Shown: positions 1 to 64,000 of the stretch, one piece after another | How positions within the stretch are numbered: the first letter of the stretch is position 1 | Layout of the letters: each line of letters opens with the position of its first letter | NCBI GenBank assembly: GCA_964291655.2 | Contig: OZ219802.1 | Location: 1,792,001 to 1,856,000 of the forward strand | Length of the DNA: 64,000 bases | DNA from: Chloroflexota bacterium | GTDB taxonomy: Bacteria; Chloroflexota; UBA11872; VXOZ01 | Reading direction: 5' to 3' | The notes under the pieces: generated by a model | The model's input: the letters and a program-made list of their open reading frames with translations, nothing else | The model's database searches: none | What the model was told of the DNA's origin: nothing | Program-made: the position numbers and the translations under genes

Positions 1-1
1 T

Positions 2-205
2 ACTTCCTATCCTGAACTGCGAAGCAACAACAACTTCGCAGCAGTTGTCCAACTATTGAACAAGACTGTCAATGAACGACTTGGAATTGAAAAGGGGGCA
101 AGGGGGGACATTCCGCTCGAATCGCTCGAGTTGGCCCTGTGTGAAATAGATGAAGTCGGTGACGTTGTCCAGGCTGAACTCCTGCAGCGTCTTAAGGGGA
201 CGTGA
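2..205 (+). CDS. 3' end of a gene entering the window (..TSYPELRSNNNFAAVVQLLNKTVNERLG..LQRLKGT*); function not determinable, possibly a helicase C-terminus
   Basis: Open frame from base 2 to TGA at 203-205, followed by TAG and the ATG of the next ORF; helical, protein-like composition. The helicase idea is recollection only. Confidence 0.6.
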   Translation, partial: TSYPELRSNNNFAAVVQLLNKTVNERLGIEKGARGDIPLESLELALCEIDEVGDVVQAELLQRLKGT

Positions 206-208
206 TAG

Positions 209-460
209 ATGGCTAGACTAAAGCGTATCCTTCTGCCTGCATGCTTTGAGACCGCACAGCGGAGACGGCGATGTTCTCGCAATAAGGTCCACAAGATTCT
301 AAGCGGCCACAAGTGTCTGGTTATCAAGCTAGGAATGGCTAAGCAGAACTATTGCATTGACTGCGCTAACCTAATTCTTGAGAAGGCTAGGCAGGAATTG
401 GACTATCTTGCAACAGAATTGGTTCAGCGAGAGCATTCGGAAGATCTCAATGAAGCGTAG
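209..460 (+). CDS. Small Cys/His-rich hypothetical protein (putative Zn-binding) with C-terminal amphipathic helix
   Basis: 83 aa ORF starting 3 nt after the upstream stop; C-x5-H ... YCIDC motif. Confidence 0.65.
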   Translation: MARLKRILLPACFETAQRRRRCSRNKVHKILSGHKCLVIKLGMAKQNYCIDCANLILEKARQELDYLATELVQREHSEDLNEA

Positions 461-733
461 CCGCTTTGCATAAATGCTAATATTGTTCCTAGGAAAAGTC
501 AGACCAAGCAAATATGAGCGAAGGATTGCAGGTGTGTTCGGGTCTGTGGGGGCATGTTTGGCAATTGAATCGGCTAAACTCTCTTGGTTCAGTGCTGATG
601 GCAGCGGTATTTCGCTCTCGACGGTGCTTTGGACACGGTACTCAATCCTCATAACACTGTTCCGCGTGTTTGTTCAGAGGTGTTCTAATTTATGGAATTT
701 GTAGTCGCGTAGCATAGGAGGCATTGGTACCCC

Positions 734-1807
734 ATGCAGGTGCATATTACAGCGCCGATACATGGCGCGGTGCTCAACCGCCACGACGGGCGGCAGGACG
801 ACGACGGTTTGCACATCAGCGTGCAGGGCGTTGTGAGCGAGGCCGATACGGTGACGGTGAACGGTGTGCGGGCGCGGATTGTCGGCGCGACCTTCACGGT
901 GGCATACACCCTGGATGCCCATGAGACGGTGCTCACGGCGGTAGCGGAACGCGGCGGCGAAACGCTCTCCCACGCGGTCACGGTGCTCTGGGACCGCAAC
1001 TCGTTCCCGCGCTATCGCTTTTCGTTGGACGACGACATTTACTTCCTGCGCGATATTGCCTTTGAGCGGCCGAAATCGCTCTTCGACAACTTCTACCTGG
1101 GCTTCATGCGCGACCTGCGCGACAAGTACGGCGCCAAGACCCACATCAACATCTACTACGCCTGCGAGGACTTTGACCTGCGCCAGATGCCGGATACGTA
1201 CAAGTCGGAATGGCGCGATAACGCCGACTGGCTGCAGCTTTCTTTCCACGCCCGCGCCGACAAGCCGCGGGATCCGTATAAGGAAGCGTCGGCGGAGAAG
1301 CTGCTCACGGACTTTCGACAGGTGCGCGACGAGACGCTGCGCTTTGCGGGCGAGGAGAGCTGGTCGCACTTCACCACGATCCACTGGGGCGAGGGCACCC
1401 GCCTGGGCTGCCGCGCGCTGCGCCAGGAAGGCATCTGGGGCCTGGCCGGCTACTTCATTCCGGCTCCCGACCTGCGCGTCAACTACTACCTGGACGCCGC
1501 CACGACCGCGTATCTCAATTCCCACGACTACTGGATGGACTACAGTGAGGATATTCTGTTCGTGACCCACGATCAGGTGATTAATTCCATCAAGACGCCG
1601 GAAGCCGTGGTGGCGCATTTGGAGACCGTGGCGCAAGATCCCCACCGCAGCGAGATCATGGAATTGATGGTCCACGAGCAGTATTTCCGCAAACACCTGC
1701 CAAACTACCAGCCCAACGTGCCGGAAAAAACCGAGGCGGCCATCCGCTGGGCGGCCGATCACGGCTACAGGTCGGTGCTCTACAATGAGGGCTTCCTGGG
1801 GGCGTAG
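734..1807 (+). CDS. Hypothetical protein: N-terminal Ig-like beta domain plus glycoside hydrolase/polysaccharide deacetylase-like domain
   Basis: 357 aa; RBS AGGAGG upstream; motifs RFSLDDD, SFH, IHWGE, MVHEQYF; strong GC3 bias. Confidence 0.65.
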   Translation: MQVHITAPIHGAVLNRHDGRQDDDGLHISVQGVVSEADTVTVNGVRARIVGATFTVAYTLDAHETVLTAVAERGGETLSHAVTVLWDRNSFPRYRFSLDDDIYFLRDIAFERPKSLFDNFYLGFMRDLRDKYGAKTHINIYYACEDFDLRQMPDTYKSEWRDNADWLQLSFHARADKPRDPYKEASAEKLLTDFRQVRDETLRFAGEESWSHFTTIHWGEGTRLGCRALRQEGIWGLAGYFIPAPDLRVNYYLDAATTAYLNSHDYWMDYSEDILFVTHDQVINSIKTPEAVVAHLETVAQDPHRSEIMELMVHEQYFRKHLPNYQPNVPEKTEAAIRWAADHGYRSVLYNEGFLGA

Positions 1808-1895
1808 CCAGCCGCCGCGCAGTTCGGTTGGAGGTTCCGCAGGGGTGCCTTGGGACTTCTTGAATTTCTACTTCCTGGGACCACAGACGCGAAGA

Positions 1896-1918
1896 GGCAC
1901 GATCTATCGTGCCCCTAC
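1896..1918. repeat. GTAG-type REP-like palindrome (partial copy of the 22612-22639 type)
   Basis: GGCACGATCTATCGTGCCCCTAC. Confidence 0.7.
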
Positions 1919-1962
1919 CCAGCGGAGTTGCAAAGATTCGCCCTCACCCCAACCCTCTCCCC

Positions 1963-3227
1963 TGTATAGACCGGGTTGATGGGTAACGCTTGTTCGGGTT
2001 GATAGGTTACACCTATAGGCATGGAGAATCTTGCAGCGGGAGGATGACCATGTCGTGGAAGGTGGAAACGCTTATGTCTGCCCGGGAAGAGTTTATTGCT
2101 CTGGCCAATAGTGGCGCGGTGAGAATGAGCGAATTGTGCGGTCGGTTCAACATCAGCCGCAAGACTGGCTACAAGTGGTTGCGGCGGTACGCGTCGGGGG
2201 GAGCGCAGAGCCTGCGTGACCGTTCGCACCGCACGCACACGTGTCCGCACCGCACGCGCCCGGCGATGGAGGAACGCATCATCGCGCTGCGTCTGGCGCA
2301 TCCTACGAAGGGCGCCCATGTGCTGCGCAGAATGCTGCAGGACCAGGGGCATACCGACGTGCCGGCCAAGAGCACCATCAATGCCATTCTCAAACGCCAT
2401 GGGCTCATCGATCCAGCCCAGAGCGCCAAGCACACGCCCCATGTGCGCTTCGAACGACCCCAGCCCAACGAGCTGTGGCAGATGGACTTCAAGGGACATT
2501 TCGTCATGCAGCAGAACCGCTGTCATCCTCTCACCCTCCTAGACGATCACTCCCGCTTCAACCTCGGGTTACAGGCCTGTGCCAACGAGCGGGGAGAGAC
2601 GGTCCAAGACCGCCTCACCGCTGTCTTTCGCCGCTACGGCTTGCCCCAGGCCATGCTCATGGACAACGGCTCTCCCTGGGGTAACGACAGTGCCCAGCCC
2701 TTCACGCCCCTCACCGTCTGGCTCATGCAGCTGGGCATCAACGTCCTGCACAGCCGACCCTACCATCCCCAGACACTCGGCAAGCTGGAACGCTTCCACC
2801 GCTCCCTCAAGAGCGAACTGCTGGCAGGGACCACCTTTACCGACCTGGACCATTGCCAGCGCGCCTTTGACACCTGGCGCCACTTCTACAACTTGGAACG
2901 CCCACACCATGCCCTCGATCTCGACACTCCCATTACCAGATACACGCCTAGTCCTCGCCCTTTCCCAGAGACCTTGCCTGCCCTCGCCTACGCTCCCGAC
3001 GACCGCGTACGCAGCGTCGATGTCTCCGGCCGCATCTCCTTCCAAGGCAGACGGCTCCGTGTGGGCAGGGCCTTCACGCACAAGCAAGTCGCCCTGCGAC
3101 CCACCCGAACGGACGGTGTCTGGGACGTGTACTTCTCGATCCAAAGAGTAAAAACCATAGACCTCAGAGCACAAAATGTGTAACCTATCTACCCGAACAT
3201 CTGTTACCTATGTCCCCGGTCTGTACA
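1963..3227 (+). mobile_element. IS481-family insertion sequence, copy A (1265 bp, mosaic, no target duplication)
   Basis: Ends TGTATAGACCGGG / CCCGGTCTGTACA with internally repeated TIR motifs; same length as copy C; flanks are inverted rather than direct repeats. Confidence 0.92.
2050..3183 (+). CDS. IS481-family DDE transposase
   Basis: MSWK start after GGGAGG; HTH, WQMDFKG, DNG, HPQTLGKLERFH, YN..RPH motifs. Confidence 0.95.
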   Translation: MSWKVETLMSAREEFIALANSGAVRMSELCGRFNISRKTGYKWLRRYASGGAQSLRDRSHRTHTCPHRTRPAMEERIIALRLAHPTKGAHVLRRMLQDQGHTDVPAKSTINAILKRHGLIDPAQSAKHTPHVRFERPQPNELWQMDFKGHFVMQQNRCHPLTLLDDHSRFNLGLQACANERGETVQDRLTAVFRRYGLPQAMLMDNGSPWGNDSAQPFTPLTVWLMQLGINVLHSRPYHPQTLGKLERFHRSLKSELLAGTTFTDLDHCQRAFDTWRHFYNLERPHHALDLDTPITRYTPSPRPFPETLPALAYAPDDRVRSVDVSGRISFQGRRLRVGRAFTHKQVALRPTRTDGVWDVYFSIQRVKTIDLRAQNV

Positions 3228-3450
3228 GGGGAGAGGGTTGGGGTGAGGGGTCCTATCTGCTTTGTAAATCGTAAAACAGGTACAGTCAATAATATTAGAG
3301 CCAATCCGGTCAAGAAGTTGCACGTGCTCAGAGCAGATTCACCGTCACCCCCGTATCACGTACGGGGCAGGCTCTAACCCTCTCCCGTCAAGGAAGAGGG
3401 AATAATCTCCCTTCCACATGGGTCTTGCAAGGGTCTCCCCCGGGAGAGGG
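3228..3450. repeat. Pair of outward-facing CCCTCTCC hairpin repeats around a ~95-bp core, followed by a GGTCTC-type element end
   Basis: GGGGAGAGGGTTGGGGTGAGGGG (3228-3250); CCGTCACCCC..TAACCCTCTCCC interrupted by CCCCGTATCACGTACGGGG; GGGTCTTGCAAGGGTCTC-CCCCG-GGAGAGGG (3420-3450). Confidence 0.75.
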
Positions 3451-3564
3451 AGTCTCTTTGTCTGCAGGCGTGTGTAGCGCATAGGTCTGACTGGGGGCGA
3501 GTGTGCATTCCTCTCCCGAGCCGGGGCAAGCGTTGGACGGTTCCATCAGGACACCGGACGTTTG

Positions 3565-4476
3565 TTAGCTTAGGCGCTGCGATGGGCCACGGCCGGGGTC
3601 CTCGTCGCTGATAAGAGCGGTGAGCGAGGTGTCGAGAGCTACGGCAATCCTTACCGCCGCGCCGATGGTAATGTTCTGTTTGCCCTTTTCCACCGTACTG
3701 AGGTAGGCGCGGTCGAGCCCCGCCCGCGCAGCCAGTTCCTGCTGGCTCCATCCCCGCTCTTTGCGCAGCCGCTGGACGTGACGCCCCAGCGCACTTAGGT
3801 GGTCCTCTACGGTTTTCGGCTCCTCGCCCACGCTCAAGAGGCTATTCGCAACACTAATCGCTTCCAGAGGATCAGCGGAGATGAGGTCCGCCGGCATCTC
3901 GGCGCGCAAAGCGGAGTCTGACAGACCCACACCGCCAACGAAAACGAACGGCGCATCGTCGAGTGACTTGAGGGTAGCGGCGGCCTCTTTCGCGACGCGC
4001 ATCAGGTCGCGTTGCGAGAGCGAGAGGATAACCAAGTCCGGTTTGCGCTCCCGCACCCATTCCACCAGGTCCTTGGTGGGCGTATTCTGACCCAAGAATG
4101 CAACGTCCCAACCTTCCAAATAGAAGAGATCGGCGATGAGTCGCGCACCCACCGCGTGCATTTCTCCTTCCACGGCCGTAATCACGGCCTCGGCCCCAAC
4201 GCGCTTGCGCCGCCGGGCGACACCCCGAATGTGCGCGCTCTGCTGGAGCGTGATCTGGATGGCAAGGTGTTCGGCGGCGATATTCAATTCGCCGCGGTGC
4301 CAGGCATCCCCTACCTCCGCTAGTGCAGGCGTGATTATCTCGGTATAGATCATGAGTGGGTTGACCCCCCGCTCCATGGCGTCTCTTATCGCATGGAACG
4401 CCTCTTCATGGCTGCCCGACAGCAGGCTCGCGGTGTACCGCTCGCACAGGAGCTCAATGTCTCGTCTAAGTTCCAT
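3565..4476 (-). CDS. Cobalamin-binding (CarH/LitR/AerR-like) protein fused to a C-terminal XRE-family HTH
   Basis: [16 protein letters not shown] cap motif, EGEMHAVG B12 His-ligand motif, FLGQNTP; C-terminal [29 protein letters not shown]; likely ATG at 4476 with GAGG. Confidence 0.88.
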
Positions 4477-4518
4477 CAGCGCCTCAACAAGAATTTTGTG
4501 AAAGTCTGTTGGATATAG

Positions 4519-4547
4519 TTGACATCGTGTTGTGTATATTATATCCT
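4519..4547 (+). promoter_or_regulatory. Sigma70-type promoter for the fasciclin gene
   Basis: TTGACA (4519-4524), 17 nt, TATCCT (4542-4547). Confidence 0.65.
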
Positions 4548-4637
4548 CTATTTGTTGGACATATGCCGCACCCGGGTAAGCGTATGCTAGGCATATCAAG
4601 CAGAATCGTCAAGAGACCTGAGCAGAAGGAGTTCACC

Positions 4638-5210
4638 ATGCTTAGGGAATTAGCTAGGGCTTCCATGCGGAGCGCAGGCGCCTGTCGACGCTACGCGCGC
4701 AAAGTAGGGGTAGTTGCCGTGGCGGGACTTGCCCTGACATTGCTGGCGGCGTGCGGCGCAGATGCAGAATCCCCACCGGCGGCCGCAACGGAATCGCCGC
4801 CGGCCACCATTGTAGACATCGCCGTTGGCGACGGCAGGTTCGAGACCCTCGTAGCCGCCCTCCAGGCAGCAGGCCTCGTGGAGACACTGCAAGGTGAAGG
4901 TCCGTTCACCGTTTTCGCTCCCACGGACGATGCCTTCGCCAAGCTCCCCGAGGGTACGGTGGATGCGCTCCTGAAAGACATCCCCGCCTTGACTGACATT
5001 CTCCTGTACCACGTTGTGTCAGGCAACGTCATGGCCGCCGACGTCGTAAAGCTCGATATGGCGACCACCGTGCAGGGCGGCGCGGTGACTGTTTCGGTTG
5101 ACGGCGACACGGTGCGCATCAACGATGCCCAGGTCGTCATCACCGACATCGAGGCCTCCAACGGCACCATCCACGTGATCGACACCGTCTTGCTGCCGCC
5201 GCAGAACTAA
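4638..5210 (+). CDS. Fasciclin (FAS1) domain lipoprotein
   Basis: RBS AAGGAG; lipobox LAAC; [18 protein letters not shown] and [14 protein letters not shown]1 motifs. Confidence 0.93.
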
Positions 5211-5362
5211 AGCGTTTCCGGGCGACAGACAGAATGAATATCGCAAACTAGCATTCCGTTCAGGCGACCATGCGATAGGCGCAGACTAGGGCTGCAAATG
5301 CTGGCAACTTTCCACCCAAGCTCTAGTCTGCGTGCAGCGCGACCAACACTTCCCCCATTGGC

Positions 5363-5391
5363 TTGACATTAGAGTGCTCAGTCTTTATGCT
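5363..5391 (+). promoter_or_regulatory. Sigma70-type promoter ~200 nt upstream of the DUF378 gene
   Basis: TTGACA (5363-5368), 17 nt, TATGCT (5386-5391). Confidence 0.7.
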
Positions 5392-5591
5392 ACACAAAGA
5401 GGATAGTATATGCTATTGCTCTGGTTGTCTAGAAGTTTGGAGGAATGGCCCGCTCGCCATTGAGTGATCTACAGCGCTCTCCGAGAGACATCGAATAGCA
5501 GGCGGGCAGCCTCCACGTGCCGACCGCGTCGGCAGAAGGAGGGGAAGTGAGGTCTAGGCAATGAAGTTAGAGAAAGCATCCAAGGAGAAAT

Positions 5592-5810
5592 GTGATGGAA
5601 ACACTACAACTCGCGGCCCTCATCGTAGCTGCAATCGGTGCCATTAACTGGGGCCTGGTTGGCCTCGCGAGGATCGACCTGGTTGCCCTCATCGCTGGCG
5701 GCCTCAAGTTTGGCGAAGTCAACTCCATCTCACGGGTTCTGTACATCGTGGTTGGCCTCGCCGGAGCTCTCGCTATTGTCTTGGAATTCACCGGCGGCAA
5801 TGGCGCGTAG
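5592..5810 (+). CDS. DUF378 (YuzA-like) small membrane protein
   Basis: IGAINWGLVG..DLVA..SRVLYIVVGLAG signature; RBS AAGGAG. Confidence 0.9.
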   Translation: MMETLQLAALIVAAIGAINWGLVGLARIDLVALIAGGLKFGEVNSISRVLYIVVGLAGALAIVLEFTGGNGA

Positions 5811-6156
5811 TGTTCCTGTGAGCATAAGAGATATTCTACCGACCGGGGCCGCACGGTCATCAGCGGCCGGTTGACAGTGCAGACCCTCTGGTGAAGCGAG
5901 GACGCACGACATTTCCTGCGTCCTCGCTTCCATCTTCACACCCATAGAAACCGTTCGCATAGAACTCGCTGAAGCGTTAGCGCGCCCTGCTTCCAGCGGA
6001 GACCCCCGAATCGGGGCACGGCACATTCAATGCGTGGTTCTGACGGACACGCGGGACCGGGCAGAAACGTTTAAGCGTGCCACTCATCCCGGTCCACTCA
6101 CCGAAGAGTCCCCTGCCTAATCCTTGCCGGGGCGGGGAAAGCCCCTTCTCCCGGCG

Positions 6157-6295
6157 GAGACCCTTGCGCAACTCCGTCTCTCCGGCGCAAGCCGGAATCC
6201 AGAGCGCCTTTATAGCTGAAAATAGATTGATGTCAATCCATTTCGCCTCCATCCCAATCTTCCCCCTCAAAGGTGAGGGGTTATGCAAAGGTCTC
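6157..6295. mobile_element. Non-coding mini-element with GAGACC(C/T)TTGC..AAC / GTT..GCAAAGGTCTC ends, inserted in a CCCTCTCC hairpin loop
   Basis: Ends GAGACCCTTGCGCAAC and GTTATGCAAAGGTCTC; CGGCG duplicated at 6152-6156 and 6296-6300; a closely matching empty hairpin lies at 6371-6391. Confidence 0.75.
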
Positions 6296-6370
6296 CGGCG
6301 GGAGAGGGTGAGAGCCTGCCCTGTGCTCAATACAGCGGATCTACACGATACGGGGGTGAGGGGGGGAGTC

Positions 6371-6518
6371 CCCTCTCCCGGCGGGAGAGGGTTAGGGTGA
6401 GGGGGAGATTCCCGCAATCTGGGAGCTATTTCTGCCGTTATCGCACTCTTGCGTATCGGTCTTGTTGGTAAAGAGGACGGGACAAGCAGAAACCCCCTAG
6501 CCTAGCCCTCTCCCACAG
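6371..6518. repeat. Pair of outward-facing CCCTCTCC hairpin repeats with ~87-bp core
   Basis: CCCTCTCCCGGCGGGAGAGGGTTAGGGTGAGGGGG ... CCCCCTAGCCTAGCCCTCTCCC. Confidence 0.75.
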
Positions 6519-6742
6519 GAGACCTTTGCATAACCCCCGCCGCAGCGCGGGTGACCCTTCTCCCTCGACGTGTGAGGGTGAATCTCCTGAATTCTCTCCA
6601 TAGCATACCGACATTTGCTCGGCTACATCTTGACACTGCACCGGTGCAAGGGGCCACTGCAACATAAAGATCCCCTCACCCCGACCCTCTCCCCGGGGAG
6701 AGGGAGGTTTTCTCGCCTACAGGTGAGTTACGCAAAGGTCTC
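6519..6742. mobile_element. Second GAGACC...GGTCTC mini-element, carrying an intact internal hairpin repeat
   Basis: Ends GAGACCTTTGCATAAC and GTTACGCAAAGGTCTC; flanks CACAG/CCCAG (4 of 5 match); internal CCCCTCACCCCGACCCTCTCCCCGGGGAGAGGG. Confidence 0.7.
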
Positions 6743-7043
6743 CCCAGGGAGAGGGAGAATCACCTGTGCGTTACGAGAGTCTCCGCCGGAAGGGGCGAGC
6801 GCCGGCCCGCACTCGATCCGTGGAATTCCTTGAGGGAGGGGGCAATGTTCGCGCCACTGGCACGAGTTACCAAGGCATCACCCATGGGAGGAAAGCGCTT
6901 CAGCTTGGATTCGGCCGTTTGCGACTCAACCGGCGATTCCGGCCGCCCTCACAGCAACAAGGTGCAGGGGAAATAGGCCCAAGTCTCACTTCGCTCCGGC
7001 ACACGAGCTCGCGGCAGCTACCGCCGTCCACACAAGCGGTGTC

Positions 7044-7769
7044 TTAGGTACACTGCCAGGCCGGATCGATATTCACCACGCCGATAATCCAATTTTGCAT
7101 CACCCAGGCGTCGCCTTGGCGCGCAAACGTATAGCTCTGGCCGGGGTAGTTCACGACTTCGCGCGACGTTTGTTCATCATCGCTCGCCGTGCAGCTCAGC
7201 ACAGCGTCGTAAGTCCACACCTCTTGGGTTTCCACGACCACTTCGCTTTCGTCATCGGAAACGCTCTGCAGGGCGCAGGTACTCACCACAGGCACAATCG
7301 TCGTTATACGGACAACGCTATAGGTATCGGTGCTCTTTGCGAGCAGTGACTCGGCTGACGATTGGGCACGCGCGGCCATGGCGCCCCAAGTGGCGCTGAG
7401 TTGCGACGCATTGATCTCGCCCCGCATGAGGGCAGACTGGCTATTGTTTGCCGCGGCAATCGCGGCGCTGAGTTCAGTCGTGCAGGGATCGCCGGCAGCG
7501 AGAGCCGGCAGCGGCGTAACTTCCGCGACCGCCGTCGGCGCCGGCGGCGGGGTAGGAATAGGAACCGGCGTCGGAGTCGCCAGACTCGGGAGGGGGGTTA
7601 CTAAGGGCGTTGGCGTCGGTGGCACTTCTGTCGCCTGCGGCATTGGCGAGGCCTCCACCACTTCTTCGGTACCGGGATCAGTAAGCCGCAATGCCACGAC
7701 CGTGCCTGCAACGACAAGCAGGACAACCACCAGAATGATGAGCATTCGAACCACCCACGACCAACTCAT
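7044..7769 (-). CDS. Membrane-anchored hypothetical protein with Pro/Thr-rich linker and Cys-containing extracellular domain
   Basis: N-terminal TM helix, PTPTP repeats; divergent from nusA. Confidence 0.8.
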   Translation of the reverse strand: MSWSWVVRMLIILVVVLLVVAGTVVALRLTDPGTEEVVEASPMPQATEVPPTPTPLVTPLPSLATPTPVPIPTPPPAPTAVAEVTPLPALAAGDPCTTELSAAIAAANNSQSALMRGEINASQLSATWGAMAARAQSSAESLLAKSTDTYSVVRITTIVPVVSTCALQSVSDDESEVVVETQEVWTYDAVLSCTASDDEQTSREVVNYPGQSYTFARQGDAWVMQNWIIGVVNIDPAWQCT

Positions 7770-7860
7770 ATTCACACTCCTATACGCTACTGCTTGGCTT
7801 TATACTACCCTTAATCCGCGCACAATGCACGTCAAGGACACCGACACTATGAGAGCAAGG

Positions 7861-7926
7861 TGCTATAATGAAGGTGTTTGCGGAAGTGGGCAAGGCCCAC
7901 TCGGAAGTGGGGATATCCCACTTTTC
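7861..7926 (+). promoter_or_regulatory. Extended -10 promoter and tandem leader hairpins of the nusA operon
   Basis: TGcTATAAT at 7861-7869; AGTGGG-CAAGG-CCCACT and AAGTGGG-GATAT-CCCACTT-TTC. Confidence 0.65.
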
Positions 7927-7983
7927 TTAATTTGCTGGCGGTTGCCTCAGGAGGTTGCCGGCAGGACTGGGAAGGTATCGCGC

Positions 7984-9165
7984 ATGAAGAGCGACTTTGT
8001 ATCTGCAATAGCGCAGATTGCCAGTGAAAAAGGCTTAGACCAAGAAGACGTCATCGGCGCGCTAGAGACTGCGATCCTTTCTGCATATCGGAAAGTTAGC
8101 GGCGACCCGGTGCCGAATGCCGTTGCGTACTTTGACGCGCAATCCGGCGAATCGAAGATTTATGTACCCAAGCTCGTCGTGGAAGACGTAGCGGACCCGG
8201 AAGCCGAGATCAGCCTCGCGGACGCGCAAACCATTGACTCTGAGGCGGAACTCGGCGACGAAATCGAGGTGGAGATTACGCCTCCGAACGTGGGCCGCAT
8301 TGCCGCGCAAGCAGCGCGGCAAGTACTGCTGCAGTCTTTGCGGGAGAAGGAACGAGACCACGTTTACGACGACTTCATCGACCGCGTGGGAGAAGTCGTG
8401 AGCGGACGGGTGCAGCGGGTTGACAGCCGTGGCGTGGTGCTGGACTTCGGCCGCGCGGAAGCGCTGATGTCATCCGCAGACATGGTACCTGGCGAGCGCG
8501 ATCGCTACCGCTTGGGCCAACGGCTACGCGCGTACATCGCGGAAGTGCGGAAAGACCTGAAGGGACCCGTGGTTCGCGTCTCACGCGCCCATAAGGACTT
8601 CATCCGACGCCTTATCGAACAGGAAGTCCCCGAAGTGCAGACGGGAACGGTGGAAATCAAGGAAGTTGCCCGGGATCCGGGCTCGCGCACCAAGGTCGCC
8701 GTGGCAGCGAAACAAGAGGGCCTGGACCCGGTGGGTTCCTGCGTCGGGATGCGAGGAACCCGCATTCAAAATGTGCTCCGGGAACTCGGCAATGAAAAAG
8801 TGGAGATTATCGAGTGGAGCGGGGATACTGCCACATTCATTAAGAATGCGCTTTCTCCGGCGGAGGTCCAACGGGTGGACCTCATCGAGGTTGACGAGCA
8901 GCAGGTAGCATCCGTGCTCGTTAACGCCGACATGGTCTCGTTGGCCATCGGCCGCGACGGCCAAAACACGCGACTCGCCAACCGCCTTACCGGATGGAAG
9001 ATTAACATTCGTTCACTGGAGGATGAGCAAGGCGCCGCTGATGCATCGCCCGAAATTTCGGCGGAAGCCTCAGCCGAGGCCGAAGCAGCGCCAGAGCAAG
9101 AAGCTCCAGATGAGCAGCCTGCGGCAGAGTCTTTGGCAGCAGAGGAGACCACAAACAGTGCCTAA
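7984..9165 (+). CDS. nusA: Transcription termination/antitermination factor NusA
   Basis: GRIAAQAARQ, S1 and KH domains (ARDPGSRTKVAV, DPVGSCVGMRG, LAIGRDGQN); true start MKSDF at 7984. Confidence 0.97.
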   Translation: MKSDFVSAIAQIASEKGLDQEDVIGALETAILSAYRKVSGDPVPNAVAYFDAQSGESKIYVPKLVVEDVADPEAEISLADAQTIDSEAELGDEIEVEITPPNVGRIAAQAARQVLLQSLREKERDHVYDDFIDRVGEVVSGRVQRVDSRGVVLDFGRAEALMSSADMVPGERDRYRLGQRLRAYIAEVRKDLKGPVVRVSRAHKDFIRRLIEQEVPEVQTGTVEIKEVARDPGSRTKVAVAAKQEGLDPVGSCVGMRGTRIQNVLRELGNEKVEIIEWSGDTATFIKNALSPAEVQRVDLIEVDEQQVASVLVNADMVSLAIGRDGQNTRLANRLTGWKINIRSLEDEQGAADASPEISAEASAEAEAAPEQEAPDEQPAAESLAAEETTNSA

Positions 9166-9283
9166 CCGGCGCTGCGGCAGAATATCGATTCCGACTCGCC
9201 CTGTGCTGCAACCACTGGCTGCTTTATAGCGGCGGGCCATCTGCCCGAATTCGCAAGGGAGAAGGGAGCCTCGGAGGGAGGGT

Positions 9284-9604
9284 GTGGTGAATTCAACGGC
9301 CACGCCACAGGAAAAGCACATACCGCAGCGCACGTGTCTGGGTTGCCGGGCGATAAAGCCAAAACAATCTTTGACCCGCATAGTGCGCACGGCAGAAGGG
9401 GGCGCGCTAGTCGATACCACGGGGAAGGCCCGTGGACGCGGCGCCTATTTGTGTCCCACTGCGGCTTGTGCAAAAAAGGCGCTCAGAGCGAATATCCTGA
9501 ATCGAGCGTTGAGAGTCACCATAGATAATGCGGCGCTTGCAGAATTGCGGGCTTCGGTCGAGCAGATATCCGAGACGGCCTGCACGTCCGCGCATGCGCC
9601 TTAA
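9284..9604 (+). CDS. ylxR: YlxR/RnpM family RNA-binding protein
   Basis: PQRTCLGCR, GRGAYLC motifs; position between nusA and infB. Confidence 0.92.
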   Translation: MVNSTATPQEKHIPQRTCLGCRAIKPKQSLTRIVRTAEGGALVDTTGKARGRGAYLCPTAACAKKALRANILNRALRVTIDNAALAELRASVEQISETACTSAHAP

Positions 9605-9666
9605 TCCGGTCTTCCTCCCCAGGCCCACCGCAGCGGGAGAGTACTCCCCCAAGAGGAGGGGCAACT

Positions 9667-11562
9667 ATGAGAATGGGTTCTAGGTATGGCGGCGCGCGTC
9701 CACGTCGGCGTTCCTCCAGGCGTGGATCGTCGGACCAAAGAGATCGTAACGCAGTTGCGGCGCAAGGGGCTGTTGCCAGCCAGACGGCTCCGCCGCGGAA
9801 GATCAAGCTTCCACAAGACATTACCGTCGCCCAACTTGCGGAGCGCCTTGAAGTAAGCCCTACAGCCATTATCAAAGAGCTATTTACACGCGGTACCGCA
9901 GTTACCATTAACCAAACACTCGATTACGCCACCGCTTCGCTCGTGGTCGAGGCGCTGGGCCATAGCGTAGTGAAAGAGGAAGCCAAACCTGCGGCAACGA
10001 AACCAAAGGAAGACGTCGTTTTCGAAGTTGCCAAGCAGACGGGCACCACCACACGGCGACGGCGGCGCTTTGAAAAACGATCTCCGGTAATTACCGTGAT
10101 GGGACACGTCGACCACGGCAAGACCTCACTGCTGGACGCGCTGCGCGAGACCAATGTGGCTGAAGGCGAATACGGCGGCATTACCCAGCGTATCGGCGCC
10201 TATCAGGTGACAAACAACGGCGACACCATCACCTTCATCGACACGCCCGGCCACGAGGCGTTCACCGCTATGCGCGCTCGCGGCGCCAAGGTCACAGACC
10301 TGGCGGTCATTGTCGTTGCTGCCGACGACGGTGTGATGCCGCAAACCGTTGAAGCCATCAATCACGCGCGGGCGGCAAAGGTCCCGCTGCTCATTGCACT
10401 GAATAAAATCGACCTACCGAACGCCAATCCGGATCGTGTGAAGCAGCAGCTTACGGAACACGAAATCCTCATCGAGGAATATGGCGGCGAAACGGTGCTT
10501 GTAGAGGTCTCCGCCCAGACCAAGGAGGGCCTGGATGACCTCCTGGAGATGATCGCGCTGCTTTCCGATATCGAAGGCGTGCGCGCAGACCCCCGCATTC
10601 CGGCACGAGGCGTCGTGATCGAAAGCCATATGGACAAGAGTCGCGGCCCTGTTGCAACCGTGCTTGTGCAGGAGGGAACCCTCCACGTGGGCGAGACGGT
10701 GGTCTGTGGCAAGACGTCCGGCCGCGTGCGCGCGCTCTTCAATGACAAGGGCGCTCCCCTGGCCGAGGCGGGCCCCTCTGTGCCCGCGGAGATACTCGGT
10801 CTTGGCGCGCTGCCTGCTCCCGGTGAGACACTCATCGTCGTGGTCGACGAAAAGGCTGCGAAGGTTCTGCTCCAAGAACTCGCTGAGCGCGAACGTGATG
10901 AGACAGAGCGGATGTCTCTGGATACACTCAGCGCTACTGCCGGGGAGGGCGTGGAAGAGCTGGACATAATTGTCAAGGCTGATATTCGCGGCTCGGTAGA
11001 GGCGATTCAGCAAGCATTAGAGCACCTCTCCACTGAAGAGACCCGGGTACGCGTCATCTATAGCGGCGTCGGCCCCGTGAGCGAATCGGACGTGCAACTG
11101 GCTATTGCGGGAAACGCGTTGATCACCGCGTTCAACGTGCGCCCCGATACCGCCGCTCGTTCCCTGGCGGAAGCAGAGAAAGTGGAGATTCGCACGTACA
11201 ACGTCATCTATACCCTCATCGAGGAGATGGAAAAGGCCCTGCTGGGCTTGCTGGAGCCTGAATTCGTCGAGGTGATGGATGGGCAGGCGGAGGTGCGGGC
11301 GGTGTTCAACCAGGTGCGCGGTCAGAGCGTGCTCGGCGCCATCGTACGCGAAGGCACAATGCGGCGCGGCGCCCAGGTCCGCGTACTACGCAACAAGCGG
11401 CAACTGCTCAAGACGACCGTTACGAGCTTGCGCCGCTTCAAGGATGCCGTGCGCGAGGTGACTAGCGGCTATGAGTGCGGTATCGGCATTGGCGAAGTCT
11501 ATGAGGCCCGCGAAGGCGATACCCTGGAGACGTTTCATATCGAAGAAAAAGCACGCTTCTAG
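9667..11562 (+). CDS. infB: Translation initiation factor IF-2
   Basis: [30 protein letters not shown]. Confidence 0.98.
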
Positions 11563-11807
11563 CGCAACCAGAAGCATGCTTGCGCCGCCTGCAGGTGGTG
11601 CAAGCTCAGAGCTGCGGGTCTTCGGGCCCGCAGTTTTACATTACTTGGAGGTACACGACCTGAAGACACGCGACGCCGGCCGTACGATCTCTGCCGCTGC
11701 GGTACCACGAGCGGCAGCAAACTTCAGCCGGGCGGTTGCGTTCAGAATGCAGAGTATCTCTTTAGAGAGGTGAGCTCTGCATCGCAGCGGTACAAGGCGC
11801 ACGCAAG

Positions 11808-11933
11808 ACTCCCTTCCCTGGAGGCTTGTGCGTATCTTCGACCGGAGGTGCAATAGATACACCTTCCCCCTTGGGGGAGACCATTGGGTAACAAGAATCT
11901 GAGCGATATGTGTTTCTCCCTCTCCCCGGGGAG
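11808..11933. repeat. Left stack of degenerate GAGACC-type ends, each preceded by a hairpin half-site
   Basis: CCCTTCCCTG-GAGGCTTGTGCGTATC (11821), CCTTCCCCCTTGGGG-GAGACCATTGGGTAAC (11877), then CCCTCTCCCCGGGGAG. Confidence 0.55.
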
Positions 11934-12221
11934 TGTATAGACCGGGGACATGGGTAACAGTTGTTCGGGCTCATAGGTAACACCATAGAACGAGGGGGTT
12001 TTCGTAGTATGCGATGTCCTTGCCTTGAAAGTTAGATCCACTCAATATCCTTATGCACACTGTTTGTTTCTCTGGCACAAGCTGACAGGCGGAAAGTGAG
12101 TGCACTGTGTCGCCAGTCTCTTATCAAACCCGGACCAACCCAATGCTCTCGTAGGTGTCAATCAGTAAAATGTGTTACCCATGTCCCCGAACAACTGTTA
12201 CCTATGTCCCCGGTCTGTACA
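11934..12221 (+). mobile_element. 288-bp non-autonomous IS481 derivative (MITE), copy B
   Basis: TGTATAGACCGGGG...CCCCGGTCTGTACA; 5-bp duplication GGGAG (11929-33 / 12222-26); near-identical interior to 32683-32970. Confidence 0.9.
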
Positions 12222-12350
12222 GGGAGAGGGTTGGGGTGAGGGGTTCTTGCCAATCCGGTTTCCTTATCCCGTGGAACTTATGCGTACCAGAGCAGTACTG
12301 ATGATGAATGAGACTAATTGCGGAGTTTCCCCTCACCCTAGCCCTCTCCC

Positions 12351-13615
12351 TGTACAGACCGGGGACATAGGTAACAGATGTTCGGGTAGATAGGTTACAC
12401 ATTTTGTGCTCTGAGGTCTATGGTTTTTACTCTTTGGATCGAGAAGTACACGTCCCAGACACCGTCCGTTCGGGTGGGTCGCAGGGCGACTTGCTTGTGC
12501 GTGAAGGCCCTGCCCACACGGAGCCGTCTGCCTTGGAAGGAGATGCGGCCGGAGACATCGACGCTGCGTACGCGGTCGTCGGGAGCGTAGGCGAGGGCAG
12601 GCAAGGTCTCTGGGAAAGGGCGAGGACTAGGCGTGTATCTGGTAATGGGAGTGTCGAGATCGAGGGCATGGTGTGGGCGTTCCAAGTTGTAGAAGTGGCG
12701 CCAGGTGTCAAAGGCGCGCTGGCAATGGTCCAGGTCGGTAAAGGTGGTCCCTGCCAGCAGTTCGCTCTTGAGGGAGCGGTGGAAGCGTTCCAGCTTGCCG
12801 AGTGTCTGGGGATGGTAGGGTCGGCTGTGCAGGACGTTGATGCCCAGCTGCATGAGCCAGACGGTGAGGGGCGTGAAGGGCTGGGCACTGTCGTTACCCC
12901 AGGGAGAGCCGTTGTCCATGAGCATGGCCTGGGGCAAGCCGTAGCGGCGAAAGACAGCGGTGAGGCGGTCTTGGACCGTCTCTCCCCGCTCGTTGGCACA
13001 GGCCTGTAACCCGAGGTTGAAGCGGGAGTGATCGTCTAGGAGGGTGAGAGGATGACAGCGGTTCTGCTGCATGACGAAATGTCCCTTGAAGTCCATCTGC
13101 CACAGCTCGTTGGGCTGGGGTCGTTCGAAGCGCACATGGGGCGTGTGCTTGGCGCTCTGGGCTGGATCGATGAGCCCATGGCGTTTGAGAATGGCATTGA
13201 TGGTGCTCTTGGCCGGCACGTCGGTGACCCCCTGGTCCTGCAGCATCCGGCGCAGCACGTGTGCGCCTTTCTTCGGATGCGCCAGGCGCAAGGCGATGAT
13301 GCGCTCCTCCAGCGCCGGGCGCGTGCGGTGCGGACACGTGTGCGGCCGCCGCGACCGGTCGTGCAAACCGTCTTCGCCAGCTTTCGCATACCGCTCCAGC
13401 GTCTTGTACGCCGTCTTGCGACTGATCTCCAGACGGCGACACAGCTCGCTGATGTTGGCCCCTTCCATCAGTGCCAGTGCAATGAACTCCTTGCGTTCAG
13501 ACACAACCGTACTCTCCTTCCAAGGCATGGCGCTCCTCCATCTGTAAGAATCTCCATGCCTTAAGGTGTAACCTATGTGCCCGAACATGTGTAACCCATG
13601 TACCCGGTCTATACA
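12351..13615 (-). mobile_element. IS481-family insertion sequence, copy C (1265 bp)
   Basis: TGTACAGACC...GGTCTATACA ends; CTCCC duplicated at 12346-50 and 13616-20, inside hairpin CCCTCTCCC-CA-GGGAGAGGG. Confidence 0.95.
12395..13528 (-). CDS. IS481-family DDE transposase
   Basis: MPWKE start after GGAGGAG; identical to copy A from TDVPAKST to the C-terminus. Confidence 0.95.
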   Translation of the reverse strand: MPWKESTVVSERKEFIALALMEGANISELCRRLEISRKTAYKTLERYAKAGEDGLHDRSRRPHTCPHRTRPALEERIIALRLAHPKKGAHVLRRMLQDQGVTDVPAKSTINAILKRHGLIDPAQSAKHTPHVRFERPQPNELWQMDFKGHFVMQQNRCHPLTLLDDHSRFNLGLQACANERGETVQDRLTAVFRRYGLPQAMLMDNGSPWGNDSAQPFTPLTVWLMQLGINVLHSRPYHPQTLGKLERFHRSLKSELLAGTTFTDLDHCQRAFDTWRHFYNLERPHHALDLDTPITRYTPSPRPFPETLPALAYAPDDRVRSVDVSGRISFQGRRLRVGRAFTHKQVALRPTRTDGVWDVYFSIQRVKTIDLRAQNV

Positions 13616-13620
13616 CTCCC

Positions 13621-13786
13621 CAGGGAGAGGGGACTTTCCCGCCCCGGCAAGGGTTATGCAAAGGTCTCCACTGGGAGAAGGAGTAGCTCGTGCGCCTCCG
13701 GCCGGGTTCACGCAAAGGTCTCCAGTCGGAGAGGGGACATACTCGCTGCGGCTGGGTTTTCGCGAGAGTTTCCTCTGGGAGAGGGG
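13621..13786. repeat. Right stack of three GGTCTC-type ends, each followed by 5 nt + GGAGAGGG and a unique 17-22 nt segment
   Basis: Units start at 13651, 13704 and 13754; similarity to consensus falls outward. Confidence 0.75.
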
Positions 13787-13837
13787 ACCATCTCAGATTG
13801 AGCAGGGCAATGGAAGAGTCTCGGAAGGAACCAGCAA

Positions 13838-14263
13838 ATGGACTTGCGAAAACTGGAGCGGTCTACTGCGCTATTGCGTGAGGAACTGACCGATATCCTG
13901 CGCTCGGAAGTGCGGGACCCCCGTCTCAACGTGGTTTCGATCTCGGCGGTGCGCCTCTCCCGCGATCGACGCTACGCCCGCGTGTACGTGAACCTCGCGG
14001 AATTGGAGCAGGAAGAGGAGCAGGCGATTCTTGCCGCGCTGCGCCGCGCTGCCGGTTTCGTGCGCCGCTGCCTGGCGCAACGGCTGACGTGGTATAAAGC
14101 GCCGGAGGTTTCGTTTCACCTCGACGAGGGCATGAAGCAAGGCGACCGCGTACTCGAGCTCTTTCGCGACCTGGAGACTGAGGAGCGCCCGGAGCCGGAC
14201 GCCGCGGAACCTGCGGCCCAGGAGACCGGCGCCGGAGACGCTGAAGATACTCCTCAGCGATAA
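13838..14263 (+). CDS. rbfA: 30S ribosome-binding factor RbfA
   Basis: EVRDPRL, LSRDRRYARVY, APEVSFHLD; operon position. Confidence 0.93.
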   Translation: MDLRKLERSTALLREELTDILRSEVRDPRLNVVSISAVRLSRDRRYARVYVNLAELEQEEEQAILAALRRAAGFVRRCLAQRLTWYKAPEVSFHLDEGMKQGDRVLELFRDLETEERPEPDAAEPAAQETGAGDAEDTPQR

Positions 14264-14371
14264 TGGACTCAAGCACGACAACGCCGCCTGCTATGGGGGA
14301 CTCTTCCCCCGCACAGGCCGGCAGGCGAGGAGACATCCACTCTTTGGGGAGACCCTCGTATCGGGGCACAA

Positions 14372-14557
14372 GTCTTGCTCTTCGCTAAGCCATGAGCAAG
14401 CCTTGCATAATGTTGGCCAAGTTTGCAGGTATTGCTCCCTCTCCCTGGGGAGAGATATAAGGGTCGGACCGGGGGCGCTGGTCTTGCTCTTCGCCATACC
14501 CAGAGCAAGCCTTGCTTAACACCGGTCAATTGTGCAGGAATTGCTCCCTCTCCTTGG
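14372..14557. repeat. Two ~78-bp direct repeats (period 109), each ending in a CCCTCTCC hairpin
   Basis: GTCTTGCTCTTCGC..GAGCAAGCCTTGC.TAA..GCAGG.ATTGCTCCCTCTCC at 14372 and 14481. Confidence 0.75.
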
Positions 14558-16115
14558 GAGGCTGTCTCAATATTTTGGTGCGGGGCACGGTGAATGGGGT
14601 GAGAAGGACAGACAGATGGCGGGTGGTATGAACAAGACGGTGCCAGTGAGAGACTCGTCCCCGGGGCGACGCTGGACTACACCCAGACCGCCACAGGGCG
14701 TGGAGGCTCTTGAGATTGAACGCGGTGGCCAGCAGGTGCCATTCGGACGTCACGTGGCTGCGGCCTCTGAGCAGGAAGCGCCTGGCACTGTGCCACTCCT
14801 TGAGCAGGCCAAAGACCGGCTCGACGATGGTACTCCGGCGGCGGTACACCTGCTTGGCAGGCGCGGTGGCCATCAACTGCCTGTGCCGTTGCAGTATTGG
14901 CTCGTAGGCGCTGATCTTTATGGAGCGGCCCCTCTGGGAGGAGGTGCAGACGCCGAAGGCCGGACAGGTTCTGCAGTCCCGGCCGTTGGCTTGGTACCGC
15001 TTGACCCGGTAGCCGTTGCTGTGGGTCAAGCGGTGCGTGTAGGTGAGCACCTTTTGCTGGGGACACAGGTAGGTGTCGGTCTCTGGACGGTAGGTGAAGT
15101 GGTCTTTATGGTAGGGGTTGCGGCGTCTGCGCTCGTGGGTCGTGGGCATCAATACCGTGTGGCCGCCGGCGTGGCACGTGGCGAGGTTGGCCCCCGAATG
15201 GTAGCCGGCGTCCGCAACGGTCACCACGTCCCGCGCGGCGTCGATGTTCTCCTGCGCCGCCTCGATCAGCGGCGCCAGGTGGGGATGGTCGTCGGCACTG
15301 GCGCTCACGTCCACGGCTGTGATCAACCTCCCCCCTGCGCCCTCGTCCGGGGACGCAAGAGGGGAGACCAGCGCCTGGGCGTTGTAGCCGGTGATGAAGC
15401 CACCCATGCCAGTCTTGAGCAGGGCCGCGTCCGCATCAGTCAGGTTCGTGTAGCGCGGCCCGTCCTCAGCCGCGACGCGGGCGAGCGCGTCGTCCACCCG
15501 CCGCCGCAGGGCCTGGGCATCGGCAAGTTCCTGCGGCAAAGTCGCTGGCGGCGCGTCGCCCCCCGTGGCGTTCTGCGCCTCCAGGTCCGCGATCGCTTGC
15601 TCGGTGCGGGACAACAGCCGCTGCAGCCCCTGCGCGTCGTGGGTATGCCGCGTCCCGGCGTTGGCCGCGATCCTGGTGCCGTCCACCGCCTGGATTGCCA
15701 ACTCCACCAGGCCGGCTCGCACCGCCGTGCGCACCGTGCGCTTGAGCAGCGTCCGCATCCGGTCGCGGTGCGCCTTGTAGAAGCGCCACAGCGTGTTGTG
15801 GTCCGGCTGCTGCATCCCCACCAGCCACAGGTACGGTACCTGATCCCGGCAGGCTGCCTCCAGCTTGCGGCTCGAGCGCACGCCGGTCATGAAGCCGTAG
15901 ACCCATACGCCCAGCAGCGCGCGCGGATGGTAGGCCCCGGCGCCACGCGGATCGCCTTGCAGGTCAATCTCCATCGCCTCCCAGGCCGCAGCATCGAGGC
16001 TGTCCACGAACGCTGCCGCAAACCTGACAGGATGGTCGTCCGGGATCAGTTCGTCCAGCGTCGGCGGCAACAGCCAGGCCTGTTCACGACTAAACGGTCT
16101 CAACGGCATCGTCAC
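14526..16115 (-). CDS. IS1182-family transposase (stop codon lies outside the TIR)
   Basis: LLPPTLDELIP.DHP, SSRKLE, PDHNTL.RF, AVDGT, ADAGY, CP..C..CP..C, YRRR..IVEPVFG.LK. Confidence 0.93.
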   Translation of the reverse strand: MTMPLRPFSREQAWLLPPTLDELIPDDHPVRFAAAFVDSLDAAAWEAMEIDLQGDPRGAGAYHPRALLGVWVYGFMTGVRSSRKLEAACRDQVPYLWLVGMQQPDHNTLWRFYKAHRDRMRTLLKRTVRTAVRAGLVELAIQAVDGTRIAANAGTRHTHDAQGLQRLLSRTEQAIADLEAQNATGGDAPPATLPQELADAQALRRRVDDALARVAAEDGPRYTNLTDADAALLKTGMGGFITGYNAQALVSPLASPDEGAGGRLITAVDVSASADDHPHLAPLIEAAQENIDAARDVVTVADAGYHSGANLATCHAGGHTVLMPTTHERRRRNPYHKDHFTYRPETDTYLCPQQKVLTYTHRLTHSNGYRVKRYQANGRDCRTCPAFGVCTSSQRGRSIKISAYEPILQRHRQLMATAPAKQVYRRRSTIVEPVFGLLKEWHSARRFLLRGRSHVTSEWHLLATAFNLKSLHALWRSGCSPASPRGRVSHWHRLVHTTRHLSVLLTPFTVPRTKILRQPPKEREQFLHN

Positions 16116-16201
16116 TACCTCTCTACAAACTATCCCACCACCTCACCTTGCTTCTCTTCACACCAGTATATATCCAGTAGATCTATTTTTGAGACACCCT
16201 C
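14558..16201 (-). mobile_element. IS1182-family insertion sequence (1644 bp)
   Basis: TIRs GAGGCTGTCTCAA / TTGAGACACCCTC; TTGG duplicated at 14554-57 and 16202-05, i.e. the loop of CCCTCTCC-TTGG-GGAGAGGG. Confidence 0.92.
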
Positions 16202-16339
16202 TTGGGGAGAGGGTCGGGGTGAGGGGAAGTCTTCACCAATCTAGCCCACGTCTGCATTCGCGACGAAGCCTGCGTCTGCGACGAAGTCGAGGTCTGCGGC
16301 GATGTCGGCGTGCTTGTCAGAATCTCCTAGAGATTTCCA

Positions 16340-17362
16340 ATGGTTGACCCAGAAAGTCTCAACACGGCCAATACAACTGATGAATGGGCACGGGCGTGTG
16401 CGCTGGTGCTGGAAGCGCAGCGCATTGTCCTCACGACGCACGCCGGTCCCGATGGTGACGGCATTGGCTGCCTGGTCGGCCTCTCCATCTCGTTGCGCAC
16501 GATGGGCAAGACAGTGGCGATGGTGAGCGCGGATCCGGTGCCGCAAGACCTCGCGTTCTTACCGCACGCAGACCGGATTCAGGTCGTTCACAATCTCGAA
16601 ACGCTCCCCTTTGCGCCCGATCTCATCATCGTTTGCGATTCTGCCAGCCTGGCGCGTCTTGGCGCAGTGTACACCGAAAGCCTATCCTGCTTTGCAAGGC
16701 TACCAATTCTCAATCTCGACCATCACCAAACAAATACGCGGTTCGGCCGAGTCAACCTCGTGGATACTACCGCAGCCGCAACGGTAGAGATTGCGCACGA
16801 ATTACTGGAGCGACTGCACGTGGAACCCACGCAGGAAGCCGCCACGGCGCTGATGACGGGCCTCGTTACCGACACGTTGGGGTTCCGTACCGACAGCGTT
16901 ACGCCGCGGACGCTTGGCTTGGCGGCACACCTGCTGGAACACGGCGCGCCGCTGGAAGAGATCAATCATCGTGTCTTCCACACCACGCGCTATGAGAAAC
17001 TGAAACTCTGGGGGTACGGCCTTTCCAACCTGCAGCGCACTGAAGACGGGCGTATCGTCTGGGTGCAACTCCCGCGTGAAGTGCGCATGGAATTGGGAGC
17101 CAAGGAGACCGACTTGATGGGTCTGGCCTCCCTCGTCGAGGGTATCGAGGGCGCGGATATTGCCATCGTCGCTTGGGACAAGAGGAAGGACCCACTACGT
17201 ACGGGTATTTCCCTGCGGTCGCGCACCGTGAACGTTGCCGCTATTGCGCAGACGCTGGGCGGCGGCGGTCATGCCGGCGCTGCCGGTGCGTTGCTTTCCG
17301 AACCGCTGGCAACGGGACTAAGCAAAGCGGTAGCGGCGGCTAAGGCGCACCTCGACTCATAG
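16340..17362 (+). CDS. nrnA: DHH/DHHA1 family oligoribonuclease / pAp phosphatase
   Basis: H..PDGDGIG, DHH, TDT.GF, GGGGH.GAAG. Confidence 0.88.
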   Translation: MVDPESLNTANTTDEWARACALVLEAQRIVLTTHAGPDGDGIGCLVGLSISLRTMGKTVAMVSADPVPQDLAFLPHADRIQVVHNLETLPFAPDLIIVCDSASLARLGAVYTESLSCFARLPILNLDHHQTNTRFGRVNLVDTTAAATVEIAHELLERLHVEPTQEAATALMTGLVTDTLGFRTDSVTPRTLGLAAHLLEHGAPLEEINHRVFHTTRYEKLKLWGYGLSNLQRTEDGRIVWVQLPREVRMELGAKETDLMGLASLVEGIEGADIAIVAWDKRKDPLRTGISLRSRTVNVAAIAQTLGGGGHAGAAGALLSEPLATGLSKAVAAAKAHLDS

Positions 17363-17404
17363 GTTCAACGTATTCGCTGACCTGCTTGGGACAAACTCTG
17401 CATC

Positions 17405-18298
17405 GTGCGTCACGGCTTTCTCAACATCGCAAAGCCTCCTGCCTGTACCTCCCACGACGTTGTAAACGCCGTGCGCCGCCTCGTGGGCCAGCGGCGCGTT
17501 GGTCACGCCGGTACCCTGGACCCACTTGCAACAGGTGTCCTGGTACTCGGCATCGGGCACGGCACGCGTCTCATCGAATACCTCGCGGCCACGCGCAAGA
17601 CGTACCGTGCCGGTATTGTGCTTGGCCGGACGACGACGACTGACGACAGCGCGGGCGAACTGCTGAGTGAACGGCCGGTAGACGTGGACACGGCAGCCGT
17701 GCCTGCCGCTCTACCGCAGTTTACCGGCACAATCGAACAAGTGCCTCCTGCATTCGCTGCCATCCACGTGCAGGGCACGCGCGCTTACGTACGGGCGCGG
17801 CGAGGTGAGACGGTGTCGTTGGAACCGCGGCAGGTGACGATTCATCGCCTTGAAATTCTGGACTTGCAACTCCCACGGCTCAGCCTCGAGGTGGAATGCT
17901 CCACCGGCACCTATATTCGCGCCCTGGCGCGCGACCTGGGCGAGACCCTCGGCTGCGGCGCCCACTTGGAATCTCTCACCCGTACGCAGGTAGGCGCCTT
18001 TTCGCTGCAGGATGCTATTCCTCTCGGCCAACTCGCGGACCGTGCGGCAGACCGGGGCTGGGACGAACTGCTGCTGCCTTTGGACTGGCCGTTGCGTCAC
18101 TGGACCGCTCGCCACTTGAGCGATGAAGAGGCGTCACAGGTGCTAAACGGTGGTCGCGTGACAGCGGATGGCACAGCTTGCTCAGGACAATGCGCGCGCG
18201 CCTACGACCCACAGGGACGCTTGATCGCGGTAATGCAAGCGGTGGATTTGCCGACACCACTCTGGCAGCCGGTGAAAGTGTTTCGCTATAATCCATGA
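17405..18298 (+). CDS. truB: tRNA pseudouridine(55) synthase
   Basis: GHAGTLDPLATGVL, CSTGTYIRALARDLG. Confidence 0.96.
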   Translation: MRHGFLNIAKPPACTSHDVVNAVRRLVGQRRVGHAGTLDPLATGVLVLGIGHGTRLIEYLAATRKTYRAGIVLGRTTTTDDSAGELLSERPVDVDTAAVPAALPQFTGTIEQVPPAFAAIHVQGTRAYVRARRGETVSLEPRQVTIHRLEILDLQLPRLSLEVECSTGTYIRALARDLGETLGCGAHLESLTRTQVGAFSLQDAIPLGQLADRAADRGWDELLLPLDWPLRHWTARHLSDEEASQVLNGGRVTADGTACSGQCARAYDPQGRLIAVMQAVDLPTPLWQPVKVFRYNP

Positions 18299-18375
18299 TG
18301 GTGCACGTAGTGACGGCTAATGCGCCAACACGTTTGCTTTGCTGAGCGAGAGCGACGGTAGCACAGGGCACAGAG

Positions 18376-18399
18376 GCGGGGGACAAGCCCCCGCGCTAC
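18376..18399 (-). repeat. GTAG-type REP family 1 (GCGGGGGACAAGCCCCCGCGCTAC on +). Further copies at 41056, 42921, 43895, 48831, 56688, 63608 (one change) and 63971
   Basis: Exact 24-bp intergenic repeats with an internal palindrome and terminal CTAC. Confidence 0.9.
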
Positions 18400-18459
18400 A
18401 TTGGGAACGGCGGTGTGCTGGCACGACACGAGGACATGAGCGTCGCTGCCATTCATCCG

Positions 18460-18482
18460 GTAGCGCAGGTTTGCAACCTGCG
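18460..18482 (+). repeat. GTAG-type REP family 2 (GTAGCGCAGGTnTnnAACCTGC). Further copies at 22095 (ATAG variant), 22138, 22182, 34186 and 40945
   Basis: GTAG tag followed by GCAGGT/ACCTGC stem. Confidence 0.88.
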
Positions 18483-18594
18483 CCGTATCAAAGTGTTGTC
18501 GGAGTATCGCGCCAGTCCGATTACGCCTCAAGACAACGAGGTTGAACCATTAGTCGTGCGATTTTTCAGGCAGGCGCAAGGATAGGCAATCGCA

Positions 18595-19554
18595 GTGCAG
18601 GTGTATTTCAGGGACCCTGAGTCACTTGTTCCAGACCGTCCCACTGTGCTCACTATCGGTAAATTCGACGGCATTCACCGGGGACACCGGCACGTGCTGG
18701 AGGCAGTAGCGACGCGGGCGCGCGCCAATAGCTGGCAATCCGCCGTTATCATCCTCTGGCCGCCGCCGCCGGAAGTCCTGCGACCCGGCGCTCAAATTCC
18801 TCGCCTCTCTACACTGGCCGACCGAGAGTCAGCCATTGCCGCCAGCGGCATCGATCTCTTTATCCTCTGGCCGTTCACACTGGAGCTCTCTCGGCTCTCG
18901 CCGCGCGAATTCATGCAGGTCTTGCGCGACCGTCTCGATCTTCGGGTGCTCGTCATAGGCAGCGACTTTGCCCTCGGCCACCAGCGCAGCGGCACGCCCG
19001 ACGTGCTGCGGGACTTGGGAGATGAAATGGGCTTTGAGGTAGTTGTTTCGCCGCCCTATGTGCATGAGGGACAGGTCGTCAGTAGTTCCCGGATACGCGA
19101 GCACCTGTCCGTTGGTGACGTGGGGCAGGCGGCGCGTCTCCTCGGACGCTGGCCGACGCTCACCGGTACCGTGGCGCGGGGCGCCGGACGGGGCAGACTC
19201 TTGGGCTTCCCTACAGCCAACCTTCACCTGACCGAGCCGCTCGCCGTGCCCGCCCACGGAATCTATGCTACCTTCGCGGCACTCGCGCCCACCGGCGGCG
19301 CTCCTGCGTACCCGGCAGTCACCAGCATCGGTGTGCGCCCTACCTTCGACGACACAGACGAACGGACCATCGAGACCTTCCTCCTGGACTACACCGGCGA
19401 CCTCTACGACCAGATGCTCCGGCTGCACTTTGTGGAGAAGCTCCGGGACGAACTGAAGTTTTCATCTGTGGAGGCCCTGATCGAGCAGATGGAACGGGAC
19501 GTGGCCCACGCCGCCGCGGTGCTCGCCCAACATGCGCTGCCAGGACTGACTTGA
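18595..19554 (+). CDS. ribF: Bifunctional riboflavin kinase / FAD synthetase
   Basis: IGKFDGIHRGH, VSSSRIR, GFPTAN, G.RPTF, LRDELKF. Confidence 0.96.
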   Translation: MQVYFRDPESLVPDRPTVLTIGKFDGIHRGHRHVLEAVATRARANSWQSAVIILWPPPPEVLRPGAQIPRLSTLADRESAIAASGIDLFILWPFTLELSRLSPREFMQVLRDRLDLRVLVIGSDFALGHQRSGTPDVLRDLGDEMGFEVVVSPPYVHEGQVVSSSRIREHLSVGDVGQAARLLGRWPTLTGTVARGAGRGRLLGFPTANLHLTEPLAVPAHGIYATFAALAPTGGAPAYPAVTSIGVRPTFDDTDERTIETFLLDYTGDLYDQMLRLHFVEKLRDELKFSSVEALIEQMERDVAHAAAVLAQHALPGLT

Positions 19555-19591
19555 GTCCAGACGAGACTGCGCCGACATCTTCTGTCATTCC

Positions 19592-19854
19592 TGTACGTGT
19601 TGAGTAATTCGATGACAGAATCCGCTTTCCCGTAGAGAGCGCTACAAGGACTTGCCAATCCAAGCGTAGCGTCGCGCAATGTTCGCTAACTTTGTCGCAG
19701 ACGCGGAATCTAGGGTCCCTGCTCAACGCACCTTAACGGCTACAGCACTCTAGATTCCTCACTCCGTTCGGAATGACATGAATTCAGCTAACCGCAGAGT
19801 CCTGCTCCCAAGATTCTTCTTCCAAGTCTGTCAATGAATTACCTGGCATCTACA
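19592..19854. mobile_element. TGT...ACA MITE (263 bp) inserted in a GTCATTCC repeat
   Basis: Ends TGTACGTGTTGAGTAATTCGATGACAGA / TCTGTCAATGAATTACCTGGCATCTACA; ATTCC duplicated (19587-91 / 19855-59). Confidence 0.82.
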
Positions 19855-20055
19855 ATTCCGAACGGAGTGAGGAATCTCAGCAGTCCGCTCTAACGAGCGC
19901 CGTCGTTCTGCCGCAGTAGTGCGCAAGCCTTAGTGCCGAGTGCTACAGAGTGGCGCACTGCCCATGTGCGAACGTGCACACCATCGTGGACAAGGCACCA
20001 AGGAGATCTTGCATCATGCAGCGCCTCGCATAGCAGATGTGCAACCGCCCACACT

Positions 20056-21993
20056 CTACTCCGGCTCTGTGCCGGGAGACTGCCCTGGGGCTTCAAAGCC
20101 GGGCATTCTCCCGCCGCCCGGTCGGCGGCGGCCAAACGGCGGCATAGGACCACCGGACTCGGCTTCAGGCGCGGATGGCGGCTCCGGCTCGGTGCGGAAC
20201 TGGATGCTGTGCAGCTTGGCGTAGAGGCCGCCCTGCGCCAGCAATTCCTCGTGTGTGCCGGACTCGGCGGCGCGGCCCTCCGCGAGCACCAGGATGCGAT
20301 CGGCGGCGCGGACGGTAGAGAGGCGGTGCGCGATAACGAAGCTTGTCCGCCCCTGGCGCAACGTGTTCAGTGCCTGCTGGATGAGCTCTTCAGACTGGGA
20401 ATCGAGCGAGGACGTGGCTTCATCCAGGATGATAATGCGCGGGTTCTTCAGGAAGACGCGGGCGATAGCCACGCGCTGCTTCTCACCGCCGGAGAGCCGG
20501 AAACCCCGCTCGCCGACCACGGTCTCGTACTTTTCGGGTAAGCCCTCGATGAAGTCGTGAATTTGCGCCGCCTTGGCAGCCTCTACGACGTCAGCTTCCG
20601 TCGCTTCCGGGTTGGCGTAGAGCAGGTTCTCCCGCAGCGACGTATGGAACAGGAACGGCTCCTGGGTCACCACGCCCACGTGCCGCATGAGCGACAAGTA
20701 TTGCAGGTCGCGCAGGTCATAGTCGTCCAGCCGCACCTGACCGTTCACCGGATCGTAGAGCCGGGGGATGAGATACGTCAGCGTGGTCTTGCCGGCGCCG
20801 CTGGGGCCGACCAGGGCGATCATCTCGCCTGGTTCGGCCGTAAACGTAATGCCTTGTAGCGCCCACGCCGCTTCGTCGTTGTAGCGGAACCAGACATCGT
20901 CAAAGGAAATACGCCCCTGTACACTGGCGACCTCCCGCGCATCCGGCGTATCGAAGATCTCCGGCTCCATGTCCAGGTAGCCGAAGATGCGGTCGAACAA
21001 CGCCATGGCGCCCTGCACGTCCACGTACACGTTTGCCAGTTGTGACGACGGCCCGTAGAGATTCCGCAGAAACGCGACAAAGGCGACAATGGTGCCAAGG
21101 GTTAGTTCATCTTGCATCACCTGGCGGCCGCCGAACCAGTAGATGGCAGCGGGGCCGATGGAGGCGAACAGGCCCAGGAACATGAAGAACCAGCGGCCCA
21201 CCATGGCCTGCTTGATGTTGAGGCGCAGCAGGTCCCGGCCGATGCCGCGAAAACGCGAGTCCGCGCGCTGTTCGCCGGAGAACGTGCGCATGAGCAGGTA
21301 GCCGCTGATATTCATCATCTCGTGCAAGAAGGCGCTGAGATCGGCTTGCTTCTCTTGGGTCTCGCGGGAGACCTGACGCCGGTAGCGCCCCACGCGCCGC
21401 GTCGGCAGCACAAATGCCGGTGTGACGATGAGGGCGATTATCGCTAATTGCCAGTTCATAAGAAAGAGCACGACGACCGTAAACAGCACCGTAAAAATGT
21501 TCGTGATGATTGAGATGATGGTGCCGGCAATTACGCTCTGCACGCCGGCGACGTCGTTATTGATGCGGGAGATGATCTCGCCGCTGCGAGTCTTCGTGAA
21601 GAAGCGCAGCGACATGCGCTGCATGTGCCGGAAGAGCTGCTTGCGCAGGTCGTAGACAATGCGCTGGCCGACCAAGGCGTTTAGGTAGCTCTGCAGCACA
21701 CTAATCAGGCCGGAGAGGAACGGCAAGGCAACCATGCCGAAGACGAGCAGGTTGAGCAGGCCGAAGTTTTTATCCGGTAGGGCGGTGTCGATAACGCTGC
21801 GTATGAGAAGCGGCGGAATCAAGCCAAGGCCGGTGACGGCCAGCACGCAGATCAGTATCACGATTTCGTGGGGCCAGTACGGCAGCAAGTAACCGAAGAC
21901 GCGGCGCACGCCGGCAGCCGTGAGCGCCACCTTGGGCTGGTCTTCGTCTGATCGGTACGGGCGGTTCATGTGCCACCCGCCGCCATACATCAT
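20056..21993 (-). CDS. ABC transporter fused permease/ATP-binding protein (exporter type)
   Basis: 6-TM N-terminal domain; GPSGAGKT, LSGGEKQR, ILDEATSSLD, IAHRLST. Confidence 0.95.
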   Translation of the reverse strand: MMYGGGWHMNRPYRSDEDQPKVALTAAGVRRVFGYLLPYWPHEIVILICVLAVTGLGLIPPLLIRSVIDTALPDKNFGLLNLLVFGMVALPFLSGLISVLQSYLNALVGQRIVYDLRKQLFRHMQRMSLRFFTKTRSGEIISRINNDVAGVQSVIAGTIISIITNIFTVLFTVVVLFLMNWQLAIIALIVTPAFVLPTRRVGRYRRQVSRETQEKQADLSAFLHEMMNISGYLLMRTFSGEQRADSRFRGIGRDLLRLNIKQAMVGRWFFMFLGLFASIGPAAIYWFGGRQVMQDELTLGTIVAFVAFLRNLYGPSSQLANVYVDVQGAMALFDRIFGYLDMEPEIFDTPDAREVASVQGRISFDDVWFRYNDEAAWALQGITFTAEPGEMIALVGPSGAGKTTLTYLIPRLYDPVNGQVRLDDYDLRDLQYLSLMRHVGVVTQEPFLFHTSLRENLLYANPEATEADVVEAAKAAQIHDFIEGLPEKYETVVGERGFRLSGGEKQRVAIARVFLKNPRIIILDEATSSLDSQSEELIQQALNTLRQGRTSFVIAHRLSTVRAADRILVLAEGRAAESGTHEELLAQGGLYAKLHSIQFRTEPEPPSAPEAESGGPMPPFGRRRPGGGRMPGFEAPGQSPGTEPE

Positions 21994-22094
21994 GCGCGCC
22001 GCTCCGTATTGGTTACGTGCCTACGTCTTGCCATGTGCAGTCTCAAGCTTCTCGCCAACGGCAGCCTGGGTAGCCGCACAATCCACGTCCTCCG

Positions 22095-22204
22095 ATAGCG
22101 CAGGTCTGCAACCTGCAACGACAAAACCATTCATCCGGTAGCGCAGGTTTATAACCTGCAACGACAATTCCCAATCCCCCGGTAGCGCAGGTTTGTAACC
22201 TGCG
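22095..22204 (+). repeat. Tandem cluster of three family-2 REPs at 43-44 bp spacing
   Basis: Copies start at 22095, 22138 and 22182. Confidence 0.85.
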
Positions 22205-22611
22205 TCCCATCCGGTTGTTACGTGACCTGAAAGGCCCGCAGCCACACCTACCTAGCAGCGCATGACTACCCGTGCACCCGGCTTGGATTCGCGCAGACTC
22301 CTATGGCCGCGCAAACTCGCAATCCTCTCCGTAATCCAACTGAGCGGACGAGCAACCATGCAAGCGCCTGCTACGTCTATATTAACCATTACGTGAATGT
22401 TGCACAATGATAATGCAGAGGTAAGGAGCAAGGAATGCATGGCAGCGCCGCGCCAAGCGATATGGGACAACACGGCAGAGCCAGGGGAGAATAATAGAGA
22501 AGACGGTCACCCCGTCGCCGCTGAATCCGGCGGATGCCGGAGCCGGGAATGCGGTGGAACTGAATTGCGGCGCTCAGCGTGCAGGGACTGGCACTCTCCC
22601 GCATTAACGGC

Positions 22612-22639
22612 GTAGGGGCACGATATATCGTGCCCCTAC
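22612..22639. repeat. Perfect 28-bp GTAG...CTAC palindrome (REP-like)
   Basis: GTAGGGGCACGATATATCGTGCCCCTAC. Confidence 0.85.
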
Positions 22640-22670
22640 GCCATCAATCGTCATTGGGGGAAGAGACGGC

Positions 22671-22928
22671 TTATGGGTGTTCTTCTTTGCTCGCTTCCCC
22701 GCGCCTGAGCATGTCTCGCAAGCCCTCGAACAACCCTTCCAGGCGGGCCACACGCTGCTCAAGATTGGAAACGCGAATGCCCAGTTCGTGTACGCGCGTA
22801 CTTATTTCGCGTATTTCCGCGCGGAGCTCGTTGCGCAGGTTATTCTGTCCATGCGTAACGAACGTGGCAACCGCAATGGCTGCCAGCACGACGGTGGCGA
22901 TTGTGGCCCAGAACTCGTAGTTTTCCAT
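22671..22928 (-). CDS. Small single-TM coiled-coil protein
   Basis: RBS GAGGAG; N-terminal TM helix then heptads ending RVARLEGLFEG. Confidence 0.8.
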   Translation of the reverse strand: MENYEFWATIATVVLAAIAVATFVTHGQNNLRNELRAEIREISTRVHELGIRVSNLEQRVARLEGLFEGLRDMLRRGEASKEEHP

Positions 22929-22973
22929 TTGCTACTCCTCATGCAAATGGTACCACAACAATGCCGGAAACGG

Positions 22974-23336
22974 TCAGAAAATGTCGCTGATCTTCTTGCC
23001 GGAGTAGAAGACGTTGATGACGACGTTCGCTGCCCAGACGAGGCCAACTCCCAGAATTCCCGCACCGTAATCAAGCACGATCCCAGTCGCCGGAATTGCG
23101 AAGACGAGCGAGCTAATGGGGACGGCGGGCGACACGCTTTTCGGTTTGACGTCCTGCAGCCGCGCTTCCACGCGGCGGTCTATCACGCCGTCGAGTCGCT
23201 CAATGAGCATGTCGGTCAGTTCCTCGTTGTATTCCGCGCCGAGTTCCTGCCGCGCCGAGAGGATAGCGTCCAGTTCCTCCCGGGTGCCGTCCGCTTTTTT
23301 GCGCTCATCTTTGTTGTGCCCTGCACTGCTGCTCAT
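22974..23336 (-). CDS. Small 2-TM hypothetical protein, paralog 3
   Basis: EELDAILSARQELGAEYNEEL..LIERLD.VIDRRVEARL, then two TM segments. Confidence 0.85.
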   Translation of the reverse strand: MSSSAGHNKDERKKADGTREELDAILSARQELGAEYNEELTDMLIERLDGVIDRRVEARLQDVKPKSVSPAVPISSLVFAIPATGIVLDYGAGILGVGLVWAANVVINVFYSGKKISDIF

Positions 23337-23465
23337 GCTCTCTGTCCCATTTGTTCGCTGCCAAAGTGCTCGCTATGGCACGCTCTATGTTTAATTTTCC
23401 AACTGCCCAACTTACAGACGTGACACGGAAGTAGCTTGGGGAAAGCCGCGCTTGTGCCGGAAACG

Positions 23466-23828
23466 CTAGAAGATATCGCCAAGCTTCTTACCTGAATATA
23501 GAACATTGACAATGATCAACGCGGCCCAGACGATGAGAACTCCCCTAATGCCAAGCATAGCGGCCGCAATCGCGGTCAAGGGAATTGCAAGAGCAAGAGT
23601 CGTAATCGGCACGGCCGGTGAAAGAGAACTCTTTGGGGATTTATCCAGACGCGCTTCCACGCGGCGGTCGATCACGTCGTCCAGCCGCTCCATCAGCATG
23701 TCCGCCAGTTCTTCGTTGTACTCGGTGCCGAGTTCTTGCCGCGCGGAAAGGATGGCGTCCAATTCCTCGCGGGTGCTCTTAGCCTCTTTGCGTTCTTTCT
23801 TGTCCTTGTCTTTCCCGCTCTTGCTCAT
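23466..23828 (-). CDS. Small 2-TM hypothetical protein, paralog 2
   Basis: Close paralog of 22974-23336; likely start MSKSGK at 23828. Confidence 0.85.
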   Translation of the reverse strand: MSKSGKDKDKKERKEAKSTREELDAILSARQELGTEYNEELADMLMERLDDVIDRRVEARLDKSPKSSLSPAVPITTLALAIPLTAIAAAMLGIRGVLIVWAALIIVNVLYSGKKLGDIF

Positions 23829-23992
23829 GGTCTGCTTCCCTCTGGCCTGGACTAATCGTTTTCGTTTTGGCAGGCATCCCGCCAATTGCCAATCGCGGTA
23901 AGCCCTGAATTTCTGTCGGCGCGGACGAGTGCTCGCAGTATTAGTTGCCCTGCCGTCGTGCCGGCGCACCGATGCGTCCGGCAGTGTCAGCC

Positions 23993-24352
23993 CTAGTCTC
24001 GTCTGTTTACGGCCCAGATAACGTTGAGTATGATTATGGCGATCCAGGGAGAAAAAATTACAAAGGAGGATGCAAAAGGACCCACAATGGCGCCAGCTAT
24101 GGCCATGGCCGGCAGACCGGCAATGAGTGACAGGACCGGCAGGACCAAGGGCGACGCGCTGCCCTTGCGGTTCTGGATACGGGCCTCGATGCGTTGGTCG
24201 ATGGTGGCGTGCAAACGCTCGACAAACGAGTCGGCCAGTTCGGTGCCGAAACGCTCACCCAGCTCCTGATGCGCGGCAACCATGGCCTGCACCTCTCGCC
24301 GTAACTGCGCATCGCTCGGTGGCTCCTGCTTTTCCGACTCTACCGCAGCCAT
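23993..24352 (-). CDS. Small 2-TM hypothetical protein, paralog 1
   Basis: AAHQELGERFGTELADSFVERLHATIDQRIEARI, then two TM segments. Confidence 0.82.
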   Translation of the reverse strand: MAAVESEKQEPPSDAQLRREVQAMVAAHQELGERFGTELADSFVERLHATIDQRIEARIQNRKGSASPLVLPVLSLIAGLPAMAIAGAIVGPFASSFVIFSPWIAIIILNVIWAVNRRD

Positions 24353-24553
24353 AGACCACCCTTCGAAATCTTTAACTATATTCGCCCATTTGTCTAGATT
24401 TCAGACGTTGTAACTTGAAATGTTAGAAGAGTATTGCAAGCCTCTTAAGTTAAGGGATATACCACACACCGTCGGACAGTGCAACTTATCTGGCGGCGCT
24501 CCGCGAAGGTTTACGCAACAAAGTGCTCGCACACCTTCGCGCGGGGATTGAGC

Positions 24554-24621
24554 AAATTGCGAAGACTGCGCAAATTGCGAAAACTGCGTAATGTGCGAAA
24601 ACTGCGCAGAATGCGAAGACT
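24554..24621. repeat. Degenerate 9-bp tandem repeat (about 7.5 units, consensus AAAYTGCGM)
   Basis: aaattgcga agactgcgc aaattgcga aaactgcgt aatgtgcga aaactgcgc agaatgcga agact. Confidence 0.85.
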
Positions 24622-25627
24622 AGAGCTTTACAACGCTGCCGGTGCGGCTGGCCTCGTAGGCGGCCAGAATGATGCGCAGGTTCATCAGGCCGTCCGCAGC
24701 GGTGGTCGGCACGGGGCCTTTGCCGTCCAGGGCATCACAGTACTCAGTAAGTATGGAGGTAAACCCGTCGGCGCCTGATTGTAAAGGCTTGGGATACTCA
24801 CAGTGGTCTCCCTTCCAAAGCTCGATGGGGTGTTCCGCATTGCCCCTGAGCAGGATCGACCCCTCTGATCCCTGCACTTCGCGGGCCGGCATGCTTCGGT
24901 CCGCGCCCCAGCCGTTCTGGATGGAGGTGATTGCGCCGCTTTCGTGACGCAGCAATGCCAGGGCGGTGTCTTCCACTGAGAAATCGCGGGCAAAGGTGCC
25001 CACCGCGCCAAATACCTCTTTGACCTCGGACTGCAGCACGTACCGCGCCAGATAGATACTGTGATAGCCGTTGTCGAGCAAGGCGCCGCCCCCGCCGCGA
25101 CCGGCATCGGCCCGCCAGCTAGGATCATACGCCGCCGTGCCCAGATAGTGATAGTCGCCGAAACCCTCGTACCGCACCAGGTAGGGCGTGCCGATGGCGC
25201 CTGCGTGCACCAACTCCACGACCCGGGCGGGTACACTCTGGCGGGAATAGTTGTGGATGAGTGAGAAGACGATGCCGGCCTTTTCGATGGCGGCGATCAT
25301 TTCCAAAGCCTCGTCCTCGCGCGCGGCGATGGGCTTCTCCAGCAGGATGTTGTGTCCCGCCTCAGCCGCGGCTAGCGTGGCCGGATGGTGCAGGTGGTGG
25401 GGCAGGCAAATATCCACGAAATCCAGATCGTCACGGCCGAGTAATTCATGATAGTCGTCGTAGCGCGATTCGGCTGGAATTTGGAATTGCTCGCCCAGCA
25501 GGTCGCGCCGCTCCACGGCCGGGTCCGCCACCGCGACGACGCTGAGACGGTCCGCCAGTGCTGTATAGGCGCTTTGGTGCCCTCTGGCGGCAATTTGGCC
25601 GCAGCCGATGATGCCAACACGTTTCAT
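24620..25627 (-). CDS. Gfo/Idh/MocA family oxidoreductase
   Basis: GIIGCGQIA, LEKPIA, GGGALLDNGYH. Confidence 0.93.
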   Translation of the reverse strand: MKRVGIIGCGQIAARGHQSAYTALADRLSVVAVADPAVERRDLLGEQFQIPAESRYDDYHELLGRDDLDFVDICLPHHLHHPATLAAAEAGHNILLEKPIAAREDEALEMIAAIEKAGIVFSLIHNYSRQSVPARVVELVHAGAIGTPYLVRYEGFGDYHYLGTAAYDPSWRADAGRGGGGALLDNGYHSIYLARYVLQSEVKEVFGAVGTFARDFSVEDTALALLRHESGAITSIQNGWGADRSMPAREVQGSEGSILLRGNAEHPIELWKGDHCEYPKPLQSGADGFTSILTEYCDALDGKGPVPTTAADGLMNLRIILAAYEASRTGSVVKL

Positions 25628-25792
25628 AGTTTAGGAATCCTTCATGGTGTCCAAGGCCACGACACGAGACCGTAATTCCATCGTAGCAACAGGAGCGCGG
25701 CGGAGTTCCCGTCACCGTTCGTGCTGAGTGGGCTTCGCGAAGCTCTTGTCAAAGCATGATCGGTGACTGTTCGCCACCAGCACATTCTCTTA

Positions 25793-26641
25793 CTACCCCA
25801 CCGGCAGGTTCAACTCCTGTTCGACGAAGGCTTTATTCGTCGCGGCGCTGTCCTTGGGTGTGGAGCGAGAGCGGTCGAGCTCGATCATGAGCCAGCCGGC
25901 GTAACCGCTCTCCTGAAGTTCCTGGACGCAATCTTTCACGTGCACCACGCCGGTGCCGAGTTCCACGAAATCGGGCAGGATAGCGGTTGCCGCATCGGCG
26001 CCCTGGGCCGGCTCGGTCTGCGAATCGGCAAATGCCTGTGGATCCCAATCCTTAAGGTGCACGTACTTCACGCGGTCGGCATAGGCTCGCACTACTGACA
26101 CCTCATCGCCGCCGCCTTTGCGCAGGTGCGCGGTATCGGGGCAGAGGAAGACGTAGCGCGGGTCGGTGTAGTCCATCATGATGTCGATCTCTTCCTCCGT
26201 TTCCACTGTGGTGGCGTAGTGCGGGTGGTAGCAGGCCAGCACGCCGTAGTCCAGGCAGCGGCGGCCGATCTCGTCCATGCAGTGGGCCTGGTTGAGCAGT
26301 TCTTCGTCGGATGGGCCGCCCGGCGCGCGCGAACCGCCGCCCAAGACCAGCCGGTCAGCCCCATGAGCCGCCAGGAATTTGGCAAAGCCCACGTTGCGGG
26401 CAACCATTTCGTCCATGCGGTGGGATTCATTCATAGGGCCGCCGCCATAGACGGTGACAAGCTCTAGACCCCGTTGCGCTATGAGGTCCTGAAACTCGCT
26501 GACCCTACTGCCGTACGTGTCCACCACCGCCGCGAAGGTCTCAAAGCCCTTGAATCCCAGGGCGGCAATCTCGTCCAACGCCAGTTCGAAGCCATCCATG
26601 CCCCACGTGATTGTATGGTATCCGACCCGAATGTCTGCCAT
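25793..26641 (-). CDS. Sugar phosphate isomerase/epimerase TIM-barrel protein (IolE-like)
   Basis: YHPH.AT.VE, PDTAHL, VHLKD, ELGTG, WLMIELD. Confidence 0.88.
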   Translation of the reverse strand: MADIRVGYHTITWGMDGFELALDEIAALGFKGFETFAAVVDTYGSRVSEFQDLIAQRGLELVTVYGGGPMNESHRMDEMVARNVGFAKFLAAHGADRLVLGGGSRAPGGPSDEELLNQAHCMDEIGRRCLDYGVLACYHPHYATTVETEEEIDIMMDYTDPRYVFLCPDTAHLRKGGGDEVSVVRAYADRVKYVHLKDWDPQAFADSQTEPAQGADAATAILPDFVELGTGVVHVKDCVQELQESGYAGWLMIELDRSRSTPKDSAATNKAFVEQELNLPVG

Positions 26642-27115
26642 GTTTGAAAACTCCCTTTGGGTTGCTCTCCCGCCAAGCGACGGCCTGCACTCATGTATTC
26701 CAGTACGAGTCCTGACGACTACGCATCATTATAGTAGCAGCGAACACCCTCAGGAGCGCGCCGAGCCGGGGAGATCAGACGCTTGTGTGATTGCTGCCCT
26801 GCTATACTACAAGACAAGCTGACAAGCGTCCGCCCACGTGTGGTTGGGACGCCGCGGGCGCAGCGCAGAGTCAGTCGGTTGTGTTGCGTTTCAATATTGC
26901 GTGCAATTGGCGTCAAGCGGTCGGATCTGCAGTGGTCACCCTCGTCTACTCCCTGCGGAGTGTGACGTACGCCCACGATTTCCCCTCAGTGCGGGCTAGC
27001 CAGCAGGTAGGGAGTGCCTGCATGCGCGCGCCGGAGTTGTCCGGAAATGGGTTTTCATTCGCGGTGTCAGCAATTGCTTTGCACAAGCAGAGGTACTGGT
27101 GAAAGGAATGGAACG

Positions 27116-27769
27116 ATGAGACTTCTGTCTCGTGTGCCGGGTTTCTTACTGGCCCTGGTGTTGCTTGGCGCTTCGCTGATGACGTTGTCGGCCTGTATAG
27201 TTTCTGACACGCTCTCCATGGGCGACGCGGTGGAGGAGCCGGCTACGAGGAGCAACTCGTTCGCTACGGCCACCTTTGGCCCCGGCGCTGTTGTTCACAT
27301 TGTGCGCAAAGACACCGGCGAGGAACTCACGATTCGCTCGGGTGGCTACCTGCGTCAGGCTGACTCCGGCGACGGCCGCGGCGGTCAGACATATCGCATC
27401 GATGGCTCTGACGGTGACATAGTCCGGCGTTGGTTAGCGCCTGACGACCCTGAAGTCAGATACATTCCCTGGGCTTTGCTCATCGAGAACTACACCGTGC
27501 CTGAAGGTGTCCTGGCCCTCATCCCGTTGGATGACAAGAATCCCGTGCCCTACCAGTTGGTGCAAGCTTATGGGGACGACAGAGTCTATGTGTTCACCCC
27601 GACTGGTGGGTGGCGATGGATCCCCGACCTCGCGACCTTTACGGCAAACGGCTTCTACTGGTGCGACGTGAGTACAGGTGACGCTGAGTTCTTCACCCGT
27701 GTCACGAAGGGGGACCCATTGCCGCTGAGGGCGGAAGTCCCCAACCACCCGGGTTGCCACAACACATAG
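27116..27769 (+). CDS. Hypothetical lipoprotein
   Basis: RBS AAGGA; signal peptide ending LSAC. Confidence 0.75.
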   Translation: MRLLSRVPGFLLALVLLGASLMTLSACIVSDTLSMGDAVEEPATRSNSFATATFGPGAVVHIVRKDTGEELTIRSGGYLRQADSGDGRGGQTYRIDGSDGDIVRRWLAPDDPEVRYIPWALLIENYTVPEGVLALIPLDDKNPVPYQLVQAYGDDRVYVFTPTGGWRWIPDLATFTANGFYWCDVSTGDAEFFTRVTKGDPLPLRAEVPNHPGCHNT

Positions 27770-28001
27770 CTCTTCCCAACCACCCGATTTTGGAAGCAAG
27801 CAAATACATGCCATCTGTATAGGCATCAGATACGTCCGAGCTATCAGTGACCGGAAGAGTAAACGCGTGCTGAACGCACGCTAGCGGAACTGGGGGGCTG
27901 CACAGTCCCCTTGTGCCACGACGCGAGCCGGTTGTCCGTAGCAGGACGCCGGCTCTTTTCTTGTATGTCTTGAACCGGACCTGTTTCCCCCTCACCCCGC
28001 C

Positions 28002-28289
28002 TGTATCGCCCTGGGCAATGGGTTACCCATGTTCGGGTACAGAGGGTAACACTCTTGAAGGAGGAGTCTTCCTAGTATGGAATGGCCGTGGCTTGGAAGC
28101 TACAGCCGGTCACTACCTCACTCCACACGGTTTGCTGACCTGTCACAAGCTAACGAGGCGAGCCTGAGCTTAGGGTCTCGCCTCAAGAGGATTCTCTTGG
28201 GCCCGACGGAAAGCGCCCATACGTGTCAATCAACAAAATGTATAACCTAACTCCCCGAACAACTGTTACCGGTGTTCCCGGTCTGTACA
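28002..28289 (+). mobile_element. Diverged 288-bp IS481-derived MITE, copy E
   Basis: TGTATCGCCCTGGG...CCCGGTCTGTACA; colinear with copies B and D; no clear target duplication. Confidence 0.8.
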
Positions 28290-28398
28290 ACACTCCAGGG
28301 TGAAGGGGGCCTGCTCGTCCGCAGAATCGGGTTATGCCAGGGCCTCGATAGGTTTCCATAGCCTGAAGCAGCCACGACCTGTCAGCGGACGATAAACC

Positions 28399-29832
28399 TC
28401 AAGACTCCGCCACTGTGAAGGCATCCTCAACCGAGTAGGCCTCTTCCAACTTGGTGCGGAAGGGCTCTTGGGGGCGGGAGACGGCGGCGCTTTGGTAGGC
28501 GTGGTTTTGGAGGTTATGCTCGCAGAGCAAGCCGCGCAAATGGGAAATGACTTCCGCGTGTGTGCCGCCTCCCGCCAGATTCTTGATTTCTTCCGGGTCG
28601 GTTTCCAGATCGTAGAGTTCGCTTTCGCCGGTGGCGTAGTGGGCGTACTTATAGCGCGCGTCCCGCACCATCTGGCTGCCCAGGTTCTCGCTGAAGACGG
28701 TGTCGCGGTGAGGATGCGTAGGCTCGGCGAGGAGAGGCGCAAGACTCTTGCCTTGCAGCGTGTCCGGCGGTTCCACACCGCAGGTGGTGTAGAAGAGCGG
28801 CACGTAGTCAAGAGAACTCACCAGCGCTGGGCAGCGCGACCCACCTGCCACTCCCGGCCCGCGAATAATGAGCGGCACGTGGGCCATGGACTCATAGTAG
28901 AAGCCTTTGTACGGCAGGCCGTGGTCGCCCAGGGCGTCACCGTGGTCGGCGGTATAGATGATGAGGGTCTTGTCCAACACGCCGTTGGCTTCCAGCGCAG
29001 CCAGCATCTTGCCGACCTCCTCGTCGATGAGCGAAATGTTGGCGTAATAGTGAGCGCGCCACATGCGATGCTGCTCCGGCGTCGCCTCCGAAGGGCTCAT
29101 GCGGTACATGGAATTCTTAAGGTTTTCCCTGCCGGCCATCTGTTGGGCGCGGGGCTTGTTCACAAGCTCCGCCCGCGAACCGACAGGCGTGGGGATGGGC
29201 GCATCGTAGTACATGTCCGCCATCTCTTCCGGCGGGTCGTAAGGGTCATGCGGCCCGGCAAAGCTCACCCATGCCGCAAAGGGTTCCTTGCCGTTCTCCG
29301 CCAGCCACTCTGCCGCTTGGTCGCCGATGAAGCCATCCACGTGAAAGCGCTTCGGCAGCGGCGTTACCGAGGCGTTCAGTGTGTCGAAATAGCCGGGATT
29401 CTGGGTAGGATGCGCGCGCTTGTAACCGTGGGCGCGCAGGAACTTGCTATGGTCGTCGGGCAGGTACGTATGCCGCTTATCTTCCGCGCTGATGCGCTCT
29501 TGAAAACCGTTGCGGGCGTCCCAGGGAAAGAAGTGCATCTTGCCGACGGCGGCGGTGTTGTACACGGCGTCGGTGAGTTCCTGGGGCCAGACGGGCAGCT
29601 TGCCCTCGTCGAGCCAGTGTGAATTACCGAGCACGCCGGTGGCGGACGGCCACTGGCCGCACAGCAACGCCGCGCGCGTTGGCACGCAGAGCGGCGCAGG
29701 CACGTAGCAGCGCTCGAATACCATCCCTTCCCGCGCCAGCCGGTCGAGATTAGGCGTCTGCATGAAGTCCAGACCGTAGCACGGCAGGCTATCCCAACGC
29801 TGCTGGTCTGCGGTGATGAAGAGCAGATTCAT
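28399..29832 (-). CDS. Sulfatase (formylglycine-dependent, Cys type)
   Basis: ITADQQR, LCVPTRAALLCG (CxPxR), VGKMH, PHDPY, TADHGD. Confidence 0.94.
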   Translation of the reverse strand: MNLLFITADQQRWDSLPCYGLDFMQTPNLDRLAREGMVFERCYVPAPLCVPTRAALLCGQWPSATGVLGNSHWLDEGKLPVWPQELTDAVYNTAAVGKMHFFPWDARNGFQERISAEDKRHTYLPDDHSKFLRAHGYKRAHPTQNPGYFDTLNASVTPLPKRFHVDGFIGDQAAEWLAENGKEPFAAWVSFAGPHDPYDPPEEMADMYYDAPIPTPVGSRAELVNKPRAQQMAGRENLKNSMYRMSPSEATPEQHRMWRAHYYANISLIDEEVGKMLAALEANGVLDKTLIIYTADHGDALGDHGLPYKGFYYESMAHVPLIIRGPGVAGGSRCPALVSSLDYVPLFYTTCGVEPPDTLQGKSLAPLLAEPTHPHRDTVFSENLGSQMVRDARYKYAHYATGESELYDLETDPEEIKNLAGGGTHAEVISHLRGLLCEHNLQNHAYQSAAVSRPQEPFRTKLEEAYSVEDAFTVAES

Positions 29833-29944
29833 GAAACCCCTCTCGTCCAATTTCCTTGCCAAGTACGATAGCAAGATTCGGGTGGTTACTCAACACGATG
29901 CAGGAGTACAGTAACCTCAATGAAGAGAAGAAAGGGAATGCCGC

Positions 29945-30820
29945 ATGGAACAATGTGACGATTATCGCCGCATCGAACACGCTATTGAATTCTTGGCGCA
30001 CAACTTCCGCAGCCAGCCTCATCTCGACGAAGTCGCTGCCAGCGTGCACCTCAGCAAGTATCATTTTCAGCGCCTCTTCAAGCGCTGGGCCGGGGTGACG
30101 CCGACTCAATTCTTACATTATCTTACCGTCGAATACGCCAAAGAGCAGTTAGCCGCAAGCCAAAGTATCTTCGAGACGACGCTTGACGCCGGTCTCTCCA
30201 GTCCCAGCCGTCTTCACGATCTCTTCGTCACGTTCGAGGCCATGACACCCGGCGAATACAAGCGCCATGGGACCGGCCTAGAAATCGACTACGGATTTCA
30301 CCCTACACCCTTTGGGGAGTGCCTGCTCGCCACTACGGCGCGCGGTATCTGCGCGCTAAGGTTCGTTGCGCCGGAGAACAGAGCGCAGAGCTTCGCGCAG
30401 CTATGTGAGGAGTGGCCGCACGCGCAATTCGCGCACCGCCCTGCTGTAACCGAGCCTATCGTCCGGCGCGCCTTCAGTCCCACAGATTGGCGAGAGGCGC
30501 CTCGCTTTCATCTCTTGGTCAGGGGAACGAACTTTCAAATCCAGGTTTGGCAGGCATTGCTTACCCTCCCCTTTGGCGCCATGGCAAGCTACCAGACTGT
30601 AGCAGCACATCTGTCTGCTCCTACTGCGGCCCGCGCGGTAGGTGGCGCAGTCGCGCAGAATCCCATCGCATACCTCATACCCTGCCACCGAGTCATCACG
30701 AACGTGGGCACAGCGCACCGCTATCGCTGGGGCACTGCCAAGAAACAAGCCATCCTCGGCTGGGAAGCAAGCCGCCTGCACAAGGATTCAATCCGACTGC
30801 GGCAGACTGGCAACGCGTAG
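29945..30820 (+). CDS. AraC-type HTH fused to methylated-DNA--protein-cysteine methyltransferase (Ada-like, lacking the Zn domain)
   Basis: LSKYHFQRLFKRWAGVTP, SRLHDLF, GTNFQIQVW, IPCHRV. Confidence 0.92.
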   Translation: MEQCDDYRRIEHAIEFLAHNFRSQPHLDEVAASVHLSKYHFQRLFKRWAGVTPTQFLHYLTVEYAKEQLAASQSIFETTLDAGLSSPSRLHDLFVTFEAMTPGEYKRHGTGLEIDYGFHPTPFGECLLATTARGICALRFVAPENRAQSFAQLCEEWPHAQFAHRPAVTEPIVRRAFSPTDWREAPRFHLLVRGTNFQIQVWQALLTLPFGAMASYQTVAAHLSAPTAARAVGGAVAQNPIAYLIPCHRVITNVGTAHRYRWGTAKKQAILGWEASRLHKDSIRLRQTGNA

Positions 30821-31005
30821 ACGTTCCTCTCACGTCTTGAACCACATTTCACCAGCTCGAATGGTCTGTCGCACGATTTTAGTGGCGGTCACCGTCTCCG
30901 TTGCTATCTACTTCCAGAGTCTCGCCTCGCGCCGCTCCGCTAGCAGGCAGCACACGTATCCCTTACGATAGGGAAGATTGATCGAAGGAACGAGCGGAGT
31001 AGGCC

Positions 31006-31791
31006 GTGTCTACGAATTCTGCGGACGCCCTGTTAGAGGTTGACCACGTTACCAAGTCGTTTGGCGGCTTGCAGGCGGTGTACAACTGCTCACTGCAGGT
31101 GCGGCAGGGCACGATAACGGGTCTGATTGGGCCGAACGGGGCCGGCAAGACGACGCTGTTCAACCTCATTTCCGGCTTCTATGCCCCGGACGCCGGCAGC
31201 ATCGTATTTCAGGGTAAGCGCATCGACGGCCTGCCGCCGCACCGGGTCTTCCGCCACGGCCTCTGCCGCACCTTTCAAGTGCCCAAAGAACTCAAGCAGA
31301 TGACGGTGCTGGAAAACCTCATGCTGGTGCCTTCCGGCCAAACGGGTGAGTGGCTGGGAGCCGCATGGCTCATGCCGTGGCGGGTACGGCAGCAGGAGCA
31401 GGAGGCGTACGACAAAGCGCTGGACGTGCTAGAGTTTGTGAACTTGGCGCATCAGCGCGATGAATATGCCGCCAATCTCTCCACGGGCCAGAAGAAGCTG
31501 CTGGAGCTCGCCCGGGCGATGATGACCGATCCCCAACTCATCATGCTGGACGAGCCGGGGGCCGGAGTAAACCCGACGCTGTTGCGCAGCCTTATGGAAC
31601 AGATCGAGCGGCTCGTCGCCGAGCGGGACATCACCGTGCTGCTAATCGAGCACAACATGGCCGTAGTGATGGGCCTCTGCAACCCCGTGATCGTGATGAG
31701 CAACGGCGAGAAACTTGCGGAGGGCACACCGGCTGAGGTCCAGGAGAACGAGCAGGTACTTGCGGCGTACTTGGGAGGCCAAAACCGGTGA
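31006..31791 (+). CDS. livG: Branched-chain amino acid ABC transporter ATP-binding protein (LivG-like)
   Basis: GPNGAGKTTLFN, RTFQ, LDEPGAG, IEHNM, AYLG. Confidence 0.88.
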   Translation: MSTNSADALLEVDHVTKSFGGLQAVYNCSLQVRQGTITGLIGPNGAGKTTLFNLISGFYAPDAGSIVFQGKRIDGLPPHRVFRHGLCRTFQVPKELKQMTVLENLMLVPSGQTGEWLGAAWLMPWRVRQQEQEAYDKALDVLEFVNLAHQRDEYAANLSTGQKKLLELARAMMTDPQLIMLDEPGAGVNPTLLRSLMEQIERLVAERDITVLLIEHNMAVVMGLCNPVIVMSNGEKLAEGTPAEVQENEQVLAAYLGGQNR

Positions 31792-32498
31792 ATTTACTCG
31801 AGGCCACCGGCATCGTCTCCGGCTACGGCGAAATAGAAATCTTGCATGGTGTCTCTCTGGCCGTCGGCGCCGGCGAAGTGGTGACCATCATCGGTCCCAA
31901 CGGCTGCGGCAAGTCCACGCTTATGAAGACGATCTTCGGCCTGCTGGATCCCACCAAAGGGAAGATTTCGTTCAACGATACCGACATCACCGGCATGCCG
32001 CCACACGAGATCGTCTGCCTGGGCTTGAGCTACGTGCCGCAGGCAGACAACACGTTCTTGAGCCTCACGGTGCAGGAAAACCTGGCAATGGGCGCGTTCC
32101 TACGCTCCGACGGCTACGCGAAACAAACGGAGATGGTCTATGAGCTCTTTCCTGATCTCAAGGAACGCCGCCAGGCCAAAGTCTCGTCACTGAGCGGCGG
32201 CCAGCGGCAAATGGTGGCGATGGCCCGCGCGCTGATGCTCGATCCACGGCTGCTGCTGCTCGACGAACCCACGGCGGGCCTCGCGCCGGTATTTGTAGAG
32301 ACGGTGTTCGCGCAGATTGCGCACGTTAACGCACAGGGCATTGCGGTGCTAATGGTGGAACAGAACGCGCGCATGGCGTTGGAACATACGCAGCGGGGCT
32401 ACGTGCTGGCGAGCGGAGAGAACCGCTTCACCGACGCCAGCAGCGCGCTGCTGGCGAATGAGGAAGTTGCGCGGCTCTATCTGGGAGGAGACATTTGA
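31788..32498 (+). CDS. livF: Branched-chain amino acid ABC transporter ATP-binding protein (LivF-like)
   Basis: GPNGCGKST, LSGGQRQM, VEQNA, LYLGG; GTGA overlap with livG. Confidence 0.88.
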   Translation: MNLLEATGIVSGYGEIEILHGVSLAVGAGEVVTIIGPNGCGKSTLMKTIFGLLDPTKGKISFNDTDITGMPPHEIVCLGLSYVPQADNTFLSLTVQENLAMGAFLRSDGYAKQTEMVYELFPDLKERRQAKVSSLSGGQRQMVAMARALMLDPRLLLLDEPTAGLAPVFVETVFAQIAHVNAQGIAVLMVEQNARMALEHTQRGYVLASGENRFTDASSALLANEEVARLYLGGDI

Positions 32499-32682
32499 TT
32501 AGCTCAGTCATTCAGGTGAGAGCCGGGTTTCAACGGCATAAGGTTGCGCGCGGCAGCTTGTTCTCAGACCTTGCTTACTCCCATCTCAACCCTTCATTAG
32601 CAAAGAGACGTCTGTATTGCTCTGCTGGGCAGGTGGAAGTGAGTTGGATGGCGAGTTTTTCCCCTCACCCCGGCCCTCTCCC

Positions 32683-32970
32683 TGTACAGACCGGGGACAT
32701 AGGTAACAGTTGTTCGGGGACATGGGTTACACATTTTACTGATTGACACCTACGAGAGCATTGGGTTGGTCCGGGTTTGATAAGAGACTGGCGACACAGT
32801 GCACTCACTTTCAGCCTGTCAGCTTGTGCCAGAGAAACAAACTGTGTGCATAAGGATATTGAGCGGATCTAACTTTCAAGGCAAGGACATCGCATACTAC
32901 GAAAATCCCCTCGTTCTATGGTGTAACCTATGTGCCCGAACATGTGTAACCCATGTACCCGGTCTATACA
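32683..32970 (-). mobile_element. 288-bp IS481-derived MITE, copy D
   Basis: TGTACAGACC...GGTCTATACA; CTCCC duplicated (32678-82 / 32971-75); terminal ~50 bp match IS copy C. Confidence 0.92.
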
Positions 32971-33140
32971 CTCCCCAGGGAGAGGGAGTCATTTAGGCCC
33001 GGACGTCTTCAGAGAGAGGGAGGGTCTTGCCGTCCCGGCCGTCGCCAGAGAGATAGAGGATCTTGCCATCCCAGTCCTCTTCCCAGGGAGAGGGAGTCAT
33101 TTGGGCCCGGAAGTCTTCAGATAGAGGGAGTATCTTGCCG
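32971..33140. repeat. Two ~60-bp direct repeats beginning with the GGGAGAGGG hairpin arm
   Basis: CCCAGGGAGAGGGAGTCATTT.GGCCCGGA.GTCTTCAGA.AGAGGGAG..TCTTGCCG, twice. Confidence 0.8.
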
Positions 33141-33254
33141 CCTTTCGTCCGGGGGAATGCAGCAGACCGAACGTCCGCGCATGCCTCGCGGAACGTTACG
33201 GAGGTCGCAGGCAAGGGGGAAGGAGTACCGCAAGGGTCTCCGAGGTGGAGCGGC

Positions 33255-34172
33255 ATGATTGCACTGGTCGTGGACGGCATCATTCTCGGCAGCATCCTCT
33301 CCCTGGGCGCGGTGAGCCTTACCTTGGTGTATGGCATCGTGCGCTTTGCCAACTTCGCCCACGGCGACTTGATGGCCGTAGGCGCGTACGTGGCGTTCTT
33401 CCTCGTGAACACGGTCTTCGCGATGCTGGGTCTGCCGAATGTTACGTTTGGGCCGCTCTCGTTCGGCTTGCCGATGCTGCTTGCACTTCCGATCGCAATG
33501 CTCGTTACAGCGGCTGTTGCCGTGATTGTCGATCGGCTGGTTTTTCGTCCCATGCGGCGGCGGCGCTACGCTACGGTGATGTTCGTTATCGGTTCCTTAG
33601 CGGTCGCCTTTGCCATACGCGCCTTGCTCTTCATCATCTGGGGGCCGGAGTTTCACTTCTTTACGCAAGCCTTGCGGCCGGCCATGCAACTGCCATTCGA
33701 AGTCCGCGTAAAGCCCGATCAAGTTTTCATTCTGTTTGCCTGCCTCTCCATGGTTGTGGGTCTGTATCTCTTCTTGCAGCGCTCGAAGATCGGCCAGGCG
33801 CTCCGCGCCACGGCGGATAACCCGGATTTGGCGCGCATCAGCGGCATCAATACCGAGCACATGATGGTCTGGACCTGGGCTATCGGGGCGGCTATGGCGG
33901 CGACCGCGGGCATTCTGCTCGGCATCGACTCGCAATTGCGCCCGGAGATGGGATGGAATTTGCTGCTGCCGCTCTTTGCCGCAGCCATTCTCGGCGGCAT
34001 CGGCAACCCGTACGGCGCGTTGGTCGGCGGTATGATAATAGGGATCGTGCAGCAGGTGTCGACGGCATTCATCTTGCCCACGTATAAGCCCGCCGTGGCG
34101 TTTGTGATTCTGATATTGGTGCTGCTTATTCGCCCGCGGGGGTTATTCGGTAGCGAGGAACGGGGATTTTAA
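33255..34172 (+). CDS. livH: Branched-chain amino acid ABC transporter permease (LivH-like)
   Basis: LVYGIVRFANFAHGD, GQALRATADN, AAILGGIGNP, RPRGLFG. Confidence 0.88.
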   Translation: MIALVVDGIILGSILSLGAVSLTLVYGIVRFANFAHGDLMAVGAYVAFFLVNTVFAMLGLPNVTFGPLSFGLPMLLALPIAMLVTAAVAVIVDRLVFRPMRRRRYATVMFVIGSLAVAFAIRALLFIIWGPEFHFFTQALRPAMQLPFEVRVKPDQVFILFACLSMVVGLYLFLQRSKIGQALRATADNPDLARISGINTEHMMVWTWAIGAAMAATAGILLGIDSQLRPEMGWNLLLPLFAAAILGGIGNPYGALVGGMIIGIVQQVSTAFILPTYKPAVAFVILILVLLIRPRGLFGSEERGF

Positions 34173-34280
34173 AGGTAGTTGGCGGGTAGCGCAGGTCTAC
34201 AACCTGCGTCTGCATCGATCGTACTTTCGCCGCAACTTGAAGTCGAAATCGCTGAGTACAAGGAGAGCACAAGAAGCAGC

Positions 34281-35270
34281 ATGGCACTCGAGGCAATCCT
34301 GAGTTCCGGCATACTGAATTATCTGGTCGGTTTCCTCATCGTCGCCGGCATCTACGCGCTGTTCACGCTCGGCCTGAACGTGCACTTCGGCGACACCGGT
34401 CTCATCAACTTCGGTGTCGCCGGGTTCTTTGCCATTGGCGCCTACACAGCGGCGTTGGTCACAAAGCCGCTGCCCACAGGTGAACTTGCCCGCTACACCC
34501 AGCAGGCGCTCGGCCTCAACCAGCCGTTTCTCGTGGGAGTCATTGCCGCTGCCGTCGTCTGCGGCATCGTGGCTGTGCTCATAGGGATACCGACTCTCCG
34601 GCTCCGCGAGGACTACCTGGCAATTGCTACCATCGGCATCGCCGAGAGCATCCGGCTGGTTTTTAACAATGAGCAGTGGTTGGCCAATGGTTCGAAAGGA
34701 CTGGTGGGCATCCCGCGACCGCTCTACGACCTGGTGCCGTCCGCGTACTACAACTACATCTATCTCGGCATCGTTGTGCTCGTGGTCGCGTTCGTCGCCA
34801 TACTGCTGGAGCGGATGATCCGCTCACCGTGGGGACGCGTGCTGCGGGCAATCCGGGAAGATGAGGTGGTGGCTGCCGCCTATGGAAAGAACGTGTTCGG
34901 CTTCAAGCTGCAAGCCTTGGTGCTCGGCGCGATGGTAATGGGCGTGGGCGGCGCGCTTTACGCCCACAACGCCGGCACCATCAGTCCCGGCGTGTTTGAG
35001 CCGGTTTTCGGCACGTTCATCGTTTGGGTAATGCTCATACTGGGAGGCAGCGGCAACACGAAAGGCGTCATCCTCGGCGCTTTCGTCTTCTGGGCCATCT
35101 GGGCGGGAACGCAGTTTGCTACCGACGCGCTCGTACCGCCCGCCTTGAACGCGCGCGCCCCGCACTTCCGCTTTCTCCTCATGGAAACGCTGCTCGTGCT
35201 GATGCTGCTCTTCCGTCCCAAAGGCATCCTGGGGGAGGAACGCTTCGTGTCTACTCTGCGGCCGCACTGA
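34281..35270 (+). CDS. livM: Branched-chain amino acid ABC transporter permease (LivM-like)
   Basis: GDTGLINFG, LRLREDYLAIAT, SPWGRVLRAIREDE, RPKGILG. Confidence 0.88.
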   Translation: MALEAILSSGILNYLVGFLIVAGIYALFTLGLNVHFGDTGLINFGVAGFFAIGAYTAALVTKPLPTGELARYTQQALGLNQPFLVGVIAAAVVCGIVAVLIGIPTLRLREDYLAIATIGIAESIRLVFNNEQWLANGSKGLVGIPRPLYDLVPSAYYNYIYLGIVVLVVAFVAILLERMIRSPWGRVLRAIREDEVVAAAYGKNVFGFKLQALVLGAMVMGVGGALYAHNAGTISPGVFEPVFGTFIVWVMLILGGSGNTKGVILGAFVFWAIWAGTQFATDALVPPALNARAPHFRFLLMETLLVLMLLFRPKGILGEERFVSTLRPH

Positions 35271-35409
35271 CCCAAGTAATCCTATTCCCTCGGTTGTTTG
35301 AGAACAGGATTGCTGCCGATTCTCGTCCGTTCATACTTCGACAAGCTCAGTACGAACGGAGGCGCAGATTAGAGCCACCATATGGAGATAACCCGCAACG
35401 AAGTGTGTG

Positions 35410-36333
35410 CTACGGCGGCGTGCAGCCGGGGCCGCCGCGAATGTTGAGGGTAACTTCGGCATTCTGTTCGGCTGGAAAGCCGGGCAATGGATTCTGGCTG
35501 GCCACCGTGCCGCATTCCCCTGAGTCGTTGGTTAGGGTGATGCCGAGCTTACCGCGAAAACCGCTCGCATTGAGGTCTTCCTGCGCAATGGCAAATTGTT
35601 TGTTGCGTACATCCGGTACGGACACACGGTCAGTCCCTTTGCTCACCGTGAGACGCACGATACTGCCCGGCTCTACTTGCGTGCCACTAACTGGCTCTTG
35701 AGCCAGCACCATACCCGCCGGGACGGTAAAGCTGCCCTGCTCTATTTCCTCGACCGTCACACCCAGCAGTTGCAGTTGCTCGCGAGCGTTCTCTACCGTA
35801 ATGCCCACCACTTCCGGCATTGTCGGATTCTCGGGTCCCTTGCTGATCCTGACCGTAACGATGAAGCCCTCATCTACCTCGGCATTCGCCGCCGGGGATT
35901 GGCTCACAACACGACCGGGAGCGACAGTTTCGTCGAATACTTCCTCTGTCTCGGCGGCTAACCCGTACTGCTCCAGCAAAGCAACCGCCCGCTCCTCAGA
36001 AAGCTGGATGAGATTCGGCACGGCAGTGCGCGGTGTGGGAGAAGGCTGCGCGATTTGGCCTCGCGACGGCGTAGGCACGGTATTGGGTGTCGGGCGTATG
36101 GGTGCCCTGGGCTCGCTGGTGGCGGAAGGCGAGAGAATGGGAACATCGTCAAGCAGCGTTCCCAGGTCCGGCACCAGGCGGAAACCGAGCCACAGCGCGA
36201 TGATCGCCGCGATGAATATGAGCGGGATACCCCAGCGGGATGCCGGTTCCGGCGACCGCCTGTCCGGCCTCTCAGGTCTTCTCGATCCCCCCGATCCAAG
36301 CAATCTCACACTCCTCGCTTTGCCTTGGCGCAA
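35410..36333 (-). CDS. Membrane-anchored protein with three PASTA domains and no kinase domain
   Basis: TM helix, Pro-rich linker, three repeats of VP.V.....A...L..G...V.SQ.P.......V....SKG. Confidence 0.87.
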   Translation of the reverse strand: MRQGKARSVRLLGSGGSRRPERPDRRSPEPASRWGIPLIFIAAIIALWLGFRLVPDLGTLLDDVPILSPSATSEPRAPIRPTPNTVPTPSRGQIAQPSPTPRTAVPNLIQLSEERAVALLEQYGLAAETEEVFDETVAPGRVVSQSPAANAEVDEGFIVTVRISKGPENPTMPEVVGITVENAREQLQLLGVTVEEIEQGSFTVPAGMVLAQEPVSGTQVEPGSIVRLTVSKGTDRVSVPDVRNKQFAIAQEDLNASGFRGKLGITLTNDSGECGTVASQNPLPGFPAEQNAEVTLNIRGGPGCTPP

Positions 36334-36599
36334 TACTGCTTCCGCTATTTATTCTCAATACCGCTCAAACTGGAAAACTCTGTCTCTGAATCATGCCAAG
36401 ACCTGCGCCAGGCCGCCCATCTATCGATCCTGCGACAAGCCTGTGCTGAGCGCTTCGGCAAGCTCAGGACAGGCAGCCTCAGAGCTTGCCACGTCCTCGA
36501 TACAAATTTATCGACACGATAAAGCGTATCGACACGATACGGGGACGTACAAATGCCACCTCGCATGTACGGAAGAATCTCTGCGGGGAGCTCCGCCGC

Positions 36600-39500
36600 T
36601 CAACCCACGGGCGAGAGCATCTGGTCGCGCAACTCTTCCAGGTGGAGTGACAGCACCTGCGATACGCCTTCCTCCGACATGCTCACACCGAAGAGCGCAT
36701 CCGCCATCTCCATAGTGCCACGATTGTGGGTAATGACCAAGAACTGAGTCTCTCGCCCGTACTCGCGGAGCAAGCGGCAGAAGCGGCCGATGTTCGTTTC
36801 ATCCAACATCGCGTCCGCTTCGTCGAGCAGGCAGAGCGGCGTGGCACGGGCACTGAGCAAAGCAAACAGCAACGCCAAAGCCACGAGCGCCCGTTCACCG
36901 CCGGAAAGGAGAGAGAGCGCCTGCCGCCGCTTACCCGGAAGTCGCACTGTAATCTCGATACCGGTCTGGTCCGGGTTTTGGGGATCGGTCAGCGTCAAGT
37001 CGGCGTCACCGCCGTCGAACAGCACTTTCACCATTGCGCGGAATTCCTCCGCGACGCGCTGGAATGTCGCCGTAAAGTCCTGGCGAATAGTGCGGCGGAG
37101 TTGTCGTTTTACCTCGTCCAGGTCTTCCCCGGCGGCTTCCAGATCGGCAATCTGCTCGCGGAGAAACGTCGCACGCTCTGCCAGCAGAGAGAATTCCTCC
37201 ACGGCAAGCGGGTTGACGGGACCGATCCGCCGCAAGCGATTCCGCAGCGAGGTCACGCTGCTTTGCAGTTCTTCCAAGGGCTCGGCTGCAGGCTTGGGTA
37301 CCGGCTCTACTTCGGGCTCGTCGCTCAGCCAACGCACCACCGTATCTTCGCGGCGCTGCTGTATGCCCGCCAGCACCTGCTCAGCGCGACTGTGGTCCAC
37401 GGTGCGCGCGGTCCGCTGATTCTCCAGTTCGGCCTTGGCCCGGACCAGCGCGCCGTGCCGCACGCCTAGTTGCTCCAGGGCGGCGCGCTGCTTCTTTCTC
37501 TGTGTATCGGCTTCTTCAAGTTGGACCGCAGTCTGCTGGGAAGTCTCAGCGGTTGACACCACTTCCGTCTGAAGCGCGCGGAGCGCCTCTTCTCGCTCCA
37601 AGCGCGTGGCCGCGAGCGTGCTGCGCTCGCGCAGGAGACCCTGTTGCTCCGCACGCAATTGGGCAATGGCGCGGGTCAGATGCTCTTTCCGCTGCTGCTG
37701 TACGGCAAGCTGAGTCTGCAAAGAATTCACCGTGGCACGCTGTGTCTCTACTTCCTGTTGCTGCGCATTGCCTATGCGCTCTCTCTCGCCGATCTCGCGC
37801 GTTAGACGCTCCTTGGCGGCGACGGCCAACGGCGCTTCGCGCTCTCGCGACGCGATGGCGTCTTCAAGCTCGTCCTGTTGCGCACGCGTCTCCCGCTCCA
37901 CCTGCTCCCACCACGCGCACTGCCGCGCCAATTCATCGTATTCGTGGGTGTGCCGCTGTAACGCGGCGTTGGCAGTTCGCGCCCCGTCAGCACGCTGCGC
38001 ATGCGCCTTGGCTGCCGCGCGTTCTTCTCCGCGCAGTTGTTCTTGCCGGGCACGCAGCGCGGACTCTTTCTCTTCCAATTCTTCACATTGACGACGCACC
38101 TCTGCCAAGCGCGCGGAAAGCGTGCGATACTGCGCTTGCTGCTGCCCGCGCTGCACCGACGCCTGCGCATAGCGGTAGACGCCGTTACTGTAGACCACGC
38201 CGTCTACGCTTACGATCAGAGGCCAGGGGTGCCGGGCGGCGAAAGTGGGAATGGCGGCAATGTCCTTGACCACGAGAATTGCTGCAAGCAATGGCTCAAG
38301 AGCAGCGCTCTCGGGAGGTAGCGCTATGAGATCGGCGGCGCACCCAATGACGCCGGGATGATTGGGAACTGAGCGTGCTTCCGAGTGCAGAAGTTCAACC
38401 GCCAGCACGGTTGCGTTCGCGGCAGCCACGCTCACCAGGTGTTCGACGAGTTTCTCCGCATCTCGAACACTCTCGGCGAAATACGCCTCGCTCGGCAATG
38501 CGGCTTCGATAGCGGTAGCGATGTCTGCGGGCAGTCCCGTCTCTGCAATTGGCGGCAATAGCGTCACGCCAACCTTGGCCGCTATTGCGGCAGGCTTCGA
38601 ATCTTCGTCTGCCGCGGCACCTGCCAGGATAGCGCGTAAGGCTTCTGTGCGGCCTTCCAAGTCAGCGCGATGGCGGAGGGGACGTTGTCGCTCCTTCTCA
38701 AGTCGATGCAGTTCCTGCTCCACCGACGCCAGCGCGGATTCGGCTTTCTCTTTCGCGGCAAGCCGGACAGCTTCCTCGGCCTGAAGTGTGTCCGCCTGTT
38801 TCTGCAGCGTTGCCAGGGACGCGGCACGGTCGCGCTGCTGCTTGCGCACGTGTTGCAATTGTTCCGCCGCTTCGGCAGAGCGGGTCAATACCGCTTCGCG
38901 TTGGCGTTTCCCGTCGTTGATCGCAGCAGTGAGGCTGCTGAGCCGGGTGGTAACGGCAACCCCTTCCTGCCGAAGTTGCTGCAGGGCGCTCTCCGCCTCC
39001 TGACGCGCTTCTTCTTTGCGCGCAATGCCACCCCGCACCGCATGCCACTCACCTTGAAGTGCGGTGAGCGCCTCAGTTGCCTCGGCTAAGACCGCTTCCT
39101 GCTCCGGCAGTCGCGCAATTGCGGCCTCATGCCGGGCGACCAGATCCGTTTCCCGGGACTCGGCTTCCTCCGCGCTCCTGCGTAGATGGGTCTGCCGCTC
39201 CTGCTGTACTGCCTGCCGCCGGGCAAGCTCATTCAAGCGGCTGCGCAGGCCTCCGACGCGCGCTTCCAAGCGGTGCATGCCCTGCTGGTGCTCCTGCATG
39301 GCCTGCTCCAATTGCTTGCGTTCAAGGTCCTGGCCCGTGATCCGGGTATCTAGCGTGGTGAGGACCGCCTGAATCCGTTCAAGGTCTTGGGTTGCCGCTT
39401 GTTCTTCCGCGACAAGCTGCGCCAGTTGCGCCGCGTACCAGGCGTGCAGCGCTTGGGCGAGTTCCTGCTGGAGCACCTCCGCTCTCTGGGCCTCCTTCGC

Positions 39501-40118
39501 TTGGGTTTCCAGGACGGCAAGGCGCGGCTCCAGTTCGAGAAGTATGTCGCGCACCCGGTTCATGTTGTCGTGTACACGGAGGATCTTGTTTTCCGCCTCG
39601 TGCTCCTGCATGTAGAGTGAGCGTACACCGGCGGCTTCCTCCAGCAAGACGCGGCGGTCCTCCGGCCGCTGCGCCAGCACTTGATCGACCAGCCCCTGCC
39701 CAATCATCATGCCTTGCCCAATACCGGCGTCCGCGAGCAGTTGCTGAATATCACGCAGACGCACGCGATTGCCATTGAGGAGGTATTCATTCTCACCGGA
39801 GCGGTACGCCCGCCGGGAAATGCTGATTTCGGCGAGTTCCAGGGGGAACGTGCCGTCCTCGTTATCGAAGGTGAGCGTAACCTCGGTCATGCTGCCCTGC
39901 GCACGCCGGGGCGTGCCCGCAAAGACGACGTCTTCGCTCTTGCGCCCCCGTAAGGCCAGCATGCTCTGCTCGCCCAGCGCCCAACGGATCGCGTCTGCGA
40001 GGTTGCTCTTGCCGCTGCCGTTCGGGCCGACTATGGCGGTAATCCCCTGCGGGAAGGCCAGCCTGGTCCTGGTAGGAAACGTCTTGAAGCCGTGAATTTC
40101 AAGCTGTGTAAGGTACAT
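36600..40118 (-). CDS. smc: Chromosome segregation protein SMC
   Basis: GFKTF, GPNGSGKSN, coiled coils with hinge, LSGGERAL, LDEADA, ITHN. Confidence 0.96.
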   Translation of the reverse strand: MYLTQLEIHGFKTFPTRTRLAFPQGITAIVGPNGSGKSNLADAIRWALGEQSMLALRGRKSEDVVFAGTPRRAQGSMTEVTLTFDNEDGTFPLELAEISISRRAYRSGENEYLLNGNRVRLRDIQQLLADAGIGQGMMIGQGLVDQVLAQRPEDRRVLLEEAAGVRSLYMQEHEAENKILRVHDNMNRVRDILLELEPRLAVLETQAKEAQRAEVLQQELAQALHAWYAAQLAQLVAEEQAATQDLERIQAVLTTLDTRITGQDLERKQLEQAMQEHQQGMHRLEARVGGLRSRLNELARRQAVQQERQTHLRRSAEEAESRETDLVARHEAAIARLPEQEAVLAEATEALTALQGEWHAVRGGIARKEEARQEAESALQQLRQEGVAVTTRLSSLTAAINDGKRQREAVLTRSAEAAEQLQHVRKQQRDRAASLATLQKQADTLQAEEAVRLAAKEKAESALASVEQELHRLEKERQRPLRHRADLEGRTEALRAILAGAAADEDSKPAAIAAKVGVTLLPPIAETGLPADIATAIEAALPSEAYFAESVRDAEKLVEHLVSVAAANATVLAVELLHSEARSVPNHPGVIGCAADLIALPPESAALEPLLAAILVVKDIAAIPTFAARHPWPLIVSVDGVVYSNGVYRYAQASVQRGQQQAQYRTLSARLAEVRRQCEELEEKESALRARQEQLRGEERAAAKAHAQRADGARTANAALQRHTHEYDELARQCAWWEQVERETRAQQDELEDAIASREREAPLAVAAKERLTREIGERERIGNAQQQEVETQRATVNSLQTQLAVQQQRKEHLTRAIAQLRAEQQGLLRERSTLAATRLEREEALRALQTEVVSTAETSQQTAVQLEEADTQRKKQRAALEQLGVRHGALVRAKAELENQRTARTVDHSRAEQVLAGIQQRREDTVVRWLSDEPEVEPVPKPAAEPLEELQSSVTSLRNRLRRIGPVNPLAVEEFSLLAERATFLREQIADLEAAGEDLDEVKRQLRRTIRQDFTATFQRVAEEFRAMVKVLFDGGDADLTLTDPQNPDQTGIEITVRLPGKRRQALSLLSGGERALVALALLFALLSARATPLCLLDEADAMLDETNIGRFCRLLREYGRETQFLVITHNRGTMEMADALFGVSMSEEGVSQVLSLHLEELRDQMLSPVG

Positions 40119-40123
40119 AGGAA

Positions 40124-40867
40124 CTATGTGGGTGAGGTGTAATATGCCGGCAGCGGGTCTTCAGTTTCGATCTGCTCCAATGCTCGTGCCGCAGCAACTT
40201 GCTCGGCCTTCTGGGTGCTGGAACCTTCGCCGGTGGCGAGCAAGGTCTTCTCCTGGTAGACGCCGACAATGAAGTGCCGCGCATGATCGGCGCCACTGGC
40301 CTCTAGCACGCGATACGTTGGCGTAATGTTGCACTCTGCTTGCAGGTGCTCCTGGAGTTGCGACTTGGCATTGAGATCGCCCGCGGTACTCAGAATGTGT
40401 TCGATTGCCGCTTCGAGTTGCGGGGTCAAGAAGGCGGTCACGTGCTCGATTGAAGTCTCGAGCAGGAGTGCGCCGATGACTGCTTCGAAACTGCCTGCCA
40501 AGATTGAGTCACGTTCGCGGCCGCGATTGGCTTCCTCGCCCTTGCCAAGACGGAGCACGGGGCCGAGGCAGGCGTCTTCCGCAAACACGCTCAACTGCTC
40601 TTTGCGTACGAGCGCCGCCCGCAAGCGCGATAAATCCCCCTCGGTCCTGGTGGGAAAGCGTCGATAGAGAAACTCGGCGGTTACGGCATCGATAACGGCA
40701 TCGCCGAGAAACTCGAGACGTTCGTTGCTCTCAAGGCTTGAGAGACCGTGCTCGTGCGCATACGACCGATGGGTGAGTGCTTGCGTGAGGAGAGACACAG
40801 CCGATTCAGGTATGCCGAGGGTCTCGCGAAGTTTCGTGAATTCAGCCAAATCTCGGGCAGTCGGCAC
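40124..40867 (-). CDS. rnc: Ribonuclease III
   Basis: ALTHRS, NERLEFLGDAV, KSQLQE dsRBD. Confidence 0.97.
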   Translation of the reverse strand: MPTARDLAEFTKLRETLGIPESAVSLLTQALTHRSYAHEHGLSSLESNERLEFLGDAVIDAVTAEFLYRRFPTRTEGDLSRLRAALVRKEQLSVFAEDACLGPVLRLGKGEEANRGRERDSILAGSFEAVIGALLLETSIEHVTAFLTPQLEAAIEHILSTAGDLNAKSQLQEHLQAECNITPTYRVLEASGADHARHFIVGVYQEKTLLATGEGSSTQKAEQVAAARALEQIETEDPLPAYYTSPT

Positions 40868-41174
40868 GATCTAATCCATTCACGTTTATGTGGGCGCTCA
40901 TGTTCGTGTAAGACATGGCCGGCCTCTTAGGCGGTCAAATTCCAGTAGCGCAGGTTTGTAACCTGCGGCCAACGGTGTCTTGGGGCAAGTCTTGCGCTTG
41001 ACTTACTTTGCTCGAAACATTGCCGCTAGGTCTTGCGTTACGCCAAATCCGGCCTGCGGGGGACAAGCCCCCGCGCTACTCCTGAATTACAGTGCTTGGC
41101 GTGGGATTCGCATATGCAGCAATCAAGGCCAGTGCGGCTAAACAGTGGAGTTTTGGCTGGATTGGCGCCGTATC

Positions 41175-41207
41175 CCCCTCACTCCGACCTTCTCCCCAGG
41201 GAGAGGG
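41175..41207. repeat. Uninterrupted CCCTCTCC-family hairpin repeat (variant)
   Basis: CCCCTCACTCCGACCTTCTCCCCAGGGAGAGGG. Confidence 0.7.
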
Positions 41208-41389
41208 AGTGGCAAACTTCCCTCAGGATCTAGTTTCGCAATTGTCTCTGCATGGGAGTATTCTCATCCCTGCCCTCTCTCTGGAAAAGTGACTCTGCTC
41301 GCCCGTCGGGCCGGGTTGCGCGACAGTCTCCGTGGGAGCAATTGCCTCTTCGTTCGCAGCCAAACCGGTTCGTTAGCCTTGTGCCGTGC

Positions 41390-42160
41390 CTAGATCAGCG
41401 AACGGGACTGGCACCCGTCGACGGGGATGCACGTGCCGTTCACCCAACTCGCCCGGGGTGAGGCGAGAAAAGCGACCACGTTGCCTACTTCTTCCGTTGT
41501 CCCAAAACGTCCGCCCGGAATTTCGCGTTCGACAAAGTCGGCCATGCCGTCCGGGTCATCGTGCACGCGCCGGTCCCAGCTACCGCCGGGAAAACGGACC
41601 GAGCCGGGCGCGACACTATTCACCCGGATACTTTGGGGCGCAAGTTCGCGGGCAAGACTGGCGGCAAGACCGATCGCCGCCGCTTTCGTGCTGACGTATA
41701 CTGCCGAGCCGCCAAGCTCGCGGCCCCAGATCGACGATACAAATATTACGGAACCACCGCCTGCCGCCGCCAGATGGGGAATGGCAGCGCGGGTCATCCG
41801 CACGCCTGAGAGCAGATTCAAGCCGATGACTTCCTCCCATTCCTCGTCGCTCTGTTGCGGAAACGGCGTGCGGTTGTTGCCACCCACGTTGTTCACGAGT
41901 ACGTTGAGTTGCCCATAGGCTTCTATAGCAGCGCCGACAACGTGCGCCGCGGAATCCGGTTCCGTAACATCACGTGCAATGGTGAGCACCTCAGCGCCGC
42001 TATCACGCAACTCGGCAGCGGTCTCTGCGAGAGTCTCACTGCCGCGGGCGCAGATGGCCAGCTTACAGCCCTCTTGCGCGAGCGCCGCTGCGATGCCTTT
42101 GCCAATGCCGCGACTGGCGCCGGTGACGAGGGCAACGTGTCCGGCAAGTGCGAGGTTCAT
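41390..42160 (-). CDS. SDR family oxidoreductase (FabG-like)
   Basis: TGASRGIG, VNNVGG, YVSTK, RVNSVAPG; follows acpP. Confidence 0.92.
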   Translation of the reverse strand: MNLALAGHVALVTGASRGIGKGIAAALAQEGCKLAICARGSETLAETAAELRDSGAEVLTIARDVTEPDSAAHVVGAAIEAYGQLNVLVNNVGGNNRTPFPQQSDEEWEEVIGLNLLSGVRMTRAAIPHLAAAGGGSVIFVSSIWGRELGGSAVYVSTKAAAIGLAASLARELAPQSIRVNSVAPGSVRFPGGSWDRRVHDDPDGMADFVEREIPGGRFGTTEEVGNVVAFLASPRASWVNGTCIPVDGCQSRSLI

Positions 42161-42177
42161 CTACCCGGTACGGAGCG

Positions 42178-42417
42178 CTAGCCGGAGGTCTGCTGATTGA
42201 TGAACGCTACGGCGTCTTTGATGCTGCGGATCTCCTGGGCCTGTTCATCCGAAATCTGGATGCCGTATTCGTCTTCCAGCGCCATGATAAGCTCGACCAG
42301 GTCGAGGGAATCCGCTTCCAGGTCTTCCTGGAAACGGGTCTCTTCCGAAATCTCGCCGATTTCCGCGCCGAGTTTATCCGCTACTACCGCTTTCACCTGC
42401 TCCAGTGTATCGCTCAT
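42178..42417 (-). CDS. acpP: Acyl carrier protein
   Basis: DLEADSLDLVELIMALEDE. Confidence 0.96.
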   Translation of the reverse strand: MSDTLEQVKAVVADKLGAEIGEISEETRFQEDLEADSLDLVELIMALEDEYGIQISDEQAQEIRSIKDAVAFINQQTSG

Positions 42418-42863
42418 TACTTACTCCTCTAGGCTGTGCGAAACGACACTGCAAATCAATAAACTAGTGGGCTGCACTTCTGCCAAGATTGCTCTTGCCA
42501 CGGAGGGAGTGGCTACACTTCTCGTTCTCATCTCTCGGCGCCGGGGGCCGGCAATCGCCGCATGCGACATCGAATTACACTAGTTTCACATGGAAAGAAA
42601 CGGAACCGGAATCAATCGCTTGCACCTAGCTTACGCGGGTAGTTCCCGCTGTTCGCTTTGCCAAGCCACATCCCGTGCCCATCGGCGCCCTGGCACCCGA
42701 ATCCACTATCGTCCTGCGTCTTTCAATAGAACCCCGGAATGTACAGCGCAGCCGCACATTGCCATCAAGAAACTGAAACCAGCACTTCTATAAAGTATAT
42801 AACCACTGCTATGCGTTAAGAAAGTGTGAACGCGTGCGCTCCAGGACCTTTTCGTAGTTAATC

Positions 42864-42890
42864 CGTCATTCCCGCGAAAGCGGGAATCCA
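42864..42890 (+). repeat. CGTC-type palindromic repeat; empty form of the TGT...ACA MITE target
   Basis: CGTCATTCCCGCGAAAGCGGGAATCCA. Confidence 0.85.
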
Positions 42891-43136
42891 TCCGCCCATA
42901 CCGCATGCGCACCGTCAGCAGCGGGGGACAAGCCCCCGCGCTACGCTAATGTCTATTTTCATAGCAATGACGAGTGGCCCTGAATCATGAACACAATGAC
43001 TTTGAAAAGACCCTGCGTGCGTTCGCGTTGATTGACGGACGATTGGGCAACTCTCGCCAGGCTATGCTCGTCTAACTATTGGAATTCGCCTGTCATCTGC
43101 GAAAGTCACCAAGCCCGTCTATACGCAGCGTGCGTT

Positions 43137-43733
43137 CTACTTCCTGGCGCCGGGCAAGGATAGACCCAAACGCGTGCCGCCGTATACCAGACCGACGGCG
43201 ACGATTGCCTTGGCAATGTCGATCAAGACAAACGGCTCCACACCATTGCGGTACGCGAGCATCCACGGGCTCGCTTCGTCTCTCACCAAGAAGTACCACT
43301 GCGATAGATGGTACCAGCCGAGAACATAGATGACGGCGATTCCTGCCAGTGCCGCTATGATAGACCAACGCTGCCCCAGCCAAAGCGCCAGTATCCCGAC
43401 AAGCGGAGCGGCAACGAGAAAGCCCCAAATGTATCCGCCGGTAGGCCCCAGCAGCCAAGCGATGCCGGAACCGCCGCCGGAAAAGACCGGCAAGCCGATA
43501 ATGCCGGCGGCAATATACTCGGACAGGGCGAGGAACGATTGTCGCGGGGTGAGGCTCAGACCGATGAGCAAGACCACCAAGACCTGTAGCGTAATGGGCA
43601 CCGGCGTAAACCACAGGTGGAACTCCGCCCGCGCCGCAACGGCTACCAGCGCCGCCGCAAACGTCGCCAAGGCGACCGCCATGAGCGCACTACGCGCAGT
43701 CTCGCCGGACAATATCGTCTCTCGTGCCGTCAT
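43137..43733 (-). CDS. bioY: Biotin transporter BioY
   Basis: PVPITLQ, GLPVFSGG, GPTGGYIWGF, PFVLIDIAK. Confidence 0.93.
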   Translation of the reverse strand: MTARETILSGETARSALMAVALATFAAALVAVAARAEFHLWFTPVPITLQVLVVLLIGLSLTPRQSFLALSEYIAAGIIGLPVFSGGGSGIAWLLGPTGGYIWGFLVAAPLVGILALWLGQRWSIIAALAGIAVIYVLGWYHLSQWYFLVRDEASPWMLAYRNGVEPFVLIDIAKAIVAVGLVYGGTRLGLSLPGARK

Positions 43734-43995
43734 CCTCTCATCTCCTTCATTGCAGATTGACCACGTTCTCCGGGCACACCAATGACGATATGCCAACTCG
43801 TCTTCCTGCTGTCCCTCTTGCTCCAACTAAACGAATTCTCAAATTCAATGTATGGTGGGAACTCACTTTGGAGGCTCTGTATTCTTCCTTGGGAGCGGGG
43901 GACAAGCCCCCGCGCTACAAATTGCCAAAACTCCAAGCAATGGACAGGCACTACGCTATGCCTGGTCCAATTCCCACCGGAGACAAGCTCCCGCT

Positions 43996-44472
43996 CTACG
44001 AACCGTCCGCACCTGCACCTTCCGTATCTAACGCGATGAGGTCTTGTCCGCTCTCCACCATGTCGCCGGACTCTACGAGTAACGCCGTCACGTGGCCGGT
44101 CTCTTCCGCGTGTATCTCGTTGAAGACTTTCATTGCTTCAATAATGGCAACCACCTGACCGCTCTCAACGCGGTCGCCTATTTGCACAAAAGGATCGGCT
44201 TCAGGGCTTGACCGGTCGTAATAAATGCCATTCAGTGGCGCCTGAACAGCGGTCCGCAGTGCCGGTTCCTTGCTGGGTGCGCGTGACTCTGCCACCGGGG
44301 CCTGGGAGACGACGCCGGGTCGGCGGCGCAGAAGTACTGCCGTTTCGCCGAAGCGAATCTCTACCTCACTAATTGCTGTGCCCTGCAGGGCGAGAATGAG
44401 TTCGTGCACATCATCCAACCATGCGGCGCTCTCGTCGTCTTTCGTAGCGTCAGACTGCTGCGGCGATTCCAC
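43996..44472 (-). CDS. accB: Acetyl-CoA carboxylase biotin carboxyl carrier protein
   Basis: APLNGIYY, IIEAMKVFNEI biotinylation motif. Confidence 0.93.
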   Translation of the reverse strand: MESPQQSDATKDDESAAWLDDVHELILALQGTAISEVEIRFGETAVLLRRRPGVVSQAPVAESRAPSKEPALRTAVQAPLNGIYYDRSSPEADPFVQIGDRVESGQVVAIIEAMKVFNEIHAEETGHVTALLVESGDMVESGQDLIALDTEGAGADGS

Positions 44473-44484
44473 CGTTCTTAACCC

Positions 44485-45729
44485 CTAGGTTTCGTAACGA
44501 GTAAAGATGAGGCTGGCGTTGTGACCGCCAAAGCCAAAGCTATTGTTCATAGCCGCGTGGACTTCCGCCCGGCGCGCGCTCTGGGGCACATAGTCCAGAT
44601 CGCAATCGGGATCGGGTTGTTCATAGTTGATCGTGGGCGGGATCAGGTTATCTTCAATTGCTTTCAAACAAAAGACAGATTCCACGCCGCCCGCGCCGCC
44701 GAGCAGATGGCCGGTCATGGACTTGGTGGAACTCACGGCGAGGGTTCCGGCGTGCTCGCCAAACGTCGCCTTGATTGCCTGGGTCTCCGCCCGGTCGTTG
44801 AGCGGCGTGGAGGTGCCGTGGGCATTGATGTATTGTACGTCTTCCGGCTTGAGCCGCGCTTGCTCCAGCGCGCTCCGCATGGCGCGGGCAGCGCCTTCGC
44901 CGTCTTCCGGCGGGGCGGTGATGTGGCTGGCGTCCGCAGTTGCGCCGTAGCCTGCGACCTCACCGTAGATGCGCGCGCCGCGCTCCAACGCGTGCGCCAG
45001 GCTTTCCAGCACGAGGACTCCCGCGCCTTCGCCAACTACGAAGCCATCGCGCTGCTTCTCAAAAGGGCGTGAGGCAGCCGCCGGAGCATCATTTCGTGTG
45101 GAAAGCGCGCGCATGGCGGCAAAACCGGCAATCGTCATAGGGGTCACTGCGGCCTCGCTGCTGCCGCAAAACATCACGTCAGCGTCGCCGCGCCGGATGG
45201 CTGCCGCGCCCTCGCCCACGGCATGCGCGCCGGTGGCGCAGGCCGAGACAACCGCCAGATTCGGCCCGCGTAAGCCAAACCGGATAGAAATCGCTCCTGC
45301 AGCCGTATCAGTGAGCAACATGGGAATGAGAAACGGGCTTAAGCGGCTGGGCCCCCGCGCGGCCATCACCGCGAATTGCGACTCCAGCGACTCTATCCCG
45401 CCAATGCCGGAGCCGACAAAGACACCGATCCGGTCGGCATTCTGCGCGGTAATTGCAAGAGCCGAGTCGTCCATGGCCTGTTGGCCTGCCGCCACCGCGT
45501 ACTGGGTGAAGCGGTCCATCCGCCGCACCTCGCGCGCATCCACATACTGCCGCGCGTCGAACTCCTTGACCTCACCGGCAATCTGGGCCGCGAAGTCGTC
45601 AGGATCGAAGCGGCTGATGCGCACTATCCCTGAAGTACCTGCGCACACAGCGTCCCACGAGTCCGCGACGGTATTCCCCACTGGGGTTACCGTGCCCATG
45701 CCGGTGACGACAACACGTATTCGCGCCAT
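44485..45729 (-). CDS. fabF: Beta-ketoacyl-ACP synthase II
   Basis: RVVVTGMG, SACATG, INAHGTST, KSMTGHLLG, NSFGFGGHN. Confidence 0.97.
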   Translation of the reverse strand: MARIRVVVTGMGTVTPVGNTVADSWDAVCAGTSGIVRISRFDPDDFAAQIAGEVKEFDARQYVDAREVRRMDRFTQYAVAAGQQAMDDSALAITAQNADRIGVFVGSGIGGIESLESQFAVMAARGPSRLSPFLIPMLLTDTAAGAISIRFGLRGPNLAVVSACATGAHAVGEGAAAIRRGDADVMFCGSSEAAVTPMTIAGFAAMRALSTRNDAPAAASRPFEKQRDGFVVGEGAGVLVLESLAHALERGARIYGEVAGYGATADASHITAPPEDGEGAARAMRSALEQARLKPEDVQYINAHGTSTPLNDRAETQAIKATFGEHAGTLAVSSTKSMTGHLLGGAGGVESVFCLKAIEDNLIPPTINYEQPDPDCDLDYVPQSARRAEVHAAMNNSFGFGGHNASLIFTRYET

Positions 45730-45842
45730 TTCCGCAATCCTCGTTGTGAAACGTCACTACGAATGCAGGGACGGGTTTGGCAGAGTCTTTGAGAGCCGGC
45801 TCTTTGTGGTCCCTACGAAGCGGCATACCAGCCCGTCATTCC

Positions 45843-46095
45843 TGTAAGTGTTGACTAATTCGTTGACAGAATCTTCTATTCACTGGAAAGCATCGACCGT
45901 GCATGTCATTCCGAGCGCAGCGAGGAATCTAGGGTTCACGTCGAGCGTGTTTGTTAGGATCAGCATCTTAGATTCCGCGCTCAGAGCGACACTGCGCTGC
46001 GCTTCGTTCGGAATGACATGTGTGTGGGGCATGCAGGGCGAATAGTCTTCACGTTCCTAACATCAAATCTGTCAACGAATTACCTGACATTTGCA
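45843..46095. mobile_element. TGT...(A/G)CA MITE (253 bp) inserted in a GTCATTCC repeat
   Basis: Ends TGTAAGTGTTGACTAATTCGTTGACAGA / TCTGTCAACGAATTACCTGACATTTGCA; ATTCC at 45838-42 and 46096-100; internal inverted pair GTCATTCCGA...TCGGAATGAC. Confidence 0.85.
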
Positions 46096-46347
46096 ATTCC
46101 CGCGAAAGCACGCCCCCGCACGGGGGCGCGGAATCCATCCCCTCCGCACTAGTGCACACTGCCTGGAGGGGGACAATCCCTCCCGCTGCATATCAGATTC
46201 TTCCCCGTGTTTCGCACGGGGCCGCTGCCCGCTCGGAATGACTTGAAACGTCAACATTGCTTCTTCTATGGAAAGCGAGACACCGTGCGCCCCGTAGATG
46301 AGACTACACTACAAAGTTGGCGAATTCAACGCGGCGCGTCCCGTCCA

Positions 46348-46373
46348 CCCTTCGACAGGCTCAGGGCGAACGG
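46348..46373 (+). repeat. CTTCGACAGGCTCAG-type intergenic repeat (related copies near 35336 and 36453)
   Basis: CCCTTCGACAGGCTCAGGGCGAACGG; CTTCGACAAGCTCAGTACGAACGG; CTTCGGCAAGCTCAGGACAGG. Confidence 0.7.
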
Positions 46374-46486
46374 GAGACTTGGCCGCAAGCTCAGGGTGGA
46401 CGGTGCGCACTGTCAAGAGACAAGATGGACGAAATGCGCAGAGGGTCAACATTCTTCGCTTGCGACACTTCTGTCGGCGGGCCAGT

Positions 46487-47605
46487 TCACGCGCCTAGGA
46501 AACGGCTCGCCAGCCACGGCGCCAGATCGAGCTCGGTCTTGCCTTCCATGATCCACTTGGCGTTGTACTCGCCGAGGGCCACGGAGAACTTGAAGCCACG
46601 GCCGCTCCACCCACAATCGAGGAACAGGTTTTCGTAGCCGGCAATGTAGCCCAAGAGGGGTTTTAGGTCGGGCGTGTCATCATAGCAGGTCTGATACGCG
46701 CCCTGAAAACGGCCGCGCTTCATCTTGGGCAGCCGCCGCTCGATCACTTCCGTCGTCCAATCCACCATCCATTGCGGCGGCACGGCGTTGGTGGGGTCCG
46801 GTTCAATCTTGACCAGCGGATCGCGCCGGTCGCACAAGACGCGAAAGTGCTTATTGTGCCAGGGAATAATGGCAAGGTCCACGCTGAACACCGGCGGCCG
46901 GTCGTAGAAGTCGGGCGGCTGGCGGTAGAACGACACACCGACTTGCGAGGGTTGAATGGGCAGGCGCAAGCCGGCGGAGCGCGCCACTTTGTGGCTCCAC
47001 GGCCCGCAGGCGAGCACGACTTTGCCCGGCACGATTGAGCCGCCGGGCGTTTCCAGCCGCTCGATGCGCCCGTGCTTGGCGTGGATGTGGGTCACCGGCG
47101 TGAATTCGCGAATTTCCGCGCCGTACGCCCGCGCGCCCGCCACGAACGACTGCATGGTGCGGTAGGCGTCCACGTTGCCCGTCTCGCCATAGAGGAGCGC
47201 CGCGCCCGCCCCCTCCACGTTGGCTTCCGGGTAGAAGTCCTTGGCTTCGTCGAGCGTGAGTGCGCGGGCCGCGGAGCCGTTCTTTCTCGCCCTCGCGGCA
47301 GCGCTTTCGGCTGATTCCATCGAGTCGAAGAGATTCAAGATGCCATATTTAAAAAAACCGCAGTCGCCGCCAATGACGTCGGCAAAGTTGTCGTAAATAT
47401 CGCGGGCGCGTACTGCCAGCTTGGCGATGGTATCGGTCATTTCGGCCTGCTGCCCGCACATGGCGCCGGACATGGAACTTGTGCCGGAGCCAATCGTCTT
47501 CCGTTCGCAGAGCACCACCTTGCCCGCGCCGGCTTTCGCGAGATGATACGTGATCGTGGTGCCGACGATCCCACCGCCAATTACAACGACATCTGCGGTT
47601 TCCAT
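46487..47605 (-). CDS. FAD-dependent oxidoreductase (DAO / sarcosine oxidase beta-like)
   Basis: VVIGGGIVG, VLACGPWS, TPDLKPLLG, GWSGRGFK. Confidence 0.9.
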   Translation of the reverse strand: METADVVVIGGGIVGTTITYHLAKAGAGKVVLCERKTIGSGTSSMSGAMCGQQAEMTDTIAKLAVRARDIYDNFADVIGGDCGFFKYGILNLFDSMESAESAAARARKNGSAARALTLDEAKDFYPEANVEGAGAALLYGETGNVDAYRTMQSFVAGARAYGAEIREFTPVTHIHAKHGRIERLETPGGSIVPGKVVLACGPWSHKVARSAGLRLPIQPSQVGVSFYRQPPDFYDRPPVFSVDLAIIPWHNKHFRVLCDRRDPLVKIEPDPTNAVPPQWMVDWTTEVIERRLPKMKRGRFQGAYQTCYDDTPDLKPLLGYIAGYENLFLDCGWSGRGFKFSVALGEYNAKWIMEGKTELDLAPWLASRFLGA

Positions 47606-47800
47606 AGAGTCTCCACTCTCTCCTCGTACTCAGCAGGATAACGCCTGCTTAGTTTGGTGCGAAGTATTGCCACTATTCTAGACGCAACGCGGTCGAGCCG
47701 TACACTATTTGGCCTTGGGGCGTTTGTCGTGGGGAAGTGCCGCTGTACGCGTGAATCGGATTGCGGTGGATGTGCCGGACTGCGTACCGTGCTTGGATTC

Positions 47801-48709
47801 TCAGTTGTTTAGGTGGTCCGCTATTTCGCGGTTGGTCGTCGCCCAGCAGCCGCCGGGTTTGTCCAACGCGTGGCGTAACACGGCATCTACCATGTCGCAA
47901 TGCGGGTCGCGCGCGGCGATATCCGACGGATGGCAGCACAGGCTGAAGATCTGCTTGTGCTCGTGGGCGTGGTCCACGCCGGCCTTGATGAGATCGATGA
48001 ATTCCCAGCGGTCCAGGTCCATGTGCCGGAAGGCCCAGATGGACGTAATACCCATCAGCGGGATCTCCAGCAGGCCGTTAAGATAGCGGTACGGTTGCAG
48101 CTTGTTGAGACTGGTGCCAAATGCCGCTTCCAGCTCCGCCGTGGGGTGGTGCCGCACAGTGTTGTCTACGGGATAGTGGTAATTGGCCGAGGCAAAGCGG
48201 AAGCCCTCGTCCCGCAGCACGTCTTGCACGTCCGGCACGTCGTCGAGCCCGCCGTCGAACCCGCCCGGCGTGCGGAAGCCCTGGGGCCTTTCACCCAGCT
48301 TGGCTTCAATTGCGTCACTTGTCTGCCGGATTTCCTGCCGGATGACTTCCAGTGGCGTGAGGCCCTCGGCGCGCCAGGGGGCGTTGGCATAGACCTCCTG
48401 CAAACCATCAATCGTCTTGGCCTTTACATTCACATGGGTGTAGGTGTGGTTGTCGATGGCATGCCCGTCGTCGACGAGCTGCTTCAAGTAGTCGATGTCC
48501 GGGTCTTCCAACGCGCTGCCTACCAGGAAGAACTGCAACTTGACCCCGTAGCTCTTCGCTATCTCGCTCATCCTGCGCAAATAGAGCTTGGTGCCCTCGT
48601 CTATTTCACCTTTGCGATGGTTCCACCGGGAGGTCCAATAAGGGAAATTGGGCGTCATTTCGATGTCGAACGTGAGGCTGAGGGAGAATTCGGCGCCGTT
48701 TGGGAACAT
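47801..48709 (-). CDS. Polysaccharide deacetylase family protein, paralog 2
   Basis: LTFDIEM, NHTYTH, GFRTPGG, CHP. Confidence 0.88.
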   Translation of the reverse strand: MFPNGAEFSLSLTFDIEMTPNFPYWTSRWNHRKGEIDEGTKLYLRRMSEIAKSYGVKLQFFLVGSALEDPDIDYLKQLVDDGHAIDNHTYTHVNVKAKTIDGLQEVYANAPWRAEGLTPLEVIRQEIRQTSDAIEAKLGERPQGFRTPGGFDGGLDDVPDVQDVLRDEGFRFASANYHYPVDNTVRHHPTAELEAAFGTSLNKLQPYRYLNGLLEIPLMGITSIWAFRHMDLDRWEFIDLIKAGVDHAHEHKQIFSLCCHPSDIAARDPHCDMVDAVLRHALDKPGGCWATTNREIADHLNN

Positions 48710-48949
48710 GTGTGCGTCCTTTTGTCTTGCTATGCTCGAGCGGATTGATCTTCCGAGATTTTCGCGTCGCTGTCCATCATGCGTAGCTGCGAATGTTGCC
48801 CATAACGAATTTAAGACATGCCGCCCAAGAGCGGGGGACAAGCCCCCGCGCTACAGCCGGTCTAAGAGTGTGGGTAATGCCTCCGCGCTACGGTCGGCCA
48901 ACGACACATGAGCTTGTTCCGTACGCGCAGGTGTGTTGAGCCCAAGTAC

Positions 48950-49858
48950 TTAGTTCAGTGTGTGGGCAACCATCTCCTGGTTCGTCGTGACCCAGCAGCC
49001 GCCGGATTTTTCCATAGCGTAGCGCAATACGATGTCGAGCATGTCGCAGTGCGGATCGCGCACGGCGAGCACCGGCGGATGGAAGCAGAGGCTCAGTACC
49101 TGACGGTTAGCGTGGGCGTGGTCGATGCCGCGCTTGAGCACGTCGATGAATTCCCAGCGGTCGATATCCAGCACGCGAAACGCCCAGATGTCCGTGATGC
49201 CCGCCAGAGGCAGTTCCGGCAGCCCGTTGGGGTAGCGGGAGGGCTGGAGCGCGTCGATGCTTGCCTCCATCGCCTGATTGAGGACTTCCGCAGCAGGACG
49301 CTTCTTCTCCGTATCGACCGGGAAATAGTACCGGGCCGAGGCATACTGCATGCCCGCGTCGCTGAGAACTTTCTGCACGGCGGGCACGTCGTCCAGACCG
49401 TTGTTGAACCCGCCGGGCGTGCGGAAGCCGGTGGGGGCGACGCCGAGTTTCTCGGTGATGGCCGTGGAGGTTTGCCGCACTTCGCGCTCAATACACTCCA
49501 GAGCATTGAGGCCGGCGGCCCGCCACGGCGCATTAGCGTACACGGGCTGGAGCTGCGGAATGTCCTGAGCTTTCACGGAGACGTGGTTATACGTGTGGTT
49601 GTCCACGGCATGACCTTCGGCCGTCATGCGCTTCAGGTAGTCGATATCCGGGTCTTCCAGCGCCTTGCCCACGAGGAAGAACTGAAACTTCACCCCGTAC
49701 TTGTCCGCGACGTCCAGCATCTTGCCCATATAGAGCTTGCTGTCCTCGTCGATGGCGCCCTTGCGATGGTCCCAGACTGACGTCCAGTACGGGAAATTGC
49801 TGCACATTTCGATATCAAACGTCAGGCTTAGGCCGAAATCCGCTCCATTTGGGTACAT
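48950..49858 (-). CDS. Polysaccharide deacetylase family protein, paralog 1
   Basis: LTFDIEM, NHTYNH, GFRTPGG, FHP; colinear with paralog 2. Confidence 0.88.
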   Translation of the reverse strand: MYPNGADFGLSLTFDIEMCSNFPYWTSVWDHRKGAIDEDSKLYMGKMLDVADKYGVKFQFFLVGKALEDPDIDYLKRMTAEGHAVDNHTYNHVSVKAQDIPQLQPVYANAPWRAAGLNALECIEREVRQTSTAITEKLGVAPTGFRTPGGFNNGLDDVPAVQKVLSDAGMQYASARYYFPVDTEKKRPAAEVLNQAMEASIDALQPSRYPNGLPELPLAGITDIWAFRVLDIDRWEFIDVLKRGIDHAHANRQVLSLCFHPPVLAVRDPHCDMLDIVLRYAMEKSGGCWVTTNQEMVAHTLN

Positions 49859-50095
49859 CCATCTTCTCCTATGCTACGTGGAAATGCGCCCGGTGAATGC
49901 GGTGACTCAATGCTCTCACGCATTTCTTGCCGCCGCCCCGGTAACCGTTAGTGCGCTTGGGGAGGCAGTAATGCAGAAGGCCAGCAAGGAGCTTTATCAT
50001 GGGAGCCTTCGCGGCGAGAACAGCCTTAGTATGCTCCAGCAGAGCTTTCTACGGCAAATAGCGCTGCGCCCGTCTGTAGCAGCGAATAAGGGAAG

Positions 50096-50356
50096 CTACC
50101 GCGACTCAAGGATGAACTTGATCGCCGTGCGCTCGCCATTCTCCACCGTCACCTCGATGAAGGCTGGAATGCAAATGAGGTCGATTCCGCTGGGCGCCAA
50201 GTAGCCTCGCGCAATCACAATGGACTTGACGGCCTGATTTACTGCTCCCGCGCCAATCGCCTGGACCTCGGCCCGTCCGGATTCGCGAACCACGCCTGCA
50301 ATTGCGCCGGCCACAGCCGTCGGCTTGGACTGTGAAGCTACCTTCAGAATCTCCAT
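50096..50356 (-). CDS. spoVS: SpoVS family protein
   Basis: MEILKV..S.P.AVAGAIAG, QAIGAGAVNQAVK, ERTAIK. Confidence 0.95.
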   Translation of the reverse strand: MEILKVASQSKPTAVAGAIAGVVRESGRAEVQAIGAGAVNQAVKSIVIARGYLAPSGIDLICIPAFIEVTVENGERTAIKFILESR

Positions 50357-50541
50357 TTGCTCCCCCTCCAGCTCCGATGTTGAGTGCAACGTTAGTCGCT
50401 CAGGTGGGCCAGAGCACGTATTCCTTGAAAACGCCTATACTTTTCTCGCTCGCCTCATGTGCCTCTCTTGCAAGATCTTATGCCGCCGGCGCCAGGCTGC
50501 GCTGCCGTCCGTCCACGGTAGCGTACGCCCAAAATCCTACG

Positions 50542-52071
50542 TTACTTCGCATATCCCACCACCCGTGTTTCGCGAATCAACGTGACTTTCACCTGGCCTG
50601 GGTAATCAAGCGTCTCTTCGATCTGCTTGCAGATGTCGCGCGACAGCCGTACCGCGCCTAATTCGTCAATCTCGTCGGGACGCACCATAATCCGCACTTC
50701 CCGCCCAGCCTGGATTGCGTATGATTTCTCCACACCTGAGAAGGAATTCGCCACGGCTTCAAGCGCCCGCAGGCGCTGCATGTACCGCTCGATCGAATCG
50801 CGCCGCGCGCCGGGCCGCGAAGCAGAAATGGCATCCGCCGCCGATACGACAAATGCTTCTACAGTGCGTGGCTCCTCATCGTTGTGGTGGGCGGCAATGG
50901 CATGGATGATCTTGGGCGACTGATTGTAGCGGCGCGCCATTTCCGCTCCCACCAGCGCATGGGGACCTTCCATATCGGCGTCAACCGCCTTCCCCACGTC
51001 GTGGAGCAGGCCCGCGCGCCGAGCGACATTTACGTCGGCGCCGATTTCCGCCGCCATGCTGGCTGCCAATTGCGCCACTTCAACGCTGTGGGCCAGCACG
51101 TTCTGGCCGTAACTAGAGCGGTAGCGCAGCCGCCCGATGAGGCGAATCAATTCGGCCGGCAGGCCGCGCACCTGCGCCAAGTCGGCTGCCTGCTCGCCTT
51201 CCTCCCAAATTGTATCCTCGATTTCCTTGTCGGCCTTGCCCACCATCTCTTCGATGCGCGCGGGGTGAATGCGCCCATCTTGGATGAGCCGGGTCAGAGC
51301 CAGACGCGCGACTTCCCGCCGGACGGGATCGTGCGCAGACAGTACCACCGCTTCGGGCGTGTCGTCAATGATGAGGTCCACGCCGGTGAGGAGTTCCAAG
51401 GCACGGATGTTACGCCCCTCGCGACCGATGATGCGGCCCTTCATCTCCTCATTGGGCAAGGTAACGACCGAGACCGTCGTTTCGACGGTATGGTCGGCGG
51501 CCAGCCGCTGGATTGCTGTCGCAATCACACGGCGCGCGCTGCGTTCTGAATCCTCACGCGCCGAGGCTTCCAATTGCTTGATCATACGGGTGCACTCTTC
51601 GCGCACCTCTTCTTCGATGCTCTTCGTCAGCACCTCTTTCGCTTCGTCGGCCGTCATCTGGGCGATGCGCTCAAGTTCGCTGATCTGTTTCTGACGCAGC
51701 CCGATTACTGCGTCCCGATCGCGCTCCACCCGTTTCTCAAACTCGCCGACCTTTCTCTCGCGTCGCTCAGCCTGCGTTGTGCGCTGATCTAGCGTTTCTT
51801 CGCGCTGTTGCAGACGGCGCTCGGTGCGGGTAAGGTCCCCGCGCCAACGCCCAATCTCATCTTCCGCTTTGGTCTTAAGCCTGAGCGCTTCATCCTTAGC
51901 TTCTACTTCCAGTCGTTTGCGTGTGGTCTCTGCATCCTCCAAAAGCCTCTGTGCTTCAGCCGCCGCCGCTTGGGTATTGCGATGTTGGATCAATCGTTGT
52001 GTCCAAAAACCGACTACAAAAGCTCCAGGGATTAGGACAAGCAGAGGCACGACAAGCATCCATTGCTCCAT
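50542..52071 (-). CDS. rny: Ribonuclease Y
   Basis: N-terminal TM helix, coiled coil, KH (KGRIIGREGRNIR), HD (LLHDVGK), AIQAGREVR. Confidence 0.97.
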   Translation of the reverse strand: MEQWMLVVPLLVLIPGAFVVGFWTQRLIQHRNTQAAAAEAQRLLEDAETTRKRLEVEAKDEALRLKTKAEDEIGRWRGDLTRTERRLQQREETLDQRTTQAERRERKVGEFEKRVERDRDAVIGLRQKQISELERIAQMTADEAKEVLTKSIEEEVREECTRMIKQLEASAREDSERSARRVIATAIQRLAADHTVETTVSVVTLPNEEMKGRIIGREGRNIRALELLTGVDLIIDDTPEAVVLSAHDPVRREVARLALTRLIQDGRIHPARIEEMVGKADKEIEDTIWEEGEQAADLAQVRGLPAELIRLIGRLRYRSSYGQNVLAHSVEVAQLAASMAAEIGADVNVARRAGLLHDVGKAVDADMEGPHALVGAEMARRYNQSPKIIHAIAAHHNDEEPRTVEAFVVSAADAISASRPGARRDSIERYMQRLRALEAVANSFSGVEKSYAIQAGREVRIMVRPDEIDELGAVRLSRDICKQIEETLDYPGQVKVTLIRETRVVGYAK

Positions 52072-52197
52072 GCCCTTTGCCTACCTCTCCGCGATTCCAT
52101 GCAAGAAAGCGAAACATTTCTAACACCATACGTGGCAATCAAGCCTTTATTTTGGGCAAGGCGTTCACCGCTAGTGCGAACAAATTTACCCACCCTA

Positions 52198-52226
52198 ACG
52201 GTACTAAGTTGCCGTTCCGCTGTCAA
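52198..52226 (-). promoter_or_regulatory. Sigma70-type promoter of rny
   Basis: Minus strand TTGACA, 17 nt, TACCGT. Confidence 0.65.
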
Positions 52227-52290
52227 CGCACTTGCAACTCTTTGCCCAACGGTGGTTCTTGCGATAGGCAGGCTGAGCACGGCCTTGGCA

Positions 52291-52330
52291 GAAATGAAAG
52301 ACTGGGCGGGTTGTACAACCCGCCCAGTCT
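52291..52330 (-). terminator. Intrinsic terminator after SBP gene 1
   Basis: Perfect palindrome AGACTGGGCGGGTTGTACAACCCGCCCAGTCT followed by TTCATTTC on the minus strand. Confidence 0.8.
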
Positions 52331-52364
52331 CATTTGCTTTGCTACGCAGCAAAGGAAAGAGCCG

Positions 52365-53747
52365 CTATCCGCCCTGGTCGGCCAGAACGCCGTTAAGCAA
52401 CTCAACGGCCTGCGGGAACGCCTCCTGCACGGTGAGTTCCTGATTGTTCAGGGCATCCCATACCGGCTTGGTGGCTTCGTTACCTGCGGACGTGTGGATC
52501 CACGGGTACGGGCCGGAATTGTCGGCAATCTTCTCCAGATCCGCCAGCACCGGACGCTCTTCCACCCGCGCCAGCCAGGCTTCGCTCTGGTAGAACTCCT
52601 TGCGACCGGCATTCCGGGAGAGAATACCAGCGAAGTATTTCTCCAGGGTGGCCTCGCTGTTGACCCAGCTCATCCAGCTCCACGCCAATTCGGGGTCTGG
52701 CGAGACGCTGAAGAGGCACCACTGGTTCGTCCAGGTGACGCTACCGGGGGTCTCTCCGCTGGGGCCCTTGGGGAAGGGAGCAAAGTCGAATTCCAACTCT
52801 GCGTTGCGGCCGAAGATGTACCCTACACTCCAGGAACCTTGGGCGTCAATGACAATCTGCTCGTTGTCGAACGTCGCACCTTCCGGCTTGGGGCCGAACT
52901 TGTGCTTCAGGCGCAGGTCTTCCTTGAACTGGCCCGCGGCAATGCCTTCGGGGGAGTCAAAGGCCGCTGCTGAATTATCAGCCTTGTAGAGCGTGGCGCC
53001 ATTGGGATAGACCCAACGCGCTATACCATAGATGCTAAAGCCGTCGGCATCATAGCCCAAGCGCGTGATATTGTCGCCATCAACCTCGTGAATCTTCGTC
53101 GAATATTCCACGAACTGGTCCCAATCCCAATTCCAGGTAACTTCCCGAGAGGAGTCGAGGCCGGCGTCCGTCAATAGACGGGTGTTGAGCCCAACCACGG
53201 TGGTGGAGGGGCCGTCATACGGAATGCCGTACGTCTGGCCGTTGTGCATGTTGAAGAAGCGGCCGGAGTCCACGAACTTGTCGGGCGCCGTGTCCGGATC
53301 TTTGGCCTGAAACGGGTCGAGCGGCTGCAGGAAGTCTTTCAGCAACCAGTTGAGAATGAAAGCTACCGAGACCTGCGAGGAGTCTACCTGCTCGCCGGCA
53401 GCAATCATCGTGGTCACATGGTCCTGCAAGCCGATGGTGCCTTGTACGTGGACCGACTCGACGGTCACGCCGGGATTCAGTTCCGCAAAGTCAGCCTTGA
53501 TGCCGTCGAAGTACTCCTGAATTGTCGGCGCGCCACCGGGCCGCCACCAGTCCGTGTGCACGACCTTGCGCGCTTCGGGCGCCTTTGCGGCCGTCTCAGC
53601 CTTGGGGGCCTCTTCCTTGGCCTCCATCTCGCCTTCGCCCTCCATGGCGGCGGGCGCCGCGCCGCAGGCTGCCAGCAATACGCCGCCGCCTACCACGCCA
53701 CTCCAGCCGAGGAGAGAGCGTCGATTAAATCGTCCTGTGCTTCTCAT
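52365..53747 (-). CDS. ABC transporter substrate-binding lipoprotein (carbohydrate/family 1-like), Tat signal, paralog 1
   Basis: NRRSLL + LAAC; YGIPY, WDWDQF, APFPKGP. Confidence 0.88.
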   Translation of the reverse strand: MRSTGRFNRRSLLGWSGVVGGGVLLAACGAAPAAMEGEGEMEAKEEAPKAETAAKAPEARKVVHTDWWRPGGAPTIQEYFDGIKADFAELNPGVTVESVHVQGTIGLQDHVTTMIAAGEQVDSSQVSVAFILNWLLKDFLQPLDPFQAKDPDTAPDKFVDSGRFFNMHNGQTYGIPYDGPSTTVVGLNTRLLTDAGLDSSREVTWNWDWDQFVEYSTKIHEVDGDNITRLGYDADGFSIYGIARWVYPNGATLYKADNSAAAFDSPEGIAAGQFKEDLRLKHKFGPKPEGATFDNEQIVIDAQGSWSVGYIFGRNAELEFDFAPFPKGPSGETPGSVTWTNQWCLFSVSPDPELAWSWMSWVNSEATLEKYFAGILSRNAGRKEFYQSEAWLARVEERPVLADLEKIADNSGPYPWIHTSAGNEATKPVWDALNNQELTVQEAFPQAVELLNGVLADQGG

Positions 53748-53822
53748 GGTATGAAAACCTCCTGAGCACTACCTACCTACCTACTCTCGGCATGCTCACC
53801 ATAGAGCAAAGCCGTTGCCCTA

Positions 53823-53851
53823 ACGGTACTAAGCCGCCTATTTGCTGTCAA
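53823..53851 (-). promoter_or_regulatory. Sigma70-type promoter of SBP gene 1, homologous to the rny promoter
   Basis: TTGACA, 17 nt, TACCGT; shares CCCTAACGGTACTAAG and GCTGTCAAC with 52193-52227. Confidence 0.65.
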
Positions 53852-53936
53852 CAAGCTGACAATACTCTGCTTTGCGATGGGTCTTAACATGAAGCACCAC
53901 TCTCCCCTTCGAGAGCATGTAGGGCGCGGTCGTAGC

Positions 53937-53972
53937 AAAAGAAAACTGGGCGGGTTTTGCAACCCGCCCAGT
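53937..53972 (-). terminator. Intrinsic terminator after SBP gene 2
   Basis: ACTGGGCGGGTT-TTGC-AACCCGCCCAGT followed by a T-rich tail on the minus strand. Confidence 0.82.
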
Positions 53973-54010
53973 CTTTATCGCTGTACTAAAGAGCAGAGGA
54001 ATGAGCTTGC

Positions 54011-55393
54011 TTAGGTGCCCAACTCCTCCAAAACGCCATTGAGCAGCCCCGCGGCCTGCGGGAAGGCCTCTTGCACGGTGAGTTCCTGGCTATTCAGGGC
54101 ATCCCACACCGGCTTGGTGGCTTCGTTGCCTGCGGCTGTGTGGAGCCACGGGTACGGGCCGGAATTGTCGGCGATTATCTCCAGGTCCTTCAGCATCGGC
54201 CGTTCGGCCACGATCTTCTGCCACGGCTCGCTCTGGTAGAACTCCTTGCGGCCGGCTTGGCGGGAAAGGATGCCGGCGAAGTACTTCTCCAGGGTGGCTT
54301 CGCTGTTCACCCAGCTCATCCAACTCCATGCCAATTCGGGGTCTGGCGAGGTGTTGAAAAGGCACCATTGGTTCGTCCAGGTCATGCTGCCAGGGGTCTC
54401 GCCGTCGGGACCCTTGGGGAAGGGCGCAAAGTCAAACTCCAGGTTTTCATTGTTGCCGAAGATGTACCCGACAGCCCAAGAACCCTGTTGGGAAAGGACG
54501 ATTTGCTCGTTGACGAAGGTCGCTCCTTCAGGCGTGGGGCCAAACTTGTGCTTCAGTTGCAAGTCTTCCTTGAACTGTCCCGCGGCAATGCCCGATGGGG
54601 AATCGAAGGCCGCTGCCGAATTGTCCTCCGTATACAGGGTAGCGCCGTTGGGGTAGAGCCACCGCGCGATGCCAGACAGGCTGAAGCCGCTGGTGCCATA
54701 GCCCAAGCGCGTGATATTCTCGCCCGACACTTCGTGCACCTTCTGCGCATATTCCAGGAACTGGTCCCACTCCCAATTCCAGGTTATTTCGCGATCGACA
54801 TCGAGGCCGGCGTCCGTCAATATGCGCGTGTTAAGCCCCATCACAACGGTTGCGGGGCCGTCGTACGGGATGCCATAGGTCATGCCGTTGTGCTGGTTGA
54901 AGAAACGGCCGGAGTCCACGAACTTGTCCGGCGCTGATTCGGGGTCTTTGGCCTGAAACGGGTCGAGCGGCTGCAGAAAGTCTTTCAGTAGCCAGTCAAG
55001 GATGAACGCCACCGAGACCTGTGAAGTGTCAACCTGCTCGCCGGCAGCGATCATCACGGTAACGTGTTCTCGTAACCCTCCCGTGCCTTGCACGTGGACC
55101 GAATCGACGGTCACGCCGGGATTGAGCTCCATGAAGTCGCCCTTGATGCCGTCGAAGTACTCTTGAATGGTGGGCGCGCCACCGGGCCGCCACCAGTCAG
55201 TGTGCACGATGAGACGGGGCTCCATCTCTTTCGTGTCTTCCATCTCGGCCTTGGGGGCCTCTTCCTTGGCCTCCATCTCGCCATCGCCGTCCATGGCGGG
55301 CGCCGCGCCGCAGGCTGCCAGCAATGCGCCGCCGCCTACCACGCCACTCCAGCCGAGGAGAGATCGTCGACTTAGTCTTCCAATGCTTCTCAT
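54011..55393 (-). CDS. ABC transporter substrate-binding lipoprotein, Tat signal, paralog 2
   Basis: SRRSLL + LAAC; same length as and highly similar to paralog 1. Confidence 0.88.
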   Translation of the reverse strand: MRSIGRLSRRSLLGWSGVVGGGALLAACGAAPAMDGDGEMEAKEEAPKAEMEDTKEMEPRLIVHTDWWRPGGAPTIQEYFDGIKGDFMELNPGVTVDSVHVQGTGGLREHVTVMIAAGEQVDTSQVSVAFILDWLLKDFLQPLDPFQAKDPESAPDKFVDSGRFFNQHNGMTYGIPYDGPATVVMGLNTRILTDAGLDVDREITWNWEWDQFLEYAQKVHEVSGENITRLGYGTSGFSLSGIARWLYPNGATLYTEDNSAAAFDSPSGIAAGQFKEDLQLKHKFGPTPEGATFVNEQIVLSQQGSWAVGYIFGNNENLEFDFAPFPKGPDGETPGSMTWTNQWCLFNTSPDPELAWSWMSWVNSEATLEKYFAGILSRQAGRKEFYQSEPWQKIVAERPMLKDLEIIADNSGPYPWLHTAAGNEATKPVWDALNSQELTVQEAFPQAAGLLNGVLEELGT

Positions 55394-55657
55394 TATATGA
55401 GAACCTCCTGAGCGCTACCTACTAACCCACTTTCGAACATGCTCAAAATAAAACAAGAACACCTACCCTGTCAAGTACCATTGTGCCAACGTGCTCGAAT
55501 CGGTGTGATTGTCTGCTATTTCGGCAATCTAGTGCTTGAGCGTTCTGCCTTCAAGAGTCAGGGTATAGGTTATCAACGCTCAGCCTAGAGCCGCTCTCAA
55601 CCCAAGTTAAAGACCAAGACCGAGGAACCCAGCTCAAGACGCCAAACCTGCGGAGTC

Positions 55658-56662
55658 CTACCACTCAAAAACCACCCCCAGCCAATCTGCGCCGCCGCGC
55701 GCGATCATGTCGTAGGTTTCCGGGGCTTGTTCCGGCATCATGCGGTGGGTAATGAGATGGTCTACCTTCAGCGCCTGCCGCGCGAGCAAGTCCAGTATCT
55801 CCGCGCGGTTGCGCTCTTGCGTCCACGGGTAGTAAGCATGGGCAATCATGGGCGAACGCGGCTGGAGCACGCCGATGATGCTGAGCTCTTTCGTCTGCAA
55901 TGGATCGAAGAGCGGTATCTCCACGATGCGCGGGATACTGCCCACGAGGAGAATCTTGCCGCTCTGAGCGGCCATATCCATGAGCATGCGCATGGCGGTG
56001 CCGCTGCGGGTGGCGTCAAAGCCGTACGTCGCGCCCGCGCCGCCGGTAACCTCCATTACGCGCTGCACGACGTCTTCGTCGGCTCCGTTGACCAAAACCG
56101 GGGTACCGCTTTGCGCTCCCATCTCTAATCGAACGGGAAAGACGTCAATGCCGATCACAGGATGCACGCCGTTCAGACGCAGAAGCTGGCAGAGGAGCTG
56201 TCCGACGACACCTTGGCCCACCACGGCGGCAGTCTGCCCTAACTTGGGCTCCGCTTTGCGGATGCCGTGCATGGCGACCGCGCCCAGGGTCGTAAACGTG
56301 GCGTCAGCCGGGTCGACACCATCGGGTACCCGCAGCAATGTCTGCGGCGCGCCGGTGCGGCCGGTGGCGCGGTTAACGACGTGATGGGAAGCATGCCGAC
56401 CGTTGCTCAGCACACGGTCACCCTCGCTAAAATCCCCAACCTCATCGCCTACGCGCTCCACCACGCCGACGTTGGAGTAGCCCGGGTACTTGGGGAAGGA
56501 CTGGCGCTCCATATCACCGCGAAGATTCGTCAATTCGGTGCCTGCGCTAATCAGGCTGACCTCGGTGCGCACCAGCACGTCGTGTGGCCCAAGCGGCGGC
56601 ACCGTTACTGCTTCAATCGTTACCTTATTCTGTTCGGGAAAAACTATCTGGGTTGCTTGCAT
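55658..56662 (-). CDS. MDR-family (zinc-binding alcohol dehydrogenase-like) oxidoreductase
   Basis: ISAGTE, PGYSNVG (non-canonical Zn site), VVGQGVVG, LITH. Confidence 0.88.
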   Translation of the reverse strand: MQATQIVFPEQNKVTIEAVTVPPLGPHDVLVRTEVSLISAGTELTNLRGDMERQSFPKYPGYSNVGVVERVGDEVGDFSEGDRVLSNGRHASHHVVNRATGRTGAPQTLLRVPDGVDPADATFTTLGAVAMHGIRKAEPKLGQTAAVVGQGVVGQLLCQLLRLNGVHPVIGIDVFPVRLEMGAQSGTPVLVNGADEDVVQRVMEVTGGAGATYGFDATRSGTAMRMLMDMAAQSGKILLVGSIPRIVEIPLFDPLQTKELSIIGVLQPRSPMIAHAYYPWTQERNRAEILDLLARQALKVDHLITHRMMPEQAPETYDMIARGGADWLGVVFEW

Positions 56663-56824
56663 GCCTATCACTCCTCTTCTGCATTCAGCGGGGGACAAGC
56701 CCCCGCGCTACTACATTCGTTCCCGCTTTGCGCAGTCATTTGCACTGTGCGCAGAAAAACCCATAATAGGACGTAGTCTTGACCGCTGACAGGTCCAATT
56801 GTACGGGAAAGGACGCAAACTGGA

Positions 56825-57850
56825 ATGTTAGGTGTTGGCATTATTGGGTGCGGCGGCATTAGCAACGGCCACGCGCGGGGTTGGAACGCCAATAGCGATC
56901 GCGCCAAGGTGGTGGCGGTGGCGGACGTAGTGGAAGCTGCCGCGCAGACGCGCGCGGCGCAAGTGGGCGGCGCGCGGGTCTACACGGACTACCGCGAACT
57001 CCTGCAAAATCCCAATGTAGACGCGGTGGACATCTGTCTGCCGCATCACGTGCATAGAGACGCCGCAGTGGCGGCGGCGGAAGCCAAGAAACACGTCCTC
57101 ATCGAGAAGCCGCTCTGCTTGACGATGGACGAAGCCAAGGAGATTGAAGCGGCCGTTGAGGCGAGCGGCATCACGCTCATGTGCGCCCACAACCAGGTCT
57201 TCACGGAATCCGTGCAGGAGATCAAGCCCCGCATCGACGACGGCCTCGTAGGCGACGTCTACTGGATTCACTCCGCCGACTGCTTTCTAAGCCGGCCCTA
57301 CATCAGAACGGGCTCGGCCGCGCTATCGTCGCATGGTCCGGGCACGTGGCGCTCCAAACGCGAACTCATGGGCGGCGGCGAGCTCATCGATACCGGCTAC
57401 CATCCGACCTACCGCCTGCTCTATCTGGCGGGCTCGAGAGCGATGACCGTCAGCGCATTGCTGACCAATCACCGCCTGCCGCAGCTCGACGGCGAAGACA
57501 CGGCGCAGGTGCTGGTGACCTTCGAGAATGGTTCCACCGGCCAGGTCCTCAGCTCGTGGGCCATGAATCTGCCGTCGGGCTATTCGATCCACGTGGTGGG
57601 CGACCGGGGCACGATCTCGGCAGGGTCGGGCCGCATTGAGATGATGCTGAACGGCATGGACCGGCCCGCGGTAAAGGAACTCCAAGTTCCCGACACGTTT
57701 GCCCGGGAGATCGAACACTTTATCGGTTGCCTCGAAAACGGCGAGACGCCGGTGCAGAGCCTGGCAGACGGAATCGCCACGCTGCGCCTGATCCGGGGAG
57801 CGTACCTATCAGTAGAGGAACAGCGGATCGTGTCGCTCGATACGGTCTAG
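56825..57850 (+). CDS. Gfo/Idh/MocA family oxidoreductase
   Basis: GIIGCGGIS, IEKPL, GGGELIDTGYH. Confidence 0.93.
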   Translation: MLGVGIIGCGGISNGHARGWNANSDRAKVVAVADVVEAAAQTRAAQVGGARVYTDYRELLQNPNVDAVDICLPHHVHRDAAVAAAEAKKHVLIEKPLCLTMDEAKEIEAAVEASGITLMCAHNQVFTESVQEIKPRIDDGLVGDVYWIHSADCFLSRPYIRTGSAALSSHGPGTWRSKRELMGGGELIDTGYHPTYRLLYLAGSRAMTVSALLTNHRLPQLDGEDTAQVLVTFENGSTGQVLSSWAMNLPSGYSIHVVGDRGTISAGSGRIEMMLNGMDRPAVKELQVPDTFAREIEHFIGCLENGETPVQSLADGIATLRLIRGAYLSVEEQRIVSLDTV

Positions 57851-58072
57851 CCTACTCCCAAAAACTGGAAATCGCTGCGGAGCGCCGGCAAGCGTTCCGG
57901 AGAACATCCTAAACCGTCGCATGCCCCACGAACCTTCAACAAGACGGGCAGTTTGCCCGTCTTGCGCATTTGCGGCTCTACGTTCCCAATGCAGTTGCTG
58001 GTGAAGTCTGCCGCCGTAGGCCGGTACGTTATTGCCGGCCACCGCTCGCAAGGCGGTGACGATAGGGCCGGC

Positions 58073-59464
58073 CTAAACAGCGCGCACGAAACTGAGATCT
58101 TTGACCACATCGAGAATCGCAGAGAAGATTGGTGATGGGTAGATGCCCAATCCGCAACAGAGCAGGGCAACGAGCACGGCCATAATTGAGCCGGAACGCG
58201 AGAAGGGGCTGATCCTGCCGGGTATCTGAACCGGCTGGAGGCAGGCGCGGAGCGCCCGCGCATACGCGAGCATCAGCAGTCCGCTCCCCGCGAGGAGTGT
58301 GAAAAGAAACCATTCACCCTGTTGCGAAGCGGCTTGAAAGACAAGCCAGCGACCGGGAAAGCTGGCAAAGCCCGGCACACCGACAATGGAAAAGCTGCCC
58401 ACGATGAACGCAAGGGTAAGCAAGGGAGCGCGGGACGTCAGCCCGGCCAACTGCGCAAAGGAAGCGCCGCCGAGACGCTCCTCGATCACGCCGACAAGAA
58501 TGGCGAGCAAGAAGAGCGCCGCCGCCATTGCCAGCGCCTGATAGAGAATGCCCGTAACCGCCAATGCCGAGCGAGAGGCAACCCCTATGATGATAAAGCC
58601 GCTCGCGCTCACCGTGGAATAGCCCAGGAGTCCGCGCAGGTCATTGGTGCTGAATGCCAGAAGCGCCCCAAGCAGGACCGTGGCTAGTCCGCCCAAGGCG
58701 GCCACGGCGTTCAACTGCGCGTCGTTGGAAAGCCACGGAAACGTGGCCATCACCGAAACCAAGAATGTCGTCGTTGCGGTATGCAGAATTGCGGCGATCA
58801 AGATGAACCCCATCACCGGCGCGCGATACGCTACGTCCGGTAGCCAAAAGTAGAGCGGCGCGGCGGCCAGCAGAGTGCCGAAGCCCACGGCAAGCACGGC
58901 GGCAATGGCGCGTACACTGAGTTCCGTCTCGGGACTCACGCGATATTGGTCTACCAACAGGAGGCCCAGCACAATCAGCGCGCCCCCAATCGTCATCATG
59001 AGCGCATAGCGAATCACGGTAACGCCTATGCGTTGCGTCGGCACTGTGCCCAAGATGCCCATGGCCGCCACAACGTGCGCTAACTGCAGCAAAGCCGCGG
59101 CAACGACGTAGCGCGTATAGATCATTGCCGCGGCAATCAGGACTGCCGCCAAGACGCACGTGGTTGCGGGAAAGAACTCTCCTTGGCTGCGTATTAAGTG
59201 AAACACCAGAGTGAGTGCAAGTAGCCCAGTGATTGCAAGCAATGGCAAACGGGCCCTGGCGTCAAGCTGTATCGTGAAAGTCAGAATAGAGCTGCCGGAA
59301 TCGGTGTCCAAGACCATTGCCAGCAAGAATGTAACGACGAGCGCGCTAAGGGCAACCAGCCCTGAAAACGCCGTCCAGCGCCGAAAGAGAATGGCTAGCC
59401 CCGCCGCGCCAATAGGGACGATGAGCAAGTGCAATGGTGTTGTTAGCACGCTATCTGCTAGCAT
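58073..59464 (-). CDS. Proton-conducting membrane transporter family subunit (NuoN/MrpD/HyfF-like, degenerate)
   Basis: Multi-TM; APLYFWLPDV..AP, LLGYST, SIVGVPGFASF. Confidence 0.85.
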   Translation of the reverse strand: MLADSVLTTPLHLLIVPIGAAGLAILFRRWTAFSGLVALSALVVTFLLAMVLDTDSGSSILTFTIQLDARARLPLLAITGLLALTLVFHLIRSQGEFFPATTCVLAAVLIAAAMIYTRYVVAAALLQLAHVVAAMGILGTVPTQRIGVTVIRYALMMTIGGALIVLGLLLVDQYRVSPETELSVRAIAAVLAVGFGTLLAAAPLYFWLPDVAYRAPVMGFILIAAILHTATTTFLVSVMATFPWLSNDAQLNAVAALGGLATVLLGALLAFSTNDLRGLLGYSTVSASGFIIIGVASRSALAVTGILYQALAMAAALFLLAILVGVIEERLGGASFAQLAGLTSRAPLLTLAFIVGSFSIVGVPGFASFPGRWLVFQAASQQGEWFLFTLLAGSGLLMLAYARALRACLQPVQIPGRISPFSRSGSIMAVLVALLCCGLGIYPSPIFSAILDVVKDLSFVRAV

Positions 59465-60044
59465 CCCGCTCCAATACGCCCTCGAACTCGATGATCTGCA
59501 CCAGAGTTGCCAAGAAGCCTACCCCGACCAGCACCAAGCCTTGCACCGTTAACAATGCCATGCCTTGTTCACCGAGGAACAAGCAGATCGTAAAGTCCAG
59601 TCCATTGACGACGAGCAACACTCCCATGCTCATACCAAAGATGCTGGTACGCAGCACCACCGCAAAGAAACCAAGCAGGAGCACGGCTGCCGCAGCCATA
59701 GCGGCAATTTGGGGGATTAACGCCGGAATGCGCTCAGCCAGCAGATACGCTGCCAGAATGCCGAGGGCGGCGACGCCTATCAGCGTGGGAGTCTCAAATA
59801 TGGACTGGTTTTGCAGTGGTCGCTCCCGCTCCACCCACAAAGCTGCGGCAAGCATGGTGGCGACAGTGAGACCAATGATGATGCGCGTGACACCTACAAC
59901 CGTCCCTGTGTAGGCCATGAGCAGAAGAGAGGTGCCGAGAAATGTGGCGACAAGTCCAACGTAAACCGCGAGCCACTGGCGCACCGCCAATACCGTACAG
60001 GCACCGGCAAGGAGAATTGCGAGCGTGTAGTGTTCCCAGCTCAC
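59451..60044 (-). CDS. Small multi-TM membrane subunit (possibly HyfE or NuoJ/K-like)
   Basis: GTG start overlapping the upstream TGA (GTGA); about 6-7 hydrophobic helices; overlaps the start of the downstream gene. Confidence 0.65.
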   Translation of the reverse strand: MSWEHYTLAILLAGACTVLAVRQWLAVYVGLVATFLGTSLLLMAYTGTVVGVTRIIIGLTVATMLAAALWVERERPLQNQSIFETPTLIGVAALGILAAYLLAERIPALIPQIAAMAAAAVLLLGFFAVVLRTSIFGMSMGVLLVVNGLDFTICLFLGEQGMALLTVQGLVLVGVGFLATLVQIIEFEGVLERDASR

Positions 60045-61915
60045 GAGGCAATCCCTTGCGTTTCCAGAAGCAGGACGAGAAGCCCGAATATGGCGAGCAT
60101 TGCGATTGCAATGTAATAGCGCCGCTCCGCCGCGGCGGAGGTTCTGCCGAGAAACGCCAAGCAACGTCCCAAGAGCAGAAGCAGGCCGTTAGGCGGCACG
60201 AGAAGGCGGTCCGCAGCGCCGCCGATTGTCCGGGTTATGGATGCCAGTTGCCGCCGATCCCGAGGATGCATGCGCCGCAAGAGCACTACGGCAATCACAC
60301 CGACGCCGCCTACCAGTGCCGTAGAGAGCGTGCTCGGCACCAAATGCGCAGCCCAAGAGAACGTCGCCTGATCCGACATAGTGGCGTGGCTTATCGTCGT
60401 GACCGCCGGCCAGACAAGTACGGGAAACTGCCACTGCAGTACTGCCATGACAGTTCCCCCTGCGACAAGAAGCCACACGAGACTTCCCTGGCCGAGCAAG
60501 ACTTCCGCTCTGCGCACCGAGGTGAGTGGTGGATTGACAAAGAGGCGCTGCATCCAGCGCCCAAAGGTAACGATAACTGTGATACCAAAGAGGACTATAA
60601 GAGCCTGCAGGGGAATTGCCCAGGTCTCTCTATCAATTGCCAAGTAGAGGAATGAACGCGAAGCGGCGCTCAAGGGGAGAACCACTCCTGCGAGCGCTGC
60701 AATGCCGATAACTACGGCGGCTGCCGGCAACGCCCAAATGGCGCGCTGACTCTGGCGGTGTATCGCCAAGAGCGACGGCCCCGCCGCCGCGACCAGCGCC
60801 ATGCCGATGCCCCCACTGAAGACGATCAGCGCCGCCGCGGCGATGGCCTGGTAGGTGCCTACGGCGACCGCCACGGCGATGAGGCCGGCGTGGCCGATCC
60901 AATTAACGGCGAGCAGAGAGGCGAGCCTGCCTAATGCGAGCATTGCGGCAATCGATAGCGCCAAGCTCAGACCGCCGACAATGAGCAACGGATTCGCCCA
61001 CGGAAGGAACGGCTCCGGACCGGAGAGCACGAGAAACCGCGCGACTACGTACATGGTTCCTAGCAGCATGATACCCGCCACATTCGCGTAAATTGGCGCG
61101 AGATGACTGCGCAGGGAGGCCGCCCAACCGTGAAAGGGAGGCCAACTTGCTCGAGCGGCCACGGAGGCCAATACGAGACCCACGACCAATGCATCGAAGG
61201 CGCCGGAAGGAATGTCGCCGTAGAGATATTGGTCGCTCCGGCGAGAAATGATAAGAATTGCCGCAAGCAGACCGTAACCGGAAAAGTGGCTCACCATGAG
61301 CAAGCGCACCGCCGCCGCACTTACCTGCGGGCGTTCTTCCCGGGGTAATACGGCCAGGAAGTAACTGGTCAAGCCCAGCGCTTCCCAAAACACGTAGAGA
61401 AAGAGCAGGTTCTCGGAGAGCACCAAGCCCCCGTAGGCGCAGAGCGTGAGAAGGATGCAAGCGTAAGCTCTACCCATTTGATCTCGCGGGAGATGCGCCG
61501 CCGGAAGAATCCAAAGAAAGCAGAGCAATATCGCTGCGCCAAGCCAGAGAAAGAGCAGGCTTACGGAGTCGAGCCGAAAGGCCAGCACGATTGCATTATT
61601 GAGGAGCGAGAGCCAGGGTCCGACTTCGACTTCCCACGGCGCTTCGGCGCCAAGCGCCGCGTAGACGCTGATCTGCACGAGGAGCCCGGCAATGGCAACC
61701 GTGGCAACAATGGGATATACCTCAATCCATGTGTTGGAGAGACGGAGCGCAACCACGAGCGGTCTCAGCCAACGCCACCGTAGCAAGCGTTGCTGCAGCC
61801 ACGTGCTTCCCCGCACGACATAGTCGGCGCCGATGAATAGCAAGCTGAGGCCGAGGAACACCGCCGCCGGCCCAAACAGCCAGGGGTGCGGCACACTAAA
61901 GAAGAGATTCTGCAC
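60041..61915 (-). CDS. NuoL/MrpA/HyfB-like membrane subunit (degenerate)
   Basis: FRLDSVSLLF, ENLLFLYVFWEALGLTSYFL, PPFHGW. Confidence 0.82.
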   Translation of the reverse strand: MQNLFFSVPHPWLFGPAAVFLGLSLLFIGADYVVRGSTWLQQRLLRWRWLRPLVVALRLSNTWIEVYPIVATVAIAGLLVQISVYAALGAEAPWEVEVGPWLSLLNNAIVLAFRLDSVSLLFLWLGAAILLCFLWILPAAHLPRDQMGRAYACILLTLCAYGGLVLSENLLFLYVFWEALGLTSYFLAVLPREERPQVSAAAVRLLMVSHFSGYGLLAAILIISRRSDQYLYGDIPSGAFDALVVGLVLASVAARASWPPFHGWAASLRSHLAPIYANVAGIMLLGTMYVVARFLVLSGPEPFLPWANPLLIVGGLSLALSIAAMLALGRLASLLAVNWIGHAGLIAVAVAVGTYQAIAAAALIVFSGGIGMALVAAAGPSLLAIHRQSQRAIWALPAAAVVIGIAALAGVVLPLSAASRSFLYLAIDRETWAIPLQALIVLFGITVIVTFGRWMQRLFVNPPLTSVRRAEVLLGQGSLVWLLVAGGTVMAVLQWQFPVLVWPAVTTISHATMSDQATFSWAAHLVPSTLSTALVGGVGVIAVVLLRRMHPRDRRQLASITRTIGGAADRLLVPPNGLLLLLGRCLAFLGRTSAAAERRYYIAIAMLAIFGLLVLLLETQGIAS

Positions 61916-62079
61916 GGCCTCTGCGCTTTCGATCTGCAGTGAGGAGGCTGCTCCCTACCCATGCAGCAAGGATTCGCCGACTGTCTGCTCTCAATTGTAC
62001 TGCGGGCCCTAGGCCGCGCGCCCCTGGCGCGCGGAGTCTTCCTATAGCTCTCTCAGAAATAGGTAGCAAAGCAAGGGTA

Positions 62080-63543
62080 TCAGACGCGAAAATACTCTTG
62101 CCAGCGGCGCGTCACCAGTTCCTCGATCTCCGGACTCATCACGATGTCTTCCGGCCACTCGCGGGTAAAGCCCTCTTCCGCAGTCTTGCGGGTGGCATCC
62201 ACGCCCAACTTTCCGCCATAGTTCGGCAGCGGCGCCGCGTGGTCGAGCGAATCCACTGGCCCTTCTACAATCACCGTATCCCGCTTCCAATCGACGTTGT
62301 TCCCCATGCGGAAGAGCACTTCGGACGTATCCTGCACGTCAATGTCGTCATCTACCACCACAATGAGCTTGACGCACATCATCTGATGCAGGCTCCAGAG
62401 CGCGTACATCGTCTTGCGGGCGTGACCGGGAAAGCGCTTCTTAATGGAAACGAAGACGATATTGTGAAAGACGCCTTCGTCCGGCAGGGCAATGTCATGG
62501 ACCTCCGGGACCATCATCTTGATGAGCGGCAGGAAGATGCGCTCGGTGGCTTTGCCCATGTAGAGGTCTTCCATCGGCGGGCGGCCTACGATGATGGTGA
62601 CGTACATCGGGTCGCGCCGGTGCGTAATGGCCGTAATGTGAAAGACAGGGTACTGGTCCGCTATCGAGTAATAGCCCGTGTGGTCGCCAAATGGACCCTC
62701 AGTCGCGTATTCGCCGGGTTCCACGTAGCCCTCGAGCACAATCTCGCTATTGGCGGGCACCATCACGTCCACGGTCTTGCCCTTGACGAGTTGCACCGGC
62801 CCGCCGCGCAAGAATCCGGCAAAGAGAAACTCATCGATGCCTTGCGGCAGCGGCGCGGTGCCGGAATACACCGCCGCCGGTTCCGCGCCGAGCGCCACCG
62901 CCAGTTGCAGCCGTTCCTTCTTTTCCACGCTGTCGTCGTAGTGCTCGCGCCCGCCTTTGTGCCGCTGCCAGTGCATGGCTGTGGTGTTCTTGCTGAGCAC
63001 CTGCATGCGGTAGCAGCCCACGTTGCGCTTGCCGGTATTCGGATCATAGCTGCACACGAGCGGCAGGGTGATATATTTCCCCGCATCCAGCGGCCAGCAT
63101 TTGATGATCGGCAGCATGCCCAGGTCCACCTCGTCGCCGGTCAGCACGACCTCCTGGCAGGGCGCAGAATTCACTACCTTCGGCGCAATGCGCGACAATT
63201 TGAACAGTTCGCCGCCGGCCTGCAATTTGGCGGCGAGTCCTTCCGGCGGGCCGCCCAGCGCGATGCCCAGGAGGTTCTCCAGCTTCTGCGGCAGCTCTTC
63301 CCACGAATCAGACCCGAGCGCCCACGCCGTGCGTTGCTCCGAGCCAAAGGTGTTGATGAGCAGCGGGATGTCCGAGCCCTGTACGTTCTCGAAGAGCAGC
63401 GCGGGCCCTCCCGCTTTGGTGACGCGGTCGGTTATCTCCGTAATCTCTAGCTCGGGGTCTACCGGCGCCGTAATGCGCTGTAACTCCCCTTTGCCTTCAA
63501 GGAACGCGACGTATTCGCGGAGGTCTTTGAACGTGGGTGGCAT
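62080..63543 (-). CDS. ubiD: UbiD-family prFMN-dependent decarboxylase (menaquinone-biosynthesis type)
   Basis: LEITEITDR, GPALLF, EIVLEG, EGPFGDHTGYY, GRPPMED, DATRK. Confidence 0.9.
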   Translation of the reverse strand: MPPTFKDLREYVAFLEGKGELQRITAPVDPELEITEITDRVTKAGGPALLFENVQGSDIPLLINTFGSEQRTAWALGSDSWEELPQKLENLLGIALGGPPEGLAAKLQAGGELFKLSRIAPKVVNSAPCQEVVLTGDEVDLGMLPIIKCWPLDAGKYITLPLVCSYDPNTGKRNVGCYRMQVLSKNTTAMHWQRHKGGREHYDDSVEKKERLQLAVALGAEPAAVYSGTAPLPQGIDEFLFAGFLRGGPVQLVKGKTVDVMVPANSEIVLEGYVEPGEYATEGPFGDHTGYYSIADQYPVFHITAITHRRDPMYVTIIVGRPPMEDLYMGKATERIFLPLIKMMVPEVHDIALPDEGVFHNIVFVSIKKRFPGHARKTMYALWSLHQMMCVKLIVVVDDDIDVQDTSEVLFRMGNNVDWKRDTVIVEGPVDSLDHAAPLPNYGGKLGVDATRKTAEEGFTREWPEDIVMSPEIEELVTRRWQEYFRV

Positions 63544-63661
63544 CTGAGGTGTGCATTCCTCCTAAAATGTTTCGCGCCAAGCCTGACTCGTGCTCCGACA
63601 CGGGGAGGCGGGGGACAAGCCTCCGCGCTACTCCCCTGGGAGCCGCCAGTTCCGTCATTCC

Positions 63662-63914
63662 TGTATGTGTTGAGCAATTCGCTGACAGAAGCTTCTACTC
63701 ACTGGACTGTGTCGAATGTACATGTCATTCCGAGCGCAGCGAGGAATCTAGGGTCCATGCTTCACACAGTACACTGGCTTCAGCACTCTAGATTCCGCGC
63801 TAAGAGCGACACTTGGCTTCGCTCCGTTCGGAATGACATGTATGCAGGCAAGCGCAGAGTTTTGCTCCCGTAATTCTTCTATCAAATCTGTCAACGAATT
63901 ACCTGACTCTTACA
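63662..63914. mobile_element. TGT...ACA MITE (253 bp) inserted in a GTCATTCC repeat
   Basis: Ends TGTATGTGTTGAGCAATTCGCTGACAGA / TCTGTCAACGAATTACCTGACTCTTACA; ATTCC at 63657-61 and 63915-19; the reconstructed empty site is CGTCATTCCGGCGAAAGCCGGAATCCA. Confidence 0.87.
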
Positions 63915-64000
63915 ATTCCGGCGAAAGCCGGAATCCATCTTTTCTTCGTTCCATACGCCCCCAACCCACTGCGGGGGACAAGCCCCCGCGCTACGGTTAA

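Follow-up and report, generated by a model that had tools for sequence, protein, structure and literature searches.

A probable layered transposon nest on a REP-like hairpin between infB and rbfA in a Chloroflexota genome

The spacer between infB and rbfA of a Chloroflexota bacterium, analysed within a window of 64,000 nt, holds what is very probably a layered nest of intergenic transposons that is founded on a REP-like hairpin and has since been reshuffled, as opposed to a CRISPR-like memory; an array-like function of the locus is presumably absent. The interpretation given in a first-pass annotation of this DNA thus survives in part: nested insertion into hairpins and outward decay hold up, while a clean record, the reading of units R1 and R2 as layers and the capture of foreign DNA do not.

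The layout described in that annotation was recovered feature by feature (Table 1). It comprises two decayed GAGACC-type left ends that start 56 nt apart, a hairpin-held 288-bp MITE between CCCTCTCCCC and GGGAGAGGG with GGGAG on both sides, a likewise hairpin-held IS481 element bordered on both sides by CTCCC and encoding IS481-type transposase domains, and three right-hand units (13624-13785) at spacings of 54 and 50 nt. Across the window the unit motif was counted 7 times where 0.02 would be expected, and 0 of 100 shuffles reached at least 7. Through its inverted ends the core contributes the inner arm of each of the hairpins H1 and H2, and its 85-nt interior is single-copy across the genome. 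The proposed kinship of this core with one at 3300 reaches no further than the 22-nt arm and two short motifs common to both.

Table 1. Features of the infB-rbfA spacer and its right flank (positions within the window)
Feature	Position	Strand	Remark
Outermost left half-hairpin (decayed arm + loop CTGG)	11809..11821	.	orthologous to left arm of G003 lone hairpin
L2, decayed left-end unit of IS5-derived MITE	11822..11870	-	terminus clearer in G008
L1, left-end unit (AGACC...), ends in left arm of hairpin H1	11878..11927	-	
GGGAG, left copy of 5-bp target duplication of 288-bp MITE	11929..11933	.	right copy 12222-12226
288-bp MITE with IS481a-like ends	11934..12221	.	from repeat and copy comparison and empty site in X5 contig
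Core with 22-nt inverted ends (GGGAGAGGG-NNN-GGGTGAGGGG type)	12222..12350	.	interior single-copy
CTCCC, left copy of 5-bp target duplication of IS481a	12346..12350	.	right copy 13616-13620
IS481-family IS (IS481a, 1265 bp, 24 genome copies)	12351..13615	-	transposase ORF ~12395-13531, minus strand
R1 (B unit): hairpin arm, subterminal body, terminus GCAAAGGTCT	13623..13669	+	one arm of 96-bp MITE
R2 (F unit): other arm of R1's 96-bp MITE	13674..13723	+	
R3 (G unit): older right-end unit	13728..13773	+	common to G008 and G012
R4: hairpin arm and strongly decayed unit, extending to rbfA ribosome-binding region	13778..13835	+	common to G008, G003 and G012
IS1182-like IS (ISX), outside the focal finding	14559..16200	-	in another hairpin copy just past rbfA; 6-bp duplication CTTGGG

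The hairpin on which these elements converge consists of an 8-bp stem in the form CCCTCTCC-loop-GGAGAGGG, with a DNA folding energy of -7.6 to -8.2 kcal/mol. With 311 loose matches compared with about 26 per shuffled Mb, it is a short, abundant, extragenic palindrome. The system extends over 57 of 98 genomes, which belong to three or more families within a single Chloroflexota class, and is hence a long-lived feature of these genomes.

IS481a qualifies as a member of the IS481 family by the domains of its ORF, namely rve (4e-17), rve_3, HTH_32 and LZ_Tnp_IS481 (28.7 bits, cut-off 22.2). Members of this family duplicate 4-15 bp of their target, and IS481a combines such a short duplication with terminal inverted repeats of 53 nt that are 85% complementary. 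The 288-bp MITE, present in 43 copies (287-289 bp), has inverted ends of 50 nt (90% complementary) that are 81-86% identical to those of IS481a, and the focal copy shows 100% identity with 6 other copies in the genome. A duplication of 5-6 bp accompanies 57 of the 67 IS481a and MITE copies, and the reconstructed empty site contains the hairpin in 65 of the 67. Similarly, all 23 paired copies of ISX lie between hairpin arms, 12 of them with exact 6-bp duplications. Hence, the hairpin is the near-exclusive target of IS481a, its 288-bp MITE (5-6 bp) and ISX (6 bp), and the system offers a worked bacterial example of a short palindrome that several transposon families have come to use as a common safe haven.

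The second group of elements is derived from a 1.2-kb IS5-family IS. These are MITEs that occur in forms of 96, 137, ~232 and ~256 bp and terminate in the GAGACC-type ends (AGACCTTTGC); the 50-nt units are their terminal modules, and each contains the hairpin once or twice. The autonomous partner, an ORF of 322-326 aa with DDE_Tnp_1 (2.7e-31) and DUF772 (7.2e-23) domains that assign it to the IS5 family, lies between AGACCTTTGC ends in G017 and in the genus relatives G003, G004, G023, G010 and G006; it is intact in G004, and the partner IS of the relatives displays duplications of the hairpin top, for instance of 10 bp in G004. Both the 288-bp and the GAGACC-type elements are therefore MITEs, being small, non-coding and multi-copy, with inverted ends, target duplications and termini shared with an autonomous IS. 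No match to an IS5-family transposase serving these MITEs was found in the present genome, which makes recent mobility of the MITEs here hard to account for and counts against the nest account.

The IS5-derived MITEs insert into CC-N3-6-GG, mostly at the top of the type of hairpin that they themselves carry, with a target duplication of 7-10 bp. Of 77 facing pairs of GAGACC ends, 32 show direct repeats of at least 7 bp, whereas 2000 shuffles of the partners gave 2.7 such pairs on average and never more than 10; 31 of the 32 have the form CC..GG, and hairpin arms border both sides in 20, one side in 6 and neither side in 6. The other 45 of the 77 pairs, which are devoid of a duplication of this length, weigh against the nest account. 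Since the duplication equals CC plus loop plus GG at any loop length (7-10 bp), the IS5-type enzyme may sense the two arms, or an extruded hairpin, and not a fixed spacing. Because the duplication tracks loop length, it can be put directly to the test whether an IS5-family transposase chooses its targets by structure. Other routes of insertion were tried and rejected: half-units with a duplication of their own number 10 of 239 (7.3 expected from shuffles), the core, taken as a MITE in its own right with GGGTGAGGG ends, shows duplications in 0 of 67 pairs, and insertion into weak 5-bp junction hairpins would rest on 1 tail-to-head junction genome-wide.

The proposal that elements inserted into the hairpin of an earlier element is borne out by these target-site duplications. 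An IS or MITE end lies inside 29 of the 77 MITE pairs, and a three-layer nest with intact duplications is preserved at C1:690281-690909. A comparison of relatives, suggested in order to find loci lacking inner layers, yielded precisely such cases: the closest relative, G008, is devoid of the focal 288-bp MITE and IS481a, and the metagenome contig X5 retains both exact empty sites, skipping 11929-12221 (293 nt) and 12346-13615 (1270 nt). In six relatives the infB-rbfA spacer measures 245-315 nt and contains none of these elements; G003 has a lone hairpin at the orthologous site, struck by another MITE, and G012 has only the outer right units in common with the focal locus. Accordingly, the R4 relic and the lone hairpin, common to four species, are the oldest parts; the G unit and L2 followed, then L1, the core, B and F, and the 288-bp MITE and IS481a, restricted to this genome, are the youngest.

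Such a history may be understood as follows. Every insertion would bring new hairpins, so that later insertions would fall within earlier elements and push the older ends outward, where these would decay. The layers would then be reshuffled by inversion between hairpin arms, recombination between copies and tandem duplication, with the consequence that a stack is polar on average but no faithful record.

Outward decay was claimed for the focal locus and is evident in its right stack (1, 3, 7 and 10 mismatches of 27), and the same polarity is visible at 6725-6795. Of 104 outward steps across the genome, 69 lead to a worse unit and 28 to a better one (p=4e-5), and the last unit is worse than the first in 53 of 73 stacks and better in 17 (p=2e-5). 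The main test excludes 20 ends of another IS from the chains; before their removal polarity was weak (69 worse vs 48 better, Wilcoxon p=0.11), which counts against it. Were each stacked end one layer, with ends pairing by rank and distance from the centre equalling age, this gradient would be expected, as would the clean three-layer case and the agreement of the focal layer order with phylogenetic depth. The predicted pairing of left and right duplications by rank, on the other hand, is scarce: direct repeats of at least 7 bp appear in only 10 of 111 outer-rank combinations, albeit in 0 of 48 under a wrong-geometry control, and exact matches at rank 2 in 1 of 9. The focal locus itself has no exact left/right pair, its best matches being partial, which speaks against the nest account. 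Nor do the stacks form the mirror-symmetric chronological record that had been envisaged, as they are mostly one-sided, many of them 4:1 or 5:1, and depth on the left does not correlate with depth on the right (rho -0.04, p=0.75, 77 loci). In addition, R1 and R2, taken for successive layers, are both arms of one 96-bp MITE, one arm being inverted at the focal locus, and in G023 six left units that are nearly identical and have the same loop sequence come with only a single pair of target duplications. As a complete account, layering by rank is already contradicted by the depth, R1/R2 and G023 results, and we consider it improbable.

Local tandem duplication of a 50-nt unit with recurring GGAGAGGG arms as its borders, through slippage or unequal exchange and followed by divergence, would account for the stacks of G023 and G007, which are homogeneous with identical bodies and loops, and for 5 of 90 adjacent pairs in the present genome that are mutual best matches (e.g. 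at C2:1949786 and C2:2336531). The view that stacks are built by insertion alone is consequently not supported. Within the stacks of this genome, neighbours nevertheless resemble each other no more closely than units drawn at random do (mean percentile 0.53, Wilcoxon p=0.34, 90 pairs), and focal neighbours score 3 to 4.5 while their best matches elsewhere reach 15.5 to 27. Moreover, duplication alone predicts neither outward decay nor the absence of inner layers in relatives, so that as a general explanation it appears decidedly unlikely. Far less probable still, to the point of being almost negligible, is a REP/BIME-type array mobilised by a RAYT, or an array of repeats and spacers that would contain captured DNA or yield small RNAs. 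The abundance and extragenic position of the short palindrome would agree with the former, and the genome encodes one REP-associated tyrosine transposase (82.2 bits, cut-off 80); a different GC-rich palindrome, however, flanks this single gene, and RAYT was rejected as the mobiliser on these grounds. Besides, Y1 transposition makes neither terminal inverted repeats nor target duplications, both of which the elements possess. As for an array, the 17-22-nt segments, called unique, are so within the locus but recur across loci, with relatives in 33, 22 and 16 of 324 units extracted genome-wide and scored by alignment; they are subterminal sequence of the elements, one of the two sources proposed, and not captured DNA. 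The units are 64-72% alike over 58 nt, instead of being near-identical repeats with unique spacers between them. Cas1 (PF01867) gave 0 matches in this genome, which is 97.55% complete, in a search whose control matched in 7 of 14 genomes, and this argues against a CRISPR-like meaning. All Rfam families remained below threshold, the only match being to MIR856 (68.6 bits vs a gathering score of 297) and owed to the long inverted repeat.

Within the preferred account of a reshuffled nest, the 96-bp B'/F MITE is informative with regard to inversion. Intact copies are present in G008 and at C2:1402368-1402463, and R1 has the opposite orientation in G008 and in the X9 contig. One inversion did not suffice to link the G000 and G008 arrangements: the orientation of B fits but the three loops are permuted, and a derivation by hand took no fewer than three inversions. 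The path among G000, G008 and X9 takes more than one inversion, which counts against the nest account, as does the possibility of assembly error in these arrangements, G008 being a 70-contig assembly and X9 a contig that ends within the repeat. We tentatively offer, as a possible though rather doubtful joint reading, that a self-propagating hairpin landing pad, an arm-reading IS5-type enzyme and arm inversions together generate new mobile chimeras. The MITE family would bring its own target, channelling unrelated IS5-, IS481- and IS1182-type transposases into the same intergenic nests, and arm-to-arm inversions would flip 50-nt half-elements, whereby two stacked ends could form a new mobile chimera; the B'/F element, transposed to C2:1402368 and with one arm flipped at the focal locus, may be an example.

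The resemblance to CRISPR arrays is one of look only, comprising a ~50-nt period, alternating conserved and variable segments and polarity; unlike such arrays, the locus has divergent repeats, 'spacers' of 17-22 nt that recur genome-wide, mirror copies and no Cas1 found. This calls for caution, as periodic, polar, array-like structures are possible without adaptive-immunity machinery. Pneumococcal BOX elements, which contain variable numbers of boxB modules, i.e. one tandemly amplified module of ~45 nt, are likewise modular small repeats, but to our knowledge they have no link to a hairpin target common to several IS families, as is found here.

The system is akin to IS targeting of REP-like palindromes and to self-nesting MITEs, and is a variant of both. 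IS1397, ISKpn1, ISPpu9/10, ISRm22 and others target REP/BIME palindromes (Tobes and Pareja 2006, PMC1525189). As in that work, several unrelated IS families hit one and the same point of a short extragenic palindrome, duplications arise at the palindrome axis and imperfect duplications are put down to recombination between copies. In contrast to it, the palindrome is borne by the very MITEs that target it, so that the number of targets grows as the elements spread; a member of the IS481 family is involved, while that paper lists IS3, IS110, IS4, IS256 and IS5 without the word IS481; the IS5-type duplication varies between 7 and 10 bp with loop length; and the host is an uncultured Chloroflexota. 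BIMEs/REPINs with RAYT, as portrayed in PMC3333891 and PMC2817692, also form intergenic mosaics in which short palindromes of alternating orientation are clustered and joined by linkers that vary, but the present elements possess both terminal inverted repeats and target duplications, the match of their ends is to a DDE element of the IS5 family, and the single RAYT of the genome has another repeat. Plant MITEs, finally, insert into MITEs, some families into themselves, and multimers result from independent insertions (Jiang and Wessler 2001, cited in PMC5172404). Insertion of MITE into MITE, own family included, is shared with that account as cited; the present case differs from it in being bacterial, in that a defined hairpin target accounts for the preference and in that the layers are additionally flipped and amplified, and it shows MITEs bearing their own target to build layered nests.

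The spacer between infB, whose stop lies at window position 11562, and rbfA, which starts at 13838, contains every feature listed by the first-pass annotation, as read from the sequence and from repeat analysis (see table). The window corresponds to C2:1792001-1856000 in a genome of two contigs and 3.47 Mb. The unit motif, a terminal module of ~50 nt, is present seven times in the window (expectation, 0.02), and removal of both insertions leaves flanks that give two hairpins of the CCCTCTCC-loop-GGAGAGGG type. At another position in the window an intact hairpin copy has a DNA folding energy of -7.6 to -8.2 kcal/mol; where a unit terminus meets the next arm, the stem formed is only 5 bp long (-3.7 kcal/mol). 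At 11608-11637, 3' of infB, a hairpin that resembles a terminator and has a T run is kept in all genus relatives examined; rbfA must therefore be expressed from a point 3' of it, across the nest. The window has more nests of these elements at 3000-3450 and 6140-6800, which include several cores and units pointing either way, an IS481a end at ~3226 and, at ~6158-6294, a 137-bp MITE flanked by a 7-bp duplication.

Features of the focal nest and related elements in this genome (G000; contigs C1 and C2); plain positions are window coordinates
Feature	Location	Strand	Remarks
Decayed left ends, two	starts 11822 and 11878
288-bp MITE	11934-12221		GGGAG on either flank
Core, 129 bp	12222-12350		22-nt inverted ends
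IS481a, 1265 bp	12351-13615		CTCCC on either flank; ORF domains rve, HTH_32, LZ_Tnp_IS481
Right-hand units, three	13624-13785		spacing 54 and 50 nt
ISX copy, IS1182-like, 1642 bp	14559-16200		directly 3' of rbfA in another hairpin copy; 6-bp duplication CTTGGG
IS481b	C2:1906013-1907300 and three other sites		related ends
Nest, layer 1	C1:690281-690909		96-bp-type MITE in unique DNA; 7-bp duplication
Nest, layer 2	C1:690281-690909		232-bp MITE in central hairpin of layer 1; 10-bp duplication
Nest, layer 3	C1:690281-690909		287-bp MITE in a layer-2 hairpin; 5-bp duplication
RAYT gene, sole one	C2:2523380-2524060 (L046 1399-2079)	minus	NF047646, 82.2 bits

The IS481-family insertion sequence IS481a is present in 24 genome copies and its 287-289-bp MITE in 43; target duplications of 5 or 6 bp accompany 57 of these 67 copies, and the hairpin is present in 65 of the 67 reconstructed empty sites. 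A second IS481-family element, IS481b, likewise lies in a hairpin arm (four identical copies), and both IS481-type ends carry at positions 6-10 the AGACC that stands at the tip of the IS5-type MITE ends. ISX, an IS1182-like element with DUF772, DDE_Tnp_1_6 and DDE_Tnp_1 domains (25 genome copies), sits between CCCTCTCC and GGAGAGG in all 23 pairable copies, 12 of which show exact 6-bp duplications. The core type was rejected as a duplicating element (duplications in 0 of 67).

A loose genome scan found the GAGACC-type terminus together with an arm in 120 copies, of which C2 carries 115. Left and right ends that face each other delimit elements of ~96, 137, 232 and 256 bp, and direct repeats of 7-10 bp lie right outside AGACC...GGTCT in 32 of 77 facing pairs, whereas 2000 shuffles of the partners gave 2.7 such pairs on average and at most 10. 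These duplications measure 7 bp in 25 pairs, 8 bp in two, 9 bp in four and 10 bp in one; 31 of them read CC..GG, and 20 lie between both hairpin arms, six beside one exact arm and six in ordinary DNA. Because of these counts, this form and this location, the GAGACC-type elements are MITEs that insert at CC-N3-6-GG, most often at the hairpin top. Insertion of half-units with a duplication of their own was unsupported (10/239 vs 7.3 expected). A class-wide pattern search flagged three equally spaced end pairs in the relative G017, where a 326-aa transposase (DDE_Tnp_1 and DUF772) lies between the same termini; homologues (62-64% identity) that share these termini and have duplications at the hairpin top were found in G003, G004, G023, G010 and G006, the ORF of G004 being intact. 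Since this G017-type IS5-family transposase has no match in this genome, the MITEs here are, as judged by this query, orphans. Among 98 genomes of the class, 57 contain the terminus-plus-arm motif; they belong to three of six families, and the reversed control pattern is absent from all 98.

Nesting of these elements is real. As the first-pass annotation had proposed, insertion takes place into the hairpin of an earlier element: an end of IS481a, the 288-bp MITE or ISX lies inside 29 of the 77 MITE pairs, and C1:690281-690909 forms a clean nest of three layers. Relatives with missing inner layers, for which it had suggested looking, were found as well. In the closest relative, G008 (RbfA 99% identical), the spacer holds the left-end units L2 and L1, the core and the right-end units B, F and G (R1-R3) without the 288-bp MITE and the IS, the MITE family being found elsewhere in that genome. 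A metagenome contig of sequencing run X5 presents exact empty sites: it lacks precisely the 293 nt of 11929-12221 and the 1270 nt of 12346-13615, each of which comprises one element and one duplication copy. The focal 288-bp MITE is 100% identical to six other genome copies.

For the focal locus, the sequence of events follows from comparison with relatives. Spacers of ~200-275 nt without these elements are found in G006, G001, G005, G004, G002 and G009 (lengths of 254-315 nt for these six species include 40 nt of flank), and G010 has hardly any spacer. In G003 there is only a lone hairpin, in which another MITE with ISX-like ends sits, followed by the relic R4, the most decayed right-end unit; G012 has the G unit and R4 in common with the focal locus and carries a different inner element, the two ends of which have a direct repeat. 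G011 (L020) has its own, independent MITE of this family (137 bp, 9-bp duplication) right at the rbfA ribosome-binding region. The native GAAGGGAG at this place is similar to the hairpin arm and could have been the seed from which the spacer was colonised. The ~2.6-kb spacer of G007 (L023) holds low-GC sequence and an ORF unrelated to the elements studied.

Genome-wide divergence increasing outward, likewise anticipated, was borne out on filtered chains of units. Chains were built by walks of 44-62 nt from 270 seeds, a step being kept at no more than 10 mismatches in 27 (background 1% quantile, 11). The 124 outward steps of the raw chains showed weak polarity (69 worse, 7 equal, 48 better; Wilcoxon p=0.11), and inspection identified many "first units" as ISX-type element ends. 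Dropping 20 ISX-type rows left 73 chains of at least two units, in which mean mismatches by rank were 4.2, 6.1, 6.2, 8.1, 9.5 and 9.0; 69 of 104 steps were worse, 7 equal and 28 better (p=4e-5), and from first to last unit 53 chains were worse, 3 equal and 17 better (p=2e-5). Several leftover exceptions are hairpins or IS ends mis-scored as units.

The stacks do not constitute a clean chronological record. Left and right depths are uncorrelated over 77 loci (rho -0.04, p=0.75; leading units with at least 8 mismatches were also dropped from the count), with combinations of 4:1 and 5:1 being seen. Left and right repeats rarely pair by rank: a direct repeat of 7 bp or more is common to outer-rank ends in just 10 of 111 combinations (wrong-geometry control, 0 of 48), and no left/right pair at the focal locus matches exactly in its duplication. 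Moreover, R1 and R2 are one MITE: a 96-bp MITE at C2:1402368-1402463, inserted in unique DNA and flanked by a near-perfect 7-bp duplication, has two arms to which the bodies of R1 and R2 are identical. At the focal site of G008 this 96-bp element is intact (94% identity across 96 nt). Because the B arm is reversed here and in the X5 contig relative to the 96-bp MITE in G008, and is inverted and adjoins the L1 arm in a contig of run X9, units appear to have been flipped between hairpin arms, with assembly error as a caveat given the short contigs or draft assemblies of G008 and X9. No single inversion turning one of these arrangements (this genome, G008, X9) into another was derivable. Recombination between copies that yields mismatched duplications has already been noted for REP-targeting ISs (PMC1525189).

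An origin of the stacks by local tandem duplication applies to G023, in which six left units, nearly identical and with a single loop sequence, form one duplication pair with a single right unit, and to a similar case in G007; amplification of this kind also speaks against a clean record. Within this genome tandem amplification is minor, as mutual best matches make up only 5 of 90 adjacent pairs and stack neighbours resemble each other no more than randomly chosen units do (mean percentile 0.53, p=0.34). The segments between units, described as unique and as either subterminal or captured, have recurring relatives (33, 22 and 16 of 324 units for three focal segments, above the 99.9% null) and are subterminal sequences of MITE subfamilies. 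Hence, nesting, missing inner layers and outward decay stand from the initial interpretation, while the clean record and the captured DNA do not.

A REP/RAYT reading was rejected, since the palindrome flanking the only RAYT (REP-associated tyrosine transposase) gene differs from the hairpin; three tandem copies of this GC-rich palindrome upstream and one downstream represent a separate repeat system. Cas1 was not found in the genome, and Rfam gave no family above its threshold. The nearest known parallel is described in PMC1525189, where REP palindromes serve as targets for ISs of the IS3, IS110, IS4, IS256 and IS5 families; that paper makes no mention of IS481. Self-nesting MITE multimers are known in plants (PMC5172404). 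In contrast to these known systems, the MITEs here bring along and multiply their own target, three transposase types share one hairpin target, and the length of the IS5-type duplication follows that of the loop. A non-exhaustive literature search, in which the motif was not used as a query, found no earlier description of such a system. The elements are spread very unevenly, the 0.83-Mb contig C1 holding just 5 of the 120 ends and 33 of 311 hairpins, and they are also sparse in the first 0.8 Mb of C2.
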